Virus record (IMG/VR): IMGVR_UViG_2597489870_000005
Reading direction: 5' to 3' (one strand)
Origin: a virus
Taxonomy: Duplodnaviria > Heunggongvirae > Uroviricota > Caudoviricetes
Length of the DNA stretch: 45,486 bases
Shown: piece after piece, positions 1 through 45,486 of the stretch
Numbering within the stretch: the first letter of the stretch is position 1
Layout of the letters: every line of letters begins with the position of its first letter
The notes under the pieces: generated by a model
Databases searched by the model: none
Told to the model about the DNA's origin: nothing
What the model saw: only the letters and a program-made list of their open reading frames with translations
Made by a program: the position numbers and the translations under genes

Positions 1-585
1 CTATTCGATAATGGGTACTGTTGGCCATTCAATATCCGGTGCAGTTGTTGTATTAACACGGTTCAGCAACACCCGATATTTTTTCCAGGCTTCCAGCAAT
101 GAGGTTTCTTCCTCCGTTGCGATCTCCAGATCTACAGCATCCTGAAGTGGCGCTATATGCTCACTGGCTACCTGCATCAGGCTGTTTTTTGTTTCTTCCG
201 CCTCCCGGATCCGGAACAGTTTTTCTGCTTCCGTATCCTTCACCCAGGCTGTACCGTTCCACTTCTGATATTCCCCTTCCGGCGATAACCAGGTGACATT
301 TTCCGGTAACGAGCCAAGTTCAGAAATAAATAACGCGTCGCCGGAAGCCACGTCATAGACGGTTTTTCCCCGATGATCTTCAACGAGATGCCACGATGCC
401 TCATCACTGTTGAAAACAGCCACAAAGCCAGCCGGAATATCTGGTGGTGCAATATCGGTACTGTTTGCTGGCAGACCTGTATGAGGCGGAATATATGCGT
501 CACCTTCACCAATAAATTCATTAGTTCCGGCCAGCAGATTATAAATTTTTATGGTCCGTGCTTGTTCACTCATTCTGAATGCCAT
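1..585 (-). CDS. tfa: Tail fibre assembly protein Tfa
   Basis: 194-aa ORF matching recalled lambda Tfa over its full length (MAFRMSEQ...); start overlaps stf stop. Confidence 0.9.
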
Positions 586-3500
586 TATGCAAGCCTCACA
601 ATATAGTTAAATGCGATGTTTTTGACGGTGTTTTCCGCGTTACCCGCAGCGTTAACGGTGATGGTGTGTCCATGTGAGCCAATCGCAACGGAGTGCGTAT
701 GAGCACCAATACCGACAGTATGTGCATGTGCGCCTGCGCTTGCAGCAGTGCCGGACAGCGAGTGGGTATGAGCACCATCTGATGATGTCTTCCCTGCATT
801 ACGAGTCTGGCCACTACCGCTTGTTGTGCTCATAATCCCCGCGCTTGGATTTGAAATCGCGGTATAACCATTAGGGAAAATGCTCGTGTTCGTGCCACCA
901 AATGCACCGGAACTCTTGTGTTGGTGCGCGCCGGCACTATTTGCGGTCCCGCTAATACTATGGGTATGCGCCCCGGTGTTATTCGTGGATTTAGTGCCGT
1001 AATCAAACGACGATGTGGTTTTCGTCCCCAAATCAGTACTGGATGCGCTGGCGCTGTGGGTATGCGATTTTATGCCGTCCTGTTCCTGAGACAATACGGC
1101 ACGACCACTGGCGGGCTTGCCCTTAATCGTCCAGCCACGCATATCAGGGATCACGCCTGACGGATAAGCGGCTGCAAGTTTCGGGTAGGCAGATTTGTCA
1201 AAAGTCTGCCCCTGCATCAGGGCATAACCAGACGGAACGGTATCTGATGGCCACGGGATTGGTGCGCCGACTGGGTAGCTTTCTGGTGGAAGATTTTTCG
1301 AGGTATAAACTTCTGCCCAGTCTTCCTCAAAACCATAATCGTCTCTTGAAGAACGGTAGAACAGACCACCATTTCTGTAATGCGCCTTCATCTGCAAGGT
1401 CCGGCAACTTCCGACTCCGGTATAGAAGTTAACCAGAATATAGCTGTCGCCAGAGCGAGTGACATTGTAAGCGCCTGATTCGGCATTCCAGGGAACGCCC
1501 CCATCCGCATCGGCATACGTATCCGTTGCTCTTCTGGCAAAAGCAGCAACATGCGCAGCGGTTAAAGTGATATCAGTAGAACCATCAAACGAAACACCAG
1601 ATATTTTTATTGCTGTCTGAAGTTTCGTAGCTGTATCAGAATTTCCCTTAATCCCCTTAGGAGAATTAAGTGGTGTATTGATCGTCACTTCACCTGTTGC
1701 GTTATTTACTGCAAATGGTCGAAGACCGTTCCAGCCACCGTACTGGTCGCCTTTATCAGTCATGAGCAAGTAAGTATTTGCTCCATCATTTCGCCATATG
1801 ACACCGTAATCACCTGCAATCATTCTTAACGCGTTCTGACTACGGACAATAACTTCATCATTAGCGTAAATCTTATTTCCGCTAATGTCTGACTTACTCA
1901 AAACAGGATACGAACTATAAAATCCATTACCTTGTTTAAAATCTAAAATTAAATTTACCGCAACTGATTCAGAATAAGGATCAGTTGCGCCAAATTTATA
2001 AGTCGTTTCAGCAACAATATAATCAGAAGCAGGTGCAGTAACAGAGAGACCTTCTTCTAAAAAGACCTCTACGGGAAATGCCCCACCTTCTATATAGAAT
2101 ACTCTGTCTACGGTATCGCCTTTATTACTCATCAGAATGGAATGAATAGCGCGTTCCGATGATGAATAAGCCCAGAACATACCACAGGCATAGCTACCCC
2201 GGTCCGTCCAGCCGCCTGAGCAAACAAAACCATTAAACTCACAATTATTCATTCTGTGATTAGCTGAGCGACTTGGCGTTGAAATGACAACGCGGGATGC
2301 CCGATGGCTGTCATTCCTTTTTATCACTAACGGATAATATTTACCTTCCTGGACACCCGCCGGGGCATTTACCACAACGTATCGCATCCCCTTTTTCTGA
2401 TCCACTTCACCTTTGCTGTAAACATTAATGTTACTCAGGAAGCGATCCTTGTCGGGAATATCAGCACCGTTCTGGTCTTTCTGCAGACGTTTCTCTGCAT
2501 TGTCATAGGCTGCTTTTACTGCCTTTGGCGTTGCCGCCAGCGTTTCAGACGTACTGTTGGTCGCACTGCTGAGCTGTACTATCCCCTTTTTCGTCGTACT
2601 TGCATCCTCAAGCGCCACGGCGGATGCAATGTCCTCTGCCCGTTTAGCTGCTGTCTCGGCGCGCGTTGCCGCGGATTCCGCCGTACTTTTGCTCTGAGCT
2701 GCCGCCGTCGCACTGCCAGCAGCCTCTGTCGCCTTCGTGGATGCCGTCGTGGCGCTGCTCTTCGCTGCTGACGCTTGTCTGGTCGCCTCATCTTTTGAAG
2801 CAGACGCCGATGATGCCGATGACGCCGCCGAACTGGCTGACGATGCGGCAGCCGTTTTTGAGGATTCTGCGCCGGTTTCCGACGCTTTCGCGTTCGTTTC
2901 GGATGTCTTCGCTGCGGAAGCTGACCTCGCTGCTGCCGTGGCCTGTTCAGTGGCTTCGCCAGCCTTCGTTGTGGCTGTTGAAGCGGATGATGCGGCGCTT
3001 TCTGCCGACTTTCCGGCAGCGGTGGCACTGGCTGAGGCCTGCCCGGCATTTGTTGACGCGGCGCTGGCAGATGAGGCAGCCGCTGTTTTTGAGTCTGCTG
3101 CTGCGGAGGCACTCTGTGCTGCTGCCGTCTCAGAAGACTTAGCGTTCGTCTCGGACGTTTTTGCCGCCTTCGCGGAATTTGCTGCCGCCGTTGCCGAGGA
3201 AGCTGCGCTACTGGCGCTCGAGGATGCGTTCGTTTCTGATGATTTTGCCGCCTCTTTTGAAGCCGACGCATCCCGGGCTGAGGTGGCAGCTTCTGACGCT
3301 TTTGTAGTCGCGGTGGATGCAGAAGTGGCTGCTGATTGTTGTGACGCTGCAGCATTCGTTTCTGACGTTTTCGCGGCACTGGCACTGGTAGCTGCCGCGC
3401 TTTTTGAGGACTCTGCAGCGGCAGCACTTTTTTCCGCTTCAGTGGCCTTTGTTGATGCCGTTCCTGCGCTGGAAGACGCTGACTGAGCCGACGACGCGGC

Positions 3501-3983
3501 CTGTCCGGCTGACGTGCTGGCTGCGCGTGCTGAGCCTGCAGCATCAGTCGCATGGGTTGCCGCCTCACGGGCTGATGTGCTGGCATCGCTGGCTGACTTC
3601 TTCGCGGCTGCCGTGTTCTGTGCCACCGCGGACGCGTTACGCGCCACCTCTTCCACCATCAGTTCAAAACGGCGCAGTGCCTCAGGACGGGCATCATCCT
3701 CCGTCATGGCACCGAGAAAATCATTCAGCGTACCGGGTCGGGAATCTTCATACACGGTGATGGTCCCGGCATGTGACGGCGGGAATCCCTCCACCAACAG
3801 AATAACGCTGTACTGCCCGTACTCAACGTCCATGCTGTAACGCCCGGCTTCATCCGGATTTTCTGAGGCCAGCGTGTTCACCACCACCGTGGTGCTGTTA
3901 CGTTTTGCTTTCAGCTGGATTGTGCAGTTCTGTACCGGTTTTCCTGTGCCGTCTTTCAGTACACCTGAAATCTTTACTGCCAT
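585..3983 (-). CDS. stf: Side tail fibre protein Stf
   Basis: About 1132 aa from ATG at 3983 (track extends to a GTG at 3989); Ala/Ser-rich collagen-like region and C-terminal GAHTHS-type His repeats typical of lambdoid side tail fibres; followed by tfa. Confidence 0.85.
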
Positions 3984-3992
3984 ATTCACCCC

Positions 3993-4021
3993 ACAAAAAA
4001 GCCCGCCTGAACCGGCGGGCT
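3993..4021 (-). terminator. Rho-independent terminator downstream of lom
   Basis: GC stem gcccgcc/ggcgggc (4001-4007 / 4014-4020), loop tgaacc, then U-tract on minus strand (3995-4000). Confidence 0.7.
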
Positions 4022-4047
4022 GTCATAACACTGTGTTACCTGGCTAA

Positions 4048-4647
4048 TCAGAATTTATAACCGACACCCACGATGAAACCGTCAGTGCGCCAGTCACCAC
4101 TGCCGGAGCCTTCATAAGCAATATCAATGGCCACGGATTCGGTCGGGTTAAACTGCACGCCAGCCCCCCACGCCAGAGACGTGTTGCTGTGGCGACCGTC
4201 ATCACTTCCGGTCAGCACATCGTGCTTTTTCCCCTTGTTGTCAGTTACGCGAAGATAATCCCCGGAGAAAGTCGACACACGGCTGTAAGCCATACCCGCC
4301 ATCGCATACGCGCTGAACCATTCATTCACGCGCACAGACGGCCCCGCCATCACGCTGAACCAGCGGTTACGCACTGAATCTTCATGCCAGCGGGTATCGC
4401 TGTAACGGGTAAGCTGGCGATTCTTGTCTCCTGCATAGCTGAATGACGTCACCAGCCCCAGTGTGTCCGTAAACTCATAACGGTATTTCACGTTAATCCC
4501 GTTAAGATCATCACTGCCGGGAACGTTCGTCAAGGCATGAAGATACCCCGCGCTCAGCGTGGACTGATGTTCAGATGCCCATGCAGGCGCACCGGATACG
4601 GCCAGACAAATGGCTGCGGACAAAATTGCTGCACAAACTTTACGCAT
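4048..4647 (-). CDS. lom: Outer-membrane protein Lom (Ail/Lom/PagC family)
   Basis: 199-aa ORF with signal peptide and C-terminal ...[23 protein letters not shown] matching lambda Lom; located between J and stf. Confidence 0.85.
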
Positions 4648-4671
4648 AATTACCTCTCGCTTTTCTGCAAT

Positions 4672-4696
4672 AAAAAAGGCGTCATTCCTGACGCCC
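4672..4696 (-). terminator. Rho-independent terminator downstream of J, upstream of lom
   Basis: Stem ggcgtca/tgacgcc with loop ttcc, followed on minus strand by U6 (4672-4677). Confidence 0.7.
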
Positions 4697-4717
4697 TTTA
4701 TTGGGGTTATAAATATT

Positions 4718-7700
4718 TCAACGAATACTGATGCCGGAAGCAGCCTTTTTGGTCACAATCACCGTACAGTCGGTGATATTACCTGCCCCCTGATTGCCTT
4801 TCTGGAAAATCTTAAACTCCAGAGTGACGCTTCCTCTGCCACTCGGCATATCAATAACCGCACTGTAACTACCGGGAATGGCCCCTTTAGTTTCTCTGGA
4901 TGCGATTAATACGCCGTTTTTGCGAACTTCAAAACCATAACCTGTGTATCTCGTGCCTCCGGGGTTATTTCCGCTCCCAGGATCGTCATACGCCACACCG
5001 TTAAAAATAATGGGCGGAATAATGATTTGACGGTCAAAGTTATGATCATCGCTGATAGTGACTGTAACCGTCCCGTTTGGTGTTTCCGTGTTACCCCACG
5101 TACCAGCCTTCTTCGGGAATGATTTGGATACTGTTTTAACAAAATCGCCTCTGACCTGATTCGCCTCCAGCATGCCCTTAATCGTACAGTTCTCATTTAT
5201 CGTGACGTTGTTTAGCGTCCCGGCGTTCGCATTCACACTGCCACTGATATCCGCATTTTTCGCCGTCAGTCGCCCGTCCGGTGTCAGGGAAAATGCCGGA
5301 GGATTACCGCCGCTGGTAATGGTGGGAGCCGTCAGATATTTCAGGAACACTTCATTCATGAATATCTGATCGCCCTGACCAACAAACATCGGCTTTGTGT
5401 TGCCATTCGCAGGATTAATCATCGCAATCCTGTCTGCCGCCAGCAGCACCTGACTCTGCATGCCGTCGGGGGTGTTCTCAATACCGGCACCGATACCCGC
5501 AATATAAAGGCGTCCGTCCTGCATCTGCTGCAGCTTCACAGCCCACATGCTGTTCAGGTTATTATTTGTATCAACCTGAACTTTCTGTATCTGCTGGATC
5601 GCTGCACTCTGGTCTTCCAGTTTCTTATTGACGGTCTGTGTGATTTCATTGCTGACATCCGTAATGGACGTCCTGATTTCAGCCAGGTCAGGCGCAAGCT
5701 GACCGTTATCAATCTGCGTCCACAGCTCCTGAGCCAGATGGGTTTTCCCTATCTCGCCTTTGAAAAAATCCAGATAGCCGGATGCATCATCACTCGGCTG
5801 ACCAACAGCCTCCACGAATGCCGATTTGCCAACGGTGTTCACACTGCGGATATAAAAGTAATAATCATGGCCCGGTTTGATATTGATACTGGCGGCTATC
5901 CAGTACAGCGCCGTACCAAGATAGCGCGCTGTGGTTTCAACCTTCCTGATATCGGTAATCCGCTTTTCCGAGAACCAGAACTCAAACTGTACCGTCGGGT
6001 CATAAACGGCAAGATGCGGCGTGGCGGTTATCTGAAAATAGCCCGGCGTCAGCTCAATCCTCGACGGTGCTGCCGGTGCGGCAATCCGGAACGATACCGA
6101 CGCCGGATCGCCCTGCTGCCCCCACGCATTTACCGCCCGGACTGTCAGCCTGTAGTTCCCCAGCGCCAGTTGCCTGAAGCGGTATGTGGTTTCCGTCGTC
6201 CGGGCCGTGCTGACCAGCCGCTCACTGCCGTCGTCCGCTGTTACGGTCAGACGGAGCAGGAAGCTCACCCCCTTCACCACCTTCGGCGTGTCCCAGCGCG
6301 CCAGCACCTGATATTCCCCGCTGTCTGCGGTGACTTCGGCAGTCAGGTGTTGCACCGCTGGCGGCGTGACACCATTCACCGTGCCGCTCTGGTCGCCGTC
6401 AAAGTGCGCCCCGTTATCCACGATGGCCTCTTTTTCCGGTACATGCTGCACGGCGGTGATGGCATACGTGCCGTCATCGTTCTCACGGATACTCACGCAG
6501 CGGAACAGGCGCTGGCGCAGCGTCGGCAGCTTCAGCCCCCATACGCTGTATCCGGCAACGCCGTCAGGAACACGGCTCACTTTCACCTTCACGCCGTCGG
6601 TGACGGACTGGACCTCCACGCTGACCGGACTCCCCTGCCCGTCAACCAGGCTTATCAGCGTGGTACCGGAAGATGGCAGCGTGATTTCACGGTCGAGCGT
6701 CAGCGTCCGGGTCTGGCTGTTCACCGCCAGCACGCGCCCACCGGTGCTGATACCGGCATAGTCATCATCGCAGATTTCAATGACATCGCCCGGTACATGG
6801 CGAAGCCCTTCGGCACCCACGCTGAAGTCCACGGTCTGCGTCTCCAGCAGCTCCGTTTTAATCAGCCACAGCCCGGCGCGGTGTGCCTGCCCCCGGCTGG
6901 TACAGCCAAAGGCATCCATCTTCGTGACGTTACGACCGTAACGGGCAATGGCCTGCGAGTCCTCCACAAGCTCTGTCGCCGTCTCCCAGCCGTTATCCGG
7001 GTCAATCCAGTTCACTTCAACGGCATTATGGCGGTCTTTCAGGGCGCTGAAGCTGTAGCGGAACGGTGCGCCATCATCCGGCATCACCACATTACTGCGG
7101 TTATAGGTCCACACCTTATCCGATGGTCTGTCCTGCACGAACGTCAGCGTCTGCCCGTTCCATACCGGCATACAGCGCATCGCCGAACAAAAATCACTGA
7201 GCACATCCCACGCCTTGCGCTGTGTGGTCAGGTACGCATTACAGGTGATGCGCGGCTCCGTGCCGCCAAAGCCGTCCGGCACTGACTGGTCGCAGTACTG
7301 GCCGATGACATACAGCGCCCATTTATCCACATCCGCCGCACCAAGACGTTTTCCCATGCCGTAGCGCGGGTGGGTCAGCATATCCCACAGACACCAGGCC
7401 ATGTTGTTGCTGTATGCTGGCTTAAACGTTCCGTCCCAGATACCGCTGTATTGCCGCGTCTGCGGGTTATAGTTCGACGGCACCTGCAGAATGCGCCCGC
7501 GAAGATGATAATTACGGCTCACCTGCTGGCTGCCGAACTGCTCCGAGTCCACCTGCACGCCGACCAGTGCCGTGTTCGGGTAGCCCTGTTTCACATCGAT
7601 GATTTCGGTGTATGACGACCAGAGCGTTTTGTTCTGCAGCTGGTCTGTGGTGCTGTCCGGCGTCATCCTGCGCATCCGGATATTGAACGGGCGCGGCGGC

Positions 7701-8215
7701 AGGTTATCCACCACCACCGAGGCCAGATACTGTGAAGTGGTTTTACCCTTAATGGTGATGTCTTTTTCCGTCACCCAGCCACCGTTACGTTGTATCTGAA
7801 CCAGCAGGCGGACTTCCGATGGATTCCTGTCCCCCTTTGAGGTGGTTTCCACCAGTGCCTGCACGCCGAAAGTAAAGCGCAGTCGGTCGATGTTTGCCGA
7901 CGTGATGGTCCGGGTGATCGGCGTGTCATATTTCACTTCCGTACCCAGCACCGTCTCGGAGCCGGAGGATTCAAATCCCTCCGGCGGTGTCTGCTCCTGC
8001 TCACCGGCCCGGAACACCACCGTGACGCCGGATATATTGGTATTCCCCTCACTGTCCAGCACCGGCGTACTGTTCAGCAGCACGCTTTTTAATCCATCCA
8101 CCGGACCTTCAACCGGCCCTTCGCTGATGGCATCGATCACACTCAGCAGCTGCGTGGACTTCAGGTTGTCCTTCGCTTCGCGCGGGGTATGCCCCTTACT
8201 GCTTCCTTTACCCAT
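4718..8215 (-). CDS. J: Tail tip host-specificity protein J
   Basis: 1165-aa ORF directly downstream of I-K-L-M; size and position as lambda J. Confidence 0.9.
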
Positions 8216-8235
8216 TCCTCACGCTCCATAAATGA

Positions 8236-8257
8236 CAAAACCGCCCGCAGGCGGTTT
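8236..8257 (-). other. Stem-loop between I and J (weak terminator or attenuator)
   Basis: Stem aaccgcc/ggcggtt with loop cgca; trailing U-run is interrupted (uuuugucauuu). Confidence 0.3.
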
Positions 8258-8275
8258 CACATAAAACATTTTGCA

Positions 8276-8947
8276 TCAGCGACCAATCACCACAACCTGA
8301 CCACCGTCCCCTTCGTCTGCCGTGCTGATCTCCTGAGAAACCACGCGTGACCCCACGCGCATTTCACCGTACAGAACAGGCAGAACATTGCCCTGGGCAA
8401 CCATGTTATCCAGTGACGAGAAATACGTGTTCTGCTTACCGTTATCCGTGCTGGTCGTTGTTGCGGTACTGGCTTTCGGTGCCAGCATCTGGGCCACACC
8501 ACCGAGCACCATACTGGCACCGAGAGAAAACAGGATGCCGGTCATACCACCTGCCCCAATGGCTGCCCCCCATGCTGCAAGGGTGGCTCCGGCAGTAAAG
8601 AATGATCCAGCAATGGCGGCAGCCCCCAGAACAATCTGGAATACGCCCCCTGACTTGGCCCCGGCGACTCTGGGAACAATATGAATCACAGCGCCGTCAG
8701 GCAGAACCTCATGTAACTGCGCCGTCAATCCGGACGTGCTGACGTCCCGCCCGGCAATCCGTACCTGATACCAGCCGTCGCTCAGTTTCTGACGAAACGC
8801 CGGGAGCTGTGTGGCCAGCGCCCGGATGGCTTCGGCCCCCGTTTTCACACGAAGGTCGATGCGGCGGCCAAATCGTTGTAAATCCCCGTAAAGGCAGATG
8901 CGTGCCATGCCCGGTGACGCCAGAGGGAGTGTGTGCGTCGCTGCCAT
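8276..8947 (-). CDS. I: Tail assembly protein I
   Basis: 223-aa ORF matching recalled lambda I (MAATHTLPLASPGMARICLYGDLQRFG...). Confidence 0.85.
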   Translation of the reverse strand: MAATHTLPLASPGMARICLYGDLQRFGRRIDLRVKTGAEAIRALATQLPAFRQKLSDGWYQVRIAGRDVSTSGLTAQLHEVLPDGAVIHIVPRVAGAKSGGVFQIVLGAAAIAGSFFTAGATLAAWGAAIGAGGMTGILFSLGASMVLGGVAQMLAPKASTATTTSTDNGKQNTYFSSLDNMVAQGNVLPVLYGEMRVGSRVVSQEISTADEGDGGQVVVIGR

Positions 8948-9588
8948 TTGTCTGTATACCTCTCTCGTTTGCTCAGTTGTTCAGGAATATGGTGCAACAG
9001 CTCGCCGTCGCCGCAGTAAATGGCGGCATGATTCGGCACCGATGAACCAAAACAGCACAGCAGCACATCGCCCGGCTGCGCCGCTGACAACGGCACCTGA
9101 TACAGCCCTGTGGCCTCCAGATTATCCAGATAGAGATTCTGACCGTGACGCCACCAGTCATCCCCGCGATGAAAATCCGGCATCTCAATTCCCGCCAGAT
9201 GGTAAGCATCCCGGAACAGCGTGTAACAGTCCGTCACCCCGTGCTCAAAGCGCCGCCCGGTGAGATGCGGCACACAGCGGAATTTATGAATCGCCCCCCG
9301 GCAGACCAGCCACCACGGCAAATCACTCTGCACCTGCAGCCGCCGGTCGGCCTCACTCAGCCAGGGCAGACCACCGGGGTGACTGTGGACCAGTGCCACA
9401 ATCTCACCCTGCATCTCTGCCCGCAGCCAGTCCTCCGGCGACATCCGGAAATACTCCTCCGGCTCACCGGAGATATTCACGCAGGGAAAATATCTTTCTC
9501 CCTCCGGCGTTTTCACCACGAAGCCGCACGACTCCGCTGGCGCACATCGGCGGGCGTGCGCCAGAATCGCTGATTCTGTCTCTGTCAT
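8845..9588 (-). CDS. K: Tail assembly protein K (MPN/JAMM plus NlpC/P60-like)
   Basis: 247-aa ORF with JAMM-like HSHPGG...SEAD motif; overlaps I start as in lambda; true start may be internal. Confidence 0.75.
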   Translation of the reverse strand: MTETESAILAHARRCAPAESCGFVVKTPEGERYFPCVNISGEPEEYFRMSPEDWLRAEMQGEIVALVHSHPGGLPWLSEADRRLQVQSDLPWWLVCRGAIHKFRCVPHLTGRRFEHGVTDCYTLFRDAYHLAGIEMPDFHRGDDWWRHGQNLYLDNLEATGLYQVPLSAAQPGDVLLCCFGSSVPNHAAIYCGDGELLHHIPEQLSKRERYTDKWQRRTHSLWRHRAWHASAFTGIYNDLAAASTFV

Positions 9589-9593
9589 GGGAT

Positions 9594-10292
9594 TTACTGC
9601 GAAAGTTTGTTAATGGAAAGGAAGCTGCCAAAGTTGCCGACATTATTGCGAAACTTACAGCCACTCAGGCATTTGCTGCATTTATCCTTCGTGATATCGG
9701 ACGTCGGCTGGTCATATTCATCCGCGACCGCCGGACCGCTATAACCGCACTCATCGCCGCGATAGGTCCAGGTGCAGGTGTTGGCCAGCATGATACGTCC
9801 CGGAAAAACAGCGCCATCCGTTTCAGTCGGCGTGGACAGTACAAAAGAGGCACTGACCGCGCTCAGTTCGCTGCACTGCTCGATGCGCCAGCGGCTGATC
9901 ACCTCCTGCTCCGGATCGGCTTCGCTGTTTCCGTTGACGAAGTTCACCGCATCCAGAAAGCGGGCGTAAACCTTACGCCGGACCACCGTTCCGCCGACCA
10001 GACTCTGCAGATCTTCCGCCATCCCGGTGATCATGCCGTGCAGGTTAGAGACCGTCAGTGTCGGACGGGCAGCACTGCCCTTGCCGTTCATCTCAAATCC
10101 ACTCCCCTGAATGGGATAGGCCTCATACTGCCGACTCTGCCAGGTGACAGACTCACCTTTTTCGTTCTGCTCATTACAGAAAAAGTAGCGATCCCCGCCT
10201 ACCTCGGTCAGGTCGATTTCCCAGAGCACCACGCTGGCCGACTGCTCCGCACGAATGCATTCATTCAGCGTTTCCTGTTGTATGTCCTGCAT
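9594..10292 (-). CDS. L: Minor tail protein L
   Basis: 232-aa ORF matching recalled lambda L ([12 protein letters not shown]...GFLSINKLSQ). Confidence 0.85.
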   Translation of the reverse strand: MQDIQQETLNECIRAEQSASVVLWEIDLTEVGGDRYFFCNEQNEKGESVTWQSRQYEAYPIQGSGFEMNGKGSAARPTLTVSNLHGMITGMAEDLQSLVGGTVVRRKVYARFLDAVNFVNGNSEADPEQEVISRWRIEQCSELSAVSASFVLSTPTETDGAVFPGRIMLANTCTWTYRGDECGYSGPAVADEYDQPTSDITKDKCSKCLSGCKFRNNVGNFGSFLSINKLSQ

Positions 10293-10630
10293 CAGATCAC
10301 CACTTCGTCAAACTGACACGAAAAATCGGTATAGGTGATATGTTCTGTCGCTGACCACGTTCGACACACCACTCTGATTTTTCTGTTAATACCCGGCGGG
10401 CGCCAAAAAAAAGATTTATAGCCTTCATGCCGGGCTAAAAATTTTTCAAATGAATCACGTTCATTCGCCTCAACTTTGAAATCACAGGTGAAAACGCGCA
10501 GAGAATGATTAAGTCCATTTGGACTTCGTTGCTCATAACCATCGCCAAATCTTACAGTTTTTATCGATGGTTTATTTTCTGTTTTCATTCCATCCTCTGG
10601 TAACCAGTGAAATTCTTCCGTATTAGCCAC
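10292..10630 (-). CDS. M: Minor tail protein M
   Basis: 112-aa ORF between H and L, overlapping both as in lambda. Confidence 0.75.
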
Positions 10631-13600
10631 TTAACATTCCCCCATCACGTCGCATATTTAACAGATTGCCCTGCACCCGCTGATCAACCATCCCCATAAG
10701 TGCTTTTATTGCCTGAGGGCCAATCTCTCCATTCTGGCCGTCATTTTGAATAGTGATTTGGTATACAGGGGCATAGGTAATATCTCCGCCTCCATTACCA
10801 CTTTTACTATTAATAGCTCTGACACCAAGAGAACCATCGGAAGTTCGTGTTAATGGCATAATGGCTTCCGGTCCAGCCTCACCAAAAACACCAGCCCCTT
10901 TTGCAAAAGCAAAAAATTGCGGGGAATCATAAATACCGTTCGAATACGTGCTCAATGACGGAGACTCATAAACACCGCCCTTTGCATTCGGAATAAATTT
11001 ACTAATAGCACTCCCGATAGTTCCTAAAATCCCCCCAGAAGAACTGTTACTAATGCTGTCGAAAATCCCAGTAATTGAAGCCTTTAATGCTATTCGACTA
11101 AGATCCGAAATCACGGAAGTAGCGAAAGAACGAAAATTTGCCTTGCCTGTCGTGACAAAATCACCCAGCGCATCGGTCATCCCATCAAACATCTGAGTCG
11201 TGGTTGATTTTATCTGCTCACTGATATCCTTAGTGTCATCCAGCCAGTTATTGAATCCCTGGGAGGCACCACTAACCCAGTCTCCTGCCTGAATATCGAG
11301 CTGCTCGTTTTTCTGTCTGACAATTTCTTTTTCCCGTTCCAGAGCATCATTCAGAGCCTGCATTTTCTCTTGAAAAACATGATCTGACATTCCACGGGAT
11401 TTATCTGCATAGTCACGTTCAAGTTGCAGACGCTGATTGTTATATCCATGTTCAATCCGCAGTAATTCCTGCTGGCGTTGCTGATTTTTATCGCCAACCC
11501 CATAACCAGCAATCTGAATATCATACCCCTGCTGACGATTATCAATCGAAGCCTGCAATGAATCACGCCATGCTGTTATTTCGGCGGATTCCTTGATTAG
11601 CCTGTTATTCTTTTCAATCGCAACATTTTTCTCCATCAACGCGGTTATTTCTTCCCGGTGTAAGAGAAGCGATTTCTGATCCTGGGTTAATTTCGATGAT
11701 GGTCGTGACTCTAGGTCGGCAATCCGCTGACGCCACTTAACCAGTTCCTGTTCAGAGGAACTTAATTTAACGGTCAACTCAGCTTGTGAACTTAGTAACG
11801 CATTCTGTTGATTCAGATGATCAATCATTCGTTGGGCTGCATCATCAGAATAACCTTTCGCCTTTGGTTGCTTTGGATCTTTATAACGCTCATTTATTTG
11901 AGCGATAAGATTATTATATTCTTCCTTTGAATACTGATTCTTTAGCTTTTCCAGTTTTGCAAGTTCACTAGCTCTCTGCTGCTCCCGGGTCTGATATTGT
12001 TTTGAAAAGGCATCTGCTCTCTGTCTGAGTTCAATTCCTTCCTGTTGTCGCTTGTTGTAATCGTTTATTGATGAATTTAGTACGTCCTGAGCAATTTTTT
12101 CTGCTTGAAGTACGCCCAATTGCTGCTTTAATCGTGCCAGCCTTTTATTTTGAGCTCCGCCATCTCCAATGCCACCTAACCCGAAAACTCCGGGTCGGGT
12201 ATTTTTTTCTATTTCATCAATTTGACGGAGAACATCTGAGATTTTTTGATCAAGGGAGGTCTCACGGCCAATATCCAGCATGGAATCCCATGCCCATTTT
12301 GCGGAGTCTGCGACAGCTTTCCATGCAGTCTCAAGATAACCAAGATTTTCTTTAATCTGGTTGGTGCGCTGGATCATTGAGGATGAGTATTCTTCTGTCG
12401 CAATGCGGGCGGCCTCCTGCTGGTTCCCTTCATCCTGTAGCGCCTTAATCTGGTTATAAGTCGCAAGTGTCAGAAAATGGTACTGATCATTAAGTTTTGA
12501 TATGGCACTGACAGGATCCTTTGCAATTTCATTGAAGTCATTAACCAGTTGTTCGGTTGATATTCCTGTTACTTCGCTCGTTTTTACTATCGCTGTCGTC
12601 ACTTGCTCCAGCGAACTGCTCGCTACCTTTCCCGAACGCACAAGCTGATTTAATACTGCCGCCGCAGCACCAGTTGTCGAATCAGCCGCATTCCCGGCAC
12701 GTTGAGCTATATCGCCCAATTGCCCGCTGGTTGTCCCCAACTGATTTCCGGTAAGAATAAGAGATTTATTAAATTCGTCCTGCTCCTGAGAGCCTTTATA
12801 GTAAGCCAGTCCTAAGACCCCAACGGCTGCTGCGGCCAGGGTAAAAGGATTAATTAATCCCAGCACATAAGAACCTACACCTTTGATCGCCGGGCCAATC
12901 CCACCGAACATATCTTTTAGCTGGCCGCCCTGCTGCATTAACACCATAAATGGCGACTGACCAGTGGACAACCCAACAACAATATCCGTCATTTGTGCAG
13001 GCAACATGCGCATAGCAAAAGCCGTTTGTTTTGCCGACATTCCGGTTTTGCTTAATTGTGATTGAGTAACCTCAAGCTCACTCCGCATAGCACGAAGTTT
13101 TCCAGAAAGCTCCTCATACATTTCAGGAGAAAGCATCCCCTTAGCTTTTGCTTCATTGAGCTGTTTCTGTTGTTCTACCAGACGATTAAAAGCAGTTCCG
13201 ACAGGATCAAGTTGAGCAATCAGACGTTGCAAAGCAACAACCTGTTCATCATGCGCTTTTGCTGCTTCTCGCTCTGCCTGAGCCTCTCCGGTAAGCTCTC
13301 GCCGTGTTTCCTGTATTTTTCGGCTATAATTCTCAAACTGAGAACCATTTATTTTCCCGGATGCAAACGCAGCATTAAGTTCATCATGCTGTTGTTCAAG
13401 ATTTCTTAGCGCCGCAGCCAGAGGGTCGATCTTGTCCAGCATTCTTTGAAAGGCCTGAGCCTGCGCTTCCTGCTGGGCGGCAGCAAGTTTTCCGGCCTTC
13501 TCGGCTTCTCTCTGCGCTTGCGCAACCCCGCTCAATTCCTCTGTGGTTTCATTAAGTTTACGGACAAGAAATTCATATTCTTCTTTATCAATAAGCCCTT

Positions 13601-13856
13601 TATCGAAAAATTTCTTTAATTCAGAATAGCGTCGACCGACAGTATCAATTGCGGCACCAACTGGATCAATAGCTGCTTTTAATTTTGCGAGCGCGTTCTT
13701 CTCATCTTCTGTTGCCTTAGTCACTTTCCCTGCGCTATTTGCAGCAGTTTCCCCAGCCTGCGTCATTTTGACTAATGAGGAGGTCAGATTGTCAGCATTA
13801 TTTTTCGCTCCAGTGCTATCAATAATTATTGCGAGACGCGAGGTTTGCTCTGCCAT
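10623..13856 (-). CDS. H: Tail tape-measure protein (lambda H family)
   Basis: 1077-aa coiled-coil-rich ORF sharing [10 protein letters not shown] and QQGGQ.KD motifs with recalled lambda H. Confidence 0.85.
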
Positions 13857-13865
13857 TTATTAAAA

Positions 13866-13900
13866 CTCCTGACAACAAAAAACCCACCGCGAAGTGGGTT
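13866..13900 (-). terminator. Terminator-like hairpin immediately upstream of tape-measure start
   Basis: Stem aacccac/gtgggtt (13881-13887 / 13894-13900), loop cgcgaa, followed on minus strand by uuuuuguugu, then RBS aggag and the H ATG. Confidence 0.55.
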
Positions 13901-14021
13901 TCAGGCGACATAATAGTAGATATAGCGATTACGAGGCCACGCAATGCTTTTCTCCAGGAGCATCATCGATTTAATTAAAGACACCATCACATCTCTGTAA
14001 CAGAGTGTACGTAATTAACAA

Positions 14022-14342
14022 CTACACACACTGCTCCTGAAAATACTGGTCATCCAGTGCAAAGATCACTGCTTCAAATTCATCGCGCTCAATCAATACC
14101 GGATGAGTGGCTAAATATTCATTTATCTCTGTCAGAGATAAAGGCAAAGGCACCCCAGCCATTCCAGCATAACGTCGGGCACGGGATATTACCGAATAGG
14201 CGTACAACAACTCCTTAAGCACCGGGTCTATTTCTGGTTCCGGTATCGGTGGCAACCTGAGTTTTTCTCGCTTCCATCTTGCCTTTTCCCCCCTTTCTCC
14301 CCCGAACTCCGATAACCACCGCTGGGCAGCTATGGCTTTTTT
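14022..14342 (-). CDS. Tail assembly chaperone T-frame segment, expressed as G-T fusion by -1 frameshift
   Basis: Frame open without stop from the slippery site to 14022; the track ORF (TTG start at 14255) is the C-terminal part. Confidence 0.7.
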   Translation of the reverse strand, partial: KKAIAAQRWLSEFGGERGEKARWKREKLRLPPIPEPEIDPVLKELLYAYSVISRARRYAGMAGVPLPLSLTEINEYLATHPVLIERDEFEAVIFALDDQYFQEQCV

Positions 14343-14791
14343 ATCGTATCCTGCTTCTGCTGCTCTTTACCCTGGGCGATGCTGGCTGCTTCTGCAAGGA
14401 TCTGCCAGTACAACTCTGGATTCTGCTTAAGCAGCGCGATCCCTCGTTCTGCCGTATATTCCAGTGCAACCTCAACACCATTAACCAGTTCACCAACCCC
14501 TTTCCAGTCTTTCAGCAGATAACGAGCGGCATTATCAATGAGTAAATCATCAACAGAATCCACCTCGGAAACCTTTGAAATATCAAACTCCTTCGTTCCG
14601 ACGTGCAAACTGGCATCCATTTTCTCAATGTGGCGACGGATTAATGCATTACGGGAGCGATACTGATCGTTATCGCTGCTTGCCACCAACAGTTTTAACC
14701 CGTCTACAGGTTTTAAGTCCTTCATTGGCGTAAACCAGCGTTCTCCACCAATGATAATTTTCTGATTAAGAATAAACATCCATAACCTCAT
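14330..14791 (-). CDS. Tail assembly chaperone (G-like)
   Basis: 153-aa ORF between tail tube gene and tape measure; ends ...DTIKKP with slippery site. Confidence 0.7.
   Translation of the reverse strand: MRLWMFILNQKIIIGGERWFTPMKDLKPVDGLKLLVASSDNDQYRSRNALIRRHIEKMDASLHVGTKEFDISKVSEVDSVDDLLIDNAARYLLKDWKGVGELVNGVEVALEYTAERGIALLKQNPELYWQILAEAASIAQGKEQQKQDTIKKP
14336..14342 (-). other. Programmed -1 frameshift slippery heptamer A_AAA_AAG (G/T recoding)
   Basis: Minus-strand A AAA AAG in the G frame, two codons before the G stop; -1 frame runs directly into the T ORF. Confidence 0.7.
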
Positions 14792-14871
14792 TCAATGCGT
14801 CCCTCTGTAGGGCAGTACCACAGGAGGAATAACGGAAAATCAACTAATCGCCTCAGCACTGGCTTTTGCGA

Positions 14872-15801
14872 TCACGGCAGCCGGGGAATTTTTTTTCTGG
14901 TTATCGTAGGTGCTTCATCTGCTGCGGTAATGCTCAATTGAACCTGGATAATGTCGCTATTACCCCCATCAGGCCATTCACCTGACACCTGAACCTTCGG
15001 GAAACTGAAAGTGTATGTCCCCTCTCCATTCGAAAGCGTGAAGCTGAACGGAACTGTTTCTCCAGTCAGTGTTTTACTCCAGATTTCCCACGCGGCTTTA
15101 GACCATGAAAGCGTCACCGTACCGGACGGTGTAAAAGTAGTCGGAATATTTGCTCCTGCATAAGGCGAGCCAGTCCCGATACAACGCTGTGTCTGGAGTT
15201 TGTTATCGAACTGAATATCAAAACTGTCGATACAAAAACCGTTACCTCCGGCAACACCATTCAGGCTTACTGCTGAAACCTCCTTAAACGAATAACGTAG
15301 CTTTCCTGCACTATCCACAGGTTCGCCTTTGATAAAATTCGTATCATCGGCCTTTGATTCCCAGTCCAGTCCGGCAAAGGTTACGGTCGCTGTAATATCG
15401 CCGTCGTTAGGGATCTGCATTTTCCATGAGCCAACCTGCGCTCCTCTGACGACAGAGGCAATTCCGACATCGGACGCATAGGTCGCCAGAGAAAATGTTA
15501 TTCGCTCATTCCCCATTGTCAGAGAATCGCCTGACCATTCCGCGCCGAAACAGGATGCAAGAAAATCATCATGTTGACCCCAGCGAAATTTGGTACCAAC
15601 ATCACCGCCGACATCCACAGTGCCAGGCGTCGCCCCCTGAGCCATCCGGGAGCCACCAATCTCATTATTTTCGCCTTTATTCTGGGTGGGTTTTACTCCC
15701 CAGCTTGTGCGTTTTAATAAACTCCAGTCACCACTTGCTGGCGTAGTGCCTGCAACCGTCTCCCGGATAAATGCCGAGATAACCTTTGCACCTGAACTCA
15801 C
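14872..15801 (-). CDS. Major tail tube protein (not lambda V type)
   Basis: 309-aa ORF immediately upstream of the G/T chaperones; position-based call. Confidence 0.6.
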   Translation of the reverse strand: MSSGAKVISAFIRETVAGTTPASGDWSLLKRTSWGVKPTQNKGENNEIGGSRMAQGATPGTVDVGGDVGTKFRWGQHDDFLASCFGAEWSGDSLTMGNERITFSLATYASDVGIASVVRGAQVGSWKMQIPNDGDITATVTFAGLDWESKADDTNFIKGEPVDSAGKLRYSFKEVSAVSLNGVAGGNGFCIDSFDIQFDNKLQTQRCIGTGSPYAGANIPTTFTPSGTVTLSWSKAAWEIWSKTLTGETVPFSFTLSNGEGTYTFSFPKVQVSGEWPDGGNSDIIQVQLSITAADEAPTITRKKIPRLP

Positions 15802-15827
15802 AGGAGCCTCCTATGTCATTAATTGCG

Positions 15828-16220
15828 CTAGAGCGCGCGATATGGAATTTGAAGATTAAGCTGGAACCAGCCATTCTTTTCGCCAACGGCTATTGAGGAA
15901 ACAGCCTGGTAACTGAGACGATCGTCATCCTGAAACTCAAACAGTTCCCGCAATTTATCGGCTGTCTCAGTAATGAGTTTTGAACCAGAACCTGCGGGGA
16001 CAAATAACTGAATAATGATTATCCCCGTGCGATAAACAATCGGCCCCGCGCCAATTTCATTAACTCCAGCCTGCCCGGGAATATTACTTAACCGCGCCCA
16101 GATTAACTTACCGGAAGGATCGAACGTTGGCGCGTTCGGATACAATACGTCTTTTCCATCAATAATCGTCTGTGCCGTCATTCTGGAAATAACCGTATTT
16201 CTGATTTCAGTAAACGTCAT
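15828..16220 (-). CDS. Tail terminator-like protein
   Basis: 130-aa ORF immediately upstream of tail tube gene; position-based. Confidence 0.5.
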   Translation of the reverse strand: MTFTEIRNTVISRMTAQTIIDGKDVLYPNAPTFDPSGKLIWARLSNIPGQAGVNEIGAGPIVYRTGIIIIQLFVPAGSGSKLITETADKLRELFEFQDDDRLSYQAVSSIAVGEKNGWFQLNLQIPYRAL

Positions 16221-16597
16221 TTGTAAGCCTGTAAAACACCATGAAAAGCGTTGGCATACACGCCAGTTGGCGCTTGTTGTGAATGACCGTTTTCAAGAGC
16301 CTCTGCATAAGGAAGGTTATTCTGGATATAAATAACTCCGTAATTTGCAGCTTTCGAAATAACCCCGATCCCACGCTGAACAGCAATCGTACCGTTCGGA
16401 TCCACGTTATCAGATATACCAAAATCGGGATGCTGTAACGACACCAGGTTGTTATTTCTGAAACGTCCGGTATCAACCGGAGCAGCAATATCAATAGCAG
16501 TAAGAATCTGAATAGCGATGTAGCGAATCTTCAGCCCTACATCTTCCTCAATCATCCCGGCAAATATTGACGGTTCTATATCCCATGCCTTTGCCAT
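16217..16597 (-). CDS. Tail completion / neck protein
   Basis: 126-aa ORF in head-tail joining cluster, 4-nt overlap with next gene. Confidence 0.45.
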   Translation of the reverse strand: MAKAWDIEPSIFAGMIEEDVGLKIRYIAIQILTAIDIAAPVDTGRFRNNNLVSLQHPDFGISDNVDPNGTIAVQRGIGVISKAANYGVIYIQNNLPYAEALENGHSQQAPTGVYANAFHGVLQAYK

Positions 16598-16981
16598 TTA
16601 CGCTCTCCTTAACTGGATAGAGTAAACTGATGCGGAAGGATCTACACTTGCTGTAATTACCTCGTATCGTTGTAACTGCCTTGATACAGGATCATAAATC
16701 TCAATAATATGGTCGACAGCTGGTTTATCCGTAACCTCGCATACCAGAGCGGTTAATTTAAGGTCACCATGCAAAATATTAATCCCATCAATTCTGCCCA
16801 GCTTATAACGTGTCAACACGCCTCGCCCGGTATAGATTGCGGTGGATTCGCCGCCAGTTTCCGTCACAGGATCCCAGTGCCGGTGCGTAACGTAAGAACC
16901 AGAAAAATCACTCACGGCGTCCGCTAAATCCTCATCAAAAGCAGCGGCAACCTCTGACTGAATCTCTTCACGAAGCCCCAT
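16598..16981 (-). CDS. Head closure protein
   Basis: 127-aa ORF in head-tail joining cluster; position-based. Confidence 0.45.
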   Translation of the reverse strand: MGLREEIQSEVAAAFDEDLADAVSDFSGSYVTHRHWDPVTETGGESTAIYTGRGVLTRYKLGRIDGINILHGDLKLTALVCEVTDKPAVDHIIEIYDPVSRQLQRYEVITASVDPSASVYSIQLRRA

Positions 16982-17376
16982 TATCCCCCCCTCACAACCC
17001 TGACTTGTGAGCGACTAAGTCCGTACGGTTTCAGCAGTGCTATCGCAAGCTGTAAATCGGGTTCAAGCAATGCAGTGCTGTTTGCTGGCAACTCAGAAAA
17101 TGATTTCGATACACTGACCCCGTCAGCCGACACGGCTTTACTGATAACAACGCCAGAATCATTTTTCTGCTGAAACAACTTACCGAATGAGGCAATTCTG
17201 GCTGCATATGCTCCCGCAAGTTTTACCTCTTCCGGAATACGGGATGGGTTAATTTTCAGGTTGAAGCCATTAAGCCAGGCATTAGCCATTAAAACAGCTT
17301 TATTTTTAGCGTTCTCACTCGTCCAGGCGTTCCCAAACGCATTATCAACGTCATCACAGGTCACGTAAGTGATCAT
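16981..17376 (-). CDS. Head-tail adaptor protein
   Basis: 131-aa ORF downstream of major capsid gene; position-based. Confidence 0.45.
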   Translation of the reverse strand: MITYVTCDDVDNAFGNAWTSENAKNKAVLMANAWLNGFNLKINPSRIPEEVKLAGAYAARIASFGKLFQQKNDSGVVISKAVSADGVSVSKSFSELPANSTALLEPDLQLAIALLKPYGLSRSQVRVVRGG

Positions 17377-17379
17377 GTG

Positions 17380-17556
17380 TTACTCCTGAGTTTTCCAGCC
17401 CATAGCCTTCCAGTTGTCAACTTCATCAGGATGAACATTAGCGATAGTTGGTGCGCCGGGAAACATCTGATAATCGGTCACCATAACCACTAACTCAATT
17501 TGCGTTTTTTGTGCGGCTTCACGCTGTGCTCTTTGCTCTTTAGTTAATCCGGCCAT
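17380..17556 (-). CDS. Small hypothetical protein (58 aa) between capsid and adaptor genes
   Basis: ATG at 17556 preceded by G-rich SD; MAGLTKEQRAQREAAQKTQ...; below track size cutoff. Confidence 0.3.
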   Translation of the reverse strand: MAGLTKEQRAQREAAQKTQIELVVMVTDYQMFPGAPTIANVHPDEVDNWKAMGWKTQE

Positions 17557-17562
17557 ATGCCC

Positions 17563-17592
17563 CCCATTAAAAACGGGGCCGAAGCCCCGTTT
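17563..17592 (-). terminator. Rho-independent terminator after major capsid gene
   Basis: Perfect 9-bp stem aaacggggc/gccccgttt with loop cgaa, U-tract on minus strand; 7 nt after capsid stop. Confidence 0.75.
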
Positions 17593-17598
17593 GAATGT

Positions 17599-18738
17599 TT
17601 AACCAAGAATCAGACAACCATGTGCCGGCTTCACTGATGAAACACCCCATGCCAGTCCAACTTCATAGCGCACCTGGCGATACTGACGATACAGTGCAAT
17701 CTGGAACGTAATCCCTGAAATCGGGTCCGTAACATTCATTACATCATCAGCATTATCGCCACCTTCCGGCATTGCCGGAGTACGGGATGCCAGCAGAAAC
17801 GCGTTGCGATCAAACGCCATATTTGCCGTAAAGGCCCCAACAACTGTGATGGCAGTATCATCGGCCAGATCCTGACGCAGTCCGGGCGCTGCAAGAGTAA
17901 TCAGATTGCTGGTCGCTGCTGCCACAACATACTGATTCGGATCACCAGCGAACGTAACAATCTGACCTGCAGAAATACTCCCCGAACCAGTATCAATGGA
18001 AATAAGAACATCGCCTTCTTTTTTCTCTCCATTCACGAGATAACCAGTTGCAGCAACCTTTGGCGCTCGTTTCACACCTGCCGAACTGTGAATATTGAAT
18101 CCCTCCAGACGCCCCAACACGCCCTCACGCAGTAGCTGTTCAGTGCCGGATTCATTCACTTTAAACAATACAGACTGTTTTCCGCGCAAATTAGCAATGG
18201 CAGTGGAGCCAAGCACCATCTGCAGATCGGTTGTCGGTGCGCCGTTATCCTCCAGAACCTGACGAGCCAGAGCAGCATCAGAAAGATCATCTTTAACACC
18301 AAACGGCGTTGTCCCTGCGGTTCCCACGGCGCGGGAAGCACCGAAATACAACGCACCAAGATCAGCCTCAACCTCGTTTGCAAGGGCGCGAAAAGCCTGC
18401 TTGAACTGATCAGCCAGAATGGTGTTGTAAGTCCCTGAAGGGCCAAGAGCCAGTTGTTCTTCACCATTCCATTTAACCGGTGCCATTTTGGATTTAGTAA
18501 TTTTTACATCAACAGTGCCAATATTTTGATCACCGGTATTCGGAGCTGACGGCCCCGGTACGATATCTTCGGTTTTCGCCTCAGGCGCAACTGGCGCGGT
18601 TACCGTCTGATCTTTTGCTGCGGCGTCAGCTTTTGCGTTTTTTGCTACCGCAGGGATAAAACCTACCTGCTCACGGGATACAACATCCAGGGCGGTATAA
18701 ATAGTCGGGATCAACCCGGTCAGGGTATTTCCAGCCAT
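17599..18738 (-). CDS. Major capsid protein
   Basis: 379 aa from ATG at 18738 (MAGNTLTGL...) with aagga SD; track N-terminal extension judged spurious; follows scaffold gene and precedes strong terminator. Confidence 0.6.
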   Translation of the reverse strand: MAGNTLTGLIPTIYTALDVVSREQVGFIPAVAKNAKADAAAKDQTVTAPVAPEAKTEDIVPGPSAPNTGDQNIGTVDVKITKSKMAPVKWNGEEQLALGPSGTYNTILADQFKQAFRALANEVEADLGALYFGASRAVGTAGTTPFGVKDDLSDAALARQVLEDNGAPTTDLQMVLGSTAIANLRGKQSVLFKVNESGTEQLLREGVLGRLEGFNIHSSAGVKRAPKVAATGYLVNGEKKEGDVLISIDTGSGSISAGQIVTFAGDPNQYVVAAATSNLITLAAPGLRQDLADDTAITVVGAFTANMAFDRNAFLLASRTPAMPEGGDNADDVMNVTDPISGITFQIALYRQYRQVRYEVGLAWGVSSVKPAHGCLILG

Positions 18739-18836
18739 AATTAAATATTCCTTAAAAATTTGCGTAATTGTGAATAGATGGAGTAATGAGCTATCCAGCC
18801 CTGACACCAGCTCCCATCCGGAAGCTGACAAATGTG

Positions 18837-19601
18837 TTAATCAACGATTGTGATACCGTCTTTCAATGCGTTTTGCTTACCTGCAACATCCAGTGCATCA
18901 AAAGCAGAGCGTTTCATCGTTTTCTGACCAATATCATGCTGTGTCGGACGGGAGCCGCCGCCATTGTTGCCACTGGCTTTCAGGATGTAGTCTTTCTGAG
19001 GGTAATTTTCGACAAGGAACTCCAGCGCCTCATCAAACTGCGCCAGTTCGCCAGGCTTCGCGCGGGAATAAATTTTGTTGCCGGAAGCGTCATAAGCAAC
19101 GATCCTCCCTTCTTCCACTTTGAATGCCTGTCCGAAGCGGGCTTGTAATAAATCTGCCGGGATCGCAATTTTATCGGCAATATATTTTGAACCCGCAAAA
19201 CTACCGCCAATCATAGAATCGTAAAGCTGCTTCTCCAGCATCTGAGAGCGTTGCTTTTCTTCATCTAATTGCTGCTGAAAATTTTTCGTAATTTCTGCCT
19301 TAACCTGGTCAACCTGTCCCGCATCGAGCAGCTTTTTCTGGTCGATTTTTGACAGCATTTCCAGTGCCTCGATCGCCTTCTTCGGGTCTTCGATAGCGGC
19401 AAACTTAGCCAGTTTTTCCTCTGCAGCTTCTTTAGCCAGGCGATGATTTTTTGCCTCGCCATTAAGCTCTGTAATTTTTTTTGTCGCCAGCGGTGCATCG
19501 AAGCCAATTTCTTTACCATCGTCGTGCACATAAACTGGCAGGCCAGCAGTATCAATTTCTGCGTATTGTTTTCCGTTAATCTCGACCGTTTTCAGTTTCA
19601 T
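18837..19601 (-). CDS. Scaffold-like protein (coiled-coil, Lys/Glu-rich)
   Basis: 254 aa from ATG at 19601 (MKLKTVEING...); track extension starts at a GTG inside the upstream terminator. Confidence 0.45.
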   Translation of the reverse strand: MKLKTVEINGKQYAEIDTAGLPVYVHDDGKEIGFDAPLATKKITELNGEAKNHRLAKEAAEEKLAKFAAIEDPKKAIEALEMLSKIDQKKLLDAGQVDQVKAEITKNFQQQLDEEKQRSQMLEKQLYDSMIGGSFAGSKYIADKIAIPADLLQARFGQAFKVEEGRIVAYDASGNKIYSRAKPGELAQFDEALEFLVENYPQKDYILKASGNNGGGSRPTQHDIGQKTMKRSAFDALDVAGKQNALKDGITIVD

Positions 19602-19661
19602 ATTAGTACCTGGTTTAAGTCTTCCGACAGTTACGCTGCTCACCATCCGGATCGCAGCAAT

Positions 19662-19686
19662 AAAAAAGGCCACCCGAAGGTAGCCT
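19662..19686 (-). terminator. Rho-independent terminator between head morphogenesis and scaffold genes
   Basis: Stem ggctacc/ggtggcc (one G-U) with loop uucg, then U6 on minus strand. Confidence 0.6.
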
Positions 19687-19705
19687 GTTGTAATAAATGA
19701 TTTAT

Positions 19706-20821
19706 TTAAATCCCTGCTTTTCTGAATACCTGTGCATCACGCTCACGGAGTTGCTTCAGCGTCAGCCATTCGCCTTTATCGGTGTAAAATTCATCTGGCG
19801 ACATACCGCCATCCCGAATCAGCTTTGCCCGGGTTTCCCCCACAATCTGTTTTTGTCTGGTGTAAGGCTGACGCAAAAACCATTCCCTGTAGGTTGTATC
19901 TCCGGCCACCACGCCATCCATGCTGGCCCGCTCAGCCGGGGAAATATCACGAACATCAATACCCAGTTCCTTCGCTGATTTCAGAATGAACGTTTCCGTT
20001 GAGCGGCAGCAGAAATGAATTTTTCCCGGCCCATGCAAATAAGGCACACTGTGACCTACAGGTTTATTATCCAGCGTATATTTGAGGCGATCCCTGATTC
20101 GACATTGTGGCGTAGTACGATTATCAAGCGTTGATAACCATTGCTTACCCTTAATCAAATCATTATTCGCGCTGGCAAAACTCTCACGGGCAGTAGCAGC
20201 AAGATGTCCAACCGCTGTTTTTGCAATGCTGGCCGCATTAGCCCGGCTCATCTGCAATGCACCATCCTGAAATCCCTTGCTGACATGTCCCCGAATTTTT
20301 CTTGCGATCTGCTCATTGGTATCCCCCAGCAAAAAACCCTGACGCACCGTATTTGTTATGCGTCTGAGCCGATCCGCCTCAAGATCCAAGGCCCACTCAC
20401 TGAGCAGTCGTCCCTGGAATGGTCGCGCCATTGCAGCGGCGTAAAGTGCATCAGAAGATATACCAACCAGAGGGTGAACATCAGCAACAAAATCAGGTAG
20501 CAGAGAATCAAACAGACTTAACTGATAACCAGCCTCATAAATTGCCAGCTCGTTCAGCTCTCCGGAGAGACTGGTAAACATGCTGTTAATAGCAGCGCGG
20601 TTAACCTCTCTGACACTCGCCAGAAGTGACTCCAGGCGCGTAACGGTAAAACTACCAGGATCGAGGCTGTCCAGTGCTACCAGCAGGCGAGCTGTAAGCT
20701 CCGCATCGCTGTCATTCAGTATTTTCACCATTCTGGCAGCCACACCAGTGCTATAGCGGGATATCCAGACTGCATGAGCAATTGATTCATCACGCAGCCG
20801 TTCATTCACGGTTTGCATCAT
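19706..20821 (-). CDS. Head morphogenesis protein (minor head protein)
   Basis: 371-aa ORF directly downstream of portal with overlapping start; family call from position and general resemblance. Confidence 0.5.
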   Translation of the reverse strand: MMQTVNERLRDESIAHAVWISRYSTGVAARMVKILNDSDAELTARLLVALDSLDPGSFTVTRLESLLASVREVNRAAINSMFTSLSGELNELAIYEAGYQLSLFDSLLPDFVADVHPLVGISSDALYAAAMARPFQGRLLSEWALDLEADRLRRITNTVRQGFLLGDTNEQIARKIRGHVSKGFQDGALQMSRANAASIAKTAVGHLAATARESFASANNDLIKGKQWLSTLDNRTTPQCRIRDRLKYTLDNKPVGHSVPYLHGPGKIHFCCRSTETFILKSAKELGIDVRDISPAERASMDGVVAGDTTYREWFLRQPYTRQKQIVGETRAKLIRDGGMSPDEFYTDKGEWLTLKQLRERDAQVFRKAGI

Positions 20822-22208
20822 TGATTTCCATCAACATTACACTCTGATTTTTTAATTCATCGATCACATCCTCTGGACGGGAATCCTGATCGATAAATTT
20901 CAACGCCTGCAACACCCGAACCGCATCAATCTGACGTATATCACCGCCCTGACGCAATGACTGAACAGCCAGCGCGGAGGATGAGTCAAACACCTGGGCA
21001 GATACATCCAGTTCAGTGCGCACATCCACATTGCCACCGCAACTCTCTCCGCTCCATTCCGCCATTATCTGGAGAATATTATCGAGGGCATCTTCGAGGG
21101 AGTTCGCCATTGTATAAAGCGGCGAGTGTTCCTGCATCCGCTCTTCATTAGTCTGATCAACAGATTTGGTGGATGTATTTTCAGCCCGCAGAAGTTTAGC
21201 GCCGGCATGACGCATCTGATTTTCCAGCTTCTCAAGTGATGTTTCGCCAGATTCTATCGCTGCGCCACTATGTTCAACATATTCGAGGCCATTTTTTGTT
21301 CTGTCCTCAAAAATCGTAGCCGTGGATGCACCAACCGTCAGTTCTTCATTCCTGTCCAGCCCGTAGGCCACCAGCAATGGAACGCGGGCAACATGAAGAA
21401 TATTGTCCTGCTCGCTCTGGCTTTGCCAGTGCTTGATATTCAGCAAGCCAAGATTAAGCAATGGCGGTGTACCACGCATAAACCCTGTTTTCTTCGTATA
21501 CAGTGTTACCAGAGGAATATCATCACGGCTGGTATTCCATGACTCATGAAGCATCCAGACAGATTCGCCATTAGTACCTTCGCTGCGTCGATAAATTTCT
21601 ACTCGACGGGGCATAATATGGCGGATCTGCTCCACCTTCTTCTGCCCGAAATCATCACCATCAATAATGATGACCTCTTTTATACGCAAATCAGTGAGAA
21701 CAACTTTCCCTTTTTCAACTTTCGATTTCCATCCAATAACCTGGCGTGGATTCAGCATCGTAACGTACGGGCGACCACCGGCCGCGTTTTCATCGGCTTT
21801 TGTCCGAATCTCGTTCATATCCGTTCGTGGATAGTCCACCAGCGCATGTGCCACACCATACTGAAATGCGAGACTGAAAAATTGCTGCGCCCACACATCC
21901 AGTCGGCTCCCCTCCATGTCGATATTTTCTGCATATTCCCTGATTTTTTCCGGCGTTTCCTCACTCAATACTGTCGGCTCTGCAAATATGCGCCCAATAT
22001 TTTGTTTGATGCTTTCTTCATACACAGGAAGTAACGTAGCCACAGACAGGCGTTTTTTATAAGCGTCTTCATCTTCATTAGGCCATTTGGGGAGATAATT
22101 TTCCCCCTGCCTGCGCATTTCAAGCGTACCGCCCATCAATGCGTCGTTAATATCCCACGCCTCCAGCATATCGTTATAGTCGAGGTTGGGTGTTGATATA
22201 TCAGCCAT
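20802..22208 (-). CDS. Portal protein
   Basis: 468-aa ORF immediately downstream of terminase large subunit. Confidence 0.65.
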   Translation of the reverse strand: MADISTPNLDYNDMLEAWDINDALMGGTLEMRRQGENYLPKWPNEDEDAYKKRLSVATLLPVYEESIKQNIGRIFAEPTVLSEETPEKIREYAENIDMEGSRLDVWAQQFFSLAFQYGVAHALVDYPRTDMNEIRTKADENAAGGRPYVTMLNPRQVIGWKSKVEKGKVVLTDLRIKEVIIIDGDDFGQKKVEQIRHIMPRRVEIYRRSEGTNGESVWMLHESWNTSRDDIPLVTLYTKKTGFMRGTPPLLNLGLLNIKHWQSQSEQDNILHVARVPLLVAYGLDRNEELTVGASTATIFEDRTKNGLEYVEHSGAAIESGETSLEKLENQMRHAGAKLLRAENTSTKSVDQTNEERMQEHSPLYTMANSLEDALDNILQIMAEWSGESCGGNVDVRTELDVSAQVFDSSSALAVQSLRQGGDIRQIDAVRVLQALKFIDQDSRPEDVIDELKNQSVMLMEINDANRE

Positions 22209-22210
22209 AA

Positions 22211-23521
22211 TTAAATCCGAAGTGATGTGACTCTTCCGGTCGGTTTGACAATAGGGAATTGCTTAACGATGAAATAACCTCCGGCATCATTCGGGTGATC
22301 ATTGCCAGATTTTTTATCAGGCTCCCCCTTATCATCCCAGACCTGTTGCTCCAGAGATTCGGCATATACCGGACAACGCTTCACATTAACTTTATAGCGA
22401 CGCTCACCATTGGCATTGCAGAACATTGCATTCATTGAGTTAACGCGATCTTTTACTGGCGGGTTCGAGCTGTTCACCACAACGTTAAAACCAGCCTGCT
22501 TAAGCTGGGCTATATCCGTCGTACTTGCGTTACTTGATTTTCTGGAATCCCCGGAAGCATCTGGATAAATATAAATTTCCCTCACTTTCCGGTAATCATT
22601 CCCATCATACAGCCAGAAGCGTTCTTTAATGATGCGGATCATATCCGGCGTATCGTAGGCATTGATGATTTCAGTTACCGCACATGGAAGCCCCAAACGC
22701 AGCACATGGACGATTCCCGCCATCTTTCCAACGTTAAAATCCATCCCAATATAAATCGGCTCCCCTGGCTGCTCCACTTCTTCGCAATTATTCAGTTTCC
22801 GGTCAAACTGATGGTAAACAGTACCACTTGTCAGGTTAGTAAACTGTCCTCGAAGATAGGCTTTAATCAGCTCTGGAGGGTATGATTCAAGAAGCGAAGG
22901 AATGTAATCTGCTGGCAGGTTCTTTTCATTATCGAAAGTAGATGCCTGCACCAGACCATACAGTGAGGCCAGCTCTGTTTTTTCACGCACGGCTTTAACA
23001 AACTGCTCGTAGACAAATTTGAATCCTTCCGGCGTGGTTGTAACGTCAATACCGTTGCGAAGTCCATCAATCTTATAACGCATACGTGCAATTATCTTGC
23101 GCCACGCCGTTCTGGCTTTTTCCTTCGGCAAAATGTCCAGTTCATCCACCAACGCATTACCAATTTTGAAACCGACGATCGTTTGTGGCTTCTCCATCGA
23201 TCTGCAGATAGTGGTTCCCCGATACTGGCGTCCGTAATAAAAGTGAACCTCTTTATTTCCCTCATTAATTTTTACGTTCAATCCCCAGTCAGCAGCAACT
23301 TCTTCCACTGTAGGGTAAAAAATATCGCGAATTTGGGGATACGTTGGCGCAAAATATCCCTGATTTATACCTGGATGCTCCCAAATCCCCTTGCATATGC
23401 CGCCACACCCAACCCATGTTTTGCCCGAGCCAAAACCAGCAATATAGGCTTTAAATTTATGGGGCATTGAAAGAAATCGCGCCTGAGGCACATTAAGCGT
23501 CGGAGAGATCATCTTCATCAC
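22211..23521 (-). CDS. Terminase large subunit
   Basis: 436-aa ORF with Walker A motif AGFGSGKT near N-terminus; canonical position. Confidence 0.85.
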   Translation of the reverse strand: MMKMISPTLNVPQARFLSMPHKFKAYIAGFGSGKTWVGCGGICKGIWEHPGINQGYFAPTYPQIRDIFYPTVEEVAADWGLNVKINEGNKEVHFYYGRQYRGTTICRSMEKPQTIVGFKIGNALVDELDILPKEKARTAWRKIIARMRYKIDGLRNGIDVTTTPEGFKFVYEQFVKAVREKTELASLYGLVQASTFDNEKNLPADYIPSLLESYPPELIKAYLRGQFTNLTSGTVYHQFDRKLNNCEEVEQPGEPIYIGMDFNVGKMAGIVHVLRLGLPCAVTEIINAYDTPDMIRIIKERFWLYDGNDYRKVREIYIYPDASGDSRKSSNASTTDIAQLKQAGFNVVVNSSNPPVKDRVNSMNAMFCNANGERRYKVNVKRCPVYAESLEQQVWDDKGEPDKKSGNDHPNDAGGYFIVKQFPIVKPTGRVTSLRI

Positions 23522-24587
23522 TCCTTACTCTGGCATCAACCACATTAATATTGATCGCCACAGGCTGGGGATGTTCATTATCTTCCACCGTTTCGATCTC
23601 TTTGCGCAGCTTCTGGTTTTCCATTCTGCGCCGTTCAATTTCCAGTTCCTGTAGCCGTTTATCTGCACATAAAGCCCCGCCAGCAGAAAACAAACGCAAC
23701 AATTCACGCCGGGCGGCAGCCTTATCCTCCAGCAGGATCTCAACGCCGAATTTTCCGAATTTTGCCCCTGCATATAATTGCCGCGCATCCCCATCAAGCA
23801 GAGTGGTATCAGCCATATAAAGCTGTCCCGTTCCCTCACCGCAGCACTTCGGGCAGTCCGGATTGGGTATGGCGTTATCAACAAAGCCGAGGCCTCCATA
23901 TTCCGGTTCGGGTTTGCCATCTCTGGAAGCCTGCGCCGCTGCCTTGTCGAATTCTGCTATATCGCGCCACTGGTAGAGATGATTCTCGCCCCAGCAATAA
24001 CGGCAGTTAACACGGCGAAATTGTGCAAGCTGATTGGGGTCGGCCAGGACAATAGCCATCAACTGACTCACTAGTAAATCCAGGTCTGCGGTATAGCGTT
24101 TCTGGTACTGATTGCGGAAGTAGCTGATAGCGCGAAAAACCCTGGCATTTCTAAGCATACGACTGGCGTTGCTGTTAGCTGTCGCACCTTGCCCCTCATA
24201 ACCGGCTAGTCGGTACGCCTCTGTCGGCTTTTTACCCTGAGCAACAAGCATCGCAAACTTAGCCTGCTGGTCAGAAATGCCGAATTCATCGGGACAGAAC
24301 GAAAATTCCTCCGCGTCGCCCTCATTCAGGCCCGCATCGAATACTGGCTTTTTTTCCTGAGATTTTTCGTTCCGCTTTTGTGCAGTCTGCGCAGATTTTT
24401 TCTGCGCACTTTTTTGCGCAGTTTTGCACATTTCTGTCTGCGCATTTTTCGGAGTTTTTTTGATGTAACGACGGGCTGTTGCGTAATTCAGTCCCCTTGC
24501 TTCACACCATGCCACCGGAGATATACCGGAGCGGGTGTATTCAGCAATATACTCCTGCTGCAACGCCCCCCAGTCCGGTCTGCTCAT
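23493..24587 (-). CDS. Terminase small subunit-like DNA packaging protein
   Basis: 364-aa ORF with N-terminal HTH-like segment and Cys-rich region; overlaps terminase large start. Confidence 0.5.
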   Translation of the reverse strand: MSRPDWGALQQEYIAEYTRSGISPVAWCEARGLNYATARRYIKKTPKNAQTEMCKTAQKSAQKKSAQTAQKRNEKSQEKKPVFDAGLNEGDAEEFSFCPDEFGISDQQAKFAMLVAQGKKPTEAYRLAGYEGQGATANSNASRMLRNARVFRAISYFRNQYQKRYTADLDLLVSQLMAIVLADPNQLAQFRRVNCRYCWGENHLYQWRDIAEFDKAAAQASRDGKPEPEYGGLGFVDNAIPNPDCPKCCGEGTGQLYMADTTLLDGDARQLYAGAKFGKFGVEILLEDKAAARRELLRLFSAGGALCADKRLQELEIERRRMENQKLRKEIETVEDNEHPQPVAININVVDARVRSDEDDLSDA

Positions 24588-24590
24588 CAG

Positions 24591-24842
24591 TTAGTCCTGA
24601 TTTTTATCCACCCTGAGTAGTTCGCGCAGAGCAAAGGCATCCCCTTTTCTGGCAAGCTTAAACAATGCCGCTCGTAACTCGGCTTCACCTTTCGCTCTGC
24701 CCTTACGGATGGCCGCATAAAAATCTGTCATTGCTTCCCGATTTTCTTTCAGTCGGTTCAGATCAACATCCAGAACGTCAGCGATTTGTTGTGCAGTCAT
24801 CCGGCACGCTGCCAGAGACTCGACTTTCGAATACGGAATCAT
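24591..24842 (-). CDS. Small putative DNA-binding protein upstream of terminase
   Basis: 83-aa ORF (possible start at MTAQQIADVL); translationally coupled to terminase small gene. Confidence 0.4.
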   Translation of the reverse strand: MIPYSKVESLAACRMTAQQIADVLDVDLNRLKENREAMTDFYAAIRKGRAKGEAELRAALFKLARKGDAFALRELLRVDKNQD

Positions 24843-25710
24843 TTGTCACCCCCATTGATATGCAGGGTGTCTTCTTCCTGTATTTTTCGTGAAGGATTTT
24901 TACTGCAGCGTTGTTCCAGGTGACCTGATGGTGAATGCGTTTATGGCTGGCACCCATCAGTGAGATTTTTACGCACGACGGCGCATACATGACGGAGTAA
25001 AAACTTTTAACGTAGGTTCCGGAATCCAGATACAGCTCGGTCATTCCGCCGCTGTTTTTCTGCGTCTGTTTCTGCCCTAACTGGACAGCACCGATCGTCA
25101 TAAACAATTCACCACAGCGACCGAGATTCGTGTACGTATTCACATCCTCGTTAATGCGCCCCATGAATGAGAACGGTCGATCAACCGAACAGATAAAGCT
25201 GTTCATTGCCTTGCGTTTCACCCACGAAGCATGGCCGCCATTGTCACCAAGAAAATCCCCGCCCTGCGACATAGCGATGGAAAGAGCAGGTATTGATTCG
25301 TAGTACGCCAGCATTTCAGAAAGGATCGCATCCAGTTTCCTTATCGGAAAATAGGCCTGGTCATAGTTGCGATCCACCCGAAACTGGAACTCGTGATAAT
25401 CATCATCGAGCTGAATGAAGTATTTACACCCGACCAGTTTTGCCAGGTCGAAACAGGCATTACGGGCGTAAAAAATTGAGCGGCGGTCACAGAAATTATC
25501 GGCTTCGTCAAAACGACTGGCGATATCGGCTTTGGAAAACACCAGCACCTGTTCACCAAATTCAGCCATGTACTGATGCCGTGTCTTATCTTCATCATCA
25601 ACAACGATAAAAATTTTCCCGGTATAGCCAGCACGACGCAACGTCCGGTAAGTCAGAACTTTGTCCGGTCGCCCGTGAGTCAGAATAAAGGCGCAAAAAT
25701 CATCACGCAT
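24778..25710 (-). CDS. Uncharacterised 310-aa protein with DxD-like motif (possible nucleotide-sugar transferase fold)
   Basis: Start MRDDFCAFILTHGRPDKV at 25710 overlapping ParB-like stop; motifs IFIVVDDED and IQLDDDYHEF; fold assignment is inference from motifs only. Confidence 0.5.
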   Translation of the reverse strand: MRDDFCAFILTHGRPDKVLTYRTLRRAGYTGKIFIVVDDEDKTRHQYMAEFGEQVLVFSKADIASRFDEADNFCDRRSIFYARNACFDLAKLVGCKYFIQLDDDYHEFQFRVDRNYDQAYFPIRKLDAILSEMLAYYESIPALSIAMSQGGDFLGDNGGHASWVKRKAMNSFICSVDRPFSFMGRINEDVNTYTNLGRCGELFMTIGAVQLGQKQTQKNSGGMTELYLDSGTYVKSFYSVMYAPSCVKISLMGASHKRIHHQVTWNNAAVKILHEKYRKKTPCISMGVTNDSVFESRVSGSVPDDCTTNR

Positions 25711-26494
25711 ATTCCTCCTCCTCACCACCATGCATGATCTCCACCATGCGCTGCGTCATCCGGACAAATCCATTTTCAATAGCCTGCTGATAATCAATGA
25801 TCACCAGCGCCGACTCCTCGAAAAAACACTGAATTTCAGAGGGGGCGTGAGCGTAATAGTCCGCAATTCTGCTGAAATTAAACACCGTGTGACGTTCTGC
25901 CGCACACAGGAGGAATTTCTCAATATCAGGCTCAAGGGACGCCGAACGTATCCGGCTGATCAGCTCCTGAGTTTTCGTATCGTCGTACAGTTCACTGATA
26001 TCCGGTTTACCGCCCGACGGCTCATAAACAGGCGTATCAATTTTCGTCGTATACGGCTCCTCCTCATTTCCTGTACCGGGCAAAACATCCGTCAACAGTT
26101 CATCAATTTCTGTCGGGATGAAGCCTGTCAGGGAGACATCAAAATCAGCATTGATTAGGTCCGACAGCTCCATCCGCAACAGATCTTCATCCCAGCCAGC
26201 ATTCATCGGCAGGCGATTATCTGCCAGGCGGTACGCCTTTTTCTGCTCATCCGTCAGGCCAGACAGAACAATGACCGGAACAGAATCCATTTTGAGCATT
26301 TCAGCCGCCATAACACGACCGTGACCCGCAATAATTTCGCCCTTTTCGTCAATCAGCACCGGATTAGTCCAGCCGAATTGCTTAATACTTTCTACCAGTT
26401 GTGCCACCTGCTCAGTACTGTGCGTCCTGGCGTTGTGCGCATACGGTGACAATTCTTGTAATGGGCGATAGACTATCTTTAATTTCTCGCTCAT
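25703..26494 (-). CDS. ParB/Srx-like nuclease domain protein
   Basis: 263-aa ORF with ParB N-terminal domain signature (…IIAGHGRVMAA…) and acidic C-terminus. Confidence 0.7.
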   Translation of the reverse strand: MSEKLKIVYRPLQELSPYAHNARTHSTEQVAQLVESIKQFGWTNPVLIDEKGEIIAGHGRVMAAEMLKMDSVPVIVLSGLTDEQKKAYRLADNRLPMNAGWDEDLLRMELSDLINADFDVSLTGFIPTEIDELLTDVLPGTGNEEEPYTTKIDTPVYEPSGGKPDISELYDDTKTQELISRIRSASLEPDIEKFLLCAAERHTVFNFSRIADYYAHAPSEIQCFFEESALVIIDYQQAIENGFVRMTQRMVEIMHGGEEEEYA

Positions 26495-26509
26495 ACAGCC
26501 TTGCTTTAT

Positions 26510-26545
26510 GAATAAAACGCACCCCAGCAGCCAGTGCTACTGGGG
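26510..26545 (-). terminator. Stem-loop with U-tract downstream of trkG
   Basis: Stem ccccag/ctgggg (26522-26527 / 26540-26545) followed on minus strand by ugcguuuuauu; 16 nt before ParB-like start. Confidence 0.5.
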
Positions 26546-26631
26546 ACGGAGGTGTTGCTGGTAAAGTTAGGTATTGGATCAATGAGTGAGTCAACATAAT
26601 ATTAAACTCACAATTATAAATCAGCCATATA

Positions 26632-28089
26632 TTAGGAGCGCCAAAAAAAACCTGAAAACAATATAATAACAGGATAAATTTCAAGGCGACCAAGAATCAT
26701 AGCTATGCACATTAAACATTTTGCAATGTCATTAAGCACTCCGAATGACGATGCAGTAGCCCCAAAACCTAATCCCATATTATTAATACATGCAGCCACT
26801 GTTGCAAATGATGTAAGAAAATCATATCCCATACCATTTAACACCAGTATAAAAAACACCGTGAAGAGAGTATAAAGAAAAAAGAAACTCCATACAGACC
26901 TCATTACACGATCTGTAACTATCTTCCCTCCTACATTTACACTCAACAACGCTCTGGGATGAGAAAGCTGATTTATCTCGTGTTTGCTTTGTTTGAAAAG
27001 TATAAGAAATCGAAGTGACTTAATTCCACCACAAGTTGAACCTATACATCCCCCAAAGAAACTTGACAACAGCAAAAACACTATCGTGTGCGTGGGCCAA
27101 CTTGCATAATCCTGCGTAGCTAAACCATTATCAGTGAGCATGGAGCTGGCAAGAAAAAACGAATGAATAAAACTTCCATGCAAGTCATACATACCTATAT
27201 GCCAGACCTGGAAAGAGGTAACAATGATCACCCCTAAGGCTATTAACAGAAAGAAACGAAGTTCAATATCTCTGATTAAAGGTTTTATCGTTTTCCTGCT
27301 AATAACAATATACCAAAGAGTGAAGTTGAAAGCCGATAGCAGGGAAAAAGAACCAGCCACCAGCTCAACCAAATAGTTATTAAAATATCCGATACTCTCG
27401 CTATGAGTTGAGAAACCACCAAGCGAAACTGTGGAAATCCCGTGACAAATAGCATCAAACAAAGGCATTCCTGCAAGTCTATAACAGACAATACAAGCAA
27501 TACCTAATAAAGAATAAGTTATCCACAGTGTCCGTGACGTATCGGCCAGGCGGGGAGTGAGTTTGTCATCCTTAAATGGCCCCGGCATTTCTGACTGATA
27601 AAGCTTTGCACCACCAATACCCAATAATGGCAATACAGCAACCGCCAGAACAATAACTCCTAAACCACCTATAAAATTTAACTGTGACCGATAGTACAAA
27701 TATGCCCGAGGTAATGAACTAACATCATCAATTACAGTTGCTCCTGTTGTTGTTATTCCAGAAACCCCTTCAAACAGAGCATCAATGAACGTTAAATTAA
27801 GTTCTGAGTCAATCCATAAAGGGAATGCACTAATAACAGAAAACAAAATCCAAAACATTACAATTATAATAAACCCATCACGGGTACGTAATTGAATGCC
27901 AGATTTCTTAGTTGTATACCACGCTCCGCCACCAATGCAAAAAAATATAACGAAAGTTATAAAGAAAACGAACAGGCTTTTTTCTTTATAAAACAATGCT
28001 ACAACCATTGGTGGCAACATTGAAAGACTATAGAGCCAAACCAGGAACCCACACATATGAGTAACAACTCTTACATGAGATGTATTCAT
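26632..28089 (-). CDS. trkG: TrkH/TrkG-family potassium uptake protein
   Basis: 485 aa from MNTSHVRVVTHMCGF...; polytopic membrane protein matching recalled E. coli TrkG (Rac prophage cargo); AT-rich. Confidence 0.9.
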   Translation of the reverse strand: MNTSHVRVVTHMCGFLVWLYSLSMLPPMVVALFYKEKSLFVFFITFVIFFCIGGGAWYTTKKSGIQLRTRDGFIIIVMFWILFSVISAFPLWIDSELNLTFIDALFEGVSGITTTGATVIDDVSSLPRAYLYYRSQLNFIGGLGVIVLAVAVLPLLGIGGAKLYQSEMPGPFKDDKLTPRLADTSRTLWITYSLLGIACIVCYRLAGMPLFDAICHGISTVSLGGFSTHSESIGYFNNYLVELVAGSFSLLSAFNFTLWYIVISRKTIKPLIRDIELRFFLLIALGVIIVTSFQVWHIGMYDLHGSFIHSFFLASSMLTDNGLATQDYASWPTHTIVFLLLSSFFGGCIGSTCGGIKSLRFLILFKQSKHEINQLSHPRALLSVNVGGKIVTDRVMRSVWSFFFLYTLFTVFFILVLNGMGYDFLTSFATVAACINNMGLGFGATASSFGVLNDIAKCLMCIAMILGRLEIYPVIILFSGFFWRS

Positions 28090-28226
28090 ATCTAAATATT
28101 CTTTCAATTATAACCACCTTGCTGCAATATTATGATTATACTGTATAAAATTTAACTCCTCTTAGATCTTACTTCACTGTTCCTTATGAAACAATCATCA
28201 AAATGAATCATATTGTAGTTAAGATT

Positions 28227-28703
28227 TTACTTTAAACACTGCTCGGTTATGTATTGCTGAGCACCTTCAAGTTGGGCCTGCATCATTACCAGTCGTTCCC
28301 GGAGGGTGAAATAATCCCGTTCAGCGGTGTCTGCCAGTCGGGGGGAGGCTGCATTATCCACGCCGGAGGCGGTGGTGGCTTCACGCACTGACTGACAGAC
28401 TGCTTTGATGTGCAACCGACGACGACCAGCGGCAACATCATCACGCAGAACATCATTTTCAGCTTTCGCATCAGCTAACTCCTTCGTGTATTTTGCATCG
28501 AGCGCAGCAACATCACGCTGACGCATCTGCATGTCAGTAATTGCCGCGTTCGCCAGCTTCAGTTCTCTGGCATTTTTGTCGCGCTGTTCTTTGTAGGCGA
28601 TTGCGTTATCACGGTAATGATTAACAGCCCATGACAGGCAGACGATGATGCAGATAACCAGAGCGGAGATAATCGCGGTTACTCTGCTCATTGTTTCCCC
28701 CAC
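28227..28703 (-). CDS. Rz: Spanin inner-membrane subunit Rz
   Basis: 158-aa ORF matching recalled lambda Rz ([31 protein letters not shown]...). Confidence 0.85.
28286..28471 (-). CDS. Rz1: Spanin outer-membrane lipoprotein Rz1 (embedded in Rz, +1 frame)
   Basis: 61-aa ORF inside Rz with lipobox VVVGC and proline-rich tail as lambda Rz1. Confidence 0.75.
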
Positions 28704-29185
28704 AAACAGATTTCACGCTCAATCTCACGACGAGTCATGAGACCTTTCCATTGCTTACCGCCAGCATATGTCCAGCGACGTAGCTGATCACATGCGCCTT
28801 TGATATCGCCCTGGTTTATTTTGCGAAGAAGCGTCGATGTTCTGAAATTGCCAGCACCCACGTTGTAAACGAATGAGTAAAGAGCGCCGCACGTTGTTTC
28901 CGGTATATCGACTTCGATGTACGGGTTAATTTGTCTGGCGACAGTGGCAAGGTCTTTATTCAAGAGTGCTTTGCATTCTGCTTTGGTATACGTTTTACCG
29001 AGCAAGATGTCTTTTCCTGTATGCCCGTGACATACAGTCCATACACCAACAATATCTTTGTATGGTATGTAGCTGACACCTTCCAGACCATCGTTACCAC
29101 TTGGGCCAGTGATTAACACTGATGCTATAGCAATTGCTCCGCCACCAATAGCAGCAGCAACGGCTTTTCGTAATGATGGAGGCAT
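28688..29185 (-). CDS. R: SAR endolysin (phage 21 R-type lysozyme)
   Basis: 165-aa ORF with Gly/Ala-rich N-terminal SAR segment, matching recalled phage 21 R. Confidence 0.85.
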
Positions 29186-29400
29186 TATTCACCTCTCGCA
29201 GCCTTGCGCTTATCTTCTTTAATCTTGAAATAAAGGTTTGTCAGGTACGTCAGCAGGCCAAATACCAGGCTACCCAGCACACCTATTGCTGCCCACTGTG
29301 AGGGCGTGACTTTATCGAGCAGCTGTAAAAACCAGTACCCGGCACTACCTGCTGAGGTGCCATAGGCGACACCCGTTGTTAACTTATCCATGGATTTCAT
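29185..29400 (-). CDS. S: Pinholin (phage 21 S-type holin)
   Basis: 71-aa [27 protein letters not shown]... matching recalled S21; two TM segments and charged C-terminus. Confidence 0.85.
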
Positions 29401-29510
29401 AACCCCACCTCGCAGACAAAGCGGGTGTAAATTGAGGGAATACTACGAAACGTAACAGACTCGGAGTCAGTGAATAACTCAGGTATTGGGTTATCAGCTA
29501 ATATCGAGAC

Positions 29511-29545
29511 TCAAAAAATGGAAAAACCCGCTCGACGGCGGGTTT
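29511..29545 (-). terminator. Rho-independent terminator upstream of holin gene on late strand
   Basis: Perfect 8-bp stem aaacccgc/gcgggttt with loop tcgacg, then U-tract on minus strand. Confidence 0.65.
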
Positions 29546-29972
29546 AAGCTGTGTGACGAAGTAACCACTCTTAACAGCATAACCAATTTTTTACGTACGT
29601 AAACCACTAAATGATATTTGCGAGAATGCTACCGAGTATTGAAAACACCACTACAAATACATAAGCAAATCTCAACAAATAACCAACAAATAATTTCCAG
29701 TGTTATTTTTAGCCGGTTTAAATTGAACCTTCAAATTATAGAGCACTTATAAATAACAGCCGTTAATATAAATTGGCTAATAGATTTATTTTTATTCAGC
29801 CAAGAGCCATGAATAGGATTCGATAGAAAAAAGTTCAGATAAAAATAGAGATCTACTTCACAAATCAAACGAGAAACCAAAACTTACATCTTGAAATAAT
29901 CACATTGATTAGATGAATATTTATCGCGCAGTGACATCATTTTTTAATAATAGTTCAAAAAAAGGGCTCACG

Positions 29973-31070
29973 ATGAAAAAATTAACAGTGGCAATTTCTG
30001 CTGTAGCTGCATCAGTACTGATGGCGATGTCTGCTCAGGCAGCTGAAATTTATAATAAAGACAGTAACAAGCTGGATCTGTACGGGAAAGTTAATGCTAA
30101 GCACTACTTCTCCTCTAATGATGCAGATGATGGTGATACTACTTATGCCCGTCTTGGCTTCAAAGGTGAAACCCAAATCAACGATCAACTGACTGGTTTC
30201 GGTCAGTGGGAATATGAATTCAAAGGCAACCGCGCTGAATCTCAAGGTTCCTCCAAAGATAAAACCCGTCTTGCCTTCGCTGGCCTGAAATTCGGTGACT
30301 ACGGCTCCATCGATTACGGCCGTAACTACGGTGTAGCATACGACATCGGTGCGTGGACTGACGTCCTGCCAGAATTCGGTGGTGACACTTGGACTCAAAC
30401 CGACGTGTTCATGACTCAACGTGCAACTGGTGTTGCAACCTATCGTAACAACGACTTCTTTGGTCTGGTTGATGGTCTGAACTTTGCTGCTCAGTACCAA
30501 GGCAAAAACGATCGTAGCGATTTCGATAACTACACTGAAGGTAACGGTGATGGCTTCGGTTTCTCTGCTACCTATGAATACGAAGGATTCGGTATCGGTG
30601 CAACTTATGCGAAATCTGATCGTACCGACACTCAAGTTAATGCAGGGAAAGTTCTTCCTGAAGTATTTGCTTCCGGTAAAAATGCAGAAGTTTGGGCCGC
30701 AGGTCTGAAATATGACGCTAACAACATTTACCTGGCCACTACCTATTCTGAAACCCAGAATATGACTGTATTTGCTGATCACTTCGTTGCTAATAAAGCC
30801 CAAAACTTCGAAGCTGTTGCACAATATCAGTTCGATTTCGGTCTGCGTCCGTCCGTTGCTTACCTGCAATCTAAAGGTAAGGATCTTGGAGTATGGGGCG
30901 ATCAGGACTTAGTCAAATATGTTGATGTAGGTGCAACCTATTACTTCAACAAAAATATGTCTACTTTCGTTGATTACAAAATCAACCTGCTTGACAAAAA
31001 TGACTTCACTAAAGCACTCGGTGTAAGCACTGATGACATCGTTGCTGTAGGTCTGGTTTACCAGTTCTAA
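29973..31070 (+). CDS. nmpC: Outer-membrane porin NmpC/OmpD-like, intact
   Basis: 365 aa from [23 protein letters not shown] signal peptide; porin C-terminus ...VGLVYQF; lies between Q and holin as in DLP12. Confidence 0.85.
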
Positions 31071-31086
31071 TCTGATTACGAAAAAG

Positions 31087-31168
31087 ATATGTTGCGGGAG
31101 GCGTTGCCTCCCCAACATATAAGTGGCTCCCTCAAGCCACTTCCTTTAGAAGCACAACCTTGCTTCTA
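31087..31168. terminator. Cluster of three hairpins between convergent porin and Q genes (bidirectional terminator; tR'-like on minus strand)
   Basis: Hairpin A 31087-31120 (core gggaggc/gcctccc, minus-strand U-tract), hairpin B 31121-31142 (aagtggct/agccactt), hairpin C 31147-31168 (tagaagca/tgcttcta). Confidence 0.6.
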
Positions 31169-31170
31169 AC

Positions 31171-45486: not shown

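Follow-up and report, generated by a model that had tools for sequence, protein, structure and literature searches.

A ParB-like protein translationally coupled to a TAGT-family glycosyltransferase beside the terminase genes of an E. coli prophage

Partner and enzyme form an obligate cassette: a 263-aa protein with a ParB/Srx-like N-terminal part and a 310-aa glycosyltransferase of the TAGT family (PF20691), encoded by translationally coupled genes next to the terminase genes. The cassette was studied in a 45,486-nt stretch of DNA (the window), which from position 4000 to 45486 shares 100% identity with a prophage in E. coli ETEC H10407. The pair could represent a two-subunit, late-expressed DNA glycosyltransferase system, a reading given about an even chance of being correct; within it, we infer a physical complex of the two proteins, a DNA target and a biological role.

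Gene order, expression and distribution of the cassette

All ORFs of the cassette are located on the minus strand. According to the ORF listing, the partner gene (25703–26494, minus strand) encodes the 263-aa ParB/Srx-like protein; it is the gene that RefSeq labels ynaK, here in full length. It is followed by the TAGT gene (24778–25710, minus strand), which is recognized by both Pfam and PHROG as encoding a GT-A glycosyltransferase. A longer ORF of 317 aa (24778–25731) is present at the same place; its internal ATG at 25710, which has a purine-rich Shine–Dalgarno-like run ahead of it (25712–25723), gives the 310-aa protein. The 310-aa form is the RefSeq-annotated version and belongs to the dominant database cluster (P0002). 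In the translational-coupling junction (25703–25723, minus strand), containing the purine-rich run GAGGAGGAGGAA, the end of the partner gene with its stop codon TGA (25703–25705) overlaps the start of the TAGT gene with its ATG (25708–25710) by 8 nt. Both ORFs are real genes, since each has thousands of homologues and a curated Pfam match above threshold.

The 3′ end of the TAGT gene is overlapped by a small ORF of 83 aa (24591–24842, minus strand; 69 aa from 24800 in RefSeq), residues 3–77 of which match phrog_309 ‘terminase small subunit’ (E 8e-23). ORFs of 82–85 aa occupy the equivalent position in Yersinia, Hafnia and L100 prophages, and no such ORF was found in the other pair-carrying lineages examined. 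The small ORF is part of the terminase module, not of the modification pair. The gene of the terminase small subunit, terS (23493–24587, minus strand; Pfam Terminase_2, phrog_51), starts 3 nt past the stop of the small ORF and shares 29 nt with terL, the gene of the large subunit (22211–23521, minus strand; Pfam Terminase_6N and Terminase_6C). The gene arrangement described in the initial annotation, two genes overlapping by a few bases and chained through a small ORF to both terminase subunits, is accordingly borne out.

An intrinsic-terminator-like hairpin (26522–26545, minus strand; 10-bp stem and T run) is located after the trkG moron, 28 nt upstream of the partner start, and no promoter-like site was found between this hairpin and the start codon. 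Since the prophage also has an annotated Q gene, the hairpin suggests, by analogy with lambdoid Q antitermination, that the pair is probably expressed by read-through of the late transcript past the terminator-like structure.

In a one-genome-per-species collection the TAGT gene stands immediately after the partner gene in all 78 evaluable loci, and in 76 loci of other species the TAGT domain starts −10 to +83 nt from the partner stop codon. The pair is also found in viruses of Lactobacillus, Nocardia, Porphyromonas and haloarchaea; the partner–TAGT order is kept in Lactobacillus phages c5 and phi jlb1, halovirus HHTV-2, Nocardia NTR1, a Porphyromonas phage and metagenomic contigs. The cassette is usually located just upstream of the terminases, the families of which differ by lineage. 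In Vibrio phage pv27, the C-terminal domain of the partner (CTD) is encoded alone, without the ParB-fold domain (NBD), upstream of TAGT. The E. coli prophage region is present in 856 of 5426 complete genomes (about one in six), several cultured phages also carry the pair, and nearly all matches in a TAGT-alignment scan of viral contigs are near-identical E. coli prophages.

The glycosyltransferase and its ParB-like partner

The 310-aa protein matches the PF20691 profile with 122.1 bits (cut-off 27.5, E 3.8e-35) over 202 of 205 profile positions, as well as phrog_842 (E 7e-104), and it is named ‘GREB1-related protein’ in RefSeq. The earlier opinion that it could not be assigned to a known family is superseded by these matches. 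The check proposed at that time, a profile search combined with structure prediction, returned a nucleotide-diphospho-sugar transferase fold of the GT-A type together with the PF20691 profile; homology to a structural or packaging component, named then as the finding that would speak against a modification role, did not appear. The C-terminal half of the structural model has low confidence. No solved structure of the family was matched by sequence to the 310-aa protein, and no PADLOC defence family matches TAGT.

The acidic motifs IFIVVDDED and IQLDDDYHEF, which had already attracted attention, occupy residues 33–41 and 99–108 (310-aa numbering). The second of them includes D102-D103-D104 (codons 25399–25407, minus strand), the DxD motif for metal and nucleotide-sugar binding, placed by the model at the end of a predicted strand (97–101). 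Residues D102–D104 and D189 are conserved in all 93 TAGT sequences compared, R14 and R83 in 99% of them, and E188 is invariant among 26 close homologues. The 310-aa protein possesses the R...DDD...ED active-site motif set of the TAGT family, which was reported for phage GT-A DNA glycosyltransferases (Burke 2021; Pyle 2023/2024).

The partner matches Pfam ParB_N (PF02195; 29.3 bits, cut-off 26.3, E 9e-7), phrog_620 (E 1e-90) and PDB profiles of Noc/Spo0J/ParB (E 4e-7); its RefSeq name is ‘ynaK / ParB/Srx family N-terminal domain-containing protein’. In the AF2 model the NBD is followed by a short helical segment, a disordered linker and the CTD. The NBD (residues 1–135; 26090–26494, minus strand) has the ParB NTPase fold with N21, G57-H-G-R60 and D92-N93, and its model is matched in Foldseek by Noc, CTP-bound ParB, PadC, KorB and Srx. 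The NBD is most similar to ParB-methyltransferase fusions, whose PADLOC model, MTase_II, it matches at the N-terminus (E 1.5e-38); the match is limited to the ParB part of that model. Residues N21, G57 and N93 are conserved in at least 98% of 92 partners. The GHGR box noticed in the initial annotation was located at residues 57–60, and it contains the Box II arginine (GxxR). The Nocardia and Porphyromonas partners have another residue in place of this arginine, and Vibrio pv27 and several CTD-only ORFs lack the NBD altogether; therefore, NTP-driven DNA clamping is not essential.

Residues 136–263 (25706–26089, minus strand), delimited from the model and alignments, comprise the linker and the CTD. 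The predicted-disordered linker has the motif Y148-T-x-K-I-x-x-P155-x-Y157-E-P, and in the acidic helical CTD R201, Y214, E226 and D234 are invariant; Y148, Y157 and Y214 do not vary in the alignment of 92 partners. Mean identity is 48% for the CTD, similar to that of the TAGT enzyme (47%), and lower, 38%, for the NBD. Judged by these alignments, the conserved portion of the partner is the CTD, not the ParB fold. No Pfam family was found for the CTD, a sub-threshold match to PF23887 recurring at E about 0.04, and its model is of low confidence, too weak for fold assignment. The domain is found in 1189 representative clusters and is always C-terminal in the best 150 of these 1189. Co-evolution of CTD and TAGT in a mirror-tree comparison is modest (r 0.35, Mantel p 0.001) and is given little weight. 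As to a CTD–TAGT fusion that could serve as a Rosetta stone, the sole candidate, P0241, is the E. coli pair joined artefactually by a frameshift.

The window partner has a pI of 4.5 and a net charge of −25, and pI values of 4.1–4.7 are found across all lineages compared; no recognisable DNA-binding domain is present, and neither Pfam nor the model reveals an HTH. Such strong acidity together with the lack of a DNA-binding domain is unusual for a DNA-handling protein. Of the modification module proposed initially, an accessory ParB-like protein and a transferase expressed with the packaging genes are supported; the nuclease-like, DNA-binding character of the partner found no support.

Ordinary roles unrelated to each other would be a very improbable explanation of the two genes: the ParB-like protein could serve partition or the handling of a pac/cos site, and the glycosyltransferase could exclude superinfecting phages by altering the O-antigen or teichoic acid of the envelope. 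Partition is the role for which the ParB fold is best known, and TarP and the Gtr enzymes, by which phages modify the envelope, provide a model for superinfection exclusion. However, no ParA, HTH domain or parS-like repeat is found near the genes, and the partner scores only 38 bits against TIGR00180, below the cut-off of 58. A partition ParB was rejected on the lack of an HTH, of parA in the prophage annotation and of notable inverted repeats around the genes. Membrane segments and Gtr flippase partners are likewise missing from the prophage annotation. The genes belong to the late operon behind a terminator and are not lysogen-expressed morons; a virulent phage, c5, carries the pair too; and adjacency and coupling span Gram-negative, Gram-positive and archaeal viruses, the hosts of which have unrelated envelopes.

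Proposed mechanism and possible acceptors

In a two-subunit DNA glycosyltransferase, the 310-aa GT-A protein would be the catalytic subunit, holding the nucleotide-sugar donor via the DDD motif. The 263-aa protein would be the accessory subunit, its linker motif and acidic CTD being responsible for cooperation with the transferase; they may bind the enzyme, or could help to present or open the substrate. The NBD could be dispensable and serve regulation or targeting, like the modules that are fused to phage DNA methyltransferases and needed by some phage thymine dioxygenases. The pair would be produced at the start of the late/packaging transcript. The most likely target would be replicated phage DNA, glycosylated before or during packaging, and the glycosylation would shield this DNA from host nucleases or mark it. 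The frameshifts in the tail-tube and replication genes of the H10407 prophage copy were counted against this explanation.

The acceptor for such a reaction could be supplied by a TET/JBP dioxygenase, or by a dNMP hydroxymethylase together with a primary glycosyltransferase; no association of the pair with either was found. The complete prophage has no TET/JBP dioxygenase, thymidylate-synthase-like hydroxymethylase or C5 methyltransferase, and a scan of the unannotated ORFs of the window revealed no hidden dioxygenase or hydroxymethylase. No recognisable dioxygenase, hydroxymethylase or C5 methyltransferase is encoded in the complete genome of phage c5. TET_JBP is absent from every Pfam-annotated context examined, and the families matched by at least two of 150 neighbour clusters include neither TET_JBP nor Thymidylat_synt, although a lone match could have escaped this count. 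C5 methyltransferases are located near the pair in a few loci, and a thymidylate-synthase-family gene is present in the inspected quarter of the pv27 genome. In the literature, no report of a modification in any pair-carrying phage was found.

Other neighbours of the pair in some lineages are genes of a sugar epimerase, GDP-mannose dehydratase and UDP-galactopyranose mutase; in some, a methyltransferase is fused to TAGT. These are tailoring genes as typically seen in glycan hypermodification, and they adjoin the cassette in part of its range. A further gene of this type encodes a radical-SAM enzyme, which fits no NCBIfam equivalog; its coupling to TAGT was seen at 11 loci, or roughly one lineage in seven.

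A classical glycosyltransferase of hydroxymethyl-pyrimidines (or of glycosyl-hydroxymethyl bases) would fit the family name and all known chemistry, which point to 5hmC, 5hmU or glucosyl-5hmC as acceptors. The acceptor would then come from an unrecognised source, such as an unannotated hydroxylase of the phage or host or, in some lineages, the radical-SAM enzyme; alternatively, the window copy could be a remnant of a more extensive pathway, nearly or wholly inactive on ordinary DNA. The genes most often found next to phage 5mYOX genes encode ParB, glycosyltransferases and terminases, two ORFs of the window (200 and 149 aa) match no family, and both the radical-SAM coupling and the occasional C5 methyltransferases agree with this scheme. 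It is nevertheless considered quite unlikely, given the two complete genomes (prophage and c5) that lack a recognisable dioxygenase or hydroxymethylase and the restriction of the radical-SAM gene to a minority of lineages. Moreover, the catalytic residues are intact and the pair is conserved at all 78 loci without a hydroxymethyl-base partner, which argues for autonomous function, not decay.

The enzyme could also be directed to a protein. TAGT would then O-glycosylate a phage or host protein, with the ParB-like protein as adaptor or substrate and not as a factor directed to DNA; a virion or packaging protein, or the invariant Tyr/Thr of the partner's own linker, could serve as acceptor. Such a system is rather unlikely. 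In its favour, GREB1, a relative within the TAGT family, O-GlcNAcylates a protein; the partner is acidic and devoid of a DNA-binding domain, with three invariant tyrosines (Y148, Y157, Y214) and a Y-T-x-K motif in the predicted disordered linker; no hydroxylated base is available; and the position beside terminase and portal genes would suit a packaging-protein target. Yet every characterised phage member of the family acts on DNA, and the ParB-fold partners documented so far accompany DNA-modifying enzymes (dioxygenases, methyltransferases). Furthermore, no conserved acceptor candidate accompanies the pair, as terminase, portal and capsid families vary by lineage.

With DNA as the target, TAGT and the acidic partner domain could glycosylate ordinary unhydroxylated phage DNA, at a canonical base or another position, or could act via an undescribed precursor route. 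This version is put forward tentatively and is in itself fairly unlikely.

Comparison with known systems and significance

The β-glucosyl-HMC-α-glucosyltransferase of T2/T6, the name of which is carried by phrog_842, is likewise a phage-encoded GT-A enzyme of PF20691; T-even phages were not among the tblastn matches to the window TAGT at E 1e-5. The T6 enzyme works alone on α-glucosyl-5hmC, which is provided by a dCMP-hydroxymethylase pathway and an α-glucosyltransferase, whereas the window phage lacks all of these and its enzyme is obligately paired with a ParB-like protein. The GT-A glycosyltransferases associated with phage 5mYOX/TET enzymes share the fold and the R...DDD...ED set and, like the window pair, are often located near ParB, terminase and sugar-tailoring genes; they resemble the base-J glucosyltransferase (Burke 2021; Pyle 2023/2024). 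In contrast to the window system, they glycosylate 5hmC formed by an adjacent C5 methyltransferase and dioxygenase, both absent in the window phage. Kinetoplastid JGT and animal GREB1 have GT-A domains grouped with phage TAGTs in the literature; JGT uses 5hmU produced by JBP, GREB1 glycosylates a protein, and neither has a ParB-like partner.

Among ParB-like proteins, a parallel in architecture is ParB176, which activates the phage thymine dioxygenase 5mYOX176 on dsDNA (O'Toole et al., PNAS 2026). Its NBD and CTD are separated by short helices and a long disordered linker, and it lacks a DNA-binding domain. Compared by description only, the window partner has a matching layout and would likewise serve a post-replicative DNA-modifying enzyme encoded next to it. 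The client of ParB176 is a dioxygenase acting on thymine, whereas that of the window partner is a glycosyltransferase, with no 5-methylpyrimidine dioxygenase in the Pfam-annotated contexts. The ParB-methyltransferase fusions, which are enriched in prophages (Kaljevic et al. 2025) and the N-terminus of which the window NBD matches as given above, carry the methyltransferase in one chain; in the window, the NBD is joined to an adaptor domain and the glycosyltransferase is separate and coupled. Spo0J, Noc and KorB share the N-terminal NTPase fold and the Box I, II and III-like residues with the window partner, which differs from them in having no HTH/parS-binding domain, ParA or ParA-binding motif, in its strong acidity and in its CTD.

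Glycosylation of phage DNA is a major means of evading restriction, CRISPR and glycosylase defences. To our knowledge, its present understanding is limited to cases in which synthesis of a hydroxymethyl base precedes it. Large sets of ‘solitary’ phage glycosyltransferases without such a pathway are noted, but left unexplained, in two recent papers, and the window pair falls in this unexplained majority. Part of the puzzle is now defined as a strictly paired, translationally coupled cassette of enzyme plus adaptor, the adaptor domain having no family name, which heads the packaging operon in lineages with unrelated types of terminase. Tractable models are provided by a common E. coli prophage region and by several cultured phages. 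The partnership of the ParB fold with DNA-modifying enzymes would be extended from dioxygenases to glycosyltransferases. If unhydroxylated DNA or a new precursor route is indeed used, the cassette, carried by roughly every sixth complete E. coli genome and by viruses of many bacterial phyla and haloarchaea, would perform a novel type of DNA modification, mechanistically tied to packaging. The outcome could be a new DNA modification, or a family redirected toward protein targets.

Gene layout and the prophage

All genes of the cluster lie on the minus strand according to ORF calling and sequence inspection, and the order described in the initial annotation (partner, 310-aa protein, small ORF, terS and terL, with their overlaps and the motifs GHGR, IFIVVDDED and IQLDDDYHEF) is confirmed by the ORFs and the sequence. 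The stop of the 263-aa partner gene (25703–26494) and the ATG at 25710 of the 310-aa protein gene (24778–25710), here called TAGT, overlap by 8 nt. The small ORF (24591–24842) overlaps the end of the TAGT gene, terS (23493–24587) begins 3 nt past its stop, and terL (22211–23521) overlaps terS. An alternative first ATG at 25731 gives a TAGT of 317 aa; a purine-rich run, GAGGAGGAGGAA (25712-23), directly precedes the ATG at 25710, and the 310-aa start is both the RefSeq call and the dominant database form (protein cluster P0002, 2693 member sequences). The E. coli TAGT has a C-terminal extension of ~22 residues (24778–24850), which is missing in other Enterobacteria orthologues (285–290 aa) and reaches as much as 65 nt into the next gene. 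Within terS, four copies of a ~12-nt TGCGCAGAAAAA-like unit (repeat family D1) occur in 90 nt (24363–24453); in the small terminase subunit they correspond to an AQK-rich segment, and they could be pac-site-like.

The minus-strand order Q, porin gene (opposite strand), holin–lysozyme–Rz, trkG, partner, TAGT, small ORF, terS, terL, portal, head and tail genes places the pair in the late operon. Given the strong terminator-like hairpin after trkG (26545–26522, minus strand) and no promoter-like site seen between it and the partner start, the pair would most simply belong to a Q-antiterminated late transcript. The position after the lysis genes and before the partner gene carries a moron, which in E. 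coli is trkG (26632–28107) with its own terminator (26522–26545); a Yersinia prophage (locus L008, 2180–3332) has genes for LT-II-like enterotoxin subunits A and B there (PF01375, PF06453).

A prophage of E. coli ETEC H10407 matches the window from position 4000 to its end with 100% identity; it is lambdoid from int to tail fibres and includes the Rac-type genes trkG and ynaK. This prophage may be defective, since RefSeq flags as frameshifted its tail-tube gene (window ~14872–15801; 10841–11802 in locus L001) and replication gene O (window ~34975–35852; L001 30976–31808); the packaging region is intact. Deposited records bearing the names of E. coli and Salmonella phages also contain near-identical regions. 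At least 80% of the 3-kb region 24000–27000 is present in 856 of 5426 complete E. coli genomes, and some part of it in 1647. The partner also appears in databases in many truncated or fused versions, which fits an origin from Rac-type prophages reduced by deletion, such as the one behind the short ynaK of E. coli K-12. Two ORFs of the early/immunity-side region, of 200 aa (43169–43771, minus strand) and 149 aa (38801–39250, plus strand), match no Pfam or PADLOC family; the former, on the strand opposite to its neighbours and near xis/int, resembles a lysogen-expressed moron.

The glycosyltransferase and its ParB-like partner

The 310-aa protein, first described as a possible transferase of no assignable family, matches Pfam PF20691 (“TET-associated glycosyltransferase”) with 122 bits (cut-off 27.5), and PHROG 842 (named for the T-even beta-glucosyl-HMC-alpha-glucosyltransferase) with E 7e-104; newer RefSeq records name it “GREB1-related protein”. 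The viral models that match it best are phage proteins with a TAGT domain, a sequence search detects no solved structure, and the C-terminal half of the predicted structure is weakly modelled. Across 93 aligned family members whose hosts differ widely, no substitution occurs at D102-D103-D104, located in IQLDDDYHEF (99–108), or at D189; R14, R83, H261 and, in IFIVVDDED (33–41), D38 and D41 are almost invariant. These residues match the motif set R...DDD...ED reported in GT-A DNA glycosyltransferases of phages. TAGT belongs to PF20691 by profile, fold (GT-A) and motifs; the contextual trait which named the family, TET association, is absent. On the strength of the profile matches and the invariant active-site residues, the sequence identifies an intact glycosyltransferase, neither a structural nor a packaging protein. 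Characterised phage members of this family act on DNA, and the sugar acceptors of all known relatives are hydroxyls, those of 5hmC, 5hmU, glucosyl-5hmC or Ser/Thr (GREB1).

Residues 1–135 of the partner, including the GHGR box (57–60), form a ParB/Srx NTPase-fold domain (NBD). Its Pfam ParB_N match is barely above threshold; profile matches to Noc, Spo0J and ParB structures reach E 4e-7, and Foldseek matches comprise Noc, CTP-bound ParB, KorB and Srx. The nearest relative is the N-terminal module of prophage ParB–methyltransferase fusions (PADLOC MTase_II, E 1.5e-38). In the model, the NBD is followed by short helices and a disordered stretch (136–169), which bears the motif Y148-T-x-K-I-x-x-P155-x-Y157-E-P, invariant in alignments. 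The C-terminal domain (CTD), helical in a weak structure model, has invariant R201, Y214, E226 and D234, and a Pfam search assigns it no family. A sub-threshold match to PF23887 (mycobacteriophage L5 gene 47-like; E ~0.04–0.05, ~20–33 residues), common to three divergent partners (window 25706–26080, in the C-terminal part; L096 5459–5878; L090 7172–8026), is too weak to interpret.

The partner is strongly acidic (pI 4.5, net charge −25), with pI 4.1–4.7 across twelve representative partners compared. Neither Pfam nor the model reveals an HTH domain, the prophage annotation contains no parA, and a repeat search found no parS-like repeats near the pair; a partition ParB is thereby ruled out, although the partner does belong to the ParB/Srx fold family. 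Of the earlier description as a “nuclease-like DNA-binding” protein, nuclease activity finds no support, and the high acidity together with the lack of a recognisable DNA-binding domain would be unusual in a protein that handles DNA. Glycosylation of a protein by the pair draws its main support from the GREB1 precedent, the acidic partner and the invariant tyrosines of its disordered linker; we regard it as unlikely.

Distribution of the pair and its neighbours

A partner-based scan of a one-genome-per-species collection returned 80 loci from Enterobacteria, Clostridia, Veillonella, Bacteroidota, Kiritimatiellae, Gastranaerophilales, Saccharibacteria, Spirochaetia, Alphaproteobacteria and others. 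They contain 81 CTD-bearing ORFs, 3 of which stop at a contig edge; in all of the remaining 78 the next ORF is TAGT, whose domain starts −10 to +83 nt from the partner stop in 76 and follows an N-terminal extension in the other two. A TAGT-based search located the pair in prophages of Yersinia, Hafnia and other enterobacteria and in soil and other metagenomic contigs. Cultured viruses carrying it are Lactobacillus phages phi jlb1 and c5, halovirus HHTV-2, Nocardia phage NTR1 and a Porphyromonas phage. Obligate adjacency of partner and TAGT is established at the level of gene order, and the junctions indicate translational coupling. Unrelated envelope or partition roles of the two genes are highly improbable, given this coupling across bacteria and archaea and the presumed late expression.

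The ORF upstream of TAGT in Vibrio phage pv27 (191 kb) consists of linker and CTD only (profile positions 136–250, E 2e-47), and at about ten loci of the species scan the partner is CTD-only or its N-terminus is unrecognisable. With the C-terminal part as query, 1189 clusters were found among 1.84 billion representatives, and in every one of the best 150 the domain is C-terminal. Mean pairwise identity is 48% for the CTD, 47% for TAGT and 38% for the ParB domain, and the Box II arginine is missing in some partners. Judging from the CTD-only ORFs, CTD conservation, ParB-domain divergence and loss of this arginine, the CTD is the constant partner of TAGT and the ParB fold an add-on.

Variant architectures include a TAGT fused to a C-terminal SAM-methyltransferase domain (L127, 3518–5275), TAGTs with a ~200-aa N-terminal extension of no known family (L128, 6456–7901; L167, 502–2004), two tandem TAGT paralogues behind one partner (L002, 2207–3938) and a second pair, of CTD-only partner and TAGT, in L167.

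Most lineages have the cassette immediately ahead of their terminase genes. Among the first large ORFs up to 4.5 kb downstream at 60 loci, matches were to Terminase_6N (25), Terminase_3 (13), GpA (6), TerL_ATPase (1) and long E. coli-type TerS (2), so that between 34 and 47 loci are terminase-linked, as family matches may overlap on one protein. Sugar-nucleotide enzymes and DNA methyltransferases are encoded near the pair in some lineages. In 11 loci, each from a different species and mostly Clostridia (L117, L119, L121, L126, L128, L130, L131, L133, L139, L140, L145), TAGT is coupled to a generic radical-SAM gene (310–330 aa, outside any named subfamily) that follows it directly (−28 to +24 nt) and completes a three-gene cassette ahead of terminase. 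Two family-2 glycosyltransferase genes downstream of the capsid gene in a metagenomic phage with the pair (L006, 15837–16894; L007, 8659–9716) are possibly virion glycosylation genes.

The complete prophage encodes no TET/JBP dioxygenase, thymidylate-synthase-like hydroxymethylase or C5 methyltransferase, phage Dam being the only methyltransferase, and none of its unannotated ORFs of sufficient size for such an enzyme matches a family. TET_JBP occurs in no Pfam-annotated context of the pair. In the 80-species sample, TET_JBP and the thymidylate-synthase family are absent from the 25 top families matched by at least two of 150 neighbour clusters, a measure that single occurrences could escape. 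No hydroxymethyl-base pathway was found in the complete 31.8-kb genome of phage c5. Strict conservation of the pair without such an enzyme makes it decidedly improbable that an unrecognised enzyme supplies a classical hydroxymethyl-base acceptor or that the pathway has decayed.

Proposed function and known systems

We give about an even chance to the pair being a two-subunit DNA glycosyltransferase. The CTD and linker of the partner would engage TAGT, its ParB domain would supply regulation or targeting, and phage DNA would be modified after replication, before or while it is packaged. The step missing from this scheme is the acceptor, as the phage has no recognisable means of making a hydroxylated base. 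This proposal is supported by analogy with a ParB-like dioxygenase activator and with ParB–methyltransferase fusions. The phage protein ParB176 is required for thymine dioxygenase action on double-stranded DNA and is relatively specific for its cognate enzyme (O'Toole et al., PNAS 2026), and prophages encode ParB folds fused to DNA methyltransferases. By description, the partner shares the layout of ParB176 and other activators associated with 5mYOX, the phage 5-methylpyrimidine dioxygenase (NBD, short helices, long disordered linker, CTD and no DNA-binding domain), but differs from them in its client enzyme, here a glycosyltransferase.

The linkage of ParB with phage DNA-modification genes near terminase has been noted previously, and earlier work tallies “solitary” TAGT or GT-A genes but leaves them unexplained. 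No paper was found on the strict partner–TAGT pair, on the adaptor domain (the partner CTD) or reporting modification in any phage carrying the pair. The pair is unsurprising in kind, yet sharply delimited, widespread and easy to study experimentally.

What the first reader, a model, noticed from the sequence alone, without database searches (positions are those of the whole stretch)
26510..28226. trkG-like K+ transporter as insulated cargo between Rz and the packaging operon
A 485-aa TrkH/TrkG-family transporter lies in markedly AT-rich DNA with a 120-bp AT-rich upstream region and a downstream hairpin with U-tract. It interrupts the late operon between lysis and packaging genes, the position trkG holds in the K-12 Rac prophage. 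This element therefore carries both Rac-type and DLP12-type cargo on a lambda-int backbone.
Basis: partly seen in the sequence, partly recalled or inferred. Interest (0 to 1): 0.4.

Follow-up and report, generated by a model that had tools for sequence, protein, structure and literature searches.

The report
Known trkG gene in hybrid prophage
This stretch is the well-known prophage-borne potassium transporter gene trkG of E. coli, identical in protein to the K-12 copy and in its usual place after the phage lysis genes, so it is real but ordinary.

Summary
A 485-aa TrkH-family gene lies on the minus strand at 26632-28089. Its GC is 38% against about 48-49% in the flanks, and it holds the most AT-rich gene-sized stretch of the window. 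A 137-bp upstream spacer has 25.5% GC, and a strong hairpin lies downstream. The gene is not merely trkG-like. Its protein is 100% identical to E. coli K-12 TrkG, and the block from the Rz 3' part through trkG to the ParB 5' part differs from K-12 Rac at 5 of about 2,380 bases. The window is a prophage of ETEC H10407 at the lambda attachment site. It is a three-way mosaic: lambda int/xis and early genes, a DLP12-type Q-nmpC-S-R-Rz 5' segment, and a Rac-type segment from the Rz 3' end through trkG, packaging, head and tail. So trkG arrived with about 20 kb of Rac-type late module, not as separate cargo. "Insulated" is only half right. No terminator separates Rz from trkG. The downstream hairpin also occurs in trkG-less relatives, so it belongs to the ParB/packaging leader. 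Published K-12 work gives the function (Na+-dependent K+ uptake, own promoter, partial H-NS repression). The cassette occurs in 1,551 of 5,426 complete E. coli genomes; the nmpC+trkG combination occurs in 34. It is already known and of low interest.

The parts
26632..28089 (-). trkG coding sequence as annotated (485 aa, ATG start), a TrkH-family K+ transporter subunit
   Evidence: ORF list. Pfam TrkH at 5e-145. 100% aa identity to K-12 TrkG b1363. RefSeq annotates it as trkG, WP_001097895.1. Full-length alignment to solved TrkH structures 4J9U and 3PJZ at E = 1e-120.
28090..28107 (-). Possible 6-codon N-terminal extension from TTG 28107 (491-aa form, MKEYLD-MNTSH...)
   Evidence: AAGGTGG lies 6 nt upstream of the TTG, and there is no Shine-Dalgarno sequence before ATG 28089. 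The same SD+TTG layout occurs in E. fergusonii and Pectobacterium homologues. Many homologues are 491 aa. The PHROG 1916 profile is 491 long and is matched 1-491. This is an inference and is not proven.
28090..28226 (-). AT-rich (25.5% GC) spacer between the Rz stop and trkG, with candidate -10 boxes: TATAAT ending at 28135, TATAAT ending at 28107, TATGAT ending at 28207
   Evidence: Composition. Hexamer scans. No -35 box is good. 100% identical to K-12.
28090..28600 (-). Counterpart of the K-12 fragment that drove a luciferase reporter (the trkG promoter fragment of Tanudjaja et al.)
   Evidence: [quoted passage not shown] Within 28090-28600 the window differs from K-12 at 2 bases (28533, 28450), both inside Rz; a third Rz SNP (28602) lies 2 bases outside the fragment.
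28227..28302 (-). Rac-type 3' end of Rz: the mosaic joint with the DLP12/434/21-type lysis cassette
   Evidence: DLP12, phage 434 and phage 21 are near-identical down to about 28302, then diverge markedly over the last 75 nt of Rz and are unrelated beyond it. K-12 Rac is identical through this stretch.
28227..28703 (-). Rz (i-spanin) with embedded Rz1 (28286-28471), the last lysis gene upstream of trkG
   Evidence: Pfam Phage_lysis at 4e-53. ORF list. RefSeq annotation rzpD.
26586..26611 (-). Small AT-rich hairpin just after the trkG stop, with no U-tract
   Evidence: Folding gives -8.1 kcal/mol, z = -1.8. It lies in the part with no counterpart in trkG-less relatives.
26512..26545 (-). Strong hairpin (26545-26522) plus TGCGTTTTAT, 28 nt upstream of the ParB-like start codon
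   Evidence: Terminator-like scan. -22.5 kcal/mol, z = -3.4. Homologous hairpin plus T-run in trkG-less prophages of strains AQ15 and A30.
26495..26570 (-). Leader of the ParB/packaging module shared with trkG-less relatives. It marks the downstream edge of the trkG-specific DNA at about 26545-26570.
   Evidence: Megablast homology of AQ15 and A30 ends at window 26544. The alignment shows similarity fading by about 26570.
25703..26494 (-). ParB/Srx-like gene, the full-length form of K-12 ynaK and the first gene after trkG
   Evidence: Pfam ParB_N. phrog_620 at 1e-90. K-12 ynaK equals its first ~254 nt, with the breakpoint at window ~26241.

Best explanation
This is trkG, the prophage-borne second pore subunit of the E. 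coli Trk potassium-uptake system. It is carried as a lysogenic-conversion ('moron'-type) gene in the slot between the lysis cassette and the packaging genes of a Rac-type late region.

Shown here:
- The protein is identical to K-12 TrkG.
- Both flanking spacers are identical to those of K-12 Rac.
- The DNA is compositionally foreign.
- The gene is absent from otherwise related prophages.
- The gene survives when the rest of Rac decays.

Taken from the literature on the identical K-12 protein and a near-identical promoter fragment (2 SNPs in 511 bp, both inside Rz):
- TrkG works with the host's TrkA to take up K+ in a Na+-dependent way, and also lets Na+ in.
- In K-12 it is transcribed from the DNA just upstream of it, where the late promoter no longer exists.
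- H-NS and StpA dampen its expression but do not silence it.

Inferred:
- In this prophage, trkG is expressed in the lysogen from the AT-rich spacer.
- It is probably also read through by Q-antiterminated late transcription, because nothing terminator-like separates it from Rz.
- The hairpin after it belongs to the ParB/packaging leader and may stop lysogenic trkG transcripts from entering the packaging genes.
- The gene reached this lambda-int prophage by recombination that joined a DLP12-like Q-nmpC-lysis segment, inside Rz, to a whole Rac-type late module.
For: Identity and family:
- 485/485 aa identical to K-12 b1363.
- 5 SNPs over window 26241-28622 against K-12 Rac, 2 of them synonymous in trkG and none in the spacers.
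- Pfam TrkH at 5e-145.
- TIGR00933 TrkH-family subfamily scores 415 bits against a cut-off of 331. The TrkH equivalog NF008020 scores 450 against 866, so it is a paralogue rather than TrkH.
- Full-length match to solved TrkH structures.
- D327 and G322 are readable in the translation.

Foreign composition:
- 38.1% GC against about 48-49%; lowest in the window.

Presence/absence and context:
- Prophages of strains AQ15 and A30 have the same ParB, glycosyltransferase and terminase module directly after other lysis genes, with no trkG.
- A full-length Rac phage, vB_EcoS-683R6, and a full-length Rac at ttcA have the same S-R-Rz-trkG-ParB order.
- Window about 6165-26500 (packaging, head and most tail genes) is 98% identical to full-length Rac.

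Spread and retention:
- 1,551 of 5,426 complete E. coli genomes carry the cassette, 1,516 records at 99% identity or more.
- Only 943 genomes keep 80% or more of the 998-base probe that spans the whole ParB gene, its leader and the trkG 3' end.
- A roughly 9-kb Rac stump keeps trkG intact.

Function and regulation:
- PMC9898762 and the promoter-fragment mapping.
- PMC5700373 lists trkG among the best-conserved Rac genes.
Against: - No transcription or transport data exist for this strain.
- Promoter activity was measured on a 511-bp K-12 fragment that includes 374 bp of Rz, so the promoter need not lie in the 137-bp spacer.
- Consensus scans find no convincing -35/-10 pair. The region gave 6 promoter-like hits against 8.1 expected by chance.
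- The hairpin's U-tract is poor, so whether it terminates anything is untested.
- RefSeq marks two genes of this prophage as frameshifted, so late-operon read-through may never happen in this particular copy.
Confidence: 0.9

Rival explanations
1. trkG is mainly a phage late gene. It is co-transcribed with the lysis and packaging genes and serves the lytic cycle, for example by keeping up cell K+ and membrane potential late in infection, or by tuning when the holin fires. Any benefit to the lysogen would be secondary.
For: - trkG is co-oriented with the late operon.
- No terminator-like site lies on the coding strand between S (29400) and trkG.
- A tR'-like terminator lies upstream of S at 29545-29524, so trkG is inside the Q-dependent unit.
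- trkG is kept in apparently complete Rac-type phages.
- A phage protein family holds it: PHROG 1916.
Against: - trkG is kept intact in hundreds of genomes where the lysis and packaging genes around it are truncated or gone, including K-12 and a ~9-kb stump.
- Close relatives of the packaging module do without it.
- In K-12 it is expressed at levels similar to trkH without any late promoter (PMC9898762).
Confidence: 0.06
2. trkG is a silenced, functionally irrelevant passenger. It would be AT-rich foreign DNA shut down by H-NS and kept only because it is young and hitch-hikes with the prophage.
For: - The 25-38% GC is typical of H-NS targets.
- H-NS and StpA repress it in K-12.
- The near-clonal sequence (99% or more in 1,516 of 1,555 records) fits recent spread.
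Against: - Repression is partial, and TrkG can substitute for TrkH in K-12.
- The two differences from K-12 inside the gene are both synonymous.
- trkG outlasts its neighbours during prophage decay.
- PMC5700373 finds it among the most conserved Rac genes.
Confidence: 0.04

Closest known systems
trkG (b1363) of the cryptic Rac prophage of E. coli K-12
   Same: - Identical protein.
- Identical upstream and downstream spacers.
- Same neighbours: Rz/Rz1 upstream and ParB-like ynaK downstream.
- Same low GC, 38%, as reported for K-12.
   Different: - Here the neighbours are whole. K-12 rzpR is cut at window ~28622, and ynaK at ~26241 where it is fused towards ydaY.
- The carrier prophage has lambda int/xis and sits beside ybhC, not at ttcA with intR.
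Full-length Rac-type prophages and phages (e.g. vB_EcoS-683R6, ON470595; strain 7.1994/NIST0056)
   Same: - Same order: S, R, Rz, trkG, ParB, glycosyltransferase-like gene, TerS, TerL, head, ydaY, tail.
- 98-99% DNA identity.
   Different: - Those have Rac early genes (racR, recET, kilR, intR) and tRNA genes between Q and S.
- This one has lambda-type early genes (exo, bet, gam, cIII, cII, P, ren, nin) and nmpC between Q and S.
DLP12 / phage 434 / phage 21 Q-nmpC-S-R-Rz-bor segment
   Same: - rusA, ylcG, quuD, nmpC, essD, rrrD and the 5' part of Rz are about 99% identical by eye to DLP12; the whole S-to-Rz alignment, divergent end included, has a mean column identity of 97%.
- NmpC is 346/346 identical.
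   Different: - After window ~28302 those elements continue with a different Rz end, then bor and lambda-type cos/Nu1 packaging genes, not trkG.
- K-12 and 434B nmpC are split by IS5. Here nmpC is intact.
TrkH of E. coli and Vibrio parahaemolyticus (PDB 3PJZ, 4J9U)
   Same: Same fold family and length, with an end-to-end alignment at E = 1e-120. Pfam PF02386 and TIGR00933 are both matched.
   Different: - It falls far below the TrkH equivalog cut-off, 450 against 866 bits.
- K+ uptake is Na+-dependent and the protein also passes Na+, according to PMC9898762.
Chromosomal TrkG-clade genes of other Enterobacterales (E. fergusonii 79%, Citrobacter 77%, Pectobacterium 75%, Buttiauxella 68%, Morganella 62%)
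   Same: Same paralogue clade, and the same SD+TTG start layout where checked.
   Different: - The two contexts read, E. fergusonii and Pectobacterium, are non-phage.
- Their GC is 40-54%, against 38% here.
- None is close enough to be the donor.

Membership tests
TrkH/TrkG family (Pfam PF02386; NCBIfam TIGR00933) | Full-length match to the family profile above the curated cut-off | tested here: met
   PF02386 scores 484 bits against a cut-off of 27, over residues 40-483. TIGR00933 scores 415 bits against 331.
TrkH/TrkG family (Pfam PF02386; NCBIfam TIGR00933) | Architecture of solved TrkH: four pore-loop repeats aligned end to end, with pore-loop glycines kept | tested here: met
   Residues 7-485 align to 4-485 of 4J9U/3PJZ TrkH at E = 1e-120, including the TTTGAT, GIGG, GGFSTH, TDNG and NNMGLG segments. 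G322 and D327 are present.
TrkH/TrkG family (Pfam PF02386; NCBIfam TIGR00933) | K+ uptake that depends on TrkA (and SapD/TrkE) | not testable with these tools
   Rests on published work with the identical K-12 protein (PMC9898762). The partners are host genes outside the window.
TrkG orthologue of E. coli K-12 (b1363) | Sequence identity and conserved flanks | tested here: met
   485/485 aa identical. 5 SNPs in about 2,380 bp including both spacers. Same Rz and ynaK neighbours.
TrkH orthologue (NCBIfam equivalog NF008020) | Score above the equivalog cut-off | tested here: not met
   449.7 bits against a cut-off of 866. It is a paralogue, not TrkH.
Phage moron / lysogenic-conversion gene | Base composition unlike the surrounding phage genes | tested here: met
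   38.1% GC (GC3 32%) against about 48-49% in the flanks. It is the lowest-GC stretch in the window.
Phage moron / lysogenic-conversion gene | Present in some and absent from other closely related phage genomes at the same slot | tested here: met
   The AQ15 and A30 prophages have the same ParB/terminase module at 92-94% identity, directly after lysis genes and without trkG.
Phage moron / lysogenic-conversion gene | Own promoter, active in the lysogen | not testable with these tools
   Only weak consensus matches were found. A K-12 fragment equal to window 28090-28600 (2 SNPs) drove a reporter in PMC9898762. That is inference by identity.
Phage moron / lysogenic-conversion gene | Own terminator brought in with the gene | tested here: not met
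   The only strong hairpin (26545-26522) lies in DNA shared with trkG-less relatives, which have a homologous hairpin plus T-run there. The trkG-specific hairpin 26586-26611 is weak and has no U-tract.
Rac prophage | intR integrase, integration at ttcA, Rac early region (racR, recET) | tested here: not met
   int/xis is 98.7% lambda. The prophage abuts ybhC and has lambda-type early genes. Only the late region is Rac-type.

The most novel reading that the evidence does not exclude
trkG may be a dual-use gene. It sits inside the Q-dependent late transcription unit with nothing terminator-like between it and the lysis genes. So it may be strongly induced late in infection and help the phage, for instance by holding K+ and membrane potential and thereby setting holin timing. 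This would add to its weak, H-NS-dampened expression in the lysogen.
Probability: 0.08. Interest if true: 0.45.

Novelty: already known. Interest (0 to 1): 0.12.

Why it matters
It matters little beyond bookkeeping.

The window shows an undecayed version of the DNA around K-12 trkG. Rz and the ParB-like gene are whole, followed by a nearly complete packaging, head and tail region in which RefSeq marks only the tail tube gene as frameshifted. This explains the K-12 stumps rzpR, ynaK and ydaY as deletion products.

It also shows that trkG can move between prophage backbones by recombination of whole late modules. That puts trkG and an intact NmpC porin in one lambda-int prophage, a combination seen in 34 of 5,426 complete genomes.

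Two small points may be useful to annotators:
- The trkG start codon is probably the TTG six codons upstream of the annotated ATG.
- The 'terminator' after trkG belongs to the packaging module, not to trkG.

Tried and rejected
- Looked for a donor of the AT-rich gene. The closest non-Escherichia relatives (E. fergusonii 79%, Citrobacter 77%, Pectobacterium 75%, Buttiauxella 68%, Morganella 62%) are too distant. Where read, they are chromosomal with GC of 40-54%. No donor was identified.
- Tried to fix the upstream edge of the insert by aligning the trkG upstream spacer with those of E. fergusonii and Pectobacterium. Similarity is confined to the last ~25-70 nt (SD, TTG, a TATAAT), which is too little to define an edge. 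The downstream flanks are unrelated.
- Looked for a known RNA in 25500-31500 with Rfam at E up to 1. Nothing was found.
- The upstream spacer has no unusual RNA structure, z = -0.8.
- Looked for a convincing sigma-70 promoter. Only 9-of-12 matches turned up, no more than chance.
- Tried to read Schlösser et al. 1991 (PMC207911) for mapped promoter and terminator. The paper is not held.
- Two genomes whose trkG lay at unusual chromosomal coordinates were checked for a different integration site. Both were Rac at ttcA in differently numbered chromosomes.
- A chance ORF was rejected because of the family score and the identity to K-12. A native chromosomal gene was rejected because of the phage genes on both sides.

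Full report
**What is there.** The finding covers a minus-strand ORF at 26632-28089 (485 aa from ATG 28089; an in-frame TTG at 28107 would give 491 aa).
- It matches Pfam TrkH (PF02386) at E = 5e-145 over residues 40-483.
- It matches the NCBIfam TrkH-family subfamily model above its cut-off. It scores far below the TrkH equivalog cut-off (450 against 866 bits), so it is a paralogue of TrkH.
- It aligns end to end with the solved TrkH structures 3PJZ and 4J9U.

**Neighbours, all on the minus strand**:
- Upstream: holin S (29185-29400), lysozyme R (28688-29185) and Rz/Rz1 (28227-28703).
- Downstream: a ParB/Srx-like gene (25703-26494), a TET-associated-glycosyltransferase-like gene (24778-25731), TerS (23493-24587) and TerL (22211-23521).

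**Is the composition claim real?** Yes.
- trkG has 38.1% GC (GC3 32%).
- The upstream spacer 28090-28226 has 25.5% GC.
- The 5 kb to the left has 48.1% GC and the S-R-Rz block has 49.1%.
- The lowest-GC 1,458-bp stretch of the whole window lies inside trkG.

**Downstream hairpin.** It is real: minus strand 26545-26522, 10 pairs, -22.5 kcal/mol, z = -3.4. Its U-tract is poor (UGCGUUUUAU).

**What it is.**
- The window is 100% identical to a prophage of ETEC H10407, where RefSeq annotates this gene as trkG.
- The protein is 485/485 identical to K-12 TrkG.
- Over window 26241-28622 the DNA differs from K-12 Rac at five positions. Three are in Rz, two are synonymous changes in trkG, and none is in either spacer.
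- K-12 homology stops at about 28622 and about 26241. These are the deletion joints that made the K-12 stumps rzpR and ynaK, the latter fused towards ydaY.
- Here Rz and the ParB-like gene are whole. ydaY sits about 12 kb away among the tail genes.

**The carrier element.**
- A full-length Rac phage record (vB_EcoS-683R6) and a full-length Rac at ttcA have the same S-R-Rz-trkG-ParB-glycosyltransferase-TerS-TerL order.
- Window about 6165-26500 is 98% identical to that Rac phage.
- int/xis are 98.7% identical to lambda, the prophage abuts ybhC, and the early genes are lambda-type.
- rusA-ylcG-quuD-nmpC-essD-rrrD and the 5' part of Rz are about 99% identical by eye to DLP12, within an alignment whose overall mean column identity is 97%. 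NmpC is intact and 346/346 identical to the K-12 fragment.
- The DLP12/434/21-type sequence runs down to about window 28302. After that, the last 75 nt of Rz are of the Rac type.
- So this is a lambda/DLP12/Rac chimera, and trkG came with the whole Rac-type late module.
- nmpC and trkG are contiguous in only 34 of 5,426 complete E. coli genomes. The trkG cassette is in 1,551 genomes, with 1,516 records at 99% identity or more.

**Is it cargo, and is it insulated?**
- Two prophages (strains AQ15 and A30) have the same ParB, glycosyltransferase and terminase module at 92-94% identity, directly after different lysis genes and with no trkG. The gene is therefore dispensable cargo in a variable slot.
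- Their homology to the window runs from ParB upstream to 26544 by megablast and fades by about 26570 in the alignment. That stretch contains the hairpin.
- In those relatives the same position holds a diverged hairpin followed by a longer T-run. The hairpin is thus part of the ParB/packaging leader and was not imported with trkG.
- On the upstream side, no terminator-like site lies on the coding strand between S and trkG. A tR'-like terminator lies upstream of S at 29545-29524. trkG therefore sits inside the Q-dependent late unit.
- 'Insulated' is at best half right.

**How it most likely works.**
- *From the literature on the identical K-12 protein* (PMC9898762):
  - TrkG mediates Na+-dependent K+ uptake and also Na+ uptake.
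  - Residue D327 is implicated, and it is present here.
  - TrkG can replace TrkH.
  - Its transcript level is similar to that of trkH.
  - H-NS and StpA repress it only partly.
- *Promoter fragment:* the reporter fragment, defined by primers in the paper's supplement, corresponds to window 28090-28600. It differs from the window at 2 bases, both inside Rz.
- *Inference:* the lysogen expresses trkG from this region, most likely from the AT-rich spacer, where perfect TATAAT boxes end at 28135 and 28107. No good -35 box exists, and the consensus scan found no more hits than chance.
- *Also inferred:* late transcription reads through trkG on induction. RefSeq marks the tail tube and replication O genes of this copy as frameshifted, so this prophage may be defective.

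**Retention.** trkG outlasts its neighbours.
- Only 943 genomes keep 80% or more of the 998-base probe that spans the whole ParB gene, its leader and the trkG 3' end, against 1,551 with trkG.
- A roughly 9-kb Rac stump with IS3 in Rz still has the identical TrkG.
- An earlier survey also found trkG among the best-conserved Rac genes (PMC5700373).

**Origin.**
- TrkG-clade proteins occur patchily in Enterobacterales at 61-79% identity.
- The E. fergusonii and Pectobacterium copies are in non-phage chromosomal settings.
- GC of the homologues is 40-54%.
- No plausible direct donor was found.

**Verdict.** The feature is already known: trkG of Rac, in a published genome. The only mildly new points are the rare chimeric carrier, the backbone origin of the hairpin and the probable TTG start. 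Interest is low.

Noticed in passing
window 28090-28107 (minus strand): The annotated ATG start of trkG (28089) has no Shine-Dalgarno sequence. An in-frame TTG at 28107 has AAGGTGG 6 nt upstream and would give 491 aa. E. fergusonii (GGAGG...TTG) and Pectobacterium (GGGAG...TTG) homologues share this layout, many homologues are 491 aa, and PHROG 1916 is 491 long. The K-12 annotation of 485 aa may be six residues short.
   Followed up: partly
window 24778-26494 (minus strand): The ParB/Srx-like gene overlaps a gene matching the TET-associated glycosyltransferase family (PF20691) and phrog_842 'beta-glucosyl-HMC-alpha-glucosyltransferase'. Both lie just ahead of the terminase genes. They could be a DNA-modification pair. 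K-12 ynaK is the stump of the ParB-like gene.
   Followed up: no
window 29973-31070 (plus strand) and 29524-29545 (minus strand): An intact NmpC porin, 346/346 identical to the IS5-split K-12 gene, lies on the opposite strand between the Q gene and a tR'-like terminator upstream of S. Unlike trkG, it is outside the late transcription unit.
   Followed up: partly
window about 28302 (inside Rz): A mosaic joint. DLP12, 434 and 21-type lysis cassettes are near-identical down to this point. After it, the last 75 nt of Rz are of a different (Rac) type. Megablast matches of DLP12-type elements in the sampled E. coli genomes mostly break at exactly this base.
   Followed up: yes
window about 14840-15801 and 34975-35807: RefSeq marks the tail tube gene and the replication protein O gene of this prophage as frameshifted, and a DUF1364 gene as truncated. 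The prophage is probably not viable as it stands (coordinates converted from L001 by adding 5599).
   Followed up: no
L003 5790-6200 and L004 5790-6530 (trkG-less prophages of strains AQ15 and A30): In place of trkG these relatives carry one to three small ORFs of 44-60 aa and an extra hairpin (CAGCAGCCCTTC..GAGGGGCTGC) between the lysis genes and the ParB leader. The slot takes varied small cargo.
   Followed up: no
L032 (E. coli 23CRST025, NZ_AP045787.1) 19600-28000: A Rac remnant of about 9 kb at ttcA keeps an intact, identical trkG. Meanwhile Rz is split by IS3, recE is truncated and the ParB-like gene is reduced to fragments.
   Followed up: partly
public records outside the window: The trkG cassette also appears at 15 places on E. 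coli plasmid records. It also appears at 99.5% identity in a record named Salmonella phage SPF_0923, and at 100% and 93% protein identity in E. ruysiae and E. albertii.
   Followed up: no
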